Part shown: one piece after another, positions 1 through 64,000 of the stretch
Numbering within the stretch: the stretch's first letter is position 1
Layout of the letters: each line of letters starts with the position of its first letter
Source: Wickerhamiella versatilis
Lineage: Eukaryota
Assembly (NCBI GenBank): GCA_030867685.1
Contig: JAQOWU010000008.1
Coordinates: 3,906,001-3,970,000 of the forward strand
Length of the DNA: 64,000 nucleotides
Reading direction: 5' to 3'
Program-made: the position numbers and the translations under genes
Notes under the pieces: model-generated
What the model was told of the DNA's origin: nothing
Database searches by the model: none
Seen by the model: only the letters and a program-made list of their open reading frames with translations

Positions 1-3000
1 GAAGAGGGATGGCTTCTTGAGCAGTGCCAAAATATGGAAACACCAGAATTGGATGCCCAGCAATTGTACACGATAATAATAAACCTTATATCTGGTGACT
101 CTGGCATGGAAGAACTGCAATCGTTGTTGGTTGACATAGTTGGATTCGACAAACTGGAATTTGTGGCAGAGTTACTGAGCCGACGTTCCAACCTGAAAGA
201 ATGCAGCACCAACTCAAGTATAGGACTTTCACGGCGGAGCCGTGAAGTTCAAATCCGAGATAATCAGCATGCAGCTGCAATTCGGAATGCAACTTTACCA
301 CAGCACGTCGCAGATCCTCACTATCCTCATGTGTATCGAAAACATGCAGCAGGAAATACAATTAGCTTTAATGGAATGAAATATGCCCTTCCAGTTGGTA
401 CTGAGCGAGAATCTTTCGAAAATTTCGAAGAGGTTCGGATACCTGCTCCCAGTCCGGACACAAGCTATCATCCAAAACAACTTGTTCCAATAGCTGATCT
501 TGATGACCTATTTCAAGTGACATTTTCACGTTATTCACATCTCAACAAGGTCCAATCACTGGTTTATCCGATTGGATATGGCACAAATGAAAATATGTTG
601 ATATGTGCACCAACTGGTGCCGGAAAGACCGATGTTGCCTTGATAACAATTTTGAATACAATAAGGCAACATAGTATACAGGAGGAGGATGGCAGCTGGA
701 CTGTCGATAGAGATGATTTCAAGATTGTTTATGTGGCTCCACTTAAGGCTCTTGCAGCTGAAATAGTAGAGAAAATGGCTTCAAGACTATCTTGGCTGCG
801 TATTCGTGTACGTGAGTTGACTGGTGATATGCAGCTTACCCGAGCAGAAATAGCTGAAACACAGATAATAGTGACCACACCGGAAAAATGGGATGTTGTA
901 ACGCGTAAATCAACTGATGACAATGGCTTAGCTACAATGGTAAAACTTCTTATCATTGATGAGGTACATTTGCTTCACGAAGACCGTGGAGCTGTCATTG
1001 AAAGTCTTGTGGCTAGGACACTAAGACAAGTTGAATCGCAACAGTCGATGATTCGCATAATTGGCTTATCTGCAACTTTGCCGAATTTCGTGGATGTCTC
1101 TGAATTCCTTAACGTTAATCCTCAAAAAGGGCTGTTTTATTTCGATTCTAGTTTCCGCCCTGTACCCTTGGAACAGATCTATGTTGGCGTAAAAGGAAAG
1201 GCAGGGTCTCGAGAAGCAGTAGCAAATACAGACGAATCCGCATTCAGACATCTAGTTGAGCAGTTAAGACAAGACCGCCAAGTTATGGTATTTGTACATT
1301 CACGCAAGGAAACTGTGAAAAGTGCGCGAACTTTTATGAGAAAGGCACAAGAAGAAGCGTTGACGGAGCTATTTGATTCTCCCCAGAAGGAGAATTGGCA
1401 GCGAGAACTATCAACGAATAAGAATAAAGACATGCAAGAATTGTTTCAATTTGGGTTTGGTGTGCACCATGCTGGTATGAGCCGTTCGGAGAGGAACTTA
1501 ACTGAAAAACTTTTCAGCACTGGTGCAGTGAAAGTGCTTTGCTGTACTGCTACTCTCGCTTGGGGTGTAAATCTTCCAGCTGCTTGCGTTATTATCAAGG
1601 GTACTCAAGTTTACGATGCGAAACATGGTGGTTTTGTAGATCTTGGTATTTCCGACGTGATACAAATATTTGGGCGTGCTGGGCGTCCTCAATTTGAGAA
1701 ATTCGGTACGGGTATACTTGTGACGTCCAGTGATCGCCTCGATCATTACCTAGGTGCTGTAACTCATCAATATCCAATCGAAAGTAGATTGCAAGCAAGA
1801 TTGGCAGACACTTTAAATGCCGAAATTGCCCTAGGTACTGTCGCCAACATTGATGAGGGCGTCCAGTGGCTTGGTTATACATACCTTCATGTTCGAACGA
1901 GACATGCCCCACAGACATATGGACTTTTACCACGAGACATTGAAGAAGATACGACTTTAGTTTTGCACCGTCAAAAGCTTATCCGAGATGCCGCAAGACG
2001 CCTTGCAGAAGTCCAAATGATAATATTTGATGAGGAAGATGGCCAGTTCGTTGCCAAAGATGCTGGCCGAATAGCTAGTGATTTCTATTTGCAGAATGAA
2101 TCTATCGAAGTATTCAACGAGAACATAGCAGCAGTGGCTAGTGATCAAGCTGTCCTCGCGACAGTAAGCAAATCAGGGGAATTCGATGGAATTAAGAGTC
2201 GACAGGAGGAACAGGAGGAACTTGAAAAAGTTGCTCGGAAAGCGCCTATAGCGATAAAGTCAGGTGTTGATTCGGCAGAGGGCAAAACTAATGTTCTTAT
2301 CCAATCTTGGATCCAGCAAGTTGCATTTAAGGATACATCGCTTGGGAGTGATTTGAATTATGTGGCTCAAAACAGTGCGCGAATTGTTCGCGCCTTTTTC
2401 CTATTAGCACTTTCCCGTCGCTGGGGAGGTCTAGCGCAACGGGTACTCTCATTGGATAAGTCTATCAATCGGCGCCTAGGAGCTGATCGACATCCATTAC
2501 TTCAGTTTGAGTTGCAAACCCCTATTATGCGGCAACTAGAAAGCAAGCGGCCTGCGATAGAGGACATGAAAGTCATGTCGGCAAATGAAATTGGTGATCT
2601 AGTCCATAACCAAGGTATGGGTTCACGCCTCGCTCGTTTCGTTTCATGGTTTCCACTAGTAACAATTTTAGATGCCGATGTACGGCCAATTACTTCTAAC
2701 GTTGTTGTCATCGATCTTAAACTGGCAGCAAATTTTGTTTGGGATTTCCACACGCATCACAAAGCTCAATACTTCTGGATTTGGGTCATGGAGGACAGTG
2801 AAAGAGCTGAGATCCTACACACAGAACGTCTGATTATAAGCAAGTCAACCTGCGGTAATACGCATTCGTTCCAATTTGCAGTTCCAGTGCCTAAACACAC
2901 AGAGCAACTAGTCGTTAAAGTGGAAAGTGATCAATGGATTGGCGCTGAAAGCTGGGCACCCCTGTCATTTCGCCATTTGGTAGAACCTCAAACACAGCCC

Positions 3001-5379
3001 ATCCGTACTGATCTGCTCAGGTTAAGGCCACTCCCTGTATCTGCATTGAACAACCCAAAACTTGAATCCTACTATGCTAAAAGGTTCTCCTTTTTCAATC
3101 CAATGCAAACTATGGTTTTCCATAGTATGTATAATGAAAAGACTTCAGTGCTGCTTGGTAGCCCCACCGGTTCTGGAAAAACCATAGCAGCGGAGCTGGC
3201 TGTTTGGGGAGCTTTCAGAGACAATCCTAAGGCAAAGGTGGTTTACATTGCACCGATGAAGGCGTTGGTTCGCGAGCGTGTTCAAGATTGGAAGCACGGA
3301 ATTTGTAAAGCTCGTGGGCTTCAACTAGTTGAGCTCACTGGAGATACAAATCCTGGCAGGGCAGCTCTTGAGCGTGCTAACATCATTGTCACGACACCAG
3401 AAAAATTCGACGGTGTAAGTAGGAGCTGGCACACCCGTCGTTTCGTACAGCAAGTTGCATTGGTGATTATGGATGAAGTTCACTTGCTAGCTTCTGATCG
3501 TGGAGCCATCCTCGAAATGATTGTGAGTAGAATGAATTATATGCGGCAAGTTACAAACCACCAAATTCGTCTCTTAGGTATGTCAACCGCAGTAGCAAAC
3601 GCGGGTGATTTGGCCGGATGGTTAGGCGTGGAGGACAACACAGGCCTATTCAATTTCCCACCAAGTGTCCGACCAGTTCCTTTGGAAATGTACATAGATG
3701 GATTTCCAGATAATCTGGGATTTTCCCCATTCATGAAACAGATGAACCGGCCTGCATTTTTGGCTATTAAGCGCCATTCACCTTCCAAACCTGTTCTTAT
3801 TTTCGTTCCATCGCGCCGGCAAACGAGACTTACGGCACAAGACCTGATTTATTTCTGTGGTAATGAGGAAAACCCACGTAGGTTTTTACTCATGGATGAC
3901 CGGGAGCTTTCTGAAGCTTTGGAAAAAGTGCACGATGAGACGCTCAAACTATGTCTGCAATTCGGAATCGCGATTCATCATGCAGGGTTGGTGGATGAAG
4001 ACCGTTCGATTGCACACAAACTTTTTTCAGAGGGAAAGGTCCAGGTACTAGTGGCCACCTCCACATTGGCATGGGGAGTGAATCTACCGGCTTACCTTGT
4101 CATTGTGAAAGGCACTCAGTTCTTTGATGGCAAGATAGAGAAATATCGTGACATGGATCTTACTGACGTGTTACAGATGATGGGTAGAGCCGGGAGACCT
4201 TCATTTGATACTTCAGGGGTTTCTGTTGTGTTTACGAAACAATCTACCAAACAATTTTACAAATATTTTTTGAATATCGGCTTTCCAGTAGAAAGCTCAT
4301 TGCATAAATTTTTGGATGATCATATAGGAGCTGAAATCGCCAGTGGCACCGTCAAGATGCGCCAGGATGCCATGGATTTCCTCCAACGCACATTCTTATT
4401 TCGTCGCGTTCATGCCAACCCCACTTATTATGGAGTAGAGCCAGGAAAAATTAATGATTGGCTGGTAGAAAGGGTGGATGATTGTCTTTCGGAATTGGAG
4501 CAATCACATTGTCTTGTAAGGACGCCAGGGAGCGGTGGCCATATTTCACTTGGACCATCACCGTTTCTTCGGATAACATCTTTTTATTATATTAGCCACA
4601 AAACAATGAGGATGTTTTTGCAACGAATCAAACCCCAGATGTCCGAGTCACAAATATTGCAATGCTTGGCACTAGCTCATGAGTATGACGAACTATCTAT
4701 TCGACACAACGAAGATATTTTCAATTCAGAACTTTCAAAGAATCTAATGTATCCTGGAGAAACATTAGGACTTCCGATGGTGGATCCCCACGTTAAAGCT
4801 TTCCTATTATTGCAGGCTCGAATGGTTCGGGTTGGACTACCAGTTGAAGACTATATTCAGGACACAGTAGCTGTGTTGGATCAGGCCATACGTATTCTGC
4901 AGGCAATAATCGATACATCTGCCCAAAAAGGCTACCTTGAAACGGTGGTAATGTGTATTCGAATTCTGAGGGCTGTTAAGCAAGGTTGTCGGGTTGATGA
5001 TAACATGATTTGTCTCCTTCCTGGACTTCACAATCGTCAAGTCCATGCTACTCTTCGTGACGTTCGGGTTGAAGATATGAAAGAGCTGAAGATCCCTTCG
5101 CGTCACCAGAAAGCATTTTCACAGGTCGTTCGTAACCTACCCCGTGTGAGCTTGTCCCATGATGTTGGTGCCCAGATAGTACCGAAAAACCGACCAGTCT
5201 ATTGTCCTTATTTTGCAAAGCCTCAGGTAGAGAGTTGGTTTGTGATATATATTGTAGAGGGTAAAATCAAATCCCTACAACGTGCCCAGAAGGAGCGAAC
5301 GATTGCCAAACCTTCAACAGGCACAGTCATGATAATGAATGATACTCTGGATATCGACTACTCAATTAGTAGCTCATAA
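1..5379 (+). CDS. SLH1: Ski2-like/Brr2-family helicase Slh1 (Rqt2/ASCC3-like), probably 5'-truncated by the window edge
   Basis: Two DExH helicase cassettes (APTGAGKT/DEVH and SPTGSGKT/DEVH), each followed by a Sec63 region. The frame is open from base 1 to the ATG at 34, so the true start is likely upstream. Confidence 0.9.
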   Translation, partial: EEGWLLEQCQNMETPELDAQQLYTIIINLISGDSGMEELQSLLVDIVGFDKLEFVAELLSRRSNLKECSTNSSIGLSRRSREVQIRDNQHAAAIRNATLPQHVADPHYPHVYRKHAAGNTISFNGMKYALPVGTERESFENFEEVRIPAPSPDTSYHPKQLVPIADLDDLFQVTFSRYSHLNKVQSLVYPIGYGTNENMLICAPTGAGKTDVALITILNTIRQHSIQEEDGSWTVDRDDFKIVYVAPLKALAAEIVEKMASRLSWLRIRVRELTGDMQLTRAEIAETQIIVTTPEKWDVVTRKSTDDNGLATMVKLLIIDEVHLLHEDRGAVIESLVARTLRQVESQQSMIRIIGLSATLPNFVDVSEFLNVNPQKGLFYFDSSFRPVPLEQIYVGVKGKAGSREAVANTDESAFRHLVEQLRQDRQVMVFVHSRKETVKSARTFMRKAQEEALTELFDSPQKENWQRELSTNKNKDMQELFQFGFGVHHAGMSRSERNLTEKLFSTGAVKVLCCTATLAWGVNLPAACVIIKGTQVYDAKHGGFVDLGISDVIQIFGRAGRPQFEKFGTGILVTSSDRLDHYLGAVTHQYPIESRLQARLADTLNAEIALGTVANIDEGVQWLGYTYLHVRTRHAPQTYGLLPRDIEEDTTLVLHRQKLIRDAARRLAEVQMIIFDEEDGQFVAKDAGRIASDFYLQNESIEVFNENIAAVASDQAVLATVSKSGEFDGIKSRQEEQEELEKVARKAPIAIKSGVDSAEGKTNVLIQSWIQQVAFKDTSLGSDLNYVAQNSARIVRAFFLLALSRRWGGLAQRVLSLDKSINRRLGADRHPLLQFELQTPIMRQLESKRPAIEDMKVMSANEIGDLVHNQGMGSRLARFVSWFPLVTILDADVRPITSNVVVIDLKLAANFVWDFHTHHKAQYFWIWVMEDSERAEILHTERLIISKSTCGNTHSFQFAVPVPKHTEQLVVKVESDQWIGAESWAPLSFRHLVEPQTQPIRTDLLRLRPLPVSALNNPKLESYYAKRFSFFNPMQTMVFHSMYNEKTSVLLGSPTGSGKTIAAELAVWGAFRDNPKAKVVYIAPMKALVRERVQDWKHGICKARGLQLVELTGDTNPGRAALERANIIVTTPEKFDGVSRSWHTRRFVQQVALVIMDEVHLLASDRGAILEMIVSRMNYMRQVTNHQIRLLGMSTAVANAGDLAGWLGVEDNTGLFNFPPSVRPVPLEMYIDGFPDNLGFSPFMKQMNRPAFLAIKRHSPSKPVLIFVPSRRQTRLTAQDLIYFCGNEENPRRFLLMDDRELSEALEKVHDETLKLCLQFGIAIHHAGLVDEDRSIAHKLFSEGKVQVLVATSTLAWGVNLPAYLVIVKGTQFFDGKIEKYRDMDLTDVLQMMGRAGRPSFDTSGVSVVFTKQSTKQFYKYFLNIGFPVESSLHKFLDDHIGAEIASGTVKMRQDAMDFLQRTFLFRRVHANPTYYGVEPGKINDWLVERVDDCLSELEQSHCLVRTPGSGGHISLGPSPFLRITSFYYISHKTMRMFLQRIKPQMSESQILQCLALAHEYDELSIRHNEDIFNSELSKNLMYPGETLGLPMVDPHVKAFLLLQARMVRVGLPVEDYIQDTVAVLDQAIRILQAIIDTSAQKGYLETVVMCIRILRAVKQGCRVDDNMICLLPGLHNRQVHATLRDVRVEDMKELKIPSRHQKAFSQVVRNLPRVSLSHDVGAQIVPKNRPVYCPYFAKPQVESWFVIYIVEGKIKSLQRAQKERTIAKPSTGTVMIMNDTLDIDYSISSS

Positions 5380-5632
5380 ATATTTAAATTAGCAGAGCAA
5401 AATATGATTTGGTTTAGCCAATAGGACTTCCTTTAAGCTTCGCATTAGGGTACCTACCTGCAAAGTCAAAAAAGCCAGCACACTACACTGTACAACAATT
5501 AAATTACACTGTGCGTGTAAAAAAGCGATCGCTCTAGTATTATCTAGAACATTAAAAATGACAAAATATATGTGAAGATTATAACACCAACATATGGATA
5601 TAAAGTTCCTATTAACTGTATATTAAAGACAT

Positions 5633-8566
5633 CTAATCCATCTCCTCCGCATTAGCTGTCTTGGTAGCGATGGTATAGCGACCAACACCATGCTCATCGG
5701 TCTCATGCTCAATGGCAAGACGCGACAGACGAGCAACCAAGTTCTCGAGCTTAGCGTCGGCTTGAGAGCGCTGTTGACGACCAAGATCCTGCAGACCAGG
5801 GAAACGGTTGAGAATGAAGGCGGCGACAGCAATTACAATAGTGACGAACAAGGAGTACAGCCAGACGATGACGACTGTAACTACATCGGTCCAGCCATCA
5901 GAAGTCTCATCGAACAAGTCGAGAGGGTTCGTCTCCAAAGAGGAGCCTGGTCCAGACAACCAACCGAAAAGACAGAAGATGGTTGAAATGACATCCACAC
6001 CGAGAATGGCACCAACCAACTCCCACGAGGGGTAGGTCTGACCACCACGGGTAACAAAGATCAACCAGTTTTCAGTCAACGACACCTCAAGGAAAATGAT
6101 TTCCTGAATGGAACCATAGTTGGAGACGAATGCACCGTTTGGAAGGTACAGCATGGAGCGCATGACCCAGGTACCGAGTGCAAGGAGCAAACCAAGCAGC
6201 GAAGAGACAACCCAGATCTTAGGGAGCTGCCACTCGACAGGGCGGGGTTCGTAATGAGCATTGTCATAAGCAATAGCAAGAGTTGCAAGATCAGCGAAAA
6301 GGGCCAGGAAGACAACAAGCTCTACACGGATAGTCTCCTGGATAATAATAATGCCAGTGACAAGGTAGATCTCCAAATGCAAACAGAGGGCAATACGGTA
6401 TTGAATGTAAGCCTTCATACGCTGGAAAATCTGGCGAGCCACCTTAATGGAGTCAACGATGGTAGAGAGACCTGGGGCAATGAACACGATATCAGCAGCA
6501 GCCTGAGCAGCCTCAGTTGCACCCTCAACGGCAATACCACAGTCGGACTTCTTCAGGGATGGGGCATCGTTAACACCATCACCAGTCATAGCAGTCAAGT
6601 GTCCACGCTCCTGGAGCATCTCGACGACCTGGTACTTGTGCTCAGGGAATACCTCAGCGAAACCATCGGCCTTCTCAACCAGGTCATGCTGCAAAGCACC
6701 AGTGAGACCACCATGCACAAGACGATCAGAGTTGTAAACCTTGGTACCGAGGGCAAGCATCTTACAGGTTTCCTTGGCAATAGCAATGGCATCACCAGTA
6801 AGCATCTTAACGGAGAGACCAAGGTGCTGAGCCTCAACGATGGTCTGAGCGGTATCATCACGAGGGGGATCGAAAAGAGAGATCATACCAAGTAGCTGCC
6901 AGTCCTCGTCACCCTTCTTGACGGCAACACCGAGAGAACGGAAACCACGGGAAGCGAATTCACGGGCCTTGTCACTGTAAAGCTGAGCGACCTCTGGGCT
7001 GCATGAAGAAAGCTTCAAGATAGCCTTAGGCGCACCCTTAGCACAAGTGTAAGTTTCACCGTTAAGCTCAGCAACAGCTGTGATACGCTTAGAGACTGGG
7101 TCGAATGGAGTGAACTGAATAGTGCGCCAGCCCTGCTGCATGATGTCAAGGGCCTTAGGGTAGCGCTTAAGAGTCAAAATGGTGATCTTGTCAATAGGAT
7201 CGAGAGCCTTGATGTTGTGAGAGGATGCAAGAGCGGCGACAGCCATCATCCAGTTGACATCGACACCCTCAGAAACGAATGGCTCACGAATAGAAAGCTT
7301 GTTAGCGGTCAAAGTACCGGTCTTATCAGAGCACAGAATGTCGACACCAGCGAGGGACTCAATGGCAGTAAGCTTTTGAACGATAGCTTGACGGTCAGCG
7401 AGATAAGCAGCACCGACAGCAAGAGTGGTGGTGGTAACAACGGGAAGACCGACTGGTACACCAACGATGAGCAGAATTAGAACAATGTGCAGCAGATTGT
7501 TACTAGAGTGTTCAGGGGTAGCAATCTTGAAGTGACGGAAGAATGCACCAATCCAAGCTGCCAAAATCCAACCGACCACAATGACCAACAGAGAAGTTCC
7601 GATAGAGTCCATGATGGCCTTGAAGTGTCCCTGGTCAGTAGCTTCCTGAACCATCGAGGCGGTCTTACCAACGAAAGTACCGACACCAGTGTTCGTGATA
7701 ATAACGTATGCCTTACCACGCTTGCAACCAGTAGTGTAATAAATGTAATCAGCCATGTACTTATCGACAGCAAGAGACTCACCGGTGATAGCAGACTGGT
7801 CAAGAGCAATGATCGAGTGACCAACCTTGCGGCCCTTGTCCTCGGCTTCATCCTCTTCGTCGTCGTCATCACCAGCGGCGGCACTAAGGTCAGAGTTGAT
7901 ATAGTCAAGGTACTCAGCGTATCCCTGAGGATTATCGTAGTCACAGATAACACGCGCATCACCAGGAACGACGGTACTTTCCTCGACAACAGCGATGTCA
8001 CCAGGAACGACCTCACGAGCAAGGATCTGTTGCTCATGTCCATCACGAACAACGGTAGCCCTCATGGCAATATCAGCCTTAAGAGAAGCGACGACATCAG
8101 CAGCCTTAGATTCCTGGTACCAACCAACGAAGGCGTTAAGCATTAGAATACCGATAATTACACCGAAATCGACCCAGTCACGAAGACCACCGGCGATAAG
8201 GACAGCGACTTCCATAACATAGAGAATAGGTCCTTTGAAGTAACCCAAAAACTGGATGAAAAAGTTAACGTGCTCACTAACGAGCTCATTATAACCGACC
8301 CTCTTCCGACGCTCGGTGACTTCGGACTCGCTGAGTCCGGACTTCAGATCAGTCGAAAGCCAGGACTCCGGGATATCATGAGAAGTAGTAGCCTGCTTTT
8401 TAGCCCAGAACTTCCACTTAGGGGGGGCTTTCTCACCCTCTTCTTCATCACCCTTAGGTTCGTGCTCGTTAGCCTCCTCACGGTAGGTGGCGACGAACTT
8501 CACCAGTCCGGCATATTCTTCAAGATTTTCTTCGACAGGTTCCTGCGTCTTTGGCTCGTCAGACAT
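5633..8566 (-). CDS. PMA1: Plasma membrane P3A-type H+-ATPase (Aspergillus PmaA-like subtype)
   Basis: CSDKTGTLT phosphorylation motif, TGES, KGAP, MLTGD, TGDGVNDAPSLKK, multiple TM helices; strong codon bias typical of a highly expressed gene. Confidence 0.96.
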   Translation of the reverse strand: MSDEPKTQEPVEENLEEYAGLVKFVATYREEANEHEPKGDEEEGEKAPPKWKFWAKKQATTSHDIPESWLSTDLKSGLSESEVTERRKRVGYNELVSEHVNFFIQFLGYFKGPILYVMEVAVLIAGGLRDWVDFGVIIGILMLNAFVGWYQESKAADVVASLKADIAMRATVVRDGHEQQILAREVVPGDIAVVEESTVVPGDARVICDYDNPQGYAEYLDYINSDLSAAAGDDDDEEDEAEDKGRKVGHSIIALDQSAITGESLAVDKYMADYIYYTTGCKRGKAYVIITNTGVGTFVGKTASMVQEATDQGHFKAIMDSIGTSLLVIVVGWILAAWIGAFFRHFKIATPEHSSNNLLHIVLILLIVGVPVGLPVVTTTTLAVGAAYLADRQAIVQKLTAIESLAGVDILCSDKTGTLTANKLSIREPFVSEGVDVNWMMAVAALASSHNIKALDPIDKITILTLKRYPKALDIMQQGWRTIQFTPFDPVSKRITAVAELNGETYTCAKGAPKAILKLSSCSPEVAQLYSDKAREFASRGFRSLGVAVKKGDEDWQLLGMISLFDPPRDDTAQTIVEAQHLGLSVKMLTGDAIAIAKETCKMLALGTKVYNSDRLVHGGLTGALQHDLVEKADGFAEVFPEHKYQVVEMLQERGHLTAMTGDGVNDAPSLKKSDCGIAVEGATEAAQAAADIVFIAPGLSTIVDSIKVARQIFQRMKAYIQYRIALCLHLEIYLVTGIIIIQETIRVELVVFLALFADLATLAIAYDNAHYEPRPVEWQLPKIWVVSSLLGLLLALGTWVMRSMLYLPNGAFVSNYGSIQEIIFLEVSLTENWLIFVTRGGQTYPSWELVGAILGVDVISTIFCLFGWLSGPGSSLETNPLDLFDETSDGWTDVVTVVIVWLYSLFVTIVIAVAAFILNRFPGLQDLGRQQRSQADAKLENLVARLSRLAIEHETDEHGVGRYTIATKTANAEEMD

Positions 8567-9984
8567 GTTCGGGTATTACTGACTTTGTCGGCCGGAGGTA
8601 ACACAAGCGTCAAAAGTTCCCAGGGGAAGGTTGGGTTCTTATATAAATGATTGGGAGTATCGCAACTGGCAACGTTACTTTTTCCAACAGGGTCGGGATG
8701 CACGTTACATAATCCATTCGGTCTGAATGGCGCACTATGATTGGCCCGGAGCGTTACTAAGTGATGCAGGCGGTCCGGACTTCCCAAGTCAGTGAACCGG
8801 AAAATGCGGTTTTTGGGGGCTATGAACGAACTTAAGATGGAAATGGTAATACTATTATTATATATTTGCAAATGTTAATAGTTTATGGGCCTAGCGACCT
8901 ACAAAATCAGTGCTTTTTCTTGTTTACACCTGTTGACCTAGGCTAGATGTCGGAGGCCTAACCCTGCTGCATAACAAAGTGCCGAATTGAGTAAGACGGA
9001 GATGACGCTATTACATCCGATTCAGCTTTGGTGTTTGTGTACCCGAAAAAACCTTTAAAATTTTCTTGTATTTCAGCCATAGATGCTATATCTAGCTTTT
9101 TTTGCTCTCATTGGCAGACTATGATGGTTTCATGTCTAGGTTAGTTCAGCATGGGAGGTTAGGGGGAATTCAGACAACCCAAATGGTCGAATATATCAAA
9201 CATAAACAAAACAAATCGCTCTTGCAATCGGTTTTCGGCAAGTCGGTGCTATTAATGTATCTATTCTTATTCATGAGGAAATTACAAGAAGATGCTGAAA
9301 TGGGAAGGTACTCGGTGATTCCCCTATAGTTATAGTCTTGCTATCTATTATTAGAGTCTCTATTGTCCGCACCGGATCAAAGTGGAAAGTGAAGGTAGTT
9401 AGTCGGAACTGCAGTTGCCGCTCTTGGATTTAATTGCCCACCAAGGCAGAAGAGAAAAACGGAATCTGTGGATACCCTCGATAAATATGCTTTATATCTA
9501 GAGAAATATATTGTATTTGGGTGCTCGAACTTTCACTTATACGTAACTTTGGCTGGCTGCAAACCTTTTGGTCGGCCCTCAAAGATAAGGGTAGGGGGAC
9601 TGAATATTTGAAGCCTTTTATCCCCCTCACATGACCACCGTAGTTTGCGGTAGAGGGGCCGAAGGTTCGAATAAAAAAGAATTTTAGCGGTCTAGAGCTC
9701 GAGTTAGATGATGTTTTTAAATGCAGGTTGCTTTTTCGATATCTAAAATGTCGCTGTCAGAAATACCTCATGTCGCACTACACCGACCAAGGCAAACCAC
9801 TTCTGCACAAGCGATTTTATTCTCGGCGTAATTTTGAATCACAAATGCAATCTGGTAGTGCCTAAGGATCTTCGAATACGCCTTGATTGTTCGTAAGATA
9901 AAAAAAAATATTACGTTGCTAATTAAGGGGTCGTGCCCTAACCCTCGAATGATGGAAAACGAAGAATAAACAGGCATTAGAGAT

Positions 9985-12900
9985 TTAGTCCAGGTCGAAT
10001 AATAGGCGGATATTCTCCAAAGCGTCTGCTCGTCTTTCCTCATCGGTCACTACGCTCGAAAGAGCCCTCTTTCGCTCCTGTATATGCAGCATTCGCTCCT
10101 CAATGGTTTTCTCGACTATGAACCGAACAATGTGCACACTGTCAGTTTGTCCAACCCTATGTATACGATCAATCGCCTGCGACTCGACCGCCCAACTCCA
10201 CCAAGGATCCATCATAAACGCCTGCTGAGCAGAGACCAGGTTGAGACCCACACCACCGGCTTTTAACGATATTAACATCACCAAGGGTTCCTTTGACGTC
10301 CTAAAGGTTTCAAGAACACTGGAACGTTGCTGCTGAGACATCGATCCATCAAATCGCACAGTTTGATGGCCCTCCTCAGTGAGCTCTCGCTGCAAAATGT
10401 CGAGAAAAGACGTAAATTGGGAAAAAACAACATTTTTGCCATTACCGGGTGAATTCCTTACAGCTTCTAACAGTGCTCTCACCTTTGTAGATTGTGCTGA
10501 TACCCTATACCTTTTCAGGGCCTTTCCTTGAGGGGTCTCCCTCAGCACAAATAATCTTTCTCCGCTTATAGGTTTGCGACAGATGTGGCACTCTGGCTTT
10601 TGGCCTCGCTTTTCATGATATTCAATGTGATAGAGCAAGCAAGTGAGACAAGCAGTATGGAAACATTCGGTGAAAGCCCGTTGTCCCCGCGGGATCGGTT
10701 CCGCGGCACATATGGGGCATTCCACTTCCTCTCCACGTACGGCATTTAGAATAGCATCAGATTTATAGTTGTCCAAAAGGTTGTTTTCATTGGAAATATC
10801 GGTCATAAATGGCCTGAGAAGTTCTTCAAGTTCCTCATCGGAGCCACGCTTTTCTCCTGCAACCGGACGGCTTAGCTCTGCCAGTCGTGGGTGATCGCAA
10901 GTTTGTCTCAAGCGGGTAACCAGCGCCAAGATACTTGTATATGATGAGGAGGCGGTACCGGCTGACATCTGGCCCTCTATCGAACTCTTGATCCGGTGGT
11001 ATACAAAGGAGTATAACTCACGTTCTGCGTGCGAAAATGAGATGCGGCGCACTTCAACGGTTTTCTCAGGAAGCTCCACAAGAGGTTTACCGTTCTCAGT
11101 CATCTGTTTTGTCCGACGCAATATTAAAGGATTTACTATTGTTTGTACAGTATTCATAGCACGCTCTCGTCCCTCGCGTGTCTCGAATGGTTTTGTCACA
11201 AAGGCCCGCCAGAAGCTAAAGTTTCGCCAAGGATCTATTTCCAGAAACCTTATCAGGCTGTAAAGGTCTTCCAGTCTATTGACCACAGGTGTGCCGGTAA
11301 GACACCATTTCTTTTGGGCACGAATATCATAGCACGCTTTGGCTGTTTTGGTGCTTCTGTTTTTGATTGTATGAGCTTCATCCAATACCATTCTATCAAA
11401 TTCCACGCCGAAAAGTCCTATCAATTTGCTGTTCTTACCCTTCCATAAGCTATGAACAAACTTCTGATCCTGCTTGGAACGGAACTCTTGCAGAGCACGA
11501 TGCTCACTTACGAGCACTCCGTAGCTCGTCAACAGCACTTTCTTGCGATCTGGATTTGACTTGAGGAAAGCATGAAGCTCAGCTACCTCTGAGCCATAGT
11601 AGACCAGAACGTCACATGTATTGGGCTTAGAGGCCTTAAGCGTCTCTGACTGCCACTGGGCAAGCAATGACATTGGAGTCACTACAAGGGTTAAATGTTG
11701 ACTCCCTGAGTGTATCAATGCTAAGGTCGAGATCGTCTTACCCAGTCCCATCTCATCAGCCAGTATTCCACCAGAACCTTTTAATTCTAGGGTCGGCTTT
11801 TCAAGAGACAGTTCCCCAGAGCTCAGGTTGGCATAAAACGGCTTATCGTTGTTTGGTTCAGGCCAATAAAACTCGGTCCACATCGGATGTAACTGATCAG
11901 ATTGCACTGCCTTATGCCCAGACTCTTGTTCCAGCATCCAGCTTAGACCTCGCTTTTGGAATGGCCAAAGTTCAACACTTAGCGTATTAGCAGGCTCTGC
12001 TTCGGAGAGCTCTGATATTGAGGTGGATTTATAAAGTTGATCCATTTGATCTGAACTTACTTCATCGGAAGTCTGCTGCTGGGTGTGGGCATTGATGTCC
12101 TCGATGGCCTTGTTCATATCCGGCAGCTTCGGCTCTATGAGACCCAAAGCGGCAAATAGTTCATTAATGGCGATTTGCCTCAGACGCATAACTCTTTCGG
12201 CTCCTGTTTCTTTGCCTTCATCCTTAAAAGTTGGTTCTAACTGAGAGCGTGGTATTGCTGCCGACTGTAGATCCATAAAATCTCTAAAAAAGGCTGACCA
12301 CTTCAAGTAGACATCAACCTGGGTTAGAATAGAATCTCCAATATGCATTGGCTCTTCGGTGTAGATACACTGGATTTTAAATCGACATACTTCTGTATCC
12401 ATTAGAACAGCCATGAACCTTGCACGATTCTCACAAACCCGGGCAAAATCTCGACCATTTTTATAGAATCGGATAATGTAGTCTTCACGGTCCTTCCTCT
12501 GTGAATTTTTCGTCGGTGCACTCGGCTGAATTCGCACAGGTTCAAGCACGTCGCCATATTGTACACCATGCCTACCACTACGAGTGCAGAATAGGTCACA
12601 GCTGAAGCTGCCTAGATAGCGATCTTCAAAATCTTCTTCAGCATTTTGCTCTTCTGTATGCGAAGGATGCACATCGGCATGTGATTGATTAGGTGCCGAA
12701 GAGGAAGCAGGTGGAGAGGAGCAGTCCAATTGATTACGACCTTCCTGAAGGAACTCAGGATGCGAGTGTGAATCGGACTGTGGAGGAGTAGGTGGAGTAG
12801 CTTCAAGCCATTGTATCACAGCTTGCTCGAAATCATTCGATGCCAAAGGCAGAATTTTCTTGAATTGCTCTTCCGTTAGTTCTCCTAGTACCTCTTCAAG

Positions 12901-12987
12901 CCTTTTGCGGAGTGACTTTGTTTCATTCACTTCTTCAATGCTATCAAAAAAAGGGCGACGGTCTCCACAAGAAGGAAATTCTTCCAT
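9985..12987 (-). CDS. RAD5: DNA repair helicase/E3 ligase Rad5
   Basis: HIRAN-like N-terminal region, SNF2 ATPase (GGILADEMGLGKT, LDEAH), RING (CPIC...CFHTAC...CHIC) inserted before helicase C (QAIDRIHRVGQ). Confidence 0.92.
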   Translation of the reverse strand: MEEFPSCGDRRPFFDSIEEVNETKSLRKRLEEVLGELTEEQFKKILPLASNDFEQAVIQWLEATPPTPPQSDSHSHPEFLQEGRNQLDCSSPPASSSAPNQSHADVHPSHTEEQNAEEDFEDRYLGSFSCDLFCTRSGRHGVQYGDVLEPVRIQPSAPTKNSQRKDREDYIIRFYKNGRDFARVCENRARFMAVLMDTEVCRFKIQCIYTEEPMHIGDSILTQVDVYLKWSAFFRDFMDLQSAAIPRSQLEPTFKDEGKETGAERVMRLRQIAINELFAALGLIEPKLPDMNKAIEDINAHTQQQTSDEVSSDQMDQLYKSTSISELSEAEPANTLSVELWPFQKRGLSWMLEQESGHKAVQSDQLHPMWTEFYWPEPNNDKPFYANLSSGELSLEKPTLELKGSGGILADEMGLGKTISTLALIHSGSQHLTLVVTPMSLLAQWQSETLKASKPNTCDVLVYYGSEVAELHAFLKSNPDRKKVLLTSYGVLVSEHRALQEFRSKQDQKFVHSLWKGKNSKLIGLFGVEFDRMVLDEAHTIKNRSTKTAKACYDIRAQKKWCLTGTPVVNRLEDLYSLIRFLEIDPWRNFSFWRAFVTKPFETREGRERAMNTVQTIVNPLILRRTKQMTENGKPLVELPEKTVEVRRISFSHAERELYSFVYHRIKSSIEGQMSAGTASSSYTSILALVTRLRQTCDHPRLAELSRPVAGEKRGSDEELEELLRPFMTDISNENNLLDNYKSDAILNAVRGEEVECPICAAEPIPRGQRAFTECFHTACLTCLLYHIEYHEKRGQKPECHICRKPISGERLFVLRETPQGKALKRYRVSAQSTKVRALLEAVRNSPGNGKNVVFSQFTSFLDILQRELTEEGHQTVRFDGSMSQQQRSSVLETFRTSKEPLVMLISLKAGGVGLNLVSAQQAFMMDPWWSWAVESQAIDRIHRVGQTDSVHIVRFIVEKTIEERMLHIQERKRALSSVVTDEERRADALENIRLLFDLD

Positions 12988-12991
12988 CCAC

Positions 12992-13006
12992 CGCGACGCG
13001 ACGCGT
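12992..13006. promoter_or_regulatory. MCB-like elements (CGCGACGCGACGCGT) upstream of RAD5
   Basis: Tandem ACGCG cores with a full ACGCGT at 13001-13006, upstream of a DNA repair gene. Confidence 0.55.
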
Positions 13007-13405
13007 AGTCAGCAAATGAGCCGGAGTTAATTGAATTGTATGGTCTTGGGCATTCTCTATAAGTGACTTTAGCCACTCTATTAGGGCCCATTATTGATAT
13101 AAAATAGTTTTTTAATAAAGATCTGGTGTCAAAAGCGGTTGCACAGAAGCTAATAATGCTGGTTTTTCGGGGTACCTAATTGAGAAAACATATGATACAA
13201 AATAGAAGAGTATGTACATCATTGCAAAAATATAATCCTTATTATCATGTTTTTTTTCAAGCCGATGGCCATTCTTATACTAAATAGCTTCAGGTATTGA
13301 TAAACATGATTATGTCATTAGGGCACAAGGGCGATGATATTTGTCACCTCTGGGAGCCCCCTCAGCTAGATAGACCAAGCTAAGGCCAATCTTCACATAA
13401 CCAAT

Positions 13406-14176
13406 ATGGTGGTCGGTAAGAACAAGCGCTTGAGCAAGGGCAAGAAGGGCTCCAAGAAGAAGGCCGTTGACCCCTTCAGCCGTAAGGATTGGTTCTCCAT
13501 CAAGGCCCCAGCGCCGTTCGACGTCCGTGATGTGGGTAAGACTTTCGTGAACCGTTCAACTGGTCTCAAGAATGCCAACGACGAGCTCAAGGGTCGTGTG
13601 CTTGATGTAAGCCTCGCTGACCTTAAGAGCAGCGAAGACTTCGCTGCTCGCAAGATTCGTTTGCGCATTGACGAGGTCCAGGGCTCGAATGTCCTTACCA
13701 ACTTCCACGGTCTTGACTTTGCTAGCGACAAGTTGCGGTCATTCGTTCGCAAGTGGCAAACTCTTATTGAGTGTGACGTCACCGTCAAGACTCAAGACGA
13801 CTACTTGGTACGTCTCTTCTGCATTGCGTTCACTAAGCGTCTACCTGGTCAGATCAAGAAGACAAGCTATGCTCAGTCTTCTCAGATCCGCCAGATCCGC
13901 AAGAAGATGGCTGATATCATGACCCGTGAGGCGTCTAATGCCACTCTCTACCAGCTCGTTGGAAAGCTTGTTCCAGAGCTCATCGGCCTTGAGATCGAGA
14001 AGAGCGCTCAGGCCATTTACCCGTTGCAGAATGTGCACATCCGCAAGGTCAAGCTTTTGAAGCAGCCAAAGCTTGATCTTGGTTCTTTGCTTTCTCTGCA
14101 CGGTGAGTCTACTACCGATGACACCGGTAAGAAGATCTCTACTGAGTTCAAGGAGCGCGTCTTGGAGAGCGTTTGA
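13406..14176 (+). CDS. RPS1: 40S ribosomal protein eS1 (S1/S3a)
   Basis: [15 protein letters not shown]...DPFSRKDW...[14 protein letters not shown] signature; high codon bias. Confidence 0.98.
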
Positions 14177-14270
14177 ATGCCGTAATTGCTAAAAGATATA
14201 TAGGCTATAAGGCCAATGAAGTCGACACATTTGAATTATGTACGAATACAGTTGTCTCGTATCTAAAATT

Positions 14271-15407
14271 TTAAGCTGAGACCTCTTCCAGGTTCTCATT
14301 AATTCTTTGTGGGCCTGGTCCTACGCGACTAAGTATGACCCGCTGGATTCCCTCTCGCATTATATCATCGAATGGTGTTTCATGCGTAGCTTTTATAGTG
14401 CTTGGGAGGCCTGGAACTCCAGCAAGCATACCTAGGCCTTGCAAAACTTGGTGTTCATTCTCTGCCAAGTAGTAGACTACACAATTTGGACCAGCATCAA
14501 ATGTATAAGCAGCCACAAGCTTGCCTGCTCGTTCGTTAATTGTTTCCACAACTCGAACCGCAGCGCGCGACGTGTCGTTCATGTAGAAAATAGGGGGGTC
14601 ACTGTCAAGGCATACCGCATGGAACTGATTTGAATCCTGCATGGTGAGTTTTGCGAACGAAGGGAAGTCTCGGTTTTCAATCGCTGTCTTCATTTCATCA
14701 AATCTTTTTGGTACAACTTCGTTGATTCGGTACTTGAATAGAGATGAAGTATTCACAGTCACTTGCATGCCAGCAGTGCTTGAAACTGCCTTTTTTGATG
14801 CACTAGCTACGAGAATAGCTGCTCGCATCTCCGGCCAGTGCTGTAGTGGTGCAATTTCAACGGCCCTAGAATCTTTTCCGTCGGTGCGAGATCCCATATC
14901 CCAGGCCACATAACCACCAAAAAGAGATCTACAGGCAGACCCAGATCCCTGGCGGGCAAGAACGGATAGGTCTGAGGCCGAGTGAGGCAGTTCATAAAGT
15001 TCTGCCACAGCCTTCACCAATGCTGCAAACCCAGCAGCCGATGAAGCAAGTCCTGCGGCAGTGGGGAAATTATTTTCAGACACGATCTGCAGCTTGAAAG
15101 GTGATATTTTTGGCTTCTTGGGATCAGACTCCTCCAATCGATGACGCGCCAGGCGCAGCTCATCAATAACAGTCCGGGTACGCGGTTTTGTGTCAACTTC
15201 CTCAGACTTTCCATTTAGCCAAAGCTCATCTCGAACGTAATGCGGTGAAGCTCTGGCTGTAGTTGTCGCTCGCAAATCGTCTTGTGAGAGTGTTACTGAA
15301 ATCGAGGAATTCGTGGGTAGATTAAGTTTTGCATCTCGCTTACCCCAATACTTAAGCGTAGCTATGTTCACCGGAGCTGTGGCGGTAGCCACAAATTGTG
15401 ATGACAT
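14271..15407 (-). CDS. MVD1: Diphosphomevalonate decarboxylase
   Basis: APVNIATLKYWGKRD, NNFPTAAGLASSAAG, GSGSACRSLFGG and YTFDAGPN GHMP motifs. Confidence 0.97.
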   Translation of the reverse strand: MSSQFVATATAPVNIATLKYWGKRDAKLNLPTNSSISVTLSQDDLRATTTARASPHYVRDELWLNGKSEEVDTKPRTRTVIDELRLARHRLEESDPKKPKISPFKLQIVSENNFPTAAGLASSAAGFAALVKAVAELYELPHSASDLSVLARQGSGSACRSLFGGYVAWDMGSRTDGKDSRAVEIAPLQHWPEMRAAILVASASKKAVSSTAGMQVTVNTSSLFKYRINEVVPKRFDEMKTAIENRDFPSFAKLTMQDSNQFHAVCLDSDPPIFYMNDTSRAAVRVVETINERAGKLVAAYTFDAGPNCVVYYLAENEHQVLQGLGMLAGVPGLPSTIKATHETPFDDIMREGIQRVILSRVGPGPQRINENLEEVSA

Positions 15408-15640
15408 ACTTGGAGTTATTCAGGAGAGTTATGAACGCGAGGTTGCAAGTGTGTGGGTGAGGTGTGAGAGTGTGAGGTAAGCTATGGAACCACCTCGGCA
15501 GTACGCTGAGTTGAGCTGAGTTTTTTTTTAACGATCATATGTATTATATTATATTCGAGTTAGAGTGATAATGGTTAGCAATATAACAAATTAGAGTGTA
15601 AAATTAATATAAGGATGAATTGAACCACATACACTCAAAA

Positions 15641-17353
15641 CTATACATCTGATGTGTTCTCGCTTTTACCAACAGAATTTGGGTCAGATTCTTTATTTTC
15701 GAGGCTTTTCTTTAGGCTTGGATCCAAAGCGCTCATTATAAATGCCGAAGCTGCAGGCCCATCGAGTACCTCCAGGTGTTCTTGCTTGAATATACGGCGC
15801 AATAGCATACCTATAATCATGAATGCCCATAAGACACCTGGAAAACCAACTGCTGCAATAGTTTCGGTTATTGCAACCTCACCCGCGACACCAGCGAGCG
15901 AAAACCCCATATATAGCAAGAAAAACTTTTGTGGTATCTGATATAGAGGCTCTCCGGGATCTCTAAGCTTGGGGTCCGTCAATAGTAGTCCAACTCGCCG
16001 CGTTACTTCATTATGAAGCAGCCCAGGTACTCCCATCATGAAGAATAGGCCAGATAATACACCTTGTGGGACCAAATGGAGAACTATCAATAGGGGACCA
16101 GTCATGGTACCAATTGTCATAAGCCCCTGTACAAAATTGGTAAACCTTTGCTCCACAACTTCTGTTCTGCCGTCTTTGCCTGGTTTTTTGAGGCAGGCAG
16201 TATGCAGGGGTGCCTGTGGAATGAGGCCGTTGGGTGCCGGTATTCCTAATAGACCTGCCACCAAAGTGGTGATACCCAATAAGAAAAAATCCCATGTGAA
16301 AGAAGCAGGCTTCGTAAAATGATAAGTCGCTGGTTGACACATTATCGAGGAAATATTATGATCGAAATAAAAAAGGGCAGTCAGCAAAATGGCAAATGGT
16401 ATAGCCAAGAAAACATCACCAACACTTATATCCCAGAAATGGATAAACCATCCCCATTTCCTGTCATAATCGGTAGATGTTGGCATGAATGCTGCGCTAC
16501 GGTTGAGCCGGAGGAGGTCAAGATCTGAAATTCTACCTGGGAAAAACGTGAATCCTGTAAAGAAAACAACAACGAGAGGTAGGCTGTAGTCTAGTAAGAA
16601 TGTTCTCATCCATGGAAGCAAAAGAGGAGAGTGCCTTCCAATCACCACAAATAGAACGCCAAAAATCAGTATACATAACGCAACCACTATACTGAAGTAG
16701 GCGCTCGAAGCATTGTTAGGATCCTTTTCAAATTGGCGAAGCAATATTTCGACACCTTTTTGGATATAGATAATATTGATGAAGCACCCAAATATATCAC
16801 AGCTAAATAGAGTCACATACTTCATGAAACGCACCCCGTTACACACGGCTATAATTGTGTGCATAATAAACGACCATATATGAATCCACGCCATGAATGC
16901 AAAATAATTAGTACCACGCGGTTGCATTATTTCGAATACCGTGTAGTTGAATATAGTTATTGGACCAGTTACTCCAACAATACACAATGGCTGTCCCGCA
17001 AACAACCCAAACACGATCCCTCCCATTGCACTAGCCATGAGTACCTCATTAAGACCATATGCATTATTAGTCCGGTCGAACATATCCTGAGCGAATGCAA
17101 TGGCAGGCAAAATATTTGCAAAATATATATAAATAGTTGCTGGAACAACACGATAATCAATAGCATCCGTCCAATCTGAGATATAATAAGGGAGCCGAGC
17201 CCTTATATCCTGTGTCATGTCCTTAGCGAACCATGATAATGTGAGCTTTGGACGGCGCATTATCTCAGGACTGAATTGCTTGTCACTCAGCCTTATTTCG
17301 CTCAACACGAGGTAATGACTAAAGATGCCTAGAGGAGCCATGCATTCATCCAT
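15641..17353 (-). CDS. BOR1: Boron efflux transporter (SLC4/HCO3- family); start may be at 17260
   Basis: RLPYYISDWTDA, YFANILPAIAFAQDM, GVTGPI, PNGLIPQAPLH, VVEQRFTNFVQG motifs. Confidence 0.92.
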   Translation of the reverse strand: MDECMAPLGIFSHYLVLSEIRLSDKQFSPEIMRRPKLTLSWFAKDMTQDIRARLPYYISDWTDAIDYRVVPATIYIYFANILPAIAFAQDMFDRTNNAYGLNEVLMASAMGGIVFGLFAGQPLCIVGVTGPITIFNYTVFEIMQPRGTNYFAFMAWIHIWSFIMHTIIAVCNGVRFMKYVTLFSCDIFGCFINIIYIQKGVEILLRQFEKDPNNASSAYFSIVVALCILIFGVLFVVIGRHSPLLLPWMRTFLLDYSLPLVVVFFTGFTFFPGRISDLDLLRLNRSAAFMPTSTDYDRKWGWFIHFWDISVGDVFLAIPFAILLTALFYFDHNISSIMCQPATYHFTKPASFTWDFFLLGITTLVAGLLGIPAPNGLIPQAPLHTACLKKPGKDGRTEVVEQRFTNFVQGLMTIGTMTGPLLIVLHLVPQGVLSGLFFMMGVPGLLHNEVTRRVGLLLTDPKLRDPGEPLYQIPQKFFLLYMGFSLAGVAGEVAITETIAAVGFPGVLWAFMIIGMLLRRIFKQEHLEVLDGPAASAFIMSALDPSLKKSLENKESDPNSVGKSENTSDV

Positions 17354-17637
17354 TTAATCAATTAATCACGTGGACATTTATAACCCTTTCACTGGCTAAA
17401 TTTCCTCAGAAAATGACTCAAATTTTCATAGAGACGACAGTCAAAATAGAAGTAATCACATAGTACTGCACCATAATCTAACAAAAGCTTAGTTGTGCAT
17501 TCACAGATTTTAGTGGGGTAGTTCCCCACTAAATACTTCATTACTTCATTAAATGAAGCCTTAACCCTTGGTGTGCCTAAAAATGATGGTATGAAAACAA
17601 CAGAGGGCCAAAAAAATGCATCGTAATCAAAAGGACC

Positions 17638-18597
17638 ATGCTCTTGCGACCACAGCTAATCTTCAAACGGTTCAACTCGAGTTTGCCCGAAAAATTTTTG
17701 AATGGTTTGCCTAAAGGTATACAGCCCTATGCACGTCTTTCTCGCATCGAAAAGCCGGTAGGTACCTGGTTGCTCTATTCGCCATGTACGTGGTCCATAA
17801 CTTTAGCAGCCACAGCCACAGGTGCACCGCTTAGTACCACCGCGTGGTATTTGGCATTATTTGGCATAGGAAGCTTCCTAACCAGAGGTGCTGGTTGCAC
17901 AATAAATGACATATGGGATCGTCATCTTGATGCCAGGGTCGAGCGCACTAAAACCCGTCCCTTGGCTGCACGCGATGTTTCGGTACCTCAGGCTGTCGGG
18001 TGGCTTGGATTGCAAGGAACTGCAGCTCTGGCTGTGCTCTTTTCCTTACCCCCAACCTGTTGGTCGTTAACGGCAGCGAGTATCATCCCGCTTCTTGTAT
18101 ACCCGCTTTTCAAGCGCTTTACGAATTATCCACAAGCATGGCTCGCAATATGGTTCAGCTATGGTGCTTTTCTTGGGTTTCCTGCAATGGGATTGCAGAA
18201 TTATTGGGCCATGTTTTCGATGTTGGGCTCGGCTGCTTCTTGGTGCATGATTTACGACACTATATATGGCCATCAGGACAAAAAATTCGACATACAGGTC
18301 GGTATGAAATCCACAGCTATAAAGTGGGCTGATAGAACGTTGCCGATCGCAAGACGCTTCTTTTTTGCTCAGTATTCATTGCTCGCCGCCTCGACAATTT
18401 TCGCCGGTGGGGTCGGGCCTGGGATTCTAGTTGGTGGAACCTTCGCCGCTATCAGGCAATGGAATATGATGAGCAAAGTGAATATTGACGATCCGAACAC
18501 CTGTGGTAATTTCTTCTTGAAAAACGTCCTCAATGGTCATATCATAACAGTGGGGTTTTTTGTCGATTACATTCTGAAACTTCTAGGTTACTTGTAA
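17638..18597 (+). CDS. COQ2: 4-hydroxybenzoate polyprenyltransferase
   Basis: UbiA family motifs RGAGCTINDIWDRHLD, RTKTRPLA, YDTIYGHQDK; N-terminal mitochondrial-type presequence. Confidence 0.95.
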   Translation: MLLRPQLIFKRFNSSLPEKFLNGLPKGIQPYARLSRIEKPVGTWLLYSPCTWSITLAATATGAPLSTTAWYLALFGIGSFLTRGAGCTINDIWDRHLDARVERTKTRPLAARDVSVPQAVGWLGLQGTAALAVLFSLPPTCWSLTAASIIPLLVYPLFKRFTNYPQAWLAIWFSYGAFLGFPAMGLQNYWAMFSMLGSAASWCMIYDTIYGHQDKKFDIQVGMKSTAIKWADRTLPIARRFFFAQYSLLAASTIFAGGVGPGILVGGTFAAIRQWNMMSKVNIDDPNTCGNFFLKNVLNGHIITVGFFVDYILKLLGYL

Positions 18598-18611
18598 ATA
18601 TATACGCATAT

Positions 18612-19580
18612 CTATAAATCAAAAATTGGTTTTTCCTGCGTTTTCTTTTCCAATTTTCTCTTTTTCTTCGAGTGCTGCTCAGGGTTATCTGATTCACCCT
18701 TATCCCATAACTTCACCATACCCATACTACCAGTGACTAGTCGGTATTCATGATCCCAATCCAACATGGAAACCTCCTCGCTTTGATGATGCGTCCAGCG
18801 CACGCCTGGCTTCGCTGTCAATAAATTAACCTCGATGGCTTGGCCATCTGAGGTGCCTGCTACCACGTGGTCATCGGCTTCTCCAGCAATTACACTTTCT
18901 ACACTACCGTCTCGGCTCAGTTTGACACGCTGTTGCTGGTCTATGAGGTGTTTATTCTTCCACACTGATAATACACCTTCAGAGAGTCCGAATGCGCTAT
19001 GAGCTTCGCTCGCTACACAACCACAGAGCACCTCATCTTCTTGATCCTCACTTATTTCTTTTTTCTCTGGCTTGCGCAGATCGATGCAAGCTACATGCGT
19101 GCCCCCAGAAACAATAAACTGCCACCGATTTCGAAAGTATAAATTGGTAATAGAATTCACAGATTGTTCCAAAATTTGACCTAGATCATATTTCTTTTGA
19201 AGACTCGTTAACTCAAATCCTAGCAAGCATCCCTCTTCATCACCAACCAACACATGTGACTCCGTAATGGCCAAGCATGTAGCAGCATGGTCTAGCAATG
19301 ATTTGGCCTCCACTTTTCCACTCTTTGAATCTGCCTTTTTAATCACCTTATCTGAACCAACACTGATGATGTGCTTTCCATTGGTTGTATAGGATACTGC
19401 ACGACAACTTCGCTTATGTCGCTTTGTTGACCATTCGATGTGAGGTGGAGAGCCATCCGTTTTATAAGAGTAGCAAGTAATTCTGCCTGAAGCAAAACCA
19501 AGTGCAAATTCGGGCTTTTCCGGATGAAAAGAAAGACAAAACACCGGATCTTCCTCAAAACTAAGAGAGAACACAACCAT
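18612..19580 (-). CDS. JIP5: WD40-repeat protein Jip5 (WDR55-like)
   Basis: WSTKRHKRSCR and SEDQEDEVLC motifs, WD repeats, Lys-rich tail. Confidence 0.8.
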   Translation of the reverse strand: MVVFSLSFEEDPVFCLSFHPEKPEFALGFASGRITCYSYKTDGSPPHIEWSTKRHKRSCRAVSYTTNGKHIISVGSDKVIKKADSKSGKVEAKSLLDHAATCLAITESHVLVGDEEGCLLGFELTSLQKKYDLGQILEQSVNSITNLYFRNRWQFIVSGGTHVACIDLRKPEKKEISEDQEDEVLCGCVASEAHSAFGLSEGVLSVWKNKHLIDQQQRVKLSRDGSVESVIAGEADDHVVAGTSDGQAIEVNLLTAKPGVRWTHHQSEEVSMLDWDHEYRLVTGSMGMVKLWDKGESDNPEQHSKKKRKLEKKTQEKPIFDL

Positions 19581-19923
19581 GGAAGAAAATTATGTAATTA
19601 AAATTATTACCATAAGTTCTGGTCAAGGATTGATGAAATAACTTCGTCAAATTCAAGTAATCAATGTAAAATATATGCATGCTATTTAGACCTCATGTAT
19701 GAAATTAATTTATTTGAAAATAGTTACGATCTTCTTCGTTAAAACATACTTTGGCACCATTGGGTGACTATTAGTTTTTGTTATTCCATCTAATTGTGAT
19801 GTGCATTGTTCTACAGTGGGAAGTACCATGGTGCTAAAATATTCCAATAGATTTCTACTTCTTATTTAAAAGCTATCTAAATTCAGATCGCTTCTCTTTA
19901 GCAACCTGGCATAAGTGGGCAGC

Positions 19924-20847
19924 TTAACCAGCAAATTCAAACTTGGGCATACCCTTAGTATTAGTCTTGTATTTAAACAGATTCCCACCAAACTTGTCTC
20001 CTTCGGCTGATGCAGAAGTGAAGAAAAGTGTGTCGTTGTCGGCTCCACCCCAAGTGGGGCACGTAACGTTTCTCGGTGGCAGGCTCACTTGTTTCACAAT
20101 TTCACCTGTAGGACTCAACGCGATTGCACGGTATCCACCCCACATCGCTGACCAAATATTACCATCAACGTCTACGACAAGGCCATCAGGCTCCTCTTGC
20201 GTACCTTCGTAATCTCTCAAGATCCTTTTTTTTGATATATTGCCGCTCTCATTGTCATAGTCAAAAGCAAAAGTCTTTTGGCCAACCGAGTCATTAAGGT
20301 ACATTGTTTTAAGATCAGGACTCCACCCAATTCCATTGCTGCAGACAAATCCTTCGTCCATCTGGTGTAGACTTCCATCTGGGTCGTATCTCCAAAGTCG
20401 ACCAATTGGTTTTTCCTTGATATTTCCAACGCCAAGGGCTGCTGATTGTTTATCAATTTCTCCACCCCAGAAGCGTCCCGATGGATCAACGGCACCATCA
20501 TTGAAGCGACGAATAGACCTATCCTCTTTGGGGATGATTTCTTTGAGAACCGTCAGCGCACCTGTCTTCTCATCCATAAATGCAATACCCTGGTAATATA
20601 AGCAGATATAGGATTCCGGATTGTTTTTCCGAAAGTATTGCACTGAAACACTATCGCTTGTGTCTAACACTTTTGGAGATGATGTGGCTGCTGTAGCTCT
20701 GGTTGGATCAATAGGCAAAACATACGTTTTATTGTTGAAACAATCATTGAAGTGAAGAGTATGATCACTGAATCTATATATAGGACCCTCCCCAAGAAGA
20801 GCAGGGGGGTGCAGTTCGAAAAACGTCTCCTCAACTTTATCGGACAT
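19924..20847 (-). CDS. SMP-30/regucalcin/gluconolactonase family protein (sugar lactonase-like)
   Basis: LGEGP, RFNDGAVDPSGRFW, SNGIGWSPD, PDGLVVDVDGNIW, VTCPTWGG motifs. First ATG (MSDKVEE) at 20847; the ORF track start is a non-ATG extension. Confidence 0.9.
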   Translation of the reverse strand: MSDKVEETFFELHPPALLGEGPIYRFSDHTLHFNDCFNNKTYVLPIDPTRATAATSSPKVLDTSDSVSVQYFRKNNPESYICLYYQGIAFMDEKTGALTVLKEIIPKEDRSIRRFNDGAVDPSGRFWGGEIDKQSAALGVGNIKEKPIGRLWRYDPDGSLHQMDEGFVCSNGIGWSPDLKTMYLNDSVGQKTFAFDYDNESGNISKKRILRDYEGTQEEPDGLVVDVDGNIWSAMWGGYRAIALSPTGEIVKQVSLPPRNVTCPTWGGADNDTLFFTSASAEGDKFGGNLFKYKTNTKGMPKFEFAG

Positions 20848-20958
20848 CTCGAGTAAAGATAGGCTAATCACAATGACTAATGACAGATATACTCGTAAAC
20901 CAGTGATGAGACAGCGATTTTGAAACATTTACTAAAGATCAAAAACATACAGTATATT

Positions 20959-22812
20959 TTAAGCTACTAGCCAAGAATCATTATCCTGTTTACGTAGACG
21001 AATCGTTCTACCAGCTCTTTTTTCTGTGGGGCTTCCTTCTTCTATCGCAGCGACGCCATTCACAAAAACGTAGCGAATTCCAACAGATGCTTGCTGCGGC
21101 ATTGCAAATGTTCCTTGGTCACGTACCGTCTCTGGATCGAGGAGAACGAGATCTGCCCGATAACCCACACTAATTAGGCCACGATCTTGTAGTCTGATCA
21201 CGGCAGCAGGGCGTGAGGTTAAATGAGCTACGGCTTCCTCTAGACCTCCAGAAAAAACCTTTTCTGGAGATACTTCTCGATAAGGCACAGGCTGAGACTT
21301 GGTCTCAGCGGAAGGGATGTAGTATATGTCACGTTCTCGGCCCTCGGGCAGTTCGCGAGCATAGTGACCAAGATATCTCGTAAAGGTTCCCCAAGCGCGG
21401 GGGTGTGGCTTAGTTCCAACAATAATTCCATCACTTCCGCCACAATGATGGCTATCACGCATGATCTGTCGCACATTACCCTCGTGGCCAATGTGCTGAA
21501 GAATTGTCGTTCCTAGATTGTCTCGAATTAGTATCCGCACCATAACATCAAAGCCTGTTTTTCCTATGCTAGGTTCGCCGAGGGCTGCAGCAGCTGCCTG
21601 CGACTCACTGGAATTCGAAGGATCTGATATATCTTTCACGAGCTGGCCTAGTGTTCGCCCAACGATTGGGGCGAGAGACGAATTGGTTACCCCACTAATT
21701 TCTATCGCATCCCAGTCGATGGTGCAACCATGGCAGCCATCTGTTCCAATCACCTCGACGCCATATCTTATATCCTCCAGTGCTTCCTTGTTCTCTAGAA
21801 GGGTGAGTGTCTGATGTGGCCCCCCAGAAGCAGTCCAAGAGGGAAGGAGGGCAACTAGAGTAGTGCATCCTGGCAGATAAGGATATGTATCAAGTGTAAT
21901 ACAAACCCCATCTGCTCGGGCCTGTTCCAACATCTCCAAAAACTCTGAAGCCTTCCCACGGTTCTCAGGAAAGTTTAGGGTGGCATGAGTGAAGTGCAGC
22001 CTAATTCCTGTATGGCGAGCAAGGTCAATCATTTCCTTGTAAGCTTGTAAAGCTCCTTTACCATAACTGCGGTGGTGAGGGCTGTAATAACCGCCGTATT
22101 GTTTGACTACAGTTAACAATGCCGCAAGTTCTGAATCGGGGGCGTACATACCTGGCACATAGGTTAATCCAGAGCTCATACCGACAGCACCATCTTCCAT
22201 AGCCTGGGCCAATAATTTTTGCATATCTTTGATCTCCAGATCAGTTGCATTGCGAGAATCATAGCCAAGAACTAGCATTCGTAGATTTCCTTGCGGTACC
22301 AAATATGCAGGATTTGTGGCCGTCTTGCGATCGTCTAGAGTATCGAGATATTCACTCACAGTGCGCCAATTGAAGAACCCTGGAGTATCAGGATTACCGT
22401 TCCAACCTGCTATTTGGGTTCGAATCATGGCAAGGCACTCGTCATTTACGGGAGAATATGAAATCCCATCTTGACCAATGACTTCTGTTGTAACACCTTG
22501 AGTTATCTTAGCAAGATGTGCAGGGGTGTGCAGTAAATTGAGGTCAGAATGGGCATGCATATCTATGAACCCCGGAGTCAAGGCCCATTTTCCATTCTCA
22601 CAGTCGATTATACGGATATCTTCACTATTTTCTGGTACATCAGATTTACCCTCAATAATATTCATTATGAACGGTGGACGTACATGAACGCTCGCTAAAC
22701 GCGAAGGACCCCCCGAGCCATCGATCAAAAGAGCATTCACAATATATATATCACCTGGCTTCAACGAGTCCCGTACTTCCTTTCCCATCTCTTTCGTGCT
22801 TGAAAGTCCCAT
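20959..22812 (-). CDS. N-acyl-D-amino-acid deacylase (D-aminoacylase, amidohydrolase superfamily)
   Basis: PGFIDMHAHSD, QGVTTEVIGQDG, GMSSGLTYVPGMYA, GSDG, PHPRAWGTFTRYLG, RGLISVGYRADLV, VFVNG motifs. Confidence 0.9.
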   Translation of the reverse strand: MGLSSTKEMGKEVRDSLKPGDIYIVNALLIDGSGGPSRLASVHVRPPFIMNIIEGKSDVPENSEDIRIIDCENGKWALTPGFIDMHAHSDLNLLHTPAHLAKITQGVTTEVIGQDGISYSPVNDECLAMIRTQIAGWNGNPDTPGFFNWRTVSEYLDTLDDRKTATNPAYLVPQGNLRMLVLGYDSRNATDLEIKDMQKLLAQAMEDGAVGMSSGLTYVPGMYAPDSELAALLTVVKQYGGYYSPHHRSYGKGALQAYKEMIDLARHTGIRLHFTHATLNFPENRGKASEFLEMLEQARADGVCITLDTYPYLPGCTTLVALLPSWTASGGPHQTLTLLENKEALEDIRYGVEVIGTDGCHGCTIDWDAIEISGVTNSSLAPIVGRTLGQLVKDISDPSNSSESQAAAAALGEPSIGKTGFDVMVRILIRDNLGTTILQHIGHEGNVRQIMRDSHHCGGSDGIIVGTKPHPRAWGTFTRYLGHYARELPEGRERDIYYIPSAETKSQPVPYREVSPEKVFSGGLEEAVAHLTSRPAAVIRLQDRGLISVGYRADLVLLDPETVRDQGTFAMPQQASVGIRYVFVNGVAAIEEGSPTEKRAGRTIRLRKQDNDSWLVA

Positions 22813-22862
22813 GTCGGTATGGTTTTGTTGTTAACTCTCTGTTACTTGTTCCACCTTACCCT

Positions 22863-22884
22863 CCTTATCTAAGAATTGATAAGG
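22863..22884. promoter_or_regulatory. Inverted pair of GATAAG (GATA-factor) sites in the divergent deacylase/SDR promoter
   Basis: CCTTATC-taagaatt-GATAAGG inside a 124-bp intergenic region. Confidence 0.5.
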
Positions 22885-22936
22885 ACAACATTGTCACTGT
22901 CTATCGCCATACTTCATCTCCCTACTTATATTTGCT

Positions 22937-23890
22937 ATGTCGAATACAAAGAATTTTTTTGCGCCTTCACCCCCTGAAGGAATATCGAGACGTACTGCTC
23001 TTGTTACGGGGAGCAGTTCCGGGATCGGTGTCGCTGTTGCCCGTCAATTTGGATATATGGGCTTTAGCGTCGGTCTAACCAAAATGCCGAATGAGGATCC
23101 TACGACTGTCACAAATTTAGCGGAGCAACTTCGGAGTGCATATGGTGTGGAGGCTGAAATATTCATTACTGATCTAAGTGAGCCCGAGACTGCTTGCTTG
23201 AAACTAATCAAGGACCATGTTAATAGATTCGGCCGATTGGATGTGCTAGCAAATAATGCTGGATGGGCTGCGCATGCTGGCCGTCCGTTTATGAAGCTAC
23301 CTGATGAGGGATCTGACGAAAGTCAGGCGGTGTCTCAAATCCTTGGTAAGGTTAGGTCAGGTTTCGCAGTGAATTTTGAGTCTCCCCTCATTCTTTCATG
23401 GCTGGCCGTGGAGCAATTCCGTAAACAGTCACCACCAGATCCTACAGGGAGCACAGTCGATGTCGAAGACCCAGATCTTAATGCGGGGTTCTACACTCGA
23501 CAATGGGGCATTGGCCGTATAATTAATACTTCTTCTGTACATGATATTACACCTCTACCAATGAGCTCAATATATACATGCACAAAACATGCACTTCGGG
23601 GACTCACTGTCTTCCTCGCCTCAGAACTTGGTCCAGAGGGTATAACGGTGAATTGCGTATCTCCTGGAATGGTTGCTACACCTCAGACAGAGATAAGACC
23701 CGAGGATGTCGAGTCACCCGAATATTATAGCAAGGGATTAGCGATTCCGCGTCCCGGGCGCCCATCAGAGGCAGCGTCGGCAATTGGCTATCTTGCCTCT
23801 ATGGGTGCAAGGTATACCACTGGCCAAACCATCTATGTGGATGGTGGGTTTACTTTTGGAAACCCTCAATTCTTTTGGAAATTCCCTTAA
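22937..23890 (+). CDS. Short-chain dehydrogenase/reductase, YohF/glucose-1-dehydrogenase-like
   Basis: TGSSSGIG, NNAG, SSVHDITPLP, YxxxK (YTCTK), YTTGQTIYVDGGF..NPQF; recalled similarity to enterobacterial YohF. Confidence 0.88.
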   Translation: MSNTKNFFAPSPPEGISRRTALVTGSSSGIGVAVARQFGYMGFSVGLTKMPNEDPTTVTNLAEQLRSAYGVEAEIFITDLSEPETACLKLIKDHVNRFGRLDVLANNAGWAAHAGRPFMKLPDEGSDESQAVSQILGKVRSGFAVNFESPLILSWLAVEQFRKQSPPDPTGSTVDVEDPDLNAGFYTRQWGIGRIINTSSVHDITPLPMSSIYTCTKHALRGLTVFLASELGPEGITVNCVSPGMVATPQTEIRPEDVESPEYYSKGLAIPRPGRPSEAASAIGYLASMGARYTTGQTIYVDGGFTFGNPQFFWKFP

Positions 23891-24095
23891 TCATCCCGAC
23901 ATGCAGATAATTAGTTCAAACATTAGGGTGAGACAACGACCGTTCGATTAGATAACAAAAAGGTAGTTTTTTCCACGACTAAACCTTTTGGCTTCTCTTC
24001 ATTTCGAACGAGCTTCCAGGCTAATTTGAGATTTCTAAAAGAAAAATTGAGTTCGTAAGTCAGGCCTGTCTCTCAATTGTTCCCTCACAGCCGTT

Positions 24096-25325
24096 ATGAG
24101 TACAGCAAGAGTCCTACGGTCGTGTGTTCCACTTCAAGACCACAAAGGGGTTTTGGCGAGCCCTCACACCCATGGAAGGCACACGAACCAATTCATTGTG
24201 GAAAAGGTGATTGGAAGACAGAAAAGCAGCGACTATGGTAGCGATGAAAGCTTTTTTGTGGCCGATTTTGGCAATGTCCGACGCCAGTTGGCACGATGGT
24301 GGAAATGCCTGCCGTCAGTCCAACCTTACTACGCTGTCAAATGTAACAATGATCCTAATTTACTAAAACTGCTGGCAGAAAGTGGTGTTAACTTTGACTG
24401 TGCGTCGCGCAACGAAATTGAAGCCATCCTAGGGATGGAAGTTTCTCCAGAACGCATTGTATATGCCAATACCGTGAAAAATCCAGGTTACTTGCGGTAC
24501 AGCGTCGAAAAGGATGTGCGTCTTATGACTTTTGATAATAGCTCTGAGCTTGAAAAAATCGCTATCTGCGCACCCAAATCTCGTCTTCTCCTCCGGATTG
24601 CTACTGATGATAGTGGTGCCAGCTGTCAATTGAGTCTTAAATTTGGTGCTGCAATGGATTCTGCACTTAGTCTTCTCGAGAAGGCACGGGAACACCACCT
24701 GGATGTTGTAGGCGTGGCCTTCCATATCGGCAGCGGCGGCGGCGCAGCAATTGATGCTTTCAGGCGTGCTCTAGTGGATACACGTCGTATATTCCAGCTA
24801 GGTGCCAGCCTAGGATATGACATGCAGATTGTAGACATTGGCGGAGGATTCGAAAGTGCCACATTTGAAGATGCGGCAAGTCAGATCAACCAAACTTTCA
24901 GTGATCTTTGCTTCCCTCAGTCCACCAGGCTCATTGCTGAGCCAGGTCGCTTTTTTGCCGCAGATGCTTATACCTTGGTCGCAAGCGTAATAGGCCAACG
25001 TAGGGCCGACGACGGAACGCAAATGGTATACTTGACTGACGGGGTCTATGGTAATTTGAATTGTATTATTTTTGACCATCAGAGTCCCGCAGTCCACCCG
25101 CTATATGCCAATGGGGACCCACGTAGTCGCCCACCAACCGAGATCTCACTTTGGGGTCCGACATGTGACGGCATAGATATTGTACATAACGGTATCCACG
25201 TACCTCACGCCCTCGAAATCGGAGATTGGGTTTATTTTCCCGCTGTCGGTGCATATACGTTGTCTGCATCATCAGCATTCAACGGGTTCTGCATGGACAC
25301 GCAAATATATTATGCCGACTCATAG
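24096..25325 (+). CDS. SPE1: Ornithine decarboxylase
   Basis: PYYAVKCN (PLP lysine), FDCAS, DIGGGF, IAEPGRFF, WGPTCDGID, GAYT motifs. Confidence 0.94.
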   Translation: MSTARVLRSCVPLQDHKGVLASPHTHGRHTNQFIVEKVIGRQKSSDYGSDESFFVADFGNVRRQLARWWKCLPSVQPYYAVKCNNDPNLLKLLAESGVNFDCASRNEIEAILGMEVSPERIVYANTVKNPGYLRYSVEKDVRLMTFDNSSELEKIAICAPKSRLLLRIATDDSGASCQLSLKFGAAMDSALSLLEKAREHHLDVVGVAFHIGSGGGAAIDAFRRALVDTRRIFQLGASLGYDMQIVDIGGGFESATFEDAASQINQTFSDLCFPQSTRLIAEPGRFFAADAYTLVASVIGQRRADDGTQMVYLTDGVYGNLNCIIFDHQSPAVHPLYANGDPRSRPPTEISLWGPTCDGIDIVHNGIHVPHALEIGDWVYFPAVGAYTLSASSAFNGFCMDTQIYYADS

Positions 25326-25463
25326 GTTGTAAGTAAGTCTAAAAAGTTTCTAGCACCAGTGTTTATATTGATATCATGACTCTCAAGATTTTACTTACGT
25401 GCTCTACATGAGAGACATCTCCAGAGATGCGAATAATTAAGCTATTTTAGACAGGCCACGCAC

Positions 25464-25706
25464 TTAGTACGAGGTCTTCTTTGGAGCCTTCTTCTCGATG
25501 GTGGTGACCTCAAGAGTAGGTGGGAGGGACTGGATGATCTTCTGAGCACGGTCGGCGTCCCCGACGGCCAGGGTGTACTGGTAACGGGATCCCCGCAGCT
25601 TGAACTTGGTCACAGACTTGGGGTTCTTCTTGACAACAGCACTCTGGATGTCCTTGCGCGAGGCAAGGGTCATCAGCTCGCGGATATCCTTAACAGGGCG
25701 GGGCAT
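25464..25706 (-). CDS. RPL38: 60S ribosomal protein eL38
   Basis: MPRPVKDIRE...TKFKLRGSRYQYTL...QSLPP signature; ATG at 25706, 80 aa. Confidence 0.95.
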   Translation of the reverse strand: MPRPVKDIRELMTLASRKDIQSAVVKKNPKSVTKFKLRGSRYQYTLAVGDADRAQKIIQSLPPTLEVTTIEKKAPKKTSY

Positions 25707-25779
25707 TAGACTGACGGGACTGCCAGACACGCGCGCCGGGTCTATTGGAGTGGGGTGGGTGTGAACAATAGTCACAGCC

Positions 25780-26592
25780 CTAAGCCCTAATAAGCCCTTC
25801 GAGGGATCGGCGAAGTTCCGCCAAACCTCGACAAGCGTCCATGTCAGGAGTGGCAGCGAGCTTAGTATGTGCAAAATCGATCAGACAAGCACGATATACC
25901 CATTCTTGTTCATTTTCCTCGCTCCCTGAATCCTCGTCCCCCGACATGGTGGGTGGTGGGTCCTCCCCTAGCCCATCGAGCTTGCGTCTCAGTTCGTGCT
26001 CATCCCCTTCATAGACTAGCAGTAGGCTCATGGAGTGGCTCTCTATTGGTTCCTGTTGTAACAATTCCAGTATTTCTGAAATACGCATGCATGCAAGTTC
26101 TATTATCTCCGAATGACCCGAATTGGCATCCTGTAGCCGAGGCCAGAATTCTTCGAGATGTTTACCCACTGTTTGGTCATTGCAATCACGACCGAATTGC
26201 TTTCCATAGAATTTACGTGTGCCATTCGGCTGAATGACAGACATTCCTGCAATACGAAATCCCAGGCTTCCAGAAGTCGTTGCGCGAGACACTTCTTGGA
26301 GACGCTTGACTTTCTCGGGAGTGGCGGACTCGTCCCAAAGACAAGAACCGAGCTTTATGTCAAGAACAGAAGGGCTTTGAAAACCTGCACAAAGATCCTC
26401 CATAACAGCTAGCGGTTGATGGTCCTCTGCAGTAAGTGTGCCCATAAACTGGGGAACAGCCTCAAGTAATGGACTTTCACGAAAAATCAACTGCTGGTAA
26501 AAGTCAATTTCTTGTGTAGTACTAGGCTTTATGAAAACCCCAGCTCCCTGCTGGGCACCTGGATGACCTGCCGCCTGAATTGCCGTTTGCAT
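25780..26592 (-). CDS. ARG82: Inositol polyphosphate multikinase (Ipk2)
   Basis: QAAGH, PSVLDIKLG (PxxxDxKxG), TTSGSLGFRIAGM, SLLLVYEGD, LIDFAH; first ATG at 26592. Confidence 0.88.
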   Translation of the reverse strand: MQTAIQAAGHPGAQQGAGVFIKPSTTQEIDFYQQLIFRESPLLEAVPQFMGTLTAEDHQPLAVMEDLCAGFQSPSVLDIKLGSCLWDESATPEKVKRLQEVSRATTSGSLGFRIAGMSVIQPNGTRKFYGKQFGRDCNDQTVGKHLEEFWPRLQDANSGHSEIIELACMRISEILELLQQEPIESHSMSLLLVYEGDEHELRRKLDGLGEDPPPTMSGDEDSGSEENEQEWVYRACLIDFAHTKLAATPDMDACRGLAELRRSLEGLIRA

Positions 26593-26690
26593 TGGCCTGC
26601 TCAGCGCCAAGGAAGGCCACACACACTTAGCCCAGATTCGTCAGCAATTGCCATCACATCGCTTCATAGGGGGTGGGGCCAGGGCCAGCT

Positions 26691-26864
26691 ATGACATTTA
26701 TTGATAAAGTGGCACATCGCATTGGGCGAGGTGGAGGCATTATATTCGTCACGGCATCCATAGTTGCAGCCCTGATTACGATTCAATCGCTGTCAACCGA
26801 CGAGGGGCGTCAGGAAGAAGATGATACTGAGAAATCTGTCTCTAAGAAGGAGATGAATTCTTAA
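26691..26864 (+). CDS. Putative small single-pass membrane protein (57 aa)
   Basis: ATG-initiated ORF with one hydrophobic helix (IIFVTASIVAALITI) and an acidic/basic tail; fills the gap between ARG82 and IZH3 and is followed by an AT-rich terminator-like tract. Confidence 0.45.
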   Translation: MTFIDKVAHRIGRGGGIIFVTASIVAALITIQSLSTDEGRQEEDDTEKSVSKKEMNS

Positions 26865-26938
26865 CCAGAGCCTCATTAAATCGTTATTTTAGTTATTTTT
26901 TTTCTCAAATGTTGTGTTATATTATTTTATACACCTAA

Positions 26939-28258
26939 CTATGAACAAGTCGAAAGCTTAGCCTTCTCAAAGATGTCTATCATTGCTTCGTAATGAAAAT
27001 AAACCCCTGCAGTAACAAACGCATGCCAAATATTATGCGATGCCCCGAAGTAGTCAAAAATTGTCCCTGGGAACCATCTCTCAGGAATCAAGAGCCCATA
27101 GAAGATGACTCCAACACCATAGCACAATAGGCTTTTTATGACAGGGAGGTAGTAATCTTTAAATATATGCCAGAAGCCATGGTAAAAGCCAGCATGAAGG
27201 CCACCCAGCATGCCAGCCAGTGCAAATGAACAGAAGAACAATGCCCGGATGGGCCTGGCTTCAGGCGTGTCAAACTCGGGGTTGCAGGCGAAAACTACCC
27301 CAGAAATGGCAGACACAAGGGTGATAAACATATAGAAAGACTGAGCAAATGGATTGCAATATAGCGCCGTATACTCAGTGGTAAGAATCGATGCAGAGAT
27401 TAGCACAGTGATTCCCAGGTAGTCTACACAGGCAAACCTCACTTTCCAGCTAAGCTTGCTGATATTGCAGAATGTGTGCCACGCTACAGAACACATCATA
27501 CACTTAAATGCCGCAACCACAAATATAACCATTGGAATGCGATCAACCCACGTTCCCTGCTGCCACGCTAGGGTGAGAGGGAGTCGGTAGAAAGCAAGAT
27601 ACAGAACACCTATGCCACCTAGTAGATGTGTCCAGATATTACACGTCTCGTTATGAACGTGGAAGATGGACCACAGACATTCAGAGCTCGAGGCACAGAA
27701 CCGGTACCCCTTCTTTATATGACAATTGTTGGACCAATGATGAGGCATCTCATCAACTTCCAGCAACCTGGTCCGAGCGGACTTAAGTGCGACCTGTATG
27801 GCCGCGGAAGTGTATGTTTCATCCAGTTGTGCGCGAACATTATCAAGATAATCCAGGCCAGCTGACAGAACGTCGTTCTTTGTACTCTCGCTCGACCACA
27901 GGGTTGGTATATGCTCTGACACGACATTCACCAGCCTGTCAATCTTAGCCAGGCCGTCCTCTGCCGAGATATGTTTGGTGCTCGACAACAAATTGTACGC
28001 GGATTCGCAATTTGAGTCTACGAAGGCAATCCCGCTGTTCTCCCATGAAGTAAAAGCCTTTTCAAGCCTGACAAGCACCCGATCAAACTTCTCGAGCACC
28101 CTATCCTCGATTTGGCCCAAGGGTGTACGGACTGGTTTCACGCTTTTGGGATCTGGTGCGGGATCAGTCTTCTTGGAGCGCCGTCGGTTCTTTTTCTTGC
28201 GTTCAGCCTCCTCATATTTCCTAGAATGAAGAATTGGTGCCTTTGCCAACGTCGTCAT
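26939..28258 (-). CDS. IZH3: PAQR/hemolysin-III family membrane protein (Izh3-like)
   Basis: HNETCNIWTH, SVAWHTF, ACVDYLGI, PERWFPG.FDYFGASHNIWH; long N-terminal extension typical of Izh3; ATG at 28258. Confidence 0.85.
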   Translation of the reverse strand: MTTLAKAPILHSRKYEEAERKKKNRRRSKKTDPAPDPKSVKPVRTPLGQIEDRVLEKFDRVLVRLEKAFTSWENSGIAFVDSNCESAYNLLSSTKHISAEDGLAKIDRLVNVVSEHIPTLWSSESTKNDVLSAGLDYLDNVRAQLDETYTSAAIQVALKSARTRLLEVDEMPHHWSNNCHIKKGYRFCASSSECLWSIFHVHNETCNIWTHLLGGIGVLYLAFYRLPLTLAWQQGTWVDRIPMVIFVVAAFKCMMCSVAWHTFCNISKLSWKVRFACVDYLGITVLISASILTTEYTALYCNPFAQSFYMFITLVSAISGVVFACNPEFDTPEARPIRALFFCSFALAGMLGGLHAGFYHGFWHIFKDYYLPVIKSLLCYGVGVIFYGLLIPERWFPGTIFDYFGASHNIWHAFVTAGVYFHYEAMIDIFEKAKLSTCS

Positions 28259-28972
28259 TCCTGAAAATTGAGGTGTTATCGCCAAGCTTCCTATCAAATA
28301 AAGATGCGAGATGACTAACAACCCGGATTCTGCCTATAGATGCCGAAGTGGGATTAAGTGATGTATAGACTCCCGCCTAACTAGAGAAGAGCGTCGAAAA
28401 AAAAATTACCTGGAAAAATATTTGGGCATATAGATCCTATATTGTGCAAACATATCCTGCCAGCCGTGCGAGATACTGTTATCGAATTTAATGAAACTAG
28501 GGTGCGGGTTAATTTACCCTCCCTATTCACGTGCGGAGACTCCGACCTGGGATTGAGCAGACAACATAGAGGTGTTAGGGGTCAGAAGATATTCAAAATA
28601 GGTTTCTAATGAATTTTTAAGGACACTTCCTGCACCATTGTGACGCAGGCCAGGGACTAAGAAGTCGCCAAAATATAACAGGGTTAGGATACAAAACAAG
28701 GTTTTGCCAAACGTATGGGCACCCCGAAGGAAGCCAGCTCCAACTCTTGTTTAAAATTAATTTCACTTGAGCTACTCCAATAGTGAGGAAAGCACAGACC
28801 GGTCCTACCTAACCCTCACAACCATTTTTGGAAAATAAGCTCAAGCGATCTGATGATCTTCCGTTGGTGTGGGCCAAGGGCACTGGCGAGTACATTCATA
28901 AGGTTAGCCAACGAGAACCTCCAATCGGGGCGATTAGGGTGAATGGTGCAATGCGCCTAGCACATTTCTGAT

Positions 28973-29145
28973 GCCAAACCTCTAGGTATCGAACCTGGTG
29001 TTTCCAGGACTAGGATTGGCGTATGAACAGGGCGACCTCTGGATATCAAGAGGTGGCATTTACAGGGCAAACTCTGGTATCGAGAGCTGGCATTTACAGG
29101 GCAAACTCTGGTATCAAGAGCTGGCGATTCCAGGGCAAGGATCGT
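28973..29145. repeat. Degenerate ~34-bp tandem repeat array upstream of the HO-like gene
   Basis: Units at 29028-29062, 29063-29096 and 29097-29130 (consensus CAGGGCAAACTCTGGTATCAAGAGCTGGCATTTA), a partial unit from 29131, and a more diverged copy at about 28973-29020. Confidence 0.85.
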
Positions 29146-29367
29146 AGGAATCGACAAAATAAGTGGTACTTGAGATTGGCATCAAGCGTAACAATAATTT
29201 TACAAATAACAAAAAATTATCAAAATTGATCGATTCCACTTAACTATGGTCCCTTATGAGCAGCCATTGTCCAGTGCACTCGTGGCGTATCTAAAACCTA
29301 ATCTCTGGCGGTACCAACATTTATGTATATATAGATATGATGGGACAATTGCGGCCTCCTTATACAC

Positions 29368-32268
29368 ATGCGTCCAGGTCAATCCTCGATCGTAGATTTC
29401 TTTAACCGAAAGCGGCACGAAAGATCGCAGGGCTCGCAGATTGCAACGGAGAGCCAGGAACGGTCCGCCCCACACCCCCGCGTCAATGCTGAACCTGAAT
29501 CAATAACCCTGCATCGCGGGGAGGAAAATCAGCCAAATATTGAGCCTGACTCTGAGCCTGAATTTGAGCTTGGCTCCGACATCGACTTGGAGGGGCTTGA
29601 TTCAGACGACGATTTGCTTGAGGAGGATCCGGATTCTGAATCTGAATCCGAATCTGAGGCTGAAGCCGCTGTAAAGCGGACTGGAGACCTATTCGAGCAC
29701 AATATGGTTCATGATTATTTTGAGCCGGTCCATAAGTGTCCTGGCATTGAGGAGCACGAGCAAGTGCGTCTTGCATCCGGTGGAACTAAGATGGTCCGGG
29801 ATGTGGTGGCGGGAGATTACCTGCTGGACCGGATGGGGAGACCCAAGCGTGTCACGAAGGTCACGCGTGCTACAGGCGAAGGCTATGAAATCACGAGGAA
29901 AAGCACCGCGCAGACCCTCGACATCTATGCGCGTCAAAAGGTTATTGTGGGTGCCCAGCAGCTTCTTGAGGTCTCGGTAAACCAGACAAATTTGCAGTCG
30001 CAGCTGCTGGTCGATAAGGTGACCGAGGGGAAGGTGGGTGTACAATACCGCGAGCTGGTTGAGGAAACATTGGTGGAGAACGGCACCCACCGCAGGATCC
30101 TCAAAGCTCGAGAAACGTCCGCGGGAACATCCTATGCGAATCCGCCCAAACCACGCATCACTATGGCGACTAAGGAGGAGGCCGAGGACGATGCGAGGGC
30201 CAAAGCACAGGAGAAAGTACCCAGGAACAACGACGGGGTTCCAGAGCCTTACATTCGGTGGTACGCTGAGGCACGAGACATGGTCAACTACCAAACACCA
30301 CCCCCTTCGAATGAGGATTCTCGTGTTGCGGCAAATGTGGTCGCGCTCAATTTAGGAGTTAGGGTGCGTGACGGCATCGAAGTTCCAACGGGAGTGGTGG
30401 CACAATCGGTCGGGACGTGTCCTGAGCGCGAAGCATTTGAGAAAGCGGCCCGCCGCTTATCGCTGAGCCAGCTGGAGATTTTTTGGTACCTTGCTGGTGC
30501 ATGGGTCGGTGATGGATCCATGAAAGCACCTTTGATTCATGTGGATTCCGTTGACGGGGAGTCCATGAGGCGTTTTGCGGAAGATGCGGCGGCGCTGGGG
30601 CTCTATTGCGACGTCGAATATCGTTATCTCACAGATGAAGAGCTCATGGAGTGGGGCGTCCAAGACAAGAAAGGAGTGAATATTCACTTGGCCGGCCCCA
30701 CTGGGATCGCCGATGGAGAGTGGGAGAAAGTTGATCAGCTACTACAGTACACAACTAACAGGGCAAACCAGGCGAAAGAATGGAGGAACGAGTGGAATAA
30801 GCACCAAACGCGGCTCAAAGAGCAAGGAATGCCAGAATTGGAATATAAACCCAACCCGTTCTCACGTGGGGCAGCCAACGTCTACATATTCAACGGGTAC
30901 CACCAAGAAAAACGGGTTCTCACGGAGAACAACTGGTTATGGGTGTTGTTTTGCAAAGCCCATATAAGAGGAATTGGCCGTAAAGATGGGAGAAGAATCT
31001 GTACCAAGACTTGCCCAGAGTGGCTGGTCACGTCTCCTATCGAATGGCGTGAAGCCTTCCTAGCAGGACTCACAGAGAGTGATGGTAGTAAAAGTAAAGT
31101 GAAAAAAGTATACAGCATTTGCACAATCTATCCAGAACTCTGTGACCGTGTCGTGGCTGTCGCACGATCCCTGGGCATTAAAACAGGTGTTCTTCCTACC
31201 ATGTCAAAAGGACATCTCACGTTCGGTAAAGGGCGTCAGCTCGCATATACTGTACGGCTTTCTGGTGGCGAGTCACTTCGCAGAACCATGTCACGCGTAG
31301 CGCTAACCCGCAAAAAGCCCGATGCCAGGTGGCCGGTGGAGCCCGAGTGGAGCCTCACATCAGGCAATGCTAGGTTCGCTGCAACCCCTTTGCACAAAGA
31401 GTTTTCATTCGTACTTATTGAGATTGAAGGGCATGAATTTGCCTTGGACAATGGACTGGTGAGCCTGGAGGCCCACGCGAGCGGTCACTTCACAGAAACA
31501 GGGTGGCCTGCGTGTTCAGCGAAACCGATACCGGTAGAAGGGAAGGAGGGGTGCATCGCTTGCCACACTACAGATACACCAAAATGGCGTCCTAGCTGGG
31601 ATTTCCGTGAAGGCAGGCTCTGCAACGCGTGCGGCAAGAAATTTGCTAACGTGAATGTGCACTGCACGGTATGTAAGTTTATTCCAGGAACCCCCAAATG
31701 GAAATCGTTACAGTCCTTGGCCAAAAGGAATGACAGCGGGGACCTTGCCTATCCCTGCCCCAACTGCAGTAAGGGCAAAAGCGAGCAATTCACAATTGTG
31801 CGGAGCGACCAGAAAGAGGCCCATAAATGCCTTTCTTGCCATACCACTGAGGCTGAACGCTGGTTCCCCAGCTGGTCGCTCAAGGAGGGTATGGTATGTC
31901 CCGGATGCTATAAAAGGCTTGTGTCTTTTAAGGCGTATTGCGAGAAATGCAAGTTGGTGCCGCACCTTGAGGACCATACGAAGCTAGTGCCCGATAGCGA
32001 GGGATACAAGAAATTCCCATGTCGTAGATGCGCGACACCCATAGCGGTGCGCGTCGATGCATGCTGCTTGTGCGGTAACTGTAAACCCAAGAAAATGACG
32101 AGAAACCTGGCGTTCGACGGCAAAATATGCCAGAAGTGCAATTATCGTCTACAGAAAGTGGGTGGTGTCTACTGCAAAACCTGCAAATACGTGCCGCTAC
32201 CAAGTGAGTTCTCCCGCGATCCTCAGTTCAAAGCAACGTCAACATGCCAGAAATGTCGTGATATTTAG
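29368..32268 (+). CDS. HO/WHO-like intein-derived LAGLIDADG endonuclease with N-terminal PIP box and three Ash1-like zinc-finger modules
   Basis: Hint-N-like block from aa126 (GIEEHEQVRLASGGTKMVRDVVAGDYLLDRMGRPKRV); LAGLIDADG motifs YLAGAWVGDGS (~30487) and AFLAGLTESDGS (~31054); Hint-C-like HEFALDNGLVS; 12 CxxC pairs in three repeats. Confidence 0.85.
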   Translation: MRPGQSSIVDFFNRKRHERSQGSQIATESQERSAPHPRVNAEPESITLHRGEENQPNIEPDSEPEFELGSDIDLEGLDSDDDLLEEDPDSESESESEAEAAVKRTGDLFEHNMVHDYFEPVHKCPGIEEHEQVRLASGGTKMVRDVVAGDYLLDRMGRPKRVTKVTRATGEGYEITRKSTAQTLDIYARQKVIVGAQQLLEVSVNQTNLQSQLLVDKVTEGKVGVQYRELVEETLVENGTHRRILKARETSAGTSYANPPKPRITMATKEEAEDDARAKAQEKVPRNNDGVPEPYIRWYAEARDMVNYQTPPPSNEDSRVAANVVALNLGVRVRDGIEVPTGVVAQSVGTCPEREAFEKAARRLSLSQLEIFWYLAGAWVGDGSMKAPLIHVDSVDGESMRRFAEDAAALGLYCDVEYRYLTDEELMEWGVQDKKGVNIHLAGPTGIADGEWEKVDQLLQYTTNRANQAKEWRNEWNKHQTRLKEQGMPELEYKPNPFSRGAANVYIFNGYHQEKRVLTENNWLWVLFCKAHIRGIGRKDGRRICTKTCPEWLVTSPIEWREAFLAGLTESDGSKSKVKKVYSICTIYPELCDRVVAVARSLGIKTGVLPTMSKGHLTFGKGRQLAYTVRLSGGESLRRTMSRVALTRKKPDARWPVEPEWSLTSGNARFAATPLHKEFSFVLIEIEGHEFALDNGLVSLEAHASGHFTETGWPACSAKPIPVEGKEGCIACHTTDTPKWRPSWDFREGRLCNACGKKFANVNVHCTVCKFIPGTPKWKSLQSLAKRNDSGDLAYPCPNCSKGKSEQFTIVRSDQKEAHKCLSCHTTEAERWFPSWSLKEGMVCPGCYKRLVSFKAYCEKCKLVPHLEDHTKLVPDSEGYKKFPCRRCATPIAVRVDACCLCGNCKPKKMTRNLAFDGKICQKCNYRLQKVGGVYCKTCKYVPLPSEFSRDPQFKATSTCQKCRDI

Positions 32269-32452
32269 CCTTAAGCGTAAGTATGTACTTAAATTTAAAG
32301 CATATCAGGATGTTTCATGTCACGAAATCTTTATGCAAACTATGCTACCTGAAGTGCGCATTTAGCTAAGATAATGTCTTCAGAGGTATCTGTTGATCCA
32401 ACGATTATCTCTAGTGATCTACACCTAGCGAGAAAAAATGCGAGATATTTTA

Positions 32453-34180
32453 CTAAATATCTGCTTTACAATTGAATGGCACTGCCCGGCCAGTCTGGTA
32501 CGCGCCGATAGCTCCTTCTATAGAGGAATAGCAGCACAATCCAGCAAGGGCTAGTGCAGCCAAGAAGAATAATGTGAGGGCAACCTTAATGAAAGTGCGA
32601 AGTTTTCCGCCATATGTCCAGGCCCGTTTATAGCGCGCCAAGGACAAAGAAAAATAACTGTCAGATTTATTGACATCAAGTGTATTAAGATCGAATGTAT
32701 CGCCCTTTGAAGCATCATCACGAAGCATGAGGGCGATAGCGAATAAGGGGGGAAGAGTATAAGAAAATTGCAAAATGCAGAACGATCCTATGATAGTAGT
32801 CAAGACGTTAATATGTGGAATTGCCGCACCAAGGATGTATGCAACACCCCAATAGATGATGATAAGGACACTCCAGATTATTGTGCCCTTCATTGTTGTA
32901 AGCTTCGGGCATTTGAAGTCAGAAACAAGAAAACCTTGGTAGAGTACCTTCAAGCCAACATTTCCGTACAGAGTTGCTGCTAGCATTCCGGAAGTGATGG
33001 ACAAAACATTAGTTGCGGTTTGAAATGCCTTCTGTGTAACTGCTTGATTAGCTGCTGTATAACACCATTGTCCTAGATAAGAGTAGACAAATACACCAAA
33101 CACAAGATACACCACCAAAATTAAACTCTGTCCGCAAATCATACCTTTCCAGAAATCTTTAGGGCGTCGCAACTCTGCCATGGTTTCACAAAATATAGTG
33201 GCACCACCCCACGCAAACACCATATTGTTCATACCATCAATACGAAAAGACAGGTCTATAGTGGGCCCGCTTAAGATCGCCCACTTGTCGATCGAAGTGG
33301 TATTATATGGATATTCGTCACCAAATTGCGCATGGATAAGTTCGTAGTTTGGGTAGGGCCATATGGCAACAGCTATCATGGTCAGAACGCATATAGCGAT
33401 ATTCATCCATACGGCTGAATTAGCAAGATGTGCAAAGTTGCTGAGTTTCTTTATCTGGCCTAGTATCATGCCGAGGAATGCCCAAACCAGGATCATAACG
33501 GTATAGCAAAATTGGTCATCGTGTCCACGGTTCGTCTTAAGCATCTGTGCTAAGGATTGGCCTGTGGTCAATAATATTAGGGAAACATTCAGGATCATTT
33601 GAATGAACTGCAATATTGCAGTGGGGTATCGAAACCAGGAACCAACAACACGGCCGGCAAGATCTGAGAAAGTGCGGATTGGATAGTTATTAGAATCCAC
33701 CTGATTATAACAGTAATTTAGCAACCAGCCACAAAAAGCAGCACAGACCCCGAACAGCACATAAAGGATAATACCAGGTACGTATCCCATTTGTGATATA
33801 GAATATGGAGCATTACTGGGACCGAGGATATCTGTAGTCACGAGATAGAACACCGCAAAGTAGCCAGCGGCTCTTAATTTCTTCTGTGAATCCAATTTAT
33901 CTTCAGAAATGTTGCTATGAGGTTCATTACGGAGCTGGGTGGCCTGGAGTTCATAAAGTTCATCAAACTTCCCCGAGTCTTCATAATGTCGCTGTATTTC
34001 TGCGTAATGGCGATATAGTTGGAGGGGAAGGCCACGCGAGTGCCTACCATCAGTGGCGGCCTGAATTTCTCCACCCTGGTGAACAGCCTGTTCGACGTCC
34101 AGCTTTTTCTCGAGCTTCTCATCCTCATCCAGAGCCTTGGAGGTCTGGGGACTCATACCAAAGTTCGCGATTTTCGACAT
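32453..34180 (-). CDS. Amino acid transporter (AAAP/Aa_trans family, Mtr-like neutral amino acid permease)
   Basis: YLVTTDILGP, GYVPG, VFAWGGA..F.E.MAELRRPKDFWKG motifs; about 11 TM segments. Confidence 0.88.
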   Translation of the reverse strand: MSKIANFGMSPQTSKALDEDEKLEKKLDVEQAVHQGGEIQAATDGRHSRGLPLQLYRHYAEIQRHYEDSGKFDELYELQATQLRNEPHSNISEDKLDSQKKLRAAGYFAVFYLVTTDILGPSNAPYSISQMGYVPGIILYVLFGVCAAFCGWLLNYCYNQVDSNNYPIRTFSDLAGRVVGSWFRYPTAILQFIQMILNVSLILLTTGQSLAQMLKTNRGHDDQFCYTVMILVWAFLGMILGQIKKLSNFAHLANSAVWMNIAICVLTMIAVAIWPYPNYELIHAQFGDEYPYNTTSIDKWAILSGPTIDLSFRIDGMNNMVFAWGGATIFCETMAELRRPKDFWKGMICGQSLILVVYLVFGVFVYSYLGQWCYTAANQAVTQKAFQTATNVLSITSGMLAATLYGNVGLKVLYQGFLVSDFKCPKLTTMKGTIIWSVLIIIYWGVAYILGAAIPHINVLTTIIGSFCILQFSYTLPPLFAIALMLRDDASKGDTFDLNTLDVNKSDSYFSLSLARYKRAWTYGGKLRTFIKVALTLFFLAALALAGLCCYSSIEGAIGAYQTGRAVPFNCKADI

Positions 34181-34887
34181 TATCGAGAGGTATTGCCGAA
34201 AAAAACCTGCGGATTAGAATGAGTGTAGTGGAGTGTAGTGTAGTTTAGTGTTTTTTTATCGATTACATCATCGTTGATAAGTACGATGATGCAGAGCAAG
34301 GCTGCTGGTCGACATCTGGCGATCACGCAATCTCGAGCATATTTAACTCATTTAAACAGTAATTTTTAACCGATGCTGTCGAAAGAGCGCTTTTATTCTA
34401 GTGGATGCAGGTGCTCGGGCGAGTTGCATACCAGTGACTGAATGGGCATAACCTAACCCCCAAGGCATCATCATGTTACATGATGTGAGAAGTATGATCC
34501 GGCCGGAAAGGAAGAAATCCGCTCGAGCTTTGGTTAACCGAGCTCGGATGGGCGACAGGCAGCGGGCGGCTTATCTCCATCTGAGACCTGATAATGCAAC
34601 CAGACCTGCCTCTTAGGGCCCAGACCTAACCCAGTTGTTACAAAGACGCCCGGATTTTCGTCACGTAAAGCCGTGAAAGCTTAAACTGGAGGTGGCCTGC
34701 GGGTTTAGAGTAAGCCAGGCTCAGCCAGTTGGGCCCACCGGTAAAAAAAATTAAATACTATGTTGGAGCGCAGCAGCGCCTCTAATGTTAATTTACAGTG
34801 TAAATAGGTGGGCCAGCGTCCGAATAAGATAACATGTTTTGGGGCCGGCACAACAGCCGGCAGCGGCCGGCCCGGCGGGTTCGGCGT

Positions 34888-34923
34888 GGTTAGCGGGGTC
34901 AGCGAGGTCAGCGAGGTCAGCGG
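34888..34923. repeat. 4 x 9-bp tandem repeat (GGTCAGCGR)
   Basis: ggttagcgg ggtcagcga ggtcagcga ggtcagcgg, upstream of MTR2. Confidence 0.8.
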
Positions 34924-34971
34924 ACCCCGGGCTCGAAAAATCCTGAGTCAGCAAAAAAATTGGCGGAAGCT

Positions 34972-35403
34972 ATGGCCACGCTTCCCCCTCACCTCTTGGA
35001 TGTTACCAGTGGCGAGGCTAAGCGGTTCAGCGAGGGCCTGTTCAGGCTTATCGATGCCCGGCGGGATCTTCCCATGGTGACTCCCGAGACAACCGCGGTA
35101 TGGAACGGAACGCCGCTGGCCGGCCACGATCCGTTGGTCCAATTTTTGATGGCCATGCCACCCACCCAGCATGAAATCACGGGATACAATGTGCTGCCGC
35201 TCCCGAACGGCAACGAGTCGGCGCTTAATATGATGGTGGACACCTCAGGCCGGGTCCAGTTTGGCACCGAGCGGGGCCAGAACGTGTTTGCCTTCTCGTC
35301 CCAGTTTATTGTTCGGCGACTGGGGGAGGGTGCACCGTGCCTGCTGCAGACAATGGTATATAGACTGGTGCATAAACCGCATGATGCTACGATACTTACA
35401 TAG
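34972..35403 (+). CDS. MTR2: NTF2-like mRNA export factor Mtr2/Nxt1
   Basis: VWNGTP, TQHEITGYNVLPLP, SGRVQFG, FAFSSQF, YRLVHKP pattern typical of fungal Mtr2/Nxt1; ATG at 34972. Confidence 0.72.
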   Translation: MATLPPHLLDVTSGEAKRFSEGLFRLIDARRDLPMVTPETTAVWNGTPLAGHDPLVQFLMAMPPTQHEITGYNVLPLPNGNESALNMMVDTSGRVQFGTERGQNVFAFSSQFIVRRLGEGAPCLLQTMVYRLVHKPHDATILT

Positions 35404-35645
35404 ACGGTACATAGAGTTGGTCGTCGTCAAACTGAGAAGACCCTGATACGTATATCAGGCTAAGCTAATAGAGGCTTTAGCCGCGATGCTACGATACTTA
35501 CATAGACTGAGAAGACCTATCGCTACGTATATCAGGCTCAGAGGCTTTAGCTGCATGATGCAAGACCTATCGCTACGTGTATCAGGCTAAGCTAATGGAG
35601 GCATTAGCCGCGATGCTAGACGGTTACATAGAGTTGGTCGTCGTC
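35383..35645. repeat. Mosaic direct-repeat region between the MTR2 and RPL13 3' ends
   Basis: GATGCTACGATACTTACATAGAC at 35383 and 35485; TACATAGAGTTGGTCGTCGTC at 35408 and 35625; TATCAGGCTAAGCTAAT.GAGGC.TTAGCCGCGATGCTA at 35453 and 35580; AGACCTATCGCTACGT.TATCAGGCT at 35513 and 35563. Confidence 0.88.
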
Positions 35646-35743
35646 GCCGGGATGACATCGATACGTCTATATGATTCTAGCAAGATCAGGCTCAGACTAA
35701 TTTTTGATGTAAATAGAGGCTTTTCTGCAATACATTAGCTAGT

Positions 35744-36364
35744 TTATTTCTCAGCAGCCGCACGGTCACGGGCACGCTTCTCGCGGGCACCCTGGTACCG
35801 CTTGTCAGAGCGGGCAAGACGGAGGGTACGGAATGCGTCAGTAGTCTCAACGTCAGCAACCTTACCGGTGGAGACAACCTTCTGGGTCTTGTCAACGGGG
35901 AAGACGGCGTTGGTGTTGACCTGCTTGGCAGCGGCAATGGCCTCAGCAGATGCCTCGCCGCTCTTGGGCTTGCCAGCCTTGCGGGGGAAGACGATGAGGC
36001 GGGCAGTGTACTCCTTGAGACGCTGCACGTTGGCCTCGAAGCCCTCGACATTACGGTTCACCCGGCGGTGGTCGACGGCAATACCGACGGTGCGGGCGTA
36101 GCTTGGTGCAATGTTGACCGCCTTGAGCTCCTCGAAAGTGAAGCCGCGGCCGGCGCGGACCTTGCGGTTGTAGCGGACTGTGGGGCAACGCACTACAGGA
36201 CGCAACAAGTCCAGGGGCCTTGGGGCGATCTGGGCAGCCTTTTCCGCCCGGGTCGAGCGACGGCTGGCCTTCTGACCTGGCTGGTTGAAGTGCGTCTTCA
36301 CACGACGCTGCCAATCCTTGCGGAAGTGGTTCTTCTGGATGGGATTATTGTAGCCGCAAGCCAT
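35744..36364 (-). CDS. RPL13: 60S ribosomal protein eL13
   Basis: [52 protein letters not shown] at 36364. Confidence 0.97.
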
Positions 36365-36463
36365 CTCGTGTCTGGAAGTATTCACCGGTGCGCTGGAGAT
36401 AGGCTGAGTGTCCTGCTGCCGCTAGGGCTCGAGCCCTGTATGACATAAGCATCGCCTGGAGGT

Positions 36464-36496
36464 CACCGGGAAGGCACCGGGAAGGCACCTGGAAGG
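36464..36496. repeat. 3 x 11-bp tandem repeat (CACCGGGAAGG)
   Basis: caccgggaagg caccgggaagg cacctggaagg in the RPL13/TIP41 divergent promoter. Confidence 0.8.
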
Positions 36497-36738
36497 TATT
36501 GGTAGGAAATTAGTTAAAAGTTCTTTAATTGTTGAATATAACCCACCCGGTCACGGTGAAGTGAAGTGGGTCAGCTATCGAACCACACCGACTGGGCTAA
36601 GCATCGAGGCAAAACCATACTAATGCTTAAAATCTAATTTAATTATCTACGTGTCGTTTTTCACCCACATCTGATACCCACTTGTGGTACCTATACAGTC
36701 AACGACTCTGCTGCAGATCGCTGGCGCTGGCCGCTGAC

Positions 36739-37539
36739 ATGACGACTGATCGGAGGGAGTACCGCCGGAATGATTGGATTATTTCTACGAATAAAGCGCC
36801 TATACTAGATGCAGAGCGGATTGATAAAACTGAGGCTGAACTGCAGATCCCATTACCCGAGATGATTTTTGGAGATAACCAAGTTACGCTTCACCACGTG
36901 CCAACAAACTGGACGTTTACCGTGGACGCAATCTCAGCTTTAGGCCTTGTGGATAAACATGATGCTCACCTAAAGGTCGCACACGCAGATAGCTGGCACC
37001 AGAAACGACATAAGCACATTAATGGCTACGACCTGACCCGGGTGCATCGTCCGTTCGACTGGACATATTCCACCACCTTCAGGGGCAACGGCAATTTCAG
37101 TGACGCACCAGAGTCTGAAAGAATTCCTTTCGACAAGCTCAAACAACCCCTTCCCATCCTCTTTTTTGACGAGGTTCCCCTTTACGAGGACGAACTCGGC
37201 GACAACGGTTTAGTGACGTATTCGGCAAAGATCCGGGTTATGCCTGGCGACTTGTTGCTTCTTGTTCGCCTTTTTCTGAAGGTCGACGATGTTATATTTC
37301 GGATTCGCGACACCAGGGTCTACGTTGACCTGGAGAACGGGAAAGTGATTCGGGAGTATACCGAAAGAGAGGCATCGTTTGCGTCTGTCAAGGCAAAAGT
37401 GCCCGTGACGGTCTCTGACTACACGCAGCTACTCCGGGACCCCAATTGGATCTGCTCTGCATTACCATTAAAATCTTATGAAAGCTCTATTAAGCTACTG
37501 ACGACCCCATCTACATCTACATCTACATCTACGACCTAA
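36739..37539 (+). CDS. TIP41: PP2A regulator Tip41 (TIPRL)
   Basis: PLPEMIFGDN, PFDWTYST, LYEDELGDNG, KIRVMP, RIRDTRVY motifs; ATG at 36739. Confidence 0.93.
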   Translation: MTTDRREYRRNDWIISTNKAPILDAERIDKTEAELQIPLPEMIFGDNQVTLHHVPTNWTFTVDAISALGLVDKHDAHLKVAHADSWHQKRHKHINGYDLTRVHRPFDWTYSTTFRGNGNFSDAPESERIPFDKLKQPLPILFFDEVPLYEDELGDNGLVTYSAKIRVMPGDLLLLVRLFLKVDDVIFRIRDTRVYVDLENGKVIREYTEREASFASVKAKVPVTVSDYTQLLRDPNWICSALPLKSYESSIKLLTTPSTSTSTSTT

Positions 37540-38407
37540 GAAGTTTCTCTGCAGCAGCTGCATCCCCTTCAAAACCACTGCCATCTTTGGCGAGTTGCTG
37601 GAGCTTAGTTCTGGCCTTTGTCTCCAATTTCTCCAGATCTCCCCCGTCCGGGCTCAATTGCTTAAGCTTCGAAGCCACGACGAATATCCCAGCCCAGCCG
37701 CGGATGTACGTAGGACAAAGCTCCACAGCACGGCAGAAATGCGACAGGGCGGAGGCGATTTGCGTCTTTGCCGCCTTAATACCACCCTGAAGAGACGTCG
37801 CCTGGAGATGTTGCAGCTCGCCAATGCGAGAAAATGCATTATACGCAAAAGGTTGGATAACCAGGACCTGCTGCCAGCAGCGCACCGCATCCTCATAATT
37901 ACCGGTCTGAGCATAGGTTTCGGCAAGCTCTGCCCAGGTTTCAGTATCACAGGGATCCGCATCGGCCATGGCGATAAGGGCTTCCGTATACGCCTTCCAC
38001 TTTTGGCCCACTTTGAGCCCGACCAGACCGATCTTCTTGGCATCAATACAGTCCTCAGGTATCCGGCTCAGGTGCGTTTCAATATTTTCCTTGTCAAGGG
38101 TTGCCCGGACGAATTCTGTCCTCAGGGCATACACCCGGCGCGATTCCAGCCCCACGCGGTCAATGATACGCTGCAGGCTCAATTTTGCAGACTGATCTCG
38201 ACACGTTAGCAATGAAATGTGGAAATGGAGCTCGAGGATCTGCAGCCAAACGTCTGGTGAACTGCGAAGCCAGGACTCCGTGACAAAATTGTTGACAGCA
38301 GTCCACAAGTCCTCCAGCTCCTTATTTCCCAGTCTCAAATAGTTACTGTCTTTTGACAAACGGACCAGGAATTCTTCGGTGGGCCATTTTTTTTCGGCAC
38401 CGGACAT
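37529..38407 (-). CDS. EMC2: TPR protein, ER membrane complex subunit 2 (Emc2/Oca3-like)
   Basis: DPCDTETWAELAETY, QVLVIQPFAYNAFSRIGE, HFCRAVELCPTYIRGWAG. Confidence 0.78.
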   Translation of the reverse strand: MSGAEKKWPTEEFLVRLSKDSNYLRLGNKELEDLWTAVNNFVTESWLRSSPDVWLQILELHFHISLLTCRDQSAKLSLQRIIDRVGLESRRVYALRTEFVRATLDKENIETHLSRIPEDCIDAKKIGLVGLKVGQKWKAYTEALIAMADADPCDTETWAELAETYAQTGNYEDAVRCWQQVLVIQPFAYNAFSRIGELQHLQATSLQGGIKAAKTQIASALSHFCRAVELCPTYIRGWAGIFVVASKLKQLSPDGGDLEKLETKARTKLQQLAKDGSGFEGDAAAAEKLLRS

Positions 38408-38459
38408 CCAGCAAGACTTCCTTCACAGCTCACTGCTGACAACACAGTTTGTCACCTCT

Positions 38460-39389
38460 ATGCGTCGATTTGCCTCGGGGGCGGCCAACACGGTGAAGCT
38501 CCATGAAAAACACACCGTGGTAAATACAAAACAGGCCGAAAACCTTGTTCCGCATGCTGTGAAACCTTTGAATGTCAAACAAATGCCTCGAGGTAATTTG
38601 ATTGCCCATATTCTCCAGCAATATAAGGGGGACACCGGCCAGTACAATAAACAGCTGAGTACCTGGCAGCGAGTTCTGGGCGAAAAGGTCATCCGCGTTT
38701 TCAACCTGGACATGGATCGAATTCGGAGCGGTCCAGTCGCCGGTGCTTTATATCGTGATATGTGCAAGGGCCAGGCCTACTTTGAAAAAGGAAAGCCCCT
38801 TCCCCCCTTGAGCAAATGGTGGTATGACAGGCTCGGGATGCCCCAGACGTTTTTCCAATGGTTTCAAATTAGCTCACTACATATCTGGATGCTTTATGTG
38901 CGAATGCGATGCATGCCGCGAAAATACTGTCGAGAATATCAACAGAAGCTGGCCAATGGGGTTTTTGACGACATCGACTACCAGCTCCGCGAGGTTATTC
39001 GGGTGAACAGCGACAGAACTACAAATAACTACAAGAAGCAGTTCAGCCAGCAGTTGAGAGGATCTGTATTCAGCTACGACGAGGGCCTCGTGGCTGGGGA
39101 CGAGGTTCTGGCATCAGCTATGTGGCGTAACCTGTTTGAGCAATCACCAGTTGTGGATAATACTATTTTAGAGCATCTTGTGCATTATGTGAGAGCCCAG
39201 CTTTATGTGCTGGACCGCATGTCCGACGCGGATTTCGCTGCTGGTAGATTCCGATTCCTGGACCCTCGAATGCGTTACGAACCTTTGACGGAAGAGCAAA
39301 ATTCAGCTTTGGCGGAAATGATTGAAAGCGCCCGACAGGAACCCGGGTTGGCGGCCACGGAGACTAAACTGAGCCGAGACGGCTGGTAG
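38460..39389 (+). CDS. CBP3: Ubiquinol-cytochrome c reductase assembly chaperone Cbp3
   Basis: TFFQWFQISSLHIWMLYVRMR, SYDEGL, LASAMWRNLF, YVRAQLYVL; ATG at 38460 with presequence-like start. Confidence 0.9.
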   Translation: MRRFASGAANTVKLHEKHTVVNTKQAENLVPHAVKPLNVKQMPRGNLIAHILQQYKGDTGQYNKQLSTWQRVLGEKVIRVFNLDMDRIRSGPVAGALYRDMCKGQAYFEKGKPLPPLSKWWYDRLGMPQTFFQWFQISSLHIWMLYVRMRCMPRKYCREYQQKLANGVFDDIDYQLREVIRVNSDRTTNNYKKQFSQQLRGSVFSYDEGLVAGDEVLASAMWRNLFEQSPVVDNTILEHLVHYVRAQLYVLDRMSDADFAAGRFRFLDPRMRYEPLTEEQNSALAEMIESARQEPGLAATETKLSRDGW

Positions 39390-39506
39390 AAATTACATTA
39401 TTTTATGCATGCTTGGTCTAACCTTGTGCTGCTCCCGCCCAACTTATTATCGTCATATACTACTAATTCTCTAGAAATAAAGAAACTAACTAATGCACAG
39501 ACCAGT

Positions 39507-41144
39507 CTAAAGCTTCGCGATGTCAACGCCAATTGCCACATCGCCCTTCCGTTCTTTGAGCTCTCGGCGCAGGATTTTACCCGTTGTGGACTTCGGAATT
39601 TCAGGAATCACCACAATGCCACCCCACAATCGTTTGTGCTTCGCAACTGAGCTGTTGAACTTCCTCACTACCTTCAGGGGGTCAGCACCGGGAGCCAGTA
39701 CAACATATGCTCGGGGGAGCTCAGTGGTTCCGTACTCATCGGGAACGCCGACAACAGCACTGTCAAGAACCTCGCTCTGGGTGACAAGTAAAGCCTCGAG
39801 CTCTGCTGGCGCTACTTGATGGCCCTTGGACTTGATAAGTTCCTTAATGCGGTCGACTATCTGAAATTGGCCCCTATCATCTAGGACGGCAACATCTCCT
39901 GTCATAAACCAACCATCTGGGTGAAGGGCCTCTTTTGTCGCCTTTTCATTTTTCAAATAGCCTTTCATAACCTGTGGACCACGAACCCATAATTCACCGC
40001 GCTCCCCCTTTTTGGCGTCTTTACCTGTCTCTACATCCACCAACCGAATCTCTGTTCCCGGCACGGACCAGCCGACAGTAGCTGCATCATAGTTATCCTC
40101 ATCGTATATACCCATCTGAACTACAGGTGAGGTTTCTGTAAGGCCATAACCTTGTGTAATGAAGCAATTTGGCAGTCTCCTCTTTGCAAGCTCTTGCGTG
40201 GATTTCGACAGTGGCGCAGCGCCACTTATGATATAGCGCATTTGCTGTTTGAATTTCGGGTATTGGTCTATCAGCGGGTGCTTCCCCAGCAATAATATGA
40301 TTGGGGGAACGGCTAGCAGCACATCGATATTGTATTTAGTACAGCCGTCAAGCAAAAACTTCAAGTCAAAATGCGAAAATACTACCGTTTTGCGGACTCT
40401 ATGTATGCTGGACCACACGAAAAGACAGAGACCAAATATGTGGCTCATGGGCAGAACAGCCGCCGTCGTATATTCACCCGTAACGAAAGGCATCTTATCG
40501 TAAACAAACATTTGCCTCACGTTTGCAAGAATATTTGAGTGGGTAGTTATCACTCCTTTTGGCAAACCGGAAGTTCCAGATGAGAAACAATAGTACGCAT
40601 GCTGCTCAAACGGATCAACACTTACTGGTGCCACCTCCGGCGCACTGGATGCCTTAGCAAGGCTTCTAAGCTTTGGTATGAGCTCGCTAAACGGCACGAC
40701 ACGGGTCTTCGTAGAGCCACTCTCCTTAATTGCATCTTTTGCGGTTTGCACGCCTTGGTCAAATGCTACAATGATCCGCGGCTCAGTCATTCTTAATTGA
40801 TGCGCAAGCTCAGTCGAATTGTACATAACATTAGCAGGACTTAATACCGCAGCTAGCGAAATGGTGGCATGGTGAATTGCTGAAGTATAAATGTTGTTAG
40901 GCCCAATTAAGCAAACAACATCATCTTTAAGAACACCATACTCAGAACGAAGAAGCGCAGCAAGACGGAATACAAGCCTCTTGTGCTCTTCACCTGTCAA
41001 AGTCTCAGACGTTGCGGCGTCCACAAACAATGGCTTTGCCATCCTCTCCGCTGTTTGATAGGGAGACTCGAAAAGGCCCTTGATGGCGTTATCATTGTAG
41101 TCTTGCAAATAATCACCAAACTGGCTCTTGTAAATCACAGCCAT
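39507..41144 (-). CDS. Peroxisomal acyl/aryl-CoA ligase (4-coumarate-CoA ligase-like)
   Basis: FSSGTSGLPKG, QGYGLTETSP, GWFMTGD, DRIKELIKSKG, PKSTTGKILRR; C-terminal PTS1 AKL; ATG at 41144. Confidence 0.9.
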   Translation of the reverse strand: MAVIYKSQFGDYLQDYNDNAIKGLFESPYQTAERMAKPLFVDAATSETLTGEEHKRLVFRLAALLRSEYGVLKDDVVCLIGPNNIYTSAIHHATISLAAVLSPANVMYNSTELAHQLRMTEPRIIVAFDQGVQTAKDAIKESGSTKTRVVPFSELIPKLRSLAKASSAPEVAPVSVDPFEQHAYYCFSSGTSGLPKGVITTHSNILANVRQMFVYDKMPFVTGEYTTAAVLPMSHIFGLCLFVWSSIHRVRKTVVFSHFDLKFLLDGCTKYNIDVLLAVPPIILLLGKHPLIDQYPKFKQQMRYIISGAAPLSKSTQELAKRRLPNCFITQGYGLTETSPVVQMGIYDEDNYDAATVGWSVPGTEIRLVDVETGKDAKKGERGELWVRGPQVMKGYLKNEKATKEALHPDGWFMTGDVAVLDDRGQFQIVDRIKELIKSKGHQVAPAELEALLVTQSEVLDSAVVGVPDEYGTTELPRAYVVLAPGADPLKVVRKFNSSVAKHKRLWGGIVVIPEIPKSTTGKILRRELKERKGDVAIGVDIAKL

Positions 41145-41567
41145 CTTCAGAATGCTTACCACAAAGTAGTGGCTGAATGTGTGTGTATATAGTAAAACTC
41201 ACCCAAGCGGGGTAAAATGCAAAATAACCCCGCAAGGATCCAGGGCAAGGGTCTCTAAAGGCAAAGGCGTTACCATTGCCTACTACATTGGAGCTTTAAG
41301 CCAGAAAATCCGAACGCTAGGATGAAAATAACCACAATGTAATTTTTCAATATACGAAGTTATGCAGTAGTTGGACTAAGCTTACCAAATATAACATATA
41401 GGTATCCCTGGAAATAAGCTTAAGCTGATTCATGCTTATCTTTGTGTCGAAGGTTATAAATAAGTTGGACTAATTATTCCGAATAACATATATGTGGTCC
41501 TGTGAAAATATGTAATGTGATATTCGTGTCGTGGTGGTACTGTAAAAATACTTAATCTGATTCATGC

Positions 41568-42431
41568 TTATCTTCGTCGTCTAAATTTACCCTTAGTCGG
41601 TTTCTGAATGCGAAGGCGCTTAAAATTCTCCTTAGGTTTGCCACGAGCAAGCTGGTCAGACTCTTGAACGGGGCGCATAACCACCCGTCGCGTGGAACGC
41701 TTCGGTCCCTTACGCTGATGCTTATTATGTTGTACACGATCTGGGGGACTTTCGTGGGATTCTTCTGTCTCTATCTCAGAGTTCTTGTGGGTATCATCTT
41801 TCACAGGCTGCGGTGAGGATGAGCCGGGTGGTGTAGGACCCTGTAACACAGCGGGGGTCTCAGCTTCCGCATGGGAGGAAGATTCAGGCAAATTTGTCTG
41901 GAAATTATCGATCTGATCCGCTATATTTGCCGATTCCGCTGCCAGCAACGCGGCCGTATTAGCTGCAGCCTCGTCAGTCTCGTCAGTCTCCTCTGTATCT
42001 TCGGTGACTGGCCTGAGTGCTAAGCTGCGACGTCGCTTGCCAAGCAGAAGCAGGGGACTGTCATCATCCACAAATCGGGCCCCACCATCCGCTAGATATG
42101 CTGGCGTGCGCTTGCTTGGTGGGGTCTTTATAGGACGCGTATTGTTGCGTCGAGGAGTCGACACCTTTTGAGGCGACTTCATTGGGCTACTGGAAGGAAG
42201 CTGTACATCAAATAACCCCAATGCTTTACCTGTCTTTTGAGGAGTTGGATCAATCGCAGCGACCCCTAATTTTGTCGGGGTGGTTGGTAAACCTCGTGCC
42301 ACATACTTGTACCGTCGATACATATCATGTACCGCCTCATTAGCAGCAACATCTCTAGTAGATGGTTTGTGTCCGTATGCCTTAAAGAAGTCTCGTTCCC
42401 ATTGTTTCACAGCAAATTTCAGCTCATCCAT
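41568..42431 (-). CDS. SLD2: DNA replication regulator Sld2/Drc1
   Basis: LKFAVKQWERDF...GHKP, PTPQKTGKALGLFD, many S/T-P CDK sites, KGPKRSTRRVVMRP, ENFKRLRI; ATG at 42431. Confidence 0.85.
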   Translation of the reverse strand: MDELKFAVKQWERDFFKAYGHKPSTRDVAANEAVHDMYRRYKYVARGLPTTPTKLGVAAIDPTPQKTGKALGLFDVQLPSSSPMKSPQKVSTPRRNNTRPIKTPPSKRTPAYLADGGARFVDDDSPLLLLGKRRRSLALRPVTEDTEETDETDEAAANTAALLAAESANIADQIDNFQTNLPESSSHAEAETPAVLQGPTPPGSSSPQPVKDDTHKNSEIETEESHESPPDRVQHNKHQRKGPKRSTRRVVMRPVQESDQLARGKPKENFKRLRIQKPTKGKFRRRR

Positions 42432-42438
42432 CAACCGC

Positions 42439-42451
42439 CGCGTTCACGCGT
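42439..42451. promoter_or_regulatory. MCB elements upstream of SLD2
   Basis: CGCGTT and ACGCGT (42446-42451) directly upstream of a G1/S replication gene. Confidence 0.6.
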
Positions 42452-42506
42452 ATGTTAGTCACCTGGGTGAATAATCATCTAATTTGTGCAGAAATGAATT
42501 AGGCCG

Positions 42507-43025
42507 ATGCTAACACCAAAAGCCATAGCAGAAGCACCAGATTTCCTGAATGCCGTACATAAACGGGAACTCTTGCTGAGAGACCGTGGTATAACAGAAA
42601 TATCTTATCTTGAGACCACGCGTAATGAGTTTGATGCTATAGATCTCACGGGAAATCTTATAGGAGCCGTACGTGGTGTACCAGTGCTAACTCGCCTCGA
42701 AGGACTTCTTCTCGGGAACAACATTATCGAGAGTGTCGATGCTCACATTGGGGAGATGCTACCCAATTTGATATGGCTTTCGTTGGCTGATAACCGCCTG
42801 ACTGATTTAGCCAGCTTGAGTTTCCTAAATTCCCTGCAAAAACTAGAGCATGTTAACCTGGTAGGTAATCCGGTTACAGAATCCCCGGACTACAGATTGC
42901 ACGTGATTGCAAGACAGCCCAAAATCCGATTTTTGGATTTCCAACGCGTAACAGACGCTGAGCGTAAGGAGGCCAAAGAAAAGTTTTCACAAAAAGGTAA
43001 AGATTCTGCAGAAGCTACTGATTGA
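42507..43025 (+). CDS. LEA1: U2 snRNP A' (LRR protein)
   Basis: RELLLRD, FDAIDLTGN, LRR repeats, GNPV...YRLHVI...RFLDFQRVTDAERKEA. Confidence 0.9.
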   Translation: MLTPKAIAEAPDFLNAVHKRELLLRDRGITEISYLETTRNEFDAIDLTGNLIGAVRGVPVLTRLEGLLLGNNIIESVDAHIGEMLPNLIWLSLADNRLTDLASLSFLNSLQKLEHVNLVGNPVTESPDYRLHVIARQPKIRFLDFQRVTDAERKEAKEKFSQKGKDSAEATD

Positions 43026-43101
43026 AAAGCTTAACAAAGTATGCATAAGATAATAATATAATTAAAAACATTAGTAGCAATCCTCTTTATCGTTCAGAGA
43101 A

Positions 43102-46100
43102 TTATGCCGAGTATGGTTGCACTTCAAGCTGCTTGTTCATCTCTGAATATATACTGCAAACATCGGCTTGGTACTTTTTAGAGACATCCTGCAAGGATAT
43201 AGTAAGCTCAGGAGGAATTATATCTTCGGAAGTCAACTGAGGTGCCCATTTGCACGCAGGACAAAGCAGATGGAGGTCTTCCGTCTCAAACCAATACTGA
43301 CGATTGACTGCACTACATTTTTCACATTGTAATCTTGAAGCATGCCGCCACCACGCGGCCTCGGCATTTTTCGACACAATGAAAGGTCGTTTTGCCGCCG
43401 GGTCTGACGCAACGATCGAGTCATCTAAAGAAGCTGCAATAGCTGCGGCGCCAAAAACCCTGCTAGAAGGCGCTCGCTTAGTCTGGGCGTAAATTTGAAG
43501 TGCCGTCAGCCTTTGGTCGGCGTCTATGTCTGACAATGGAATAAGACCCTCAGAACCGTGTTCCGCACATCTCACTATCGCTTCCATATTCCCCTTGTTC
43601 CCACGCCAAAGTGAAGGGCCCTTGTCATCGTTGCTAAACTTGATTCCCAGTGCATACAACCCAGACGTCCCTGCACAGCCTGCATGAACGACCTTATCGC
43701 AGACATCACAAGCAGACCAATGATGAGTTACATTATGGCATAATGAGCATTCTTTTTCCTCTGAATTCTTGAGATCCTTTTCCAGTATTACGGGCTGCAA
43801 CGAATTAGGTTCTTCAAAGGACGCTTTGCTACTGTATAGGGCGCAACGGATATGCACCCATTTGCGGTCCACGGCTCGCTTGAGAGCATCGGGAGCACCA
43901 GTTTTTTCTCCAGCAAGCCATGCAGGATATGCAACCAGCTTCACTGGACAAAGAGCGCAGAGATATTGTCGTTCAGCCGGGGCCGGCTCCATTAAGTCAT
44001 TGCTACAGCAGTCACAAATCCAATTACTGGGCGAGGGACTGCTGAAACCATAGCAAGCTGCATGAACACACATGCCACAATACAAGCAATTGAGCTGTGG
44101 CATCGAGGGATCAAGCTGGCAACATACAGTGCAATAGTTTGCTTGATTTCGTGATGCGTTGGTGTTTGAGGCTTGTCTGCTTAAAACCGCCATCCTCCTA
44201 TCTAGCGCGTCATTCAAACCTTCGTCAATATCACCGGCAGCTTCTTCCTCGGCACCACCATCAGCATCAGCATCAGCATCAGCGTCGGCGTCAGCATCGG
44301 CATCGGCATCAGCTGATGGCATGGATGGCATAGCCGATGTCTGTTTCTTACCCTTGGGGGTTCCTGCATTTGACTTTTTCGACTCTGGTGGCTGTCCTTC
44401 AATAGGAGTTTGCTCCTTTGGGTTCTGACTCGAGTTCTTCTGCTTTTGAATAGCCGTGTCGATAGCCGTGGCGTCTTCTAAAAGCTCTGGCTCGACCTTA
44501 TCCTTTTCAGGTATGGCAAGAACAAACTGAGGCGGCCGCCAAATGACTCCATACCTATACCATAGCCGCGCACAACGAGGACAGAGTGCCTTAATGATCT
44601 TGTCTTTTTGATTGGCTGCCTGCCTGGTGCTCTTCGCCACACTTTTCCATTATTGGTTGTACAATGCTTGCAGACAAGTGACTTGTTAAGATTAGAAACC
44701 ACCTCTCCATCGATAACTTCTGGGTCACTAGTCGAAACAATTGAAACAAGAAATTCAGATGGAGGTGTTCTACGAATTGATGCGCGGGCGTCACAATTTG
44801 CCCAAATTTTCTGGCCTTCCGGTGTCTTTTTCCAGGTGTAATAAAAGTTCACTATATCACCAAAAGGCTTGGTTCCCACAGCTCGAAATGCGGCATGCAT
44901 ATTGGCCCCATTTTCCCTCACGGAATTCTCAAATCGCTTGACTTCGTCGGGGCTTAGAGAAGGCTGGTGAAGACTTTTGTGAGAGAAACGCGCAACCCGC
45001 TGGATTCCACGGCCTATTTGTCCCGAGGAATCCTGCAATGCCTTCAGAGATGCATCGATAAAATTCGTCGAATGACGGCTCACCTCCAGTCTCTCTGCAT
45101 AGCTCTGAGCCCGTTCAAGGAACGCATCAGGATCGCCAAATTCATTGGTCCATATAGCTGTAGAAGTTCGATCATTACCGCGATCAACATAGCCTTTCGG
45201 GACTTCTTTTACCCAGGGCAGGCTGCGATCAAGATCAGGTGGATCAAAAGCAACCTTTGGTTCGGATTCTTTTGAAGAATTAGCTTCTGTTTTCTCACCA
45301 GCCTGTTTGCGCCTATTCGTGCGGATCGTACGGTAATATTGTACCGGTCTACCAGGCCACTCTGGAACCGCGAACTGATATTCAGGACCTACCAGTGGAA
45401 CTTTCCGCGGGGCGAGTGGTGCATCAGGATTGAATGCTTCAGTCAAATTACAATGAATCCCCAGATATCTGAATGGCCAGTACGGATGTAGTCCCGAATC
45501 TTCCGCAACAGGAGGAGCAGAATCTGCTGCATCTATCAGCGCGGGATACAAAGGATGAACTATTTGATCAGGCATCTTTCCCCCGTCACGATTACAGACA
45601 GGGCATGTCCACTTTTCACGTGGCTTTTTTCCGAGACACGAAGTATGCGAGAAGCTATGGCAGCGACGACAACTCACGCTATCACGGTCTGAACACCATT
45701 GTGTGCAAACGCCGCATTGTTTGGCCGGTGCACACATATCACTAGTCTTTGTGCACTCCATGATATAGAAGGAAAATCTTTCCTCAAGAGAGGAGCGTAC
45801 CTGCTCGGGCAGATTCGTCAATTTACTCGCGGATACAACATCGTACCTTGAACGCAAAGTCTCATCCCAGAACTGACCAAACCAAAAGTGGCTGACCGCA
45901 CTACGATACTTTGGGGTATTTTCAGTGGAATGTACAACAGAGCACTTCCCTCTTAATCGATCTGCGGGTAGTGTCGCGGTGTCCATGGTCAAAAAAAGTT
46001 CGCGCGAATCTACATCTGAGCCGGCTCTTTTGAGCCAATTTACATGTACTTTCCCCTCTTCTGGGAAATTGAGAATCCGCGAGACGCTCCATGGCTCACC

Positions 46101-46439
46101 TGTCTGTTCAGTGCGGATATAAACATGGTCACCGCTGTGATACGAGCTTCCATCTTGCAGCTCTAATTCACTTTTATCTGGTGCCCATTTTGCATTGGTA
46201 AGATCAATACTGACCATCTTGTCGGTAGCATGGTACTTTCTTTGCCAGTTATCTGGGACTGCGGTAGTTTTACGCTGACGCTTACGCGCAGCTGGTGCAG
46301 TTCCCTCAGCCTTTGGTTTTCTACCCCTTTTTGTTGTTGTGACGGGTGCCTCATTAGAAGAATTATTTGCTTTCGGGCCGGTCTTCACATCCGTTGATTG
46401 AGTATCAAGAGGCACGGCATCACCCGGAGTACCAACCAT
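43102..46439 (-). CDS. SNT2: Snt2 chromatin E3 ligase (BAH-PHD-ELM2/SANT-PHD), split by an apparent frameshift near 44605
   Basis: Upstream ORF (44478-46439) has BAH, PHD, WPFRYLG, SANT and CKHC..WRRAPG; downstream ORF (43102-44640) continues ALCPRCARLW and PHD/ePHD fingers in the -1 frame. Confidence 0.8.
44258..44312. repeat. Hexanucleotide microsatellite encoding poly(Ala-Asp) in SNT2
   Basis: (GCATCA/GCGTCG/GCATCG)n on the plus strand, giving ADADADADADADADAD. Confidence 0.85.
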
Positions 46440-46670
46440 GGACCCGTGACTAATCTCTCTGCTAGATAGACCACAGAGTTACATCTCCTAGTCGTTTTAG
46501 CCTAAAACTAGAGCCCCTTAGTGAATAATATCAATCATAGATCATATATATATAATTTGGAGCTGCAAATATGGTCAAACTAGTATGGTTTAAAGTACGT
46601 CCTCCTAAATCTTCAACTAAGAGGCCCTTACTCAGCTGAAAAATCGCGTTTACTATAACCTCTCTAGACA

Positions 46671-47849
46671 ATGAGTATTAACATTCGTCGCGACAATCAT
46701 GATCCTTTTTACCGATATAAGATGCCTCCAATAGCCTCGAAGATCGAAGGCAGGGGTAATGGTATCAAGACAGCAGTGGTCAACCTGAGTGACGTTGCTC
46801 GGGCGCTGGCACGCCCGTCTACGTACATCATTAAGTGGTTCGGTTTTGAGTTGGGTGCTCAAACCAGCGCTAGTGAGGAGACTGACCGATATATTGTAAA
46901 TGGTGCACATGATGCCGGCAAACTGCAAGACTCTCTCGACGGCTTTATCAACAAGTTTGTGCTTTGTGGCAACTGCAAAAACCCGGAGACAGATTTTGTA
47001 TTCCACCGCGATGGTACAGTAGAGAAAGATTGCAAGGCATGCGGTGCAAAATCTTTGGTTGACCCAAGGCACAAACTCACTGGGTTCATTGCGAAGAATC
47101 CCCCTCAGGCAACAAAGCAAAAAAAGAAGCCCATGGCCAATGCAGGTGCATCCACGGGATACGATGATGCCGATGGTGCTGATGAAGGAAAAATGCAGGC
47201 TAGCGGTGAGGATGAACTAACCCGACGAATCAATGCCGAAGCGGCAAATCTTCCCGCCATGGCTGCACATACCAGTAAAGAAGACGAATGGTCTGCAGAT
47301 GTGAGTGAGGAAGCTGTGAAAGCTCGCCAAAAGAAGCTTGAGAAGACAATGGGTGCACTTGGGCTTGACGATACCACGAGTGATGAGGTCTACGATGAAT
47401 TTGGAACCTGGATCATATCTGAGAAGCCAAGTGACATAGAAATTTACAAGCGCGCCGTTGAGCTTGGTATTTCTGACAAGCCGAAGGCAGTGCAAGTGTT
47501 AGCCCAGGCTCTTTTCACCACAGAGATCGTCAAGGAAATTGCCGAGCATGCAGGCTTGCTCAGCAAGATGGTCAGTTCCGAGGAGCATGAGCGGGCGCTT
47601 CTGGGTGGATTCGAGCGCTTTGTAGGTCTTGAGCACCCACAACTTATTGCACAGGTACCCAACATACTTTTCAAACTGTACGAGGGAGACATTATCTCTG
47701 AGGAGGTCGTAGAGCACTGGGGTACCCATGTATCTAAGAAGTATGTGGACAAGGATACGTGTAAAAAGGTTCGTAAGGCGGCTAAACCATTCATCGAATG
47801 GCTCGCCCAGGCGGATTCGTCCGAAGAGGAGGAAGAGGATAGTGAATAG
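46671..47849 (+). CDS. TIF5: Translation initiation factor eIF5
   Basis: DPFYRYKMP..KIEGRGNGIKT, zinc ribbon C..CKNPET...CKACG, C-terminal W2 domain (PFIEWL). Confidence 0.97.
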   Translation: MSINIRRDNHDPFYRYKMPPIASKIEGRGNGIKTAVVNLSDVARALARPSTYIIKWFGFELGAQTSASEETDRYIVNGAHDAGKLQDSLDGFINKFVLCGNCKNPETDFVFHRDGTVEKDCKACGAKSLVDPRHKLTGFIAKNPPQATKQKKKPMANAGASTGYDDADGADEGKMQASGEDELTRRINAEAANLPAMAAHTSKEDEWSADVSEEAVKARQKKLEKTMGALGLDDTTSDEVYDEFGTWIISEKPSDIEIYKRAVELGISDKPKAVQVLAQALFTTEIVKEIAEHAGLLSKMVSSEEHERALLGGFERFVGLEHPQLIAQVPNILFKLYEGDIISEEVVEHWGTHVSKKYVDKDTCKKVRKAAKPFIEWLAQADSSEEEEEDSE

Positions 47850-47926
47850 AAGCAGTGTACTCATATATTGACATATTCTAGGAATACTACATGCAATGCA
47901 ACGAAAGTCTATTTATATACCAACTT

Positions 47927-50197
47927 TTACTGACTGGCTAAGCCCGCGTCCTCAGGCATTAGCACATGTAGAAGTCCAACCTCCTCAAGGAGTCGTTTAT
48001 GGTTCGGAACAACGGCACCAGGTTGTAACAACACCATACGGATTTTGTTGATAGCGACATGGCGTTCCAGACTAGTATCTGGAAGCCCCACGGTTAGTAG
48101 TCGATACAAAAACATTGGTCCGTGGGCAGGGTCTTGGAGTACTTGCTCTAGCGCTGGAGGCACTGCATCCGAAGTTGGTTCAAGCAAAGTGTTCAAAAGC
48201 AACCTACCAGCGGCAGGATCTACTTTGTTCGTGATCACCTTCAAAACCGTAAGGCCTGCCAACTTCGAAATGCACATCTGGCTTAGATGAGGCACTAATT
48301 GGGCGGCAACAAGCCCCCAGCGTTGAGGACCCGCTAAAGGATAAGTATCAAGGAGCCATGTAACGAGAAGAACACCGTTAGGATTAACAGCCAGCTGTGG
48401 GGTATGGTGAATGATCGCTGCCGCGACAAGCCGCTGGTGCTGCTTGGTCGTGTGTGGACTCTCAAGACATGTACGAACCGCTCGTGCACCGAATCTCCCG
48501 GCAGCAATTTCCGGCAGATGCGTAGCGCACGCCTCGAACACCCAGTCATTCCAGGGAGCACCAAAACGAAGGCAGCCTTGGATGACGTAGTTGCCAAACT
48601 GGTCCAGAAGAAGACCGACCGTGTAAGGCTGCAACGCCTTAGTGATCATAGAAAACTGCCGCTTGGTATTCGCAACTCCAATCACCTTTTGTGTTGCCCA
48701 TGTGCCATTCTTATGGGTACCGGTATAGGCAAGGACCGGCATCAGAGCCCGCGTCATCATGTCCTTGATATCCTCTGAGCAGCGTTCAAAAAGTTGCTGA
48801 ACCACGGTATTCCCGATATAATCGGAGGCGAGTTGGGGTAGTTCACTCATGGCATCCAAAGCCAGCTCCTCCAGCTCTTTTGGCCCTATAGCACCCATAT
48901 CAATCCTTTTCCGAGTCTCCCTCAGGATACCACTACCATAAACACGTTCCTGAGTGGGCTCCTGGGGTCCGATTATTTCTTCTGTAACAATAAAATCCTC
49001 GCCACGCTTGAGCGCAGCCATAGAAGATGCAACCTCGACAGGCGATACCTCTAAGCTTTGCAGGATATATGCTATACCAGAGGATGGTGGCGACCCAGGG
49101 CTTGTCGTCTTCAGGGGTGGCGTAAGGCTGCCTTCATTAGGCTTTACAAGCTTGACAACGCTGGGACCGAGGCCGGCAAAAAGCTCTGTTCCGTTCCTAG
49201 CTGCTTGCGCAGCAGCCGCACTTGAAGGTTCCTGGAAGGTCACGACTCCGCAATGTTTTAGAGCATAAACCCGGGATGCTTCTATGCGGCCGAAAACGCC
49301 AAATACAGCCTGTAGCGTGTATTCCGTGATATTATGGGGCACATTCGAGATCCAAATCGTATTCGTTCTTAAGGCAGAAGGATCCTCTGTAACCACAGGT
49401 GGCCCATTCGGTAATTCATGCATAGGTTGACGTTGCTTCCCGAGAACGCCTAGTGGAAGATTATTTGTAGCTGTGGGTACATTTGATAACGTTTGAGCCC
49501 GCGGACGAGCCCAGTTCAATGGCGAAGGTGCAGCCATATGACCTAGGTGATTAACGGACAATTTTGACGCAACGGGCGGTACACCTGCTGCAGCAGAGCT
49601 AGCTGGCGGAGCGCCCGGTGCTGCGGACCCTACGGGCATTACTGGCTTGTCATATGCTGCTGGAGACGTCAACGTGTAAGAGCGCAAACGGCTGGGTTCC
49701 GAGCTCTTCTGTAACTCAATATTATAAAATCGCATAGGATCTTGGTCATCGATTGTCTCCGGCCCAACGGACGAGGCGGGCGAGAGTGAGCTGGCACCTG
49801 CAGAACTACTGGACCATATGCTATTTGAAGGCATAAATGGTCCAGCAGCCAGCGAATTCAGCGACCCACTGCGTACCCGAGCTGAGTTTGGCCTCATTAA
49901 GTTGTCCACAGTGCCCCTTCCCGGAAGGAATGGGCGCCTGGGTGGGGAATGATTATCCCATAGCACATCGTTGCCGTCCGGCGACAACAGCGCGAGGGAG
50001 CCTAACTGGTCGGGGGGATTTGTAGGAGTTTGTGTATTGATCGCTGGCATACGTGAGGGGAGAGTACCTGCTCGAGCCCGCCGAGACGGCATTTGATGCT
50101 GGACCGCTGGCCACCTGTCAGACCAAATAGAGAGTCCAGGTGGCGTTTTAGTCCCGGCCTGCCGGGTTGCAAAGTCCTCAGGATCTAGTGCCGGCAT
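47927..50197 (-). CDS. JSN1: Pumilio-family RNA-binding protein with RRM (Jsn1/Puf1-Puf2 class)
   Basis: RRARAGTLPS, RRM (TIWISNVP...CGVVTF), Puf repeats (DYIGNTVVQQLFE, HKNGTWATQK, DQFGNYVIQGCL, RFGARAVRTCLE). Confidence 0.85.
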   Translation of the reverse strand: MPALDPEDFATRQAGTKTPPGLSIWSDRWPAVQHQMPSRRARAGTLPSRMPAINTQTPTNPPDQLGSLALLSPDGNDVLWDNHSPPRRPFLPGRGTVDNLMRPNSARVRSGSLNSLAAGPFMPSNSIWSSSSAGASSLSPASSVGPETIDDQDPMRFYNIELQKSSEPSRLRSYTLTSPAAYDKPVMPVGSAAPGAPPASSAAAGVPPVASKLSVNHLGHMAAPSPLNWARPRAQTLSNVPTATNNLPLGVLGKQRQPMHELPNGPPVVTEDPSALRTNTIWISNVPHNITEYTLQAVFGVFGRIEASRVYALKHCGVVTFQEPSSAAAAQAARNGTELFAGLGPSVVKLVKPNEGSLTPPLKTTSPGSPPSSGIAYILQSLEVSPVEVASSMAALKRGEDFIVTEEIIGPQEPTQERVYGSGILRETRKRIDMGAIGPKELEELALDAMSELPQLASDYIGNTVVQQLFERCSEDIKDMMTRALMPVLAYTGTHKNGTWATQKVIGVANTKRQFSMITKALQPYTVGLLLDQFGNYVIQGCLRFGAPWNDWVFEACATHLPEIAAGRFGARAVRTCLESPHTTKQHQRLVAAAIIHHTPQLAVNPNGVLLVTWLLDTYPLAGPQRWGLVAAQLVPHLSQMCISKLAGLTVLKVITNKVDPAAGRLLLNTLLEPTSDAVPPALEQVLQDPAHGPMFLYRLLTVGLPDTSLERHVAINKIRMVLLQPGAVVPNHKRLLEEVGLLHVLMPEDAGLASQ

Positions 50198-51421
50198 GTC
50201 CCTCTAACTTTCAACCTGTGGGTGTAGTCTGCGGTTGGGAATAGAGGGGGTATTACAATTGCTGACTGACAGTGGCTTCGGCAGCATGACCTGGGGCTGC
50301 CGCCGCCTGGATGACAAATGCCGGGTCCGGCTCCTAGCAAGGCGTCACAATTATTTGAATTTCGCATCTATCTATATGAAAAGAATGAATAGATAAAATT
50401 TTGATAGATGTTATAAGACTATTCGTGGAATTTGATCTTACTGCTAATCTCACAATAAAAGCTTTGTATAGTAGGGGCGAGGTGACTAGATCCTTACGTT
50501 TTACCTTGACTTTTTGACCTCAACCGGTAGAGGGACCAAAATTTCCCGCTACATCCATTGCCTAGGTGTTGAAAGCATATGTTCTAATAATATCCGCAAA
50601 GTGGGCACCGACACGCCTACGACGCCTACGACGCGTCTGAAATATTATGTTATCCGCCGCAACAACGATGCAGTGCTCGTAGGTGCTCCCAACGGAATTA
50701 TAGCCCTTGCCCTGAGCACATTAACTCTCTATGGTAACCGAGTTAACACACATACACAGGCCACGTGTGTTTCCTAAATTAGAATTTCTTTAAAATCTTT
50801 TTTGTCATAGAGTTTTGGAGTCTCTAAACGAATATTGCTTTAGGGATAAAAAATTACAGCACTAGGTTATGGAGCTCATCGTTTACCGACTGCTTGGGGG
50901 CGGAGCGTTAACCTTTCTGATTAAGCATGTGTATACGAGCTGTGACACATCCTGACGGAAAGATTACGCGGCTGTGGATAACGTCGGATGGACCGCCCTC
51001 CCCCGCCGCAGATCTTCTGCTGGTAATTAAGCTACGTGGATAGGTGGAGTATGTTTGGAAAATTCAATTACCTAGTCCTCTACCGTACCGATGATCATTT
51101 TCCGGTGTTGACCTGAATAACCCAAATGGTCCTCGCGAACATGTGGGGTGGAAAATTCAATGGGCTACCCTTGCCCGACCTTTTGAGATGTATGAAAAAA
51201 ATAGAAAACCTAGTTCTAGCAGATAGACATTCGTTTATTTTGCAATATATCACATTTTACTATGATTAAAACATAGTAATGTTAGTTTTTATGCCTGCTT
51301 TTAATTACGACGCCCGATAAGTACCACTCAATCACCATGGTGATTGAGTCATCCCTCACCCCGAGCACGTCATCCCGGGTATATATATAATAAGGATGAG
51401 ATGCCGTACCTGACTTGACAG

Positions 51422-51787
51422 ATGATGACCGACCTGGGTTTCTTCCCACACTACTGCTGCGTATGCGATGCCCAGGTCCTTGATGGTGATGACCTTTATT
51501 GTTCGCAGGACTGCCGCCATGCAGACTCGGTTCCCTGTGACCGTCGGGCCGACCGACCAGTTGACGATTATGCCACAACATTTAAGTATCCTTCCGTGCT
51601 CCAGATGCATGAGGAAGAGCCAACGCCAATAGGCCCGCAGCTTCCGGCGCTTGATTTTGCGAGCTCTTATTCTGACGACGAAAGCGATTTTAGCCTTCCT
51701 CCAAGCCCTGTGCTTGTTCCGAGTAAACATGTTATGGCCAAAATCCCAAAACTTATTCAACTCACATCGCCTCGTCATCATATATAG
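51422..51787 (+). CDS. ECL1: Ecl1-family small Cys-rich protein
   Basis: F..YCCVCD......LYCSQDCR..D motif characteristic of Ecl1/2/3; TATA-like TATATATAA upstream. Confidence 0.75.
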   Translation: MMTDLGFFPHYCCVCDAQVLDGDDLYCSQDCRHADSVPCDRRADRPVDDYATTFKYPSVLQMHEEEPTPIGPQLPALDFASSYSDDESDFSLPPSPVLVPSKHVMAKIPKLIQLTSPRHHI

Positions 51788-52178
51788 ACTGTGGCTCTAT
51801 TATTTATCTACCGTTACCTTTTTTCTACGGGTTTTATCATTAGCATCCCCGATGAGTTACGACATTTATAAACATATTCATATAGATAACGCCAAGTTCA
51901 CTGGTAAGTTCAGAATGAGATTTTATCTTATGCCATTTTTTGTTTTTATAATATTCCCTGTTTATTTTTTTTTCTTGATTGATTAATTGATTGATTAATT
52001 GATTGAAAGATTATCCAGATTTCGGTAATCGATTAGGTAAGCTTCGGTAATCGCCGGCTCTCGGTAGTTGCCGATTTAACAGCCGCATCTGCGCTCGGTG
52101 GAGAGCTATAGCTATCTTACTTGCGAAAAAATAAACAACCACTCAGATATCTACCTATACACTAATATATATATCCTT

Positions 52179-55100
52179 TTAAATCGAGAGCCGTAGCCCG
52201 GCCGCTGCTGCACCAACCTGGGAGATACCGGTGATGGCACAAAGCTGGCCCTTTTGTGAGGCGTGGTAAGGCGTGAGGGTGTATGGATCCCGCTCTATGG
52301 GCTGACCTTGGTAAATGGGGGTTAGCGTCTTTGGACAGATATCAAATTGTGCGAATGTGTCGAAATCTATGTCTACAGCGTCAAGGGGATGCGAGTCACA
52401 CTTGGCCTTGATCTTGCGCACCTTGGACGCACCAGGACTCTTCGAGTCCAGCTTCAAATATTCACTGCAGAAATGGGATGCAAGTGCATAATTTTTAGAG
52501 CCAAACGCCTGCGTAAGTGCCACACGCAATGGGAGTGTTGCATGCGACGGACGCAACTTCGGTATGGTAAAGTATGATGCAAGTTCCAAGTTACGCTTGA
52601 CATCCGATGGAGGCAACTTCCTTCTCTGTAGCTCGATACTGAACGCCAAGATGTAATTACGGCAGGTTTCAATTATCCGCTTAAACTTTTCGACATCAGT
52701 TTCACTCTCCACGGCAAGGGTAGCTATAATGTAAAGAATATCACGGAATATCGATACAGCAAGTTCCAGTTGATTCGCCTTTACCTGGGAGAAAGCCTCG
52801 TGCAACAATTTCTCGACAGAGTCCGCGCCGGGAATGTAAGGATGCTTTCCTCCACTTCTCTGGACATAAAATTCGAGCGGGGGCAGTCCATCATGAGCTG
52901 TCATGTACAACTTAGAAGCACGGTAAATATCCAGAAATCGTGACTTTAGAGGTACAAAATTGACAACACCTATCTGCCGATTCAACAACTGCGCAGCAGT
53001 TTCAAAAGACCCGGCCGCAATGTGGTCGGCGGGGAGGGTTGACCCGCGCATCCAGAGCGCACGTATATCCTGCTCCTTCCCCGAGGATTCATCCACCTCT
53101 GCTGTGGTTTCCGCAACTTCCTCTCCCATTTCGACATCAAGGTCCCAATTATCCTCTTCCGCAGCTTCTTCCTCCTCTTCCTCGTTATCCTCATCAACCC
53201 CCAAAGCGTCGATCTCCGTGGTCGGTGGTACACTTGAATTTGCTGGTTTGATAGGCTGGTTGAGCAATTCCAAAGCATTATCGCGGTGCTTAAGGGGCCA
53301 GTTAAGTTCATATGTCCCGTGTGTGACACCAACTGCAGCCCTGGAGGCCACATCGTGTAATGTTGCCTTGGGGACAACACCTTCCGGCAATAATTCTTGA
53401 GTGCGCGAGGCGAGACCATGAGACTTGGCCAGGGCCCACGCAAGAGCGGGTTGTCTCATCTCCTGTAATAGCGCAACTCTTTGTTCAACAGAACCCGAGA
53501 ATAAGCTGGTTTGGAAGCGGAGGGCGGAGTCTCCCTGATGTTCAGCAACCTGTTCCAAACGCTGCAACCTGCCAATGTTTCCTGTGACGAGATACAACAT
53601 TGCCAGCTTGCCAAGGGCCTTCTGACGCTGATAGACACCTTCCAACACATCATGATTGCCCTGCTCAAGGGCTACTCGTGCCAAAATAGAGTCAGCTGCC
53701 GGTCCCAACGTCTTGGCTTGCTCGGTTGCCACTGTCAGATCACCACACTCTACTGCCAGGTCAAACTTCGTCTGCGGGTCACTTACAAACTCCATAGCGA
53801 TTTGTGGGAACCCTCGCTTCTGCAAATAAGCAACGATGGACTGTCCAACAAGCTGGCTCTCCCGGATAAGCCGACCGACCTCGCCAAATTGACCTGTCAC
53901 AAGAGCCCGTTTGAAACGATATTCGCTAGGATCGATCTTAACAACATGAATGTTCCCGCTACGGCTCAGGCAAAAAACTGAGTTGCGGCGCACGGACTCT
54001 ACGTATAGCGTTTGGTTCAGGGTCTTCAAAACTCCTGAATCACCATTCAACAAAGAATATTTGAGGTGGTTAAACGTGGTGAATATCAGAACACCCGCTT
54101 CATCCCATCCAACGCTCTTAATTCGGATAGTCTCACGAATCATGGAAAGCTGCTCCAAAGTATTGTCTGGCTTACGCTCCGCCATTATCACGCTGTGCTT
54201 GGCCTGCAGAGCCACATACTTGAAGTCATGAGACCATACCGCATACTTAACTCCGGGAGCATTCACTTTACCAGTGACCTTGCGCTGCTGGATGTCAAAT
54301 AGCACCACAGAGTTTGCCCCGAAGAGGAGTATGTGGCCAGGAGGGCCCGACGAAATGTGCTTGGTCTCAATCGGGAGCTGGATTGAGCGTGTCACAGAAT
54401 TTTCCATGTCGCGAAGCTCAAGTTGCTGTTTCGAGGGCTGGAAAACCGCAAAGCGATTGCGTGTAACAAATAACGCCTGAGATGCTGGGCCCTCAAACCA
54501 CGAGGAAGGCTCAACAGGCCCATTTTCTGGCAGTCTGGCAAACACATACAGCCCATCACCACGCTCATCACGGGTGGTAGCAAGAATAGCATTCTCTGCA
54601 GCATTATAACTAAGTTCCCGCATAGGTTGCCACTGACTGCCGAATTTTTTAAGACTCAAGAAGGCACGGTCGGCACCACCAAGCTCATACTGCTTGATTG
54701 TTTTCTCCTTACGGACAACATATAAAATGCGGTTTCCATGAACGACGGCCGGAGGTCGCTCACGTTCCAGCTTGAAAACTATGACACCAGAGTCATGGGC
54801 GGCCCCTATTAGGTTCATGGTGGGGTGGAATCGTACAGACCAGAATTTATCATTTTCACGCTTGAAACTATGAAGTTGGACACGGCGGTTAGAATCCCAG
54901 GTCCTCAGCGTCTTATCCGCTGAACAACTCAAAATGAGATCTTGGCTTGGATGGAAAACACCACATGTGACATCATCACTGTGTCCCCGGCACGTGTCAA
55001 GCTCCCAGGCCCTGGCTTCAGACATACGCCAGACCTTGAGCGTACGGTCGTCCGAAGAGCTTAGGATCAAAGGAAGGTTTGGATGGAACTCTACCCAGGT

Positions 55101-55754
55101 CACACCACGGTCATGGCCTTGAAGCACCCATTTGCACACCGCATCTGTGCCGAAGATATCGTCCTGCCCCGGGCCGTTTATAGGCAGCCCACCCACAGGC
55201 GGAATACCCATCTCGCCGAACCCACCTGGCGCAGAGTGTCGCTTCCGCAGTCCACTTATGTCCCAAACACGCACGTAGGTGTCAAGAGATCCACTGACAA
55301 TCAGATCTTCGTAGGGATGGAACTGCGCGCAGCAAACCCAGTGGTTGTGGCCCGTTAGGCAGGCTATTTCCTGACGGTTTTGCCAATTCCAAATACGGAT
55401 GGTTTGATCATCCGAGGCACTGACAATCCAGGGGAGCTCTGGATGGAAAAACGCTGTACGCACATAGTCAAAATGGCCTGTAAGGGTGAAAAGCAAGCGG
55501 CGGCTTGAAAGCGACCATACACGAACCGTGGCATCGTCACCACAAGATACAAACATTTGCTGTGTCGGATGCACGTCCACACCACGAACGGGTCCCTCGT
55601 GGCCCTCAAATCTGTCGATAACCGCACCCATACGGTAATCCCAGAGTTGAATAGTTGAGGTATATAGGCCCACGAGAATCCACGGTCGAGATGGATGGAA
55701 AGCCACGGCCTTCGCACGCGACGACCGCGACTCAAATTTCGTGAGCATCTCCAT
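52179..55754 (-). CDS. COP1: Coatomer subunit alpha
   Basis: MLTKFESRSSRAKAVAFHP, WD40 repeats, GQSIVAYLQKRGFP, HIAAGSFETAAQLLNRQIG; ATG at 55754. Confidence 0.96.
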   Translation of the reverse strand: MEMLTKFESRSSRAKAVAFHPSRPWILVGLYTSTIQLWDYRMGAVIDRFEGHEGPVRGVDVHPTQQMFVSCGDDATVRVWSLSSRRLLFTLTGHFDYVRTAFFHPELPWIVSASDDQTIRIWNWQNRQEIACLTGHNHWVCCAQFHPYEDLIVSGSLDTYVRVWDISGLRKRHSAPGGFGEMGIPPVGGLPINGPGQDDIFGTDAVCKWVLQGHDRGVTWVEFHPNLPLILSSSDDRTLKVWRMSEARAWELDTCRGHSDDVTCGVFHPSQDLILSCSADKTLRTWDSNRRVQLHSFKRENDKFWSVRFHPTMNLIGAAHDSGVIVFKLERERPPAVVHGNRILYVVRKEKTIKQYELGGADRAFLSLKKFGSQWQPMRELSYNAAENAILATTRDERGDGLYVFARLPENGPVEPSSWFEGPASQALFVTRNRFAVFQPSKQQLELRDMENSVTRSIQLPIETKHISSGPPGHILLFGANSVVLFDIQQRKVTGKVNAPGVKYAVWSHDFKYVALQAKHSVIMAERKPDNTLEQLSMIRETIRIKSVGWDEAGVLIFTTFNHLKYSLLNGDSGVLKTLNQTLYVESVRRNSVFCLSRSGNIHVVKIDPSEYRFKRALVTGQFGEVGRLIRESQLVGQSIVAYLQKRGFPQIAMEFVSDPQTKFDLAVECGDLTVATEQAKTLGPAADSILARVALEQGNHDVLEGVYQRQKALGKLAMLYLVTGNIGRLQRLEQVAEHQGDSALRFQTSLFSGSVEQRVALLQEMRQPALAWALAKSHGLASRTQELLPEGVVPKATLHDVASRAAVGVTHGTYELNWPLKHRDNALELLNQPIKPANSSVPPTTEIDALGVDEDNEEEEEEAAEEDNWDLDVEMGEEVAETTAEVDESSGKEQDIRALWMRGSTLPADHIAAGSFETAAQLLNRQIGVVNFVPLKSRFLDIYRASKLYMTAHDGLPPLEFYVQRSGGKHPYIPGADSVEKLLHEAFSQVKANQLELAVSIFRDILYIIATLAVESETDVEKFKRIIETCRNYILAFSIELQRRKLPPSDVKRNLELASYFTIPKLRPSHATLPLRVALTQAFGSKNYALASHFCSEYLKLDSKSPGASKVRKIKAKCDSHPLDAVDIDFDTFAQFDICPKTLTPIYQGQPIERDPYTLTPYHASQKGQLCAITGISQVGAAAAGLRLSI

Positions 55755-55916
55755 GACGTGGAATGCTAATGCTGACAAATCCTCGAGAGGTACAGAAGAC
55801 TACTAGATTATAAAAGATAACAATTATCTTCTCGTATATAGCTACATAAATAAAGTAGGTATAAATAGGCCTTCGCTAAGGCTTGTACTCATCAGGAATG
55901 ATTTCTACAAGGAGAT

Positions 55917-56489
55917 TCACAAGACCTTTGCACATATGGATAAGGTCCTCTTTGCCCGTCCTAACGTCTTTTCCACCCGATGTAAACGCTCACCGAGTTC
56001 CTTGGATTCCATTTCGGGCAATTCCCACGGCTGAGGGTCATTTGGAGGAAGATCCTCGTATGCTTCTCTGGCAAGATCATCCAGTTGCTGCCGCTGTACC
56101 TTCACGTAGTTTGCAAAGTGGTCTCGAGCCATCTTCGGGAGGGATTCCCGGAACCAGCAGTTTTCCTCCAAGATGTCGGTACATGTATTCACCTCCTTCT
56201 CGACCTGATCGCGCAGCGATGTATCGAGAGGGGTCACACCATCCTGGTCAAGACAATTATTCTCAAATACATCACGGCGCATCGCATCTGGTAAATCGTA
56301 TACGTCAAGAACATACCTGGCGCGCATAAATACTTTTTTGCCCAACGCCTCTGTTTCTGCCCAGGTCTCATCATCCCCATCCTCAGCACGGTCAAGTCCA
56401 AGATAAATCTCGTGTAAAGCTTCATGAAAATTCTGGTATAAGTGCCGAGTTTGCTCCACGCTCAATTTGACGCGTGAATCGGCCGACAT
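55917..56489 (-). CDS. Probable MIND/Mis12 kinetochore subunit Nsl1/Mis14-like (divergent)
   Basis: 190-aa helical protein; TPLDTSLRDQV...FRESLP resembles the recalled Nsl1 EPFDxxLxxxV...LRxxxP pattern. Weak recall-based match. Confidence 0.45.
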   Translation of the reverse strand: MSADSRVKLSVEQTRHLYQNFHEALHEIYLGLDRAEDGDDETWAETEALGKKVFMRARYVLDVYDLPDAMRRDVFENNCLDQDGVTPLDTSLRDQVEKEVNTCTDILEENCWFRESLPKMARDHFANYVKVQRQQLDDLAREAYEDLPPNDPQPWELPEMESKELGERLHRVEKTLGRAKRTLSICAKVL

Positions 56490-56814
56490 GGCCAGTGGCA
56501 GTTGTCCTACTACTACCAAACACGATTACGTGACGAATTATAACAGGTACATACATCGTAGTAGCCAGCTGCACCGTCAAAAACAATCTTGCAATGTCCA
56601 ATGGATTTAATAAAAGCGTTAGACAAGCCTGCGTTATGTCTTGTAGGATATTATTTGACCTAACTATGAAGTATTTGTGAAGACACCCAGAAGATTCTCT
56701 CGAATATATTTCTCGTTTCTGCATAAAGTTATATTCATATGCGGAAATAACCTGGTTGGCAATCAAGGGGTGGGCACTCTCTCTATCCTTATTTGGTGGG
56801 CCGGTAATCCTAAT

Positions 56815-58725
56815 ATGGTTAATTCTGGTGGAGATTTAGTCATCACGAGGATGGATTGCAGCACATCAGATTCTGATGGGTCCAGTGAATTCCGAAGTAT
56901 AAGATTCCAGAGTCGCAGTCCTTCCACAAGTTCAGTACAAAGCCAAAAGTCAGGCGTGTATGACGCGATTCCGCTTTTGCGTGCAACCCATATTAATGAC
57001 CTGCCCCCTGAGTTGATGCGGGAGGTACTTGGCCTTCTGGATAATATGCAGGACAAACTGGCATTCATGATGGTGCAAAAACGGTGGTTCGTCCTTGCTT
57101 TTGGGTCTGTATGGATGCGTCCAGTCATTCTCCAGCGTGAGACGCTTGAGACGATAAGCAATCTGTTAAGACAGAGTACTATCCCTGGACGGCCGTTGGG
57201 CGTACAATACGCGCAAATGATCCGTCGCCTCAACCTCAGTGCTGTCGCCAATGATGTTAATGACTCTAATCTAAGATCCTTCGCTCTCTGTCACAACCTA
57301 GATCGACTTGTGGTGGCGGGCCCCACACCGGAACAGAGACGTGAGCTGAATGGGTTTGTGAGGGGAGCTATACAGGCATTGCAGGAGGCAATGTCCCTCC
57401 TACCACCGCCACCAACAGCACACGCGTCGACAATGTTGCAGGAGGAGAATTCTCGGGTAGATGGGCTCCCTGCTGCGAATGAGGGCGGTCACATATTTCC
57501 GGGAAGTGGTCCAGCATTGGATGGGGAACTATCATTGAACCGAGAAGCTTCCCTACATGAAGAAACTCTTTGCGCAATAATTCAGAATAATCCACATTTG
57601 CATTCTATTGATGTCCTCACAGTTCCATTCATCACCGATGCATTCGCGGGTGCACTGGCATCATCGTGCCATGAGTTGCAATGTCTCTATGCTGGGGGGC
57701 AGATCACGGATCGAGGCATGAAATCGCTGGCTCAGATGTGCCCCAATCTCAAAAGAGTCAAGCTTTCGGGGTGTCCAGAATTGACAGCTGCAGGCATTCT
57801 AGATCTTGTCGAAGAGTGTTGTGGTCTAGTCGAGCTCGATTTAGGTGGGTGCTATTTCGCACAGCAAGGTGAGGGGCTTGACGATAGTGCTGCAAGCGCT
57901 ATCCTATGCAAGCTGCCGAACCTGAGAGAACTAAAGATCGACGGAAACCACAAACTAACCAAAAATGCCTTTGTTCTGCCAATGAGTGTGCGACTAGACA
58001 ATTTACGCTTATTGAGTCTAGGAATGTGCCATGGTATCACAGATGGTGCAGTCGCTCGGATAGTCGAGAATGCGCCAAAACTAAGGCATATCGTGCTGAA
58101 CAAGTGCCCTTCTATAACTGATAAGGCGCTTGATTTCATATCTTTCTATGGGCCCCAGCTGCATTACTTGCATCTTGGTCACTGCCATAATATTACTGAC
58201 CGCGGAATCCAGACCATTGTGTCCCATTGTATAAAGCTCCAATTTGTTGACGTGGCGAACTGTACACATCTCAGCAACGAAGCTGTAAGGGAGCTAAGCA
58301 AATTACCACGTCTTCGGCGCATTGGACTTGTTAAATGCAATCAGATTGATGATGAGGGGATCTTTGCCCTGGCACAGAGACCACCTGCTGAAAACACGCT
58401 GGAACGTATACATCTCAGTTACTGCTCATTAATTAGTGTTCCAGCAATCACAGCCTTGGTAAACTCCTGTCCTCGTCTCACACACCTTAGTCTTACCGGG
58501 GTGAGTAGCTTTATGCGCCATGATCTCATGCGTTTCTGTCGCATGGCTCCGTCAGACCTCACCCAACACCAACAGCAGGTATTCTGCGTTTACTCGGGGT
58601 CGGGCGTCTTGAGGCTGAGAGAATGCCTGAATGAACTTGCTCTCCAGACTGAGCTACAGGCTGCACGAGAGCGGGAGGAGGACGAGGAGATGGTCGATGC
58701 AGATGTCGCCCTGCTCCCTGTCTAG
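56815..58725 (+). CDS. GRR1: SCF F-box/LRR protein Grr1 (start 56815 or 56851)
   Basis: F-box (INDLPPELMREV), IRRLNLS, many Cys-containing LRRs, LRRIGLVKC, LERIHLSYC, LTHLSLTGV, QQQVFCVYSG. Confidence 0.92.
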   Translation: MVNSGGDLVITRMDCSTSDSDGSSEFRSIRFQSRSPSTSSVQSQKSGVYDAIPLLRATHINDLPPELMREVLGLLDNMQDKLAFMMVQKRWFVLAFGSVWMRPVILQRETLETISNLLRQSTIPGRPLGVQYAQMIRRLNLSAVANDVNDSNLRSFALCHNLDRLVVAGPTPEQRRELNGFVRGAIQALQEAMSLLPPPPTAHASTMLQEENSRVDGLPAANEGGHIFPGSGPALDGELSLNREASLHEETLCAIIQNNPHLHSIDVLTVPFITDAFAGALASSCHELQCLYAGGQITDRGMKSLAQMCPNLKRVKLSGCPELTAAGILDLVEECCGLVELDLGGCYFAQQGEGLDDSAASAILCKLPNLRELKIDGNHKLTKNAFVLPMSVRLDNLRLLSLGMCHGITDGAVARIVENAPKLRHIVLNKCPSITDKALDFISFYGPQLHYLHLGHCHNITDRGIQTIVSHCIKLQFVDVANCTHLSNEAVRELSKLPRLRRIGLVKCNQIDDEGIFALAQRPPAENTLERIHLSYCSLISVPAITALVNSCPRLTHLSLTGVSSFMRHDLMRFCRMAPSDLTQHQQQVFCVYSGSGVLRLRECLNELALQTELQAAREREEDEEMVDADVALLPV

Positions 58726-58783
58726 ACATTATAAATTATTACGTCCTTATAGATATATTATGCATAATTCATGGACTTACAGA

Positions 58784-59809
58784 TTAATCAAGAAGCTTTC
58801 GGTATTCCGAGTAAAGCACACGTAGGTGTGGCCTGTGGCCTTTTGAAGCAAATGCATCTATTAGTTTTGTCACATCCGATCTGACGGAAGCTAGTGTGCT
58901 TTCCGACTCTTTTGCAAACCGTGATCCATCGTCATAGCCAGCTATGAATAGCTCGAGGGGCCTGCTTATTGACTGCATGGACGCGAGTGCCACCTGGGTC
59001 CTAAACGACGGTTCGAAATGCTTGCCAACTGTGTAGTCCCCGGCATAGCCTAATTTGTCCAGCGTACGAAGAGCACTGTCGGGCAGGCGGGCTTGGATAT
59101 CAGAGGTAATATCAATAAAATCCCACATGTTATTTGTCTCAACGAAACCATACTCACATAGGAGGAACCCGTTCTCGTGCGGGCCATAGTTTAGACACAC
59201 CTCCTGCCCCTTTTGAAGACTCGGGGCTCGGACCACCATTGAACCTCTAATTGGGTGTCTCTCCACCTTAACGGAGAGTTCCTGGTGGCCAGTATGGTTC
59301 AAGAAATCCACAAACGGCGCCAGAGTCATATTTTCCTCCCGTGAGAAGCCAAGATCCCAATATAGACATCGCGAATTTACCTGCAACCAAGAAATTTTAT
59401 ACTGTTCCAAAGGCACAGCAGCTGCACCAAGCTCAAGCTTATATGCCTCATAGTCATACAAAAATTGCTGTAGCTGGTGTTCAGCTTGACTGCGATACTT
59501 TGGGGGAAGTTCCTCCCTCTCTGCATGACTCCAACATAAGGGAATACCGCTAAAATCAGTGGGTAACTGCTCGATCCACGGATCCTGCCGAGCACATAGC
59601 TCGGCAGCTAGCAGTTGATGGGAGGTTAATTTTTTATCCCTCAGGGACACAGTGTGGGCATTTAGAAGTTCATTTCGAGGAATTTCAATGATAACCTCAC
59701 CGAGCTTTAGGTCCTCTGTACATATTACCGAAGTACCTCTGTCCTCCAGTGTGCTTGTGGCGATTTTGGGTGATATATATGCTCCTCGACTCTCAAGCCA
59801 TGATCTCAT
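58784..59809 (-). CDS. RKM2: SET-domain ribosomal lysine methyltransferase (Rkm2/Set11-like)
   Basis: SWLQVNSRCLY, TLAPFVDFLNH, YGPHENGFLLCEYGF, LGYAGDYT, PSFRTQVAL. Confidence 0.72.
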   Translation of the reverse strand: MRSWLESRGAYISPKIATSTLEDRGTSVICTEDLKLGEVIIEIPRNELLNAHTVSLRDKKLTSHQLLAAELCARQDPWIEQLPTDFSGIPLCWSHAEREELPPKYRSQAEHQLQQFLYDYEAYKLELGAAAVPLEQYKISWLQVNSRCLYWDLGFSREENMTLAPFVDFLNHTGHQELSVKVERHPIRGSMVVRAPSLQKGQEVCLNYGPHENGFLLCEYGFVETNNMWDFIDITSDIQARLPDSALRTLDKLGYAGDYTVGKHFEPSFRTQVALASMQSISRPLELFIAGYDDGSRFAKESESTLASVRSDVTKLIDAFASKGHRPHLRVLYSEYRKLLD

Positions 59810-60004
59810 AAGCGAGGCACCGGATTGTTTTCCACGGTACTAGAGGTTAAGCCTAGAGTAAATAAAAATCCATTACGATCAAATTTTTTAATGATAACAC
59901 GGCCAATTAAGCGCAAAGTGGGGCGACAACCCAAACCTCATAAATTCCAGGATTGCAATACTACTTTTTCGACTGTGCCTGCTGAGTCAACCACATATAC
60001 CATC

Positions 60005-60010
60005 ACGCGT
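60005..60010. promoter_or_regulatory. MCB element upstream of the B-type cyclin
   Basis: ACGCGT ending 18 bp before the ATG. Confidence 0.45.
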
Positions 60011-60027
60011 CCTCAAAATCAGCCTTA

Positions 60028-61110
60028 ATGGAGCAGACGCGGGTGCCAGTGCCCGAAATATGGCAAGATAGCGAGAATGTACAGCCTGATATGCAGCCAC
60101 CCGCTCGTGGCAAGATGTTGGGGAAGAGAGCCCCTTTGCAAGAAATGAGCAGTAATGCAACCTCACGGCCATTGTCCACACCGGTTGCCCCGGTATCACC
60201 GCAGTCAAGTCCACTCAGATATTTTGGCGACTCTAAGCGCCATAAGCCACAAGTGTCTCCAGAAATGCGTCGAATTCCCCTTATAACTAACGTCGAGCAT
60301 GTGGATCTTGAGGAGAGCGAACGCAGTGACCCCCAATTAATAACAGAGTATAGCTCTGAGATATTTGCCGACCTATATGAGAGGCAGGAGCGCTATGTTG
60401 TTGGGTCTGGGTACCTTGCAAGACAGCCCGATATCACATGGAAGATCAGGGGTATAGTGGTAGACTGGTTGGTTCACCTCCACTCCCGTGCACGAATGCT
60501 GCCGGAAACACTGTTCCTCGGTGTCAATATATTTGACAGATTCCTGTCACGGGAACGAGTTAGTCTTCATGACATACAGCTGGTGGGAATATCATCGCTC
60601 TATATTGCGGCTAAGTATGAGGAGGTCATGTGCCCAACAATTGATTGGATGAGTTCTGCAGGTAATTATTCTGATGAGGAGGTAAGAAAAATGGAATTGC
60701 AGGTTATACTGGCGATTGATTTTGATATTGGGTACGCAAACCCCTTGAATTTCTTACGTCGGGTTAACAAGGCCGATGGATACGATAGTGTGGTTCGTGC
60801 CATTGCAAAGTACTTGCTTGAACTGTCTTTATTTGACCAGAATCTTATGACCTATAGGCCGTCCGACACCGCTGCTGCAGCAATATACCTAGCTCGTGAG
60901 ATCCTTGGCTATGGAGAATGGAGCTCTGAACATATATTTTATTCCGGTGGGTGCACAGCAGAAGCTCTCAATAATATTACAAAGTACATGATACAGTTTC
61001 TTCAGGCCCCCTCGGTTTACAAGCATCTTGACCAGAAGTACTCTACATCAAAATCCTCTTATAAAGCAGCAATTATCTGCCGAAAATGGGCCCATGGTCT
61101 CTCTAATTAA
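60028..61110 (+). CDS. B-type cyclin (Clb family)
   Basis: D-box RAPLQEMSSN; cyclin box IRGIVVDWLV..PETLFLGVNIFDRFLS, YIAAKYEEV, NPLNFLRRVNKAD. Confidence 0.92.
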   Translation: MEQTRVPVPEIWQDSENVQPDMQPPARGKMLGKRAPLQEMSSNATSRPLSTPVAPVSPQSSPLRYFGDSKRHKPQVSPEMRRIPLITNVEHVDLEESERSDPQLITEYSSEIFADLYERQERYVVGSGYLARQPDITWKIRGIVVDWLVHLHSRARMLPETLFLGVNIFDRFLSRERVSLHDIQLVGISSLYIAAKYEEVMCPTIDWMSSAGNYSDEEVRKMELQVILAIDFDIGYANPLNFLRRVNKADGYDSVVRAIAKYLLELSLFDQNLMTYRPSDTAAAAIYLAREILGYGEWSSEHIFYSGGCTAEALNNITKYMIQFLQAPSVYKHLDQKYSTSKSSYKAAIICRKWAHGLSN

Positions 61111-61137
61111 TTTATTTATCTAATTTTTAGTCGTACT

Positions 61138-61638
61138 TCAAAGCTTTGTCCTCAGCCTATCGACGAGTATAGAAGGCTCGTAGTCTGTCCGCTGGCCCCG
61201 TCCAAAGGCCTGCATCTGGGCAATGTTACGGTCCTTTAACGTGAACATGCCCCTGACCTTCTCTGCAGCTTCCGATGTCTTTTGGGATTCTATGTCTTTG
61301 GCATTACGCGCTATGACATGGAAGTGGACATGGTAGACAACTTGCCCTGCGCTCGGACCATTGTTTTGAACAATATTGAAATCGGTCGATTGAGTGGATT
61401 CACACAACGCTTTCGCTATTTTGGGGAGAGCTGCACCTACAGCAGACATCACATCTGGAGGGGTATCTGTTACACGGGCAAAGTGCCTTCGCGGAATTAC
61501 AAGAACATGGGCCTTGGAGCTTACTAGAGGCTGGATATCCATAAAGCCTAAAACATCCTCGGTGCTATAAAAAACATCATCCTTAGTTACACCAGGAGGG
61601 TTTGCTGCAGCAATTTTGCAAAAAACACACTTCCCCAT
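61138..61638 (-). CDS. HNT1: HIT-family nucleotide hydrolase (Hnt1/HINT-like)
   Basis: CVFCKI, FMDIQP, HVLVIPRRH, QNNG..AGQVVYHVHFHVI histidine triad. Confidence 0.85.
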   Translation of the reverse strand: MGKCVFCKIAAANPPGVTKDDVFYSTEDVLGFMDIQPLVSSKAHVLVIPRRHFARVTDTPPDVMSAVGAALPKIAKALCESTQSTDFNIVQNNGPSAGQVVYHVHFHVIARNAKDIESQKTSEAAEKVRGMFTLKDRNIAQMQAFGRGQRTDYEPSILVDRLRTKL

Positions 61639-61713
61639 GCTTTGGTGGCTGCAGCGAGCTCAACTGGGATGGAGAGTGCTGACACAGATTGAACTCAGGC
61701 GAAATCTCGTACC

Positions 61714-62796
61714 ATGACTACGGGGGAACAAATCCCCGTAGACATAATGGAAACGGTAAAGCGTCTCCAATCACTTGATTTGGACACAAGCTCTCGAGAG
61801 AAGCCAAGCCCGAGGATCCAATTAAAGATGTCCCGTGATGAGTATATCCGAAAGCAAAATGCTGTATTCAGAGAAATGTCTGGGCAGCCGTCTTGGGGTG
61901 AAATGTGTTCCAAATTAACTCACGATCGGTCTATGGCATTCCCTGGTCTTGTGGAGTTTCTTCAATTATATGTGGCTTCGTTAGATGAAAGAATATATAC
62001 AGAGGTTGAAGCGCAGGAGGAAGCACAAAAGATTGTAGATAATGAACGTCAAATCTTATTGCAAAAATGGGAAAATAGCAGCAAAGAACCTCTTACCGCT
62101 TTTGAATGGCTTGCAGACCAGATGGCGCTGCTCCAGGGTGAATTTCTTCAGCTGAGAGCTGAAATTTCCGTTCTTACTGAGCAACGTAATGAATTGGAAA
62201 ATTTGCGGGCAGATATAAAGCGCAAATATGCATATGAACTCGCCAGAAGAATAAGATTGGAGCATGCTGTACTGATGTTGGGGCGACGTCTCCTAGCCGC
62301 TGACGCTGAGATAAAGGACAAGAACGAGAAACCCACCAACACAGAATCTCCTAAACTAGAAGCTGAAACTCCTGCGGATCGAGAATTTAGTACAGAGGCA
62401 CATCTCGACAACCTGGAAAAGATTCTTAATCTGCCTAATTCTAATGCATCACCCCAAGACCGTTTATCCGCTCTAATCCCATTGCTTGGTCCTAGAGTTG
62501 AATCCACCGTAACCGAAGTGCTCGAAGCGTCTCGAAAACAGTCAGATGAACGTGAAAAACAGCTACTGTCAGCGCTGGAAGAAGCTCAAGTAAGTGGTCA
62601 GATATATTTAGCACGAGCTGATAGGCTCACCTTACAGTGTGAAGCTCAGAGAAAGGAAATAGCAGCATTAGTGGAACGCTCTGCAGACCTAGCGATCACA
62701 GAAAAGGAATTGAGATCGGAAAATCAAGCGGTTAAGGGAGAACTACAAGATTTGAGAAATGTTTTGCTTAGCTTGTCATCATCAGATAAGTCTTAA
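61714..62796 (+). CDS. Hypothetical coiled-coil protein
   Basis: 360-aa ATG-initiated ORF rich in E/Q/K/L heptads that fills the space between HNT1 and RTC1; no family recognised. Confidence 0.75.
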   Translation: MTTGEQIPVDIMETVKRLQSLDLDTSSREKPSPRIQLKMSRDEYIRKQNAVFREMSGQPSWGEMCSKLTHDRSMAFPGLVEFLQLYVASLDERIYTEVEAQEEAQKIVDNERQILLQKWENSSKEPLTAFEWLADQMALLQGEFLQLRAEISVLTEQRNELENLRADIKRKYAYELARRIRLEHAVLMLGRRLLAADAEIKDKNEKPTNTESPKLEAETPADREFSTEAHLDNLEKILNLPNSNASPQDRLSALIPLLGPRVESTVTEVLEASRKQSDEREKQLLSALEEAQVSGQIYLARADRLTLQCEAQRKEIAALVERSADLAITEKELRSENQAVKGELQDLRNVLLSLSSSDKS

Positions 62797-62813
62797 TGTT
62801 TAAATTAATTATG

Positions 62814-64000
62814 TTAGAGCTTTTGGCCACAGCCTGCTGGGCACTCTTCCATTTTTGAATCATCGACCCACTCCCTCCAACATGTGCGATGGAGACGATG
62901 TCCACATTGCAACACAGTTACAGCCAGGCCACGAATCCCCCGATTGCAAAGTGCGCATCCATCGAGAACGTGACGACAATGAGAACAATACCAGAAGTAA
63001 TACTTAGTGTCATTTTTTGTGAGAAATGCTGCGTTGTCACTCAGGGATTCGCCACAGCGATTGCATACTGTATCTGGCGAGATCTCTGCAGTATCTGCCT
63101 CATACACCGGCTCTGCCCAGCCATAAGTGGCTCTTCTTAAGTTTGCCACGGGTACCCAACTGTGTTCTCGTCTCAACAATTCAGCCGTGCCTTGAATTAG
63201 ATCCTGGGAATTCATATCCTTTACCTCTGGGAAATCTCGAAAAATGGAAAGCAGAGCTGTTGCGGTTTGGGGGAGACCGGTGTGTATTGCATGTTCGAGT
63301 GAATTTCTATGCATGGGTAAAAAATTCCATGGTTCCTGTCTTTGGCGACAGAAATCCCAATATTGTGCTTCTATTTCCTCTGGACAGGCTTCATTCCTGG
63401 TCAACCACTTTTGGGCAAATGGAAGTTCCTCCTCACTCAATGTTGCCAAGAAGGAATTCTGCATCTCATCCAGGGTTACTGATAAAGCGAGCCATACCTG
63501 TGCCACCCTAAAACGTCTCACATCAGACGCAACCTGAGCGTTGTGGCGGCAGGCGTCAGCATAACTACCGTTCCTGCGATCCCAAATATAGTTCTCTGAG
63601 CAATATCGGTAGCTCTTGAGGTCATCCATAACCATCGGTATTTCCAGCATTGCAGATCTCAGCATTGGCATCTGCTGAGGCGTATCTTGTAACCCTGCTG
63701 TGCTAGCTCGATGGTGGTGACTTCCAGTTTGTTTCCCTCCTAAGCTCCACATGTGCTGAAGTTGCTCTATAGGAGGGGTTTCTTGCGGTGTAGCATAGTG
63801 AGAGCCTACAGAAGGCTCAGGAGTATCGCTAGGGGTTGAGGACGTAGAAAACATGCGTGGAGTTGGATGTGGATGAACGGAGGACGATCGGTGTGGCGCA
63901 GAAGATATTTGATGGGCGCCAACACCAGGAAATCCTACAGCCACAAGGTCCCAAGGGGTCCATTTCACCAGAGATGGTGCGAAGGACGAAAGTACCGAGG
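62814..64000 (-). CDS. RTC1: SEA/GATOR2 subunit Rtc1 (Sea2/WDR24), C-terminal part; truncated by the window edge
   Basis: CRHNAQVA...AQVW motif and C-terminal zinc/RING region FWYCSHC...CALC...CGHRLH..CW.EW...ECPAGCG; frame open to the end of the window. Confidence 0.82.
   Translation of the reverse strand, partial: SVLSSFAPSLVKWTPWDLVAVGFPGVGAHQISSAPHRSSSVHPHPTPRMFSTSSTPSDTPEPSVGSHYATPQETPPIEQLQHMWSLGGKQTGSHHHRASTAGLQDTPQQMPMLRSAMLEIPMVMDDLKSYRYCSENYIWDRRNGSYADACRHNAQVASDVRRFRVAQVWLALSVTLDEMQNSFLATLSEEELPFAQKWLTRNEACPEEIEAQYWDFCRQRQEPWNFLPMHRNSLEHAIHTGLPQTATALLSIFRDFPEVKDMNSQDLIQGTAELLRREHSWVPVANLRRATYGWAEPVYEADTAEISPDTVCNRCGESLSDNAAFLTKNDTKYYFWYCSHCRHVLDGCALCNRGIRGLAVTVLQCGHRLHRTCWREWVDDSKMEECPAGCGQKL

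Follow-up and report, generated by a model that had tools for sequence, protein, structure and literature searches.

The N-terminus of an HO/VDE-like endonuclease (P0001), encoded in the window (the whole stretch of 64,000 nucleotides analysed), carries the octamer QSSIVDFF, which has the strict form of a PCNA-interacting PIP box. Judged from sequence, real docking on PCNA by this N-terminal motif is possible, with a likelihood that we place slightly short of even. Among the proteins compared, the motif is lineage-restricted, being found in this species and weakened in the closest relative, and is not a trait of the protein family.

A PIP-box-like motif at the start of a leader modelled as disordered

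The open reading frame (ORF) and the features of its leader are as follows:

29368..32268, forward strand: 966-aa ORF (P0001), with a disordered leader, then a VDE/HO-like Hint and LAGLIDADG endonuclease, then C-terminal Cys4 fingers
29380..29403, forward strand: PIP-box-like octamer QSSIVDFF, residues 5-12, the sole strict match in the ORFs of the window and in 152 related proteins
29404..29415, forward strand: basic flank NRKR, positions +1 to +4 after the octamer, with Lys15 at +3 and Arg16 at +4 both basic
29404..29499, forward strand: conserved N-terminal module RKRxERSxGSQ..E..RSAP, residues 13-44, whose conservation exceeds that of the octamer
29539..29664, forward strand: acidic, Ser-rich tract, residues 58-99, with 21 Asp/Glu among 42 residues, pLDDT <50 and poor conservation

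Residues 5-16, encoded at 29380-29415 (+), read QSSIVDFFNRKR. The octamer fits Q-x-x-[ILM]-x-x-F-F, its aliphatic position being taken by Ile and its positions 5 and 6 by Val and Asp. Both the canonical PIP box sequence noted in the original prediction and the acidic tract said to follow it are borne out. The available text of PMC6881253 defines canonical PIP motifs as Qxx[LMIV]xx[aromatic][aromatic], a form that QSSIVDFF also has, and places them in disordered regions. It further associates positive charge within about +/-5 residues with higher affinity and holds negative flanks to argue against binding; here, the net charge averages +0.25 per residue over residues 1-4 and +0.6 over positions +1 to +5 after the octamer, within the neutral to positive range of that source. 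Lys15 and Arg16 are invariant in a four-sequence alignment. In the AlphaFold2 model (15-row alignment), pLDDT is <50 over residues 1-108, with a weak helix at residues 8-18 only, and the confident fold begins near residue 110; as modelled, the octamer would sit in an accessible, disordered region. The composition of the 123-aa leader as a whole is acidic (33 D+E versus 11 K+R).

We then compared the match with chance expectation. Across the 33 window ORFs of at least 200 aa (17,092 aa), QSSIVDFF was the only strict match and also the only match to the relaxed pattern Q..[ILMV]..[FY][FY], where composition would lead one to expect 0.18 matches to the strict and 0.77 to the relaxed pattern. For a strict match lying among the first 20 residues of one of these 33 proteins, the expectation falls to 0.0046, and the octamer was again the only strict match among the 152 proteins fetched as relatives (76,752 aa). 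These statistics are suggestive, not decisive, since many motif classes sought in many windows still yield chance matches.

Architecture and relatives of the carrier protein

Downstream of the leader, P0001 contains the following features:

29737..29739, forward strand: Cys124, start of the Hint domain, a vestigial intein position-1-like residue, invariant in the four-sequence alignment
30487..30516, forward strand: first LAGLIDADG motif YLAGAWVGDG, residues 374-383, with Asp382, in invariant columns, aligned with PI-SceI LLGLWIGDG
31057..31086, forward strand: second LAGLIDADG motif FLAGLTESDG, residues 564-573, with Asp572, in invariant columns, aligned with PI-SceI FLAGLIDSDG
31552..32256, forward strand: GATA/Ash1-like zinc-finger region with 12 CxxC pairs, Cys729 to Cys963, with a Pfam GATA match at residues 729-760 and invariant Cys columns

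P0001 matched Pfam Hom_end (4e-20) and PI-SceI chains (4e-16, in an alignment that opens at residue 132 and pairs the LAGLIDADG motifs), and its model matched PI-SceI in Foldseek with a TM of 0.82, normalised by target. Both LAGLIDADG aspartates, D382 and D572, are retained and invariant. The Pfam GATA match (7.6e-6) scored 25.9 bits, slightly below the curated cutoff of 26.8, and residues 728-801 were matched by many proteins of ~500 aa with a C-terminal GATA finger. By eye, the Cys124 site is Ser or Thr in more distant family members. Asn208 aligns with residue 79 of PI-SceI, as found in splicing-deficient crystal variants; we take this residue to be the block-B His in the wild type. Since Asn208 occupies this site and the C-terminal His-Asn is absent, active protein splicing or self-cleavage of the leader is unlikely, provided that the residue roles are as we assume.

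In a quick maximum-likelihood tree of 16 rows, eight family members formed their own clade (SH-aLRT 100), which fell outside a group of VDE, an Ariadne-gene intein, HO and Lachancea WHO-like proteins (SH-aLRT 88), with the root and long branches uncertain. A leader was present in every family member whose N-terminus was examined. In HO of T. blattae (P0021) and in Lachancea P0034 and P0125, the Hint profile match starts at residues 4-11; HO and the Lachancea WHO-like proteins thus begin at the Hint domain, as had been claimed for HO, whereas P0001 has ~123 aa before Cys124. Published accounts recognise HO and WHO alone as fusions of LAGLIDADG or intein proteins with zinc fingers (PMC7282813; bioRxiv 10.64898/2026.08.13.744650). 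The P0001 family appears to be a further intein-zinc finger fusion lineage besides these two, which makes the carrier protein noteworthy apart from its motif. A WHO-style element structure was rejected: we found no aldolase domain indicative of FBA1 in the 30 neighbouring ORFs scanned with Pfam, no duplicated fragments from any window gene in either flank, and no second copy in the window. The Pfam scan of these 30 ORFs also detected no PCNA domain.

Transcription and translation of the motif

Two features lie upstream of, or overlap, the main start codon:

29327, forward strand: cluster of read starts (7 molecules in run X10) 41 nt ahead of the ATG, a candidate site of transcription initiation
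29337..29405, forward strand: out-of-frame uORF of 22 codons, with ATGs at 29337 and 29340, overlapping the main start codon

In this reading frame, the ATG at 29368 is the first to follow the TGA at 29338, and no further Met codon occurs before residue 113. Same-species RNA-seq covers the ATG and the motif codons with no intron or joints, at a depth in bins 29308-29427 that resembles that of the ORF body, and forward-strand read depth peaks in these bins in runs X9 and X10. Both the start codon and the motif are transcribed. Residues 1-44 share 25/44 identities with the closest relative, P0002, a conservation similar to that of the catalytic core (349/590). Because the ATG is the first after the in-frame stop, is covered by RNA-seq and opens a segment conserved like the core, the motif is probably part of the translated protein. 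The context of this ATG is poor (C at -3), and together with the overlapping uORF it may cause some ribosomes to skip the motif.

Conservation of the motif and of the adjacent basic module

We further compared the N-termini of 11 family members (P0001-P0007, P0009, P0013, P0015 and P0016). The original prediction had named conservation in homologs as a check, and on this point it failed: the strict motif was present in P0001 only. The closest relative, P0002 (60% identity), reads QATIAELF at the same position, with Leu at position 7; this sequence shares three key residues out of four with QSSIVDFF, departs from it conservatively at the fourth (Phe>Leu) and differs at all four non-key positions. 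The motif is decayed in P0003 (QSLAFSNF at the motif site) and in P0004, which has a 4-residue insertion (QSSNKVIENTYF), and nothing comparable was found in the remaining seven N-termini (P0005, P0006, P0007, P0009, P0013, P0015 and P0016) or in three near-identical cluster mates of P0006. A profile search with the family alignment, like the first search, recovered P0002-P0004 only and no further close relatives. Shorter proteins matching residues 1-260, which would include an intein-free relative of the leader, were absent at E <= 0.01 in a word-based search, and an ESM Atlas search with residues 1-50 gave no usable match.

The segment that follows the octamer is kept more widely. Compared with P0002, residues 13-44 are identical at 20/32 positions and the octamer at 3/8; identity is 22/66, with 15 gaps, over residues 45-110. 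Seven residues of positions 1-44 (K15, R16, R19, S20, G22, E28 and S33) are invariant in the four closest sequences, none of them within the octamer. Moreover, KRVERSAGSQV occurs in P0005 and RKR...GSQ in P0006, neither of which has a PIP box. In these sequences, the RKRxERSxGSQ module is the best conserved N-terminal element and is found family-wide, and it may have a role separate from PIP, in nuclear import or phospho-regulation. Given the difference in identity between octamer and module, a signature of selection is apparent in the basic/SQ module but not clear for the PIP motif.

Possible PCNA docking and alternative explanations

In the explanation that we favour, this nuclear endonuclease of the HO/VDE-like type would bear a genuine PIP-type short linear motif at its N-terminus, at the outer end of a disordered leader of ~110 aa and immediately before the conserved basic module. 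[quoted passage not shown] The nuclease would thereby be tethered to PCNA loaded on DNA where replication or repair synthesis takes place. The points in favour are the strict match, its N-terminal position, the modelled disorder, the positive flanks, the rarity by chance and the key residues kept in P0002, together with the nature of the host protein, an enzyme acting on DNA that has kept its two LAGLIDADG aspartates. The points against are the occurrence in one of 11 N-termini, the low identity of the octamer relative to the module, the poor start context with its uORF and the strongly acidic leader. The original prediction, by which nuclease activity or destruction may be coupled to replication or repair forks, is partly supported. 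In its favour are the strict N-terminal match with its modelled disorder and positive flanks, the leader that HO and the Lachancea WHO-like proteins lack, the transcription of the motif and the conservation of residues 1-44 with P0002; family conservation of the motif and the Thr expected at position 5 of a degron, discussed below, do not support it.

The same observations can be read as a chance look-alike, in which the basic/SQ module of residues 13-44 would be the functional element (a nuclear import signal, DNA contact or phospho-regulated site) and the octamer would not bind PCNA in vivo. We regard this as a substantial possibility, though one still noticeably below even. It accounts for family invariants that all lie outside the octamer, for a module that is kept in P0005 and P0006 where PIP is missing and that is better conserved than the octamer in P0002, and for a motif that is absent or decayed in 9/10 relatives, and it accords with the caution on false positives from canonical-motif searches in the available text of PMC6881253. 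It sits less easily with the small number of strict matches expected so close to an N-terminus, with a position, disorder and flank charge that match known PIP boxes, and with the fact that the residues retained in P0002 are precisely the key ones. If the octamer is a look-alike only, a perfect match to a short linear motif in a single species is insufficient without conservation or binding data. It is improbable that the motif lies outside the mature protein, either through translation mostly from Met113, by re-initiation once the uORF has been translated, or through cutting of the leader at the Cys124 junction. Beyond the weak main ATG and the overlapping uORF, this explanation draws on the stronger context of Met113 (A at -3, G at +4) and on the Cys/Ser/Thr found by eye at the Hint junction in 11/11 family members. 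However, residues 1-44 are conserved as protein, with seven positions invariant across the four closest sequences, unlike non-coding sequence, and Met113 is replaced by A, V and V in the other three aligned sequences. If transcripts start near 29327, the upstream ATGs would lie 10-13 nt from the cap, and upstream ATGs very close to the cap favour leaky scanning. Cutting at the junction is further opposed by Asn208 and the missing C-terminal His-Asn, which make autoprocessing unlikely.

A narrower form of PCNA docking, and from the sequence a minority sub-case of it, is that of a PIP degron. Here, a ligase of the CRL4-Cdt2 type would ubiquitylate the nuclease on DNA-loaded PCNA and so bring about its destruction, either in S phase or following repair synthesis provoked by its own cut; we consider this quite unlikely. 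A biological rationale comes from HO, a short-lived protein that is degraded in connection with the DNA damage response. By contrast, the gene-dense, intron-poor context resembles budding yeast, no Cdt2 orthologue is known from S. cerevisiae, and conservation is as weak for a degron as for a plain PIP box. S-phase degradation of Cdt1 is described in the available text of PMC5294997 for all eukaryotes except budding yeast, an exception that also counts against a degron here. Compared with the PIP degrons of Cdt1, p21 and Set8, as presented in the available text of PMC8871960, the putative degron of P0001 likewise combines a PIP box with Asp at position 6 and with a basic +3 and +4, and thereby shows two of the three extra degron features; the TD pair (Thr-Asp at positions 5-6) is incomplete, its Thr being Val here. 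The degron likeness originally proposed thus holds for the Asp at motif position 6 and for Arg16 at +4 and breaks down at position 5. We give little chance to the fullest version of these ideas, in which a third intein-zinc finger lineage outside HO/WHO kept an extein-like disordered leader bearing a working PIP box or degron, with the nuclease captured and possibly destroyed on DNA-loaded PCNA. If true, S phase or repair synthesis after its own double-strand break would shut the nuclease off, a PCNA-based parallel to the turnover that HO undergoes upon damage.

Comparison with known systems

A literature search for HO endonuclease linked to a PIP box or PCNA found no such report, and PCNA is not mentioned in PMC7282813. 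The PIP boxes of MSH6 and UNG2 are conserved across wide evolutionary distances. In the available text of PMC6881253, human MSH6 (RQSTLYSFF) and UNG2 (MIGQKTLYSFF) have canonical N-terminal PIP boxes, and the P0001 motif resembles them in its Q-x-x-aliphatic-x-x-F-F within the first ~12 residues, its disordered region and the basic residues after it; in contrast, their motifs are proven binders, while that of P0001 is predicted from sequence and its strict form occurs in 1/11 family N-termini. According to the available text of PMC10830420, LINE-1 ORF2p carries a PIP box, which gives a precedent for a mobile-element nuclease with such a motif. P0001 is likewise a mobile-element-type nuclease protein with a candidate PCNA-interacting motif. 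However, ORF2p combines an APE-type endonuclease with a reverse transcriptase, an unrelated enzyme class, and its PIP box lies internally, as a helix packed against the protein, whereas the P0001 motif is terminal and disordered in the model.

Like HO and WHO, P0001 has a VDE-like Hint and double-LAGLIDADG core with both catalytic Asp (PMC7282813; bioRxiv 10.64898/2026.08.13.744650), lacks the C-terminal His-Asn splice motif, ends in CxxC GATA/Ash1-like fingers and is a stand-alone gene. It differs from both in its disordered leader of ~123 aa, placed before the Hint domain at which HO and WHO begin, and from WHO in having 12 CxxC pairs rather than 3-5 (PMC7282813). Its match to HO reaches only E 5e-12. 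Site-specific endonucleases such as HO need to be active for a short time only, as each cut puts the genome at risk, and in HO this limit is set by control of transcription and by fast protein turnover. If true, PCNA docking would represent a different solution, a direct physical link of a homing-type endonuclease to the replication and repair clamp.

A PIP-box octamer at the N-terminus of a putative intein-zinc finger endonuclease

Translation of the 966-aa ORF at 29368-32268 on the forward strand (carrier protein, P0001) confirmed a canonical Q-x-x-[ILM]-x-x-F-F motif near the N-terminus, the strict PIP-box octamer QSSIVDFF (Gln1, Ile4, Phe7, Phe8), with Asp at position 6 and, as originally noted, Val in place of the usual Thr at position 5. 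The residues N, R, K and R follow, and therefore both +3 (Lys) and +4 (Arg) are basic. Across 33 window ORFs with a length of 200 aa or more (17,092 residues in total), neither the strict pattern nor the relaxed Q..[ILMV]..[FY][FY] matched anywhere but at this octamer. The expectation from amino-acid composition is 0.18 strict and 0.77 relaxed matches, and 0.0046 strict ones if only each protein's N-terminal 20 residues are counted. The strict motif was also unique to P0001 among the 152 proteins returned as relatives (76,752 residues). This rarity is suggestive, not conclusive, as many motif classes and many windows still yield chance cases.

Features of the 5' part of the gene
29337-29405, + strand: out-of-frame uORF of 22 codons with ATGs at 29337 and 29340, overlapping the main start codon
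29380-29415, + strand: PIP-box-like octamer and basic flank, QSSIVDFF-NRKR (residues 5-16)
29404-29499, + strand: module RKRxERSxGSQ(V/I)..E..RSxP (residues 13-44), the leader's best conserved part, 20/32 identical to the relative P0002
29737-29739, + strand: Cys124, leader/Hint junction

Pfam profiles matched P0001 with Hom_end (4e-20), LAGLIDADG_3, a weak Hom_end_hint and a GATA finger slightly under its curated cutoff (7.6e-6), PI-SceI/VDE chains aligned at 4e-16 with both LAGLIDADG motifs included, and the last 240 residues hold 12 CxxC pairs. Together, these matches identify P0001 as an HO/WHO-type intein-zinc finger fusion with a leader of ~123 aa in front. Its AlphaFold2 model (15-row alignment, mean pLDDT 76) superposed on PI-SceI with a TM of 0.82, normalised by target, and no substitution of the catalytic aspartates D382 and D572 occurs among the four closest sequences. 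In the PI-SceI alignment, Asn208 lies opposite position 79, where the splicing-deficient crystal variants also read Asn and the wild type has the block-B His, and the Hint domain ends in ..LVSLEA instead of His-Asn. Given the roles of these residues, P0001 is not expected to splice, which is likewise the case for HO and WHO. Cys, Ser and Thr are the nucleophiles of intein position 1, and by eye one of them occupies the leader/Hint junction in 11/11 family members; in P0001 it is kept although the block-B His and terminal His-Asn are gone, which may mark a vestige or point to self-cleavage at the N-terminus.

Transcription and the start codon

ATG 29368 is the first ATG past an in-frame TGA at 29338, and no further in-frame Met follows until residue 113. 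Four RNA-seq runs from two studies under the same species label were mapped on 28708-30507, and all 30 bins were covered in each. The reads contained no joints over this interval, and the initial 1.1 kb of the ORF is therefore free of introns.

RNA-seq depth, both orientations summed (run; motif bin 29368-29427; ORF body, rough mean)
X6; ~18; ~22
X7; ~16; ~20
X9; ~14; ~5
X10; ~37; ~15

Depth of + oriented reads was maximal at 29308-29427 in X9 and X10, and seven molecules of X10 start at 29327, placing a candidate transcription start ~41 nt upstream of ATG 29368; it is a candidate only, because the region beyond it on the upstream side also has reads and the libraries appear to be unstranded. 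Against full use of ATG 29368 stand its weak context (C at -3), the uORF that overlaps it, and the strong context of Met113 (29704; A at -3, G at +4); this arrangement may allow translational control or a leaderless isoform. In favour of ATG 29368, Met113 is not kept in three other close sequences, and identity to P0002 across residues 1-44 (25/44) is level with that of the catalytic core (349/590), compared with 22/66 in the acidic linker. Very probably, a substantial share or more of the protein produced carries the motif, and its absence from the mature protein is improbable.

In the intergenic region that precedes the gene (28708-29138), depth reached 2-3x that of the ORF in X6 and X7 (bins 28708-29067), and an imperfect direct repeat of ~44 nt (84% identical) lies at 29027-29070 and 29096-29138. 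This transcribed stretch may represent either an RNA of its own or an extended 5' UTR belonging to the divergent haemolysin-III-type gene.

Leader and motif conservation

The acidic tract noted behind the motif is real, with 21/42 Asp/Glu at residues 58-99, and the 123-residue leader holds 33 D+E vs 11 K+R; net charge per residue beside the octamer is +0.25 and +0.6 on the two flanks. The octamer region was modelled as disordered, with a confident fold from ~residue 110. Directly after the octamer, K15, R16, R19, S20, G22, E28 and S33 are invariant across four sequences, and KRVERSAGSQV and RKR...GSQ recur in the relatives P0005 and P0006, respectively. The module at residues 13-44 could serve in nuclear import or, as an SQ site, be a target of the checkpoint-kinase type. 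Its Ser-Gln is kept in P0001, P0002, P0003, P0005 and P0006 and absent from P0004.

Octamer region in relatives (identity to P0001; sequence)
P0002; 60%; QATIAELF, also from residue 5, with Gln1, Ile4 and Phe8 identical and Phe7 replaced by Leu
P0003; 49%; QSLAFSNF
P0004; 43%; insertion: QSSNKVIENTYF
P0005, P0006, P0007, P0009, P0013, P0015, P0016; lower; no comparable N-terminal motif

All four non-key octamer positions are changed in P0002, and no PIP motif occurs in three cluster mates that are near-identical to P0006. Conservation in homologs, a check named with the original prediction, thus came out against it: the 11 family N-termini comprise one strict motif, one more with Leu at position 7, two decayed versions and seven without the motif. 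This weakens the PCNA reading, and conservation is, by sequence comparison, its weak point. Even so, the PCNA reading survives, because turnover of short linear motifs is rapid and the nearest relative, P0002, retains the key positions (with Leu for Phe7).

Family and genomic context

An exhaustive HMMER search with P0001 against 1.84 billion representatives gave 162 matches at E <= 0.001, 19 at <= 1e-10 and 8 at <= 1e-30; the strong ones were P0002, P0004-P0007, P0009 and fragments, and P0003 came from a separate search. Members of this small family combine a VDE-like Hint/LAGLIDADG core with many CxxC fingers and a leader, which precedes the Hint domain in 11/11 members with an available N-terminus. 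Unlike P0001, an HO protein of Tetrapisispora (Henningerozyma) blattae (P0021, match 5e-12) and the Lachancea proteins P0034 and P0125 match the Hint profile already from residues 4-11, which upholds for P0021 the view that HO begins at its Hint domain. In a quick maximum-likelihood tree (16 rows), eight family members formed their own clade (SH-aLRT 100), outside a group of VDE, an Ariadne-gene intein, HO and Lachancea WHO-like proteins (SH-aLRT 88), with rooting and several long branches uncertain.

Two further matches stood out. P0133 (972 aa) is an RBR ubiquitin-ligase protein of the IBR/Ariadne type interrupted by a VDE-like intein (Hom_end_hint 1e-54, Hom_end 2e-32); its gene is not known as a host for this intein family. 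P0011 (584 aa) consists almost entirely of repeated CxxC finger units like those of P0001, without the intein part, and aligns to P0001 residues 715-893 (E 5e-30).

The gene lies between haemolysin-III-type and amino-acid transporter genes in a gene-dense, intron-poor context. Neither flank contains a piece of a window gene, and the gene occurs only once in the window; therefore, a WHO-element organisation was ruled out. HO and WHO are described as the only known fusions of this kind (Coughlan et al., PMC7282813), and a preprint names only these two as LAGLIDADG endonucleases with a C-terminal zinc-finger domain (bioRxiv 10.64898/2026.08.13.744650). Further literature search found no other paper on such fusions, and P0001 thus looks like a further lineage of them.

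Comparison with known PIP boxes and degrons

The motif itself is confirmed, and its original interpretation is partly supported. In our judgement, the chance that the octamer is a genuine PCNA-docking motif, restricted to this lineage and carried at the end of a disordered leader, falls just short of even; its Ile and Phe-Phe would insert into the PCNA pocket in the usual PIP mode, with the RKR flank assisting. The main rival, a chance look-alike bordering a conserved basic/SQ module with another role, is a serious possibility that we place somewhat below even; the patchy conservation of the octamer beside a better conserved module is consistent with it, and the rarity of the strict pattern near N-termini speaks for docking. 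PCNA docking is an attractive idea, but rests on one species' sequence.

A PIP degron is quite improbable, and would need CRL4-Cdt2; S. cerevisiae is not known to have a Cdt2. S-phase Cdt1 degradation is described for all eukaryotes except budding yeast in PMC5294997. As defined in PMC8871960, the degron adds to a PIP box Thr-Asp at positions 5-6 and a basic +4 residue (+3 too in human cells); P0001 has Lys at +3 and Arg at +4 but Val-Asp instead of Thr-Asp, and therefore two of the three extra features.

In a targeted literature search, no paper connected homing endonucleases, or those of the HO type, with PCNA. PMC6881253, which gives the canonical motif definition, places PIP motifs in disordered regions including the very N-terminus (e.g., MSH6; an UNG2 peptide starts MIGQKTLYSFF). 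According to the same paper, positive charge within ~+/-5 residues shifts affinity by orders of magnitude, and negative flanks speak against PCNA binding. With these known PIP boxes the P0001 octamer shares positive flanks, N-terminal position and modelled disorder, and a PIP box on a mobile-element nuclease has a precedent in LINE-1 ORF2p (PMC10830420).

Follow-up and report, generated by a model that had tools for sequence, protein, structure and literature searches.

How does a single open reading frame come to join an intein-like homing endonuclease to the DNA-binding end of a transcription factor? The question touches HO, which is central to yeast biology and whose origin has long been debated. 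It was raised by the ORF P0001 in the 64-kb window (the whole stretch of 64,000 nucleotides that was analysed), the parts of which were as follows.

29368–32268, plus strand: the whole ORF (P0001), a single reading frame of 966 codons comprising an N-terminal extension, a Hint/LAGLIDADG body and three zinc-finger modules
29368–29736, plus strand: N-terminal extension (residues 1–123), acidic and predicted to be disordered, with a pLDDT below 30
29737–30432, plus strand: N-terminal Hint half and adjoining region (residues 124–355), beginning with Cys124
30433–31332, plus strand: LAGLIDADG endonuclease core (residues 356–655), matched by Pfam Hom_end, PI-SceI and Foldseek
30484–30519 and 31054–31089, plus strand: the two LAGLIDADG motifs (residues 373–384 and 563–574)
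31345–31467, plus strand: C-terminal Hint strands (about residues 660–700), with strands predicted at 668–686 and 691–693
31552–31773, plus strand: module 1 (M1, residues 729–802), an Ash1-type GATA finger followed by a second C4 unit
31828–32037, plus strand: module 2 (M2, residues 821–890), recognised by an Ash1-only profile, by hhalign to M1 and by tblastn
32062–32259, plus strand: module 3 (M3, residues 899–964), recognised by hhalign to M2 and M1, with four Cys pairs retained

The cysteines of the protein were concentrated at its C-terminal end, where the last 267 residues held 27 of the 35; its 13 CxxC motifs were confined to residues 729–963, with none upstream of residue 729. At the other end, the 123-aa extension was present in all eight relatives, and a short basic motif near residues 14–25 was kept in six of them.

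By sequence and predicted structure, the body between these ends is a non-splicing Hint domain of the VDE/PI-SceI type split by a LAGLIDADG endonuclease. Pfam Hom_end matched the body with an E value of 4e-20, and Hom_end_hint matched residues 132–249 with 24.1 bits, under its cut-off of 32.1. The N-terminal Hint half aligned with residues 7–105 of PI-SceI, which among solved structures was the closest by sequence (E 4e-16 with the single sequence, 4e-26 with the family profile) and also the top Foldseek match of the body model (E 6e-20). The family profile matched the Prp8 intein as well, with an E value of 0.0013. Residues D382, D393, K547, D572, T586, and K649 aligned with D218, D229, K301, D326, T341, and K403 of PI-SceI, whose roles in its active site we take as given. 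All six equivalents and both LAGLIDADG motifs were retained in six of the eight relatives, the bodies of which were 42–59% identical to that of the window protein, and the nuclease encoded here is, from these residues, probably active. P0009 had lost both LAGLIDADG aspartates and the equivalent of D393, and P0153 had lost the second LAGLIDADG aspartate; both retained the ORF and the fingers.

These two relatives bear on a reading in which the protein is essentially an Ash1-like transcription factor that tolerates the intein-derived body as a passenger without function, and no DNA is cut. They speak for it, as does the conservation between P0001 and P0002, which was higher in the fingers (77% identity in M1, 73% in M2, and 67% in M3) than in the nuclease body (59.5%). 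Against it, the retention of the active-site equivalents and motifs in six of eight relatives at such body identities is not as expected of about 580 residues under no constraint, and the body was predicted to be well folded and PI-SceI-like. We regard a mere passenger as improbable.

Inteins splice with a first Cys or Ser, a block B Thr-x-x-His, and a terminal His-Asn followed by Cys, Ser or Thr. In P0001, Cys124 occupied the position of the first Cys of an intein (Cys in five and Ser in three of the eight relatives). Asn stood where the alignment places the block B His, and all eight relatives lacked the terminal His-Asn with the following nucleophile. Without these residues, the protein is not expected to splice.

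The tail of the protein had been described in the initial annotation as three tandem modules of four Cys pairs each, increasingly diverged and fused to the nuclease. This description held, as the three peptide strings on which it was based were found exactly at nt 31552, 31828, and 32065, all in frame within the ORF 29368–32268, and the scores of the Ash1-only profile fell from M1 to M3. The starts given for M1 and M2 also stood, whereas M3 starts at nt 32062 rather than 32065, because the alignment of the orthologues placed its first Cys pair at C899/C902. The module limits were drawn with a profile seeded on the first modules of the relatives, including the M1 of P0001 itself, so the 114 bits that it gave on M1 are circular. 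On M2, which was outside the seed, it gave 49.8 bits (iE 2e-15), and on M3 10.4 bits (iE 4.5e-3). The modules were also compared by hhalign, profile against profile, each profile being built from four orthologues; with the reservation that Cys-rich composition may inflate the scores, M1 matched M2 over 74 columns (probability 99.2%, E 1.7e-19), M2 matched M3 over 67 columns (96.8%, E 2.4e-10), and M1 matched M3 over 50 columns (95.1%, E 3.4e-8). M3 was the most diverged module and was recognisable only via M2; its Trp-containing motif was gone, its four Cys pairs were retained, and its structure was predicted with a pLDDT of about 90.

The tail is thus a true triplication, and the repeats are old, since no DNA-level repeat was left between the modules except for one 15-nt pair. 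In the module tree, the M1s, M2s, and M3s of P0001, P0002, P0152, P0005, and P0003 clustered by position with supports of 95, 90, and 96, which showed that the tandem duplication of the finger module predates the split of these five closest relatives.

Whether the modules are of the Ash1 type or generic GATA fingers was assessed with a profile of 115 single-module Ash1-type C-termini from which the present family was left out. This Ash1-only profile gave 57.6 bits on M1 over positions 1–76 of 77, 22.2 bits on M2 over positions 1–56, and −1.3 bits on M3, the last not significant. Pfam GATA gave 25.9 bits on M1, under its cut-off of 26.8, and did not match M2 or M3. By tblastn, the Ash1-type protein P0015 was 41% identical to M1 over 75 aa (E 1e-12) and 40% identical to M2 over 47 aa (E 4e-5). 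A search of 1.84 billion representatives with the tail returned 154 matches at E ≤ 1e-3. The whole four-pair module was aligned in 94 of the 138 non-family proteins examined, with 45–66 bits, although one of the 94, P0020, was a spurious C2H2 match; another 10 of the 138 matched only in the GATA half (positions 1–37), with the 10–21 bits of generic GATA fingers. The nearest Atlas cluster of one tail match, P0079, was “Transcriptional regulatory protein ASH1” (score 0.93), and the Atlas search with the tail itself reached unnamed clusters at a best score of 0.80. The module tree split all four-pair modules from generic GATA fingers with an SH-aLRT support of 95. The claim that the modules are Ash1-type rather than generic GATA fingers was therefore upheld by the separation of whole-module from GATA-half scores, and on its sequence module 1 is clearly Ash1-type.

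Other features of the modules were less discriminating. The third Cys pair was CxxC in M1, M2, and M3 and Cx4C in most single-module Ash1-type matches, a minority of which also had CxxC (for example P0091, P0098, and P0131). The loop of the Cys pair was 19 residues long in M1 and M2 and 18 in M3; a 19-residue loop was present in 105 of 125 single-module matches and also in 3 of 10 generic GATA matches, so that loop length does not separate the module types well. The fold search with the tail model (pLDDT 86) returned nothing at E ≤ 0.001; its best match was the double finger of GATA3 (E 4e-3), and the AreA finger was matched with a TM score of 0.68 over 35 columns. These matches, though weak, are consistent with a predicted GATA fold. 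The second C4 unit had no confident match in the same search. The modules of the family stood in a polytomy outside the main single-module Ash1 clade of the tree, in which 57 of 108 inner branches had a support below 80 and which was built on 75 columns.

The position of the ORF was assessed with two flanking genes as the markers.

24096–25325, plus strand: SPE1-like ornithine decarboxylase gene (Pfam Orn_Arg_deC_N, E 2.8e-70)
34972–35403, plus strand: MTR2-like gene (Pfam Mtr2, 35.9 bits against a cut-off of 23.7)

Upstream, 4 kb separated the ORF from the SPE1-like gene; downstream, the MTR2-like gene followed after 2.7 kb. Three other, unrelated genes lay between the two markers. An excerpt of PMC8137142 gives SPE1 of S. 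cerevisiae as YKL184W and ASH1 as YKL185W; MTR2 is given as YKL186C in an excerpt of PMC2839277. The orientation of the ORF relative to SPE1 was that of ASH1 in S. cerevisiae, while the MTR2-like gene was in the orientation opposite to that of MTR2. No second Ash1-like sequence was found by tblastn within the 64-kb window, where the gene was single-copy and neither clustered gene copies nor duplicated target fragments were seen. No aldolase was present among the 32 scanned ORFs of at least 143 aa, and no tRNA genes were found in the window as insertion landmarks. RCCAGC-type promoter motifs, which are Swi5/Ace2-like, occurred four times within the 1.1 kb upstream of the ORF, a density that was not notable beside about 1.5 per kb across the window.

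The initial annotation had proposed that the DNA-binding domain of a host transcription factor was captured and triplicated. Because the ORF lies in the SPE1/MTR2 position and no other Ash1-like sequence is present in the window, invasion of ASH1 by an intein-like element is the better reading, and capture by a free nuclease is less likely. The gene is probably the ASH1 of this lineage, a positional orthologue into which a VDE-type intein inserted close to the 5′ end and then lost splicing. For capture, a free-standing VDE-derived nuclease would have acquired its DNA-binding end from ASH1 or from a paralogue of it, with an ordinary ASH1 elsewhere in the genome, and would have had to land by chance in a four-gene interval of a genome of about 5,000–6,000 genes, which by our own estimate has a probability of about 1e-3; that interval is the slot of ASH1, and neither it nor the window held another Ash1-like sequence. 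On the other side, the extension had no Ash1 likeness, the modules fell outside the main Ash1 clade and had CxxC as their third pair, nuclease-free multi-module proteins occur (P0007), and the published model, in the available text of PMC7282813, itself invokes an ASH1 paralogue. Capture nevertheless seems unlikely to us.

Several observations count against an ASH1 with an intein. When compared with Ash1-type N-termini, the first 123 residues gave no match (best E 0.26). The synteny consisted of two flanking markers, with the interposed genes between them and MTR2 inverted. The modules were not nested in the main single-module Ash1 clade of the module tree, and their third pair differed from the Cx4C of most Ash1-type matches. 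P0007, a protein of 584 aa with six modules and no nuclease, possibly belongs to a separate paralogous family.

If the gene is an ASH1 with an intein, a VDE-type intein would have entered ASH1 near the 5′ end and lost the capacity to splice out. The finger array and the DNA-recognition surface of the nuclease itself may jointly choose a long, rare DNA site, which the LAGLIDADG centre would cut. We infer such HO-like action because every residue aligned with the active site of PI-SceI is retained. The two relatives that lost catalytic aspartates while keeping the ORF and the fingers suggest a second role, independent of the nuclease, which may be Ash1-like DNA binding.

The family comprised at least eight diverged members with 2–11 modules, and the single-ORF form was kept in seven further representatives of 896–1685 aa. 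In other relatives the module array had grown or shrunk to between 2 and 11 modules. P0007 could represent a separate paralogous gene family rather than an “empty” allele. Nuclease homology was found in 6 of the 150 tail matches listed, all of them members of the present family, and was absent from the other 144 (best E 0.41); therefore, no intein body in the style of HO/WHO occurs among the best relatives of the tail. Word-indexed searches with the tail (residues 715–966), the body (120–714), and the core (520–660, at E ≤ 1) returned only the present family and no HO, WHO or VDE.

The Ash1 likeness of the HO/WHO fingers is already known, having been published together with a mis-homing model (Coughlan et al. 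2020, PMC7282813, available text), in which an ASH1-like gene received a mis-homed copy of VDE; the model was inferred without a living example, and HO and WHO are stated there to be the only known intein–zinc-finger fusions. In the available part of a 2026 preprint, the same laboratory continues to treat HO and WHO as the sole bearers of this architecture. The present family is one of intein–Ash1 fusions; neither an intein–Ash1 fusion outside HO/WHO nor any account of this family was found in the literature, with limited coverage of subscription journals. Could the gene simply belong to the HO/WHO family, as a WHO-like gene that arrived by transposition or horizontal transfer and happens to have a longer tail? 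An intein-like region without the C-terminal motif, followed by an Ash1-resembling tail of Cys pairs, is what the available text of PMC7282813 describes for HO and WHO. The same text describes them without exteins and with 3–5 CxxC motifs, against a 123-aa extension and 12–13 CxxC motifs here; moreover, the scanned ORFs of the window included no aldolase, the nuclease-bearing tail matches among those listed were all of the present family, and WHO has been reported only from a few genera of Saccharomycetaceae. Membership of that family is quite unlikely.

The predicted architecture closely resembles the fusion from which HO is proposed to descend. We put forward, tentatively, that the family might be a surviving descendant of step 2 of the HO-origin model, in which mis-homing of a VDE-type intein close to the 5′ end of ASH1 gave a zinc-finger-guided endonuclease, and so the missing link from VDE to HO/WHO. 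If this is true, the product remains at the ASH1 locus, with the “extein” still at its N-terminus and its Ash1-type modules complete; if the fusion arose independently, the same two partners were joined twice. The HO-origin model becomes directly testable by phylogeny, synteny, and cleavage assays, because the N-terminal extension and complete Ash1-type modules persist in the family, as does the position of ASH1 in this window. The family also offers a natural series of 2–11 finger modules on a LAGLIDADG nuclease, nuclease-dead members included, which bears on the retargeting and domestication of homing endonucleases.

Compared with VDE/PI-SceI, the VMA1 intein of S. cerevisiae, the protein shares the LAGLIDADG-split Hint domain and the aligned active-site residues, but lacks the block B His and the terminal His-Asn, has a host gene other than VMA1, carries zinc fingers, and contains long extra segments at residues 240–355 and 420–540. 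Compared with the WHO element, none of the duplicated 3′ FBA1 fragments and gene clusters were seen in the window, and the locus is syntenic with ASH1, whereas WHO lies downstream of FBA1 and HO at a stand-alone locus. By published description (PMC7282813, available text), the protein also differs from HO/WHO in its 123-aa extension and in carrying its CxxC motifs in three complete Ash1-type modules. Compared with Ash1 (YKL185W), an atypical GATA-type repressor that acts specifically in daughter cells and has a localised mRNA, it has three tandem modules instead of one, a CxxC instead of a Cx4C third pair, and about 580 residues of Hint/LAGLIDADG after residue 123, with no N-terminal likeness; M1 spans the whole C-terminal domain of Ash1, the fingers are C-terminal in both, and the chromosomal position between SPE1 and MTR2 is the same. 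With HO and WHO, as described in that text, it shares a VDE-related, non-splicing LAGLIDADG region without the C-terminal intein motif, joined to C-terminal Ash1-like Cys-pair fingers.

The 966-aa protein P0001 carried three tandem zinc-finger modules (M1, M2 and M3) behind its Hint/LAGLIDADG body, and these lie as follows.

29368-32268, + strand: P0001 ORF, 966 aa, with the zinc-finger modules within the final 240 codons
aa 729-802, + strand: M1, delimited by the module profile
aa 821-890, + strand: M2, 49.8 bits with the module profile, iE 2e-15, the profile seed excluding M2 of P0001
aa 899-964, + strand: M3, iE 4.5e-3 with the module profile

All 13 CxxC motifs of P0001 fell between aa 729 and 963, and 27 of its 35 cysteines were located within the C-terminal 267 residues. 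The peptide strings read in the initial annotation at nt 31552, 31828 and 32065 were recovered exactly; its starts for M1 and M2 stood, but that of M3 was moved to nt 32062 because the orthologue alignment identified C899/C902 as the conserved first Cys pair. The tandem triplication that it proposed was borne out by the mutual homology of the modules in profile-profile comparison of four orthologues, with E values of 1.7e-19 for M1 and M2 (74 aligned columns), 2.4e-10 for M2 and M3 (67 columns) and 3.4e-8 for M1 and M3 (50 columns), scores possibly inflated by the Cys-rich composition. No nucleotide-level repeat survived between the modules. The structure of the tail was predicted confidently (pLDDT 86.2), and a structure search with this model returned GATA fingers as the best matches, none of them at E<=0.001.

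The modules were of the Ash1 type, in agreement with the initial reading, rather than generic GATA fingers. A profile built from 115 single Ash1-type modules and nothing else matched M1 across positions 1-76 of its 77 with 57.6 bits, M2 with 22.2 bits and M3 with -1.3 bits, and the Pfam GATA model remained below threshold on M1 (25.9 bits; cut-off 26.8). Of 138 stored proteins that belonged neither to the family nor to its multi-module kin, 94 aligned along the full length of the four-pair module (45-66 bits) and 34 along part of it, whereas the 10 generic GATA proteins matched only its first half, at 10-21 bits. One of the 94, P0020, was a spurious C2H2 match. Each full-length match was a protein of some 130-790 aa ending in a single module, and the Trp-Arg-Pro-Ser-Trp motif was characteristic of these matches. 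For one protein of the set, P0079, the nearest Atlas cluster (379 members, Ascomycota; score 0.93) was “Transcriptional regulatory protein ASH1”. In tblastn, the Ash1-type protein P0015 was 41% identical to M1 over 75 aa (E 1e-12); with M2 it shared 40% identity over 47 aligned residues (E 4e-5). The third Cys pair was CxxC in all three modules of P0001, in contrast to Cx4C in most Ash1-type matches.

The body of P0001 was related to the S. cerevisiae VMA1 intein, VDE/PI-SceI. Pfam detected Hom_end (E 4e-20), LAGLIDADG_3 and Hom_end_hint; PI-SceI/VDE chains were the best solved relatives (E 4e-16 with the single sequence, 4e-26 with the family profile), and the N-terminal part of the Hint region also gave a profile match to the Prp8 intein. 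An AlphaFold model made from an 8-sequence alignment (mean pLDDT 59; 70-90 in the nuclease core, below 30 in residues 1-125) retrieved PI-SceI first in Foldseek (E 6e-20), followed by archaeal VMA inteins. Residues D382, D393, K547, D572, T586 and K649 aligned with D218, D229, K301, D326, T341 and K403 of PI-SceI, which we take to be its active-site residues. Cys124 lay near the position of the intein first residue; in the alignment, the block B His position was occupied by Asn, and the terminal His-Asn and nucleophile of inteins were absent from P0001 and its relatives. With the splicing motifs lost and the aligned active-site residues kept, the body, a complete VDE-like fold, is not expected to splice but may well be able to cleave DNA. 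In the N-terminal extension, in-frame 12-nt and 6-nt repeats (29541-29657) encoded an acidic Ser/Glu/Asp run.

When 1.84 billion representatives were scanned in full with HMMER for the tail (aa 715-966), 154 reached E<=1e-3 and 150 of these were listed; a body search added two further relatives. The whole architecture was common to at least eight full-length proteins with 30-61% identity to P0001, containing three modules (P0001, P0002, P0152, P0005), five (P0006, 1182 aa), eleven (P0153, 1685 aa) or two (P0009, P0148); P0004, an N-truncated member of 703 aa, had six, and P0003 was a tail fragment. Identity between P0001 and P0002 was 77% in M1, 73% in M2, 67% in M3 and 59.5% in the body. Across the family the architecture and the fingers were conserved, the splicing motifs were lost and the aligned active-site residues were kept, all six in 6 of the 8 full-length members; of the two LAGLIDADG aspartates, P0009 retained neither and P0153 no longer had the second. 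Since these two retained long, intact ORFs and their fingers, their sequences suggest a nuclease-independent function in the family. Modules 7-9 of P0153 shared 84% identity with P0008, a stand-alone fragment, so its distal half may be a separate neighbouring gene fused by gene prediction. P0007 (584 aa), which shared 36% identity with the P0153 tail, had six Ash1-type modules after a 96-aa N-terminus and no nuclease region; it may represent an uninvaded (“empty”) orthologue, a paralogous gene or an erroneous gene prediction.

In a quick IQ-TREE search on 75 columns and 111 of 192 extracted modules (every fourth of 108 typical Ash1 singles retained, 81 rows left out), the four-pair modules all split from generic GATA fingers (SH-aLRT 95). 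The M1s, M2s and M3s of P0001, P0002, P0152, P0005 and P0003 clustered by position (support 95, 90 and 96), so the triplication is older than the divergence of these proteins. The family modules fell outside the main Ash1 clade, in a polytomy; support was under 80 for 57 of the tree's 108 inner branches.

The direction of the fusion was indicated by the locus, where a Pfam scan of 32 ORFs around P0001 gave the following order.

24096-25325, + strand: ornithine decarboxylase (SPE1-like)
between it and the P0001 ORF: inositol-polyphosphate kinase, then HlyIII/PAQR protein
between the P0001 ORF and the next gene: amino-acid transporter
34972-35403, + strand: Mtr2-family gene

The long, intron-free ORFs in the window are consistent with a budding yeast. 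A 34-bp tandem repeat (29027-29138; 3.3 copies, 88% matches), which may be a promoter element, lay 230-340 bp upstream of the P0001 ATG, and a 9-bp tandem repeat (34873-34923; 5.4 copies) lay immediately upstream of the MTR2-like ORF. Two further blocks, TIP41-like, eIF5-like and PUF+RRM genes (36739-37539, 46671-47849 and 47927-50197) and mevalonate-diphosphate decarboxylase near a COQ2-like prenyltransferase (14271-15407 and 17638-18597), presumably resemble S. cerevisiae gene neighbourhoods.

In the available text of the sources, S. cerevisiae SPE1 is YKL184W and ASH1 YKL185W (PMC8137142), and MTR2 is YKL186C (PMC2839277), so by the positional naming rule the three are consecutive. The P0001 ORF had the orientation of ASH1 relative to the SPE1-like gene, although three genes were interposed at the window locus and the MTR2-like gene was inverted. 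No second Ash1-like sequence was found in the 64 kb by tblastn with seven Ash1-type or multi-module proteins and P0001, and no similarity to Ash1 was found in the N-terminal 123 aa of P0001. Chance landing of an unrelated gene among the four genes of the interval was estimated at the order of 1e-3, assuming 5,000-6,000 genes. The initial annotation had proposed that a nuclease captured a host finger domain and had set ASH1 synteny beforehand as evidence against this; the ORF was found between the SPE1-like and Mtr2-family genes, at the syntenic ASH1 slot, and the direction was probably the reverse. On the basis of the flanks, the orientation and the lack of another Ash1-like sequence in the 64 kb, the P0001 gene is more likely the positional orthologue of ASH1 with an inserted, no-longer-splicing VDE-type element; the interposed genes, the inverted MTR2-like gene and the N-terminus without Ash1 similarity weaken this reading.

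The protein would bind DNA through its three Ash1-type modules, and its LAGLIDADG centre would cut a long, rare site. Such finger-guided cutting is suggested by analogy with HO, which requires its finger domain for cutting MAT (PMC7282813, available text). Ash1-like DNA binding may be an additional or alternative role, as the nuclease-dead relatives indicate.

HO and WHO were, in the available text of Coughlan et al. (2020, PMC7282813), the only known intein-zinc-finger fusions, and a 2026 preprint, as far as its available text goes, still gives the architecture as restricted to them (10.64898/2026.08.13.744650); our literature search found no other such fusion reported. The Ash1 likeness of their fingers is already published, at most 38% over 76 residues, and their proposed origin is mis-homing of VDE close to the 5' end of a gene for a zinc-finger protein, “possibly a paralog of ASH1” (PMC7282813, available text). 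Nuclease homology was present in 6 of the 150 listed tail matches, all six family members, and in none of the other 144; HO/WHO-type proteins thus did not rank among the tail relatives listed. The P0001 family may bear on the origin of HO and on homing-endonuclease domestication. It is the same kind of intein-zinc-finger fusion as HO and WHO, but has a conserved N-terminal extension where HO and WHO have no exteins, complete and multiple Ash1-type modules where they have 3-5 CxxC motifs (PMC7282813, available text), and, in P0001, an ASH1-syntenic position without FBA1 and without clustering.
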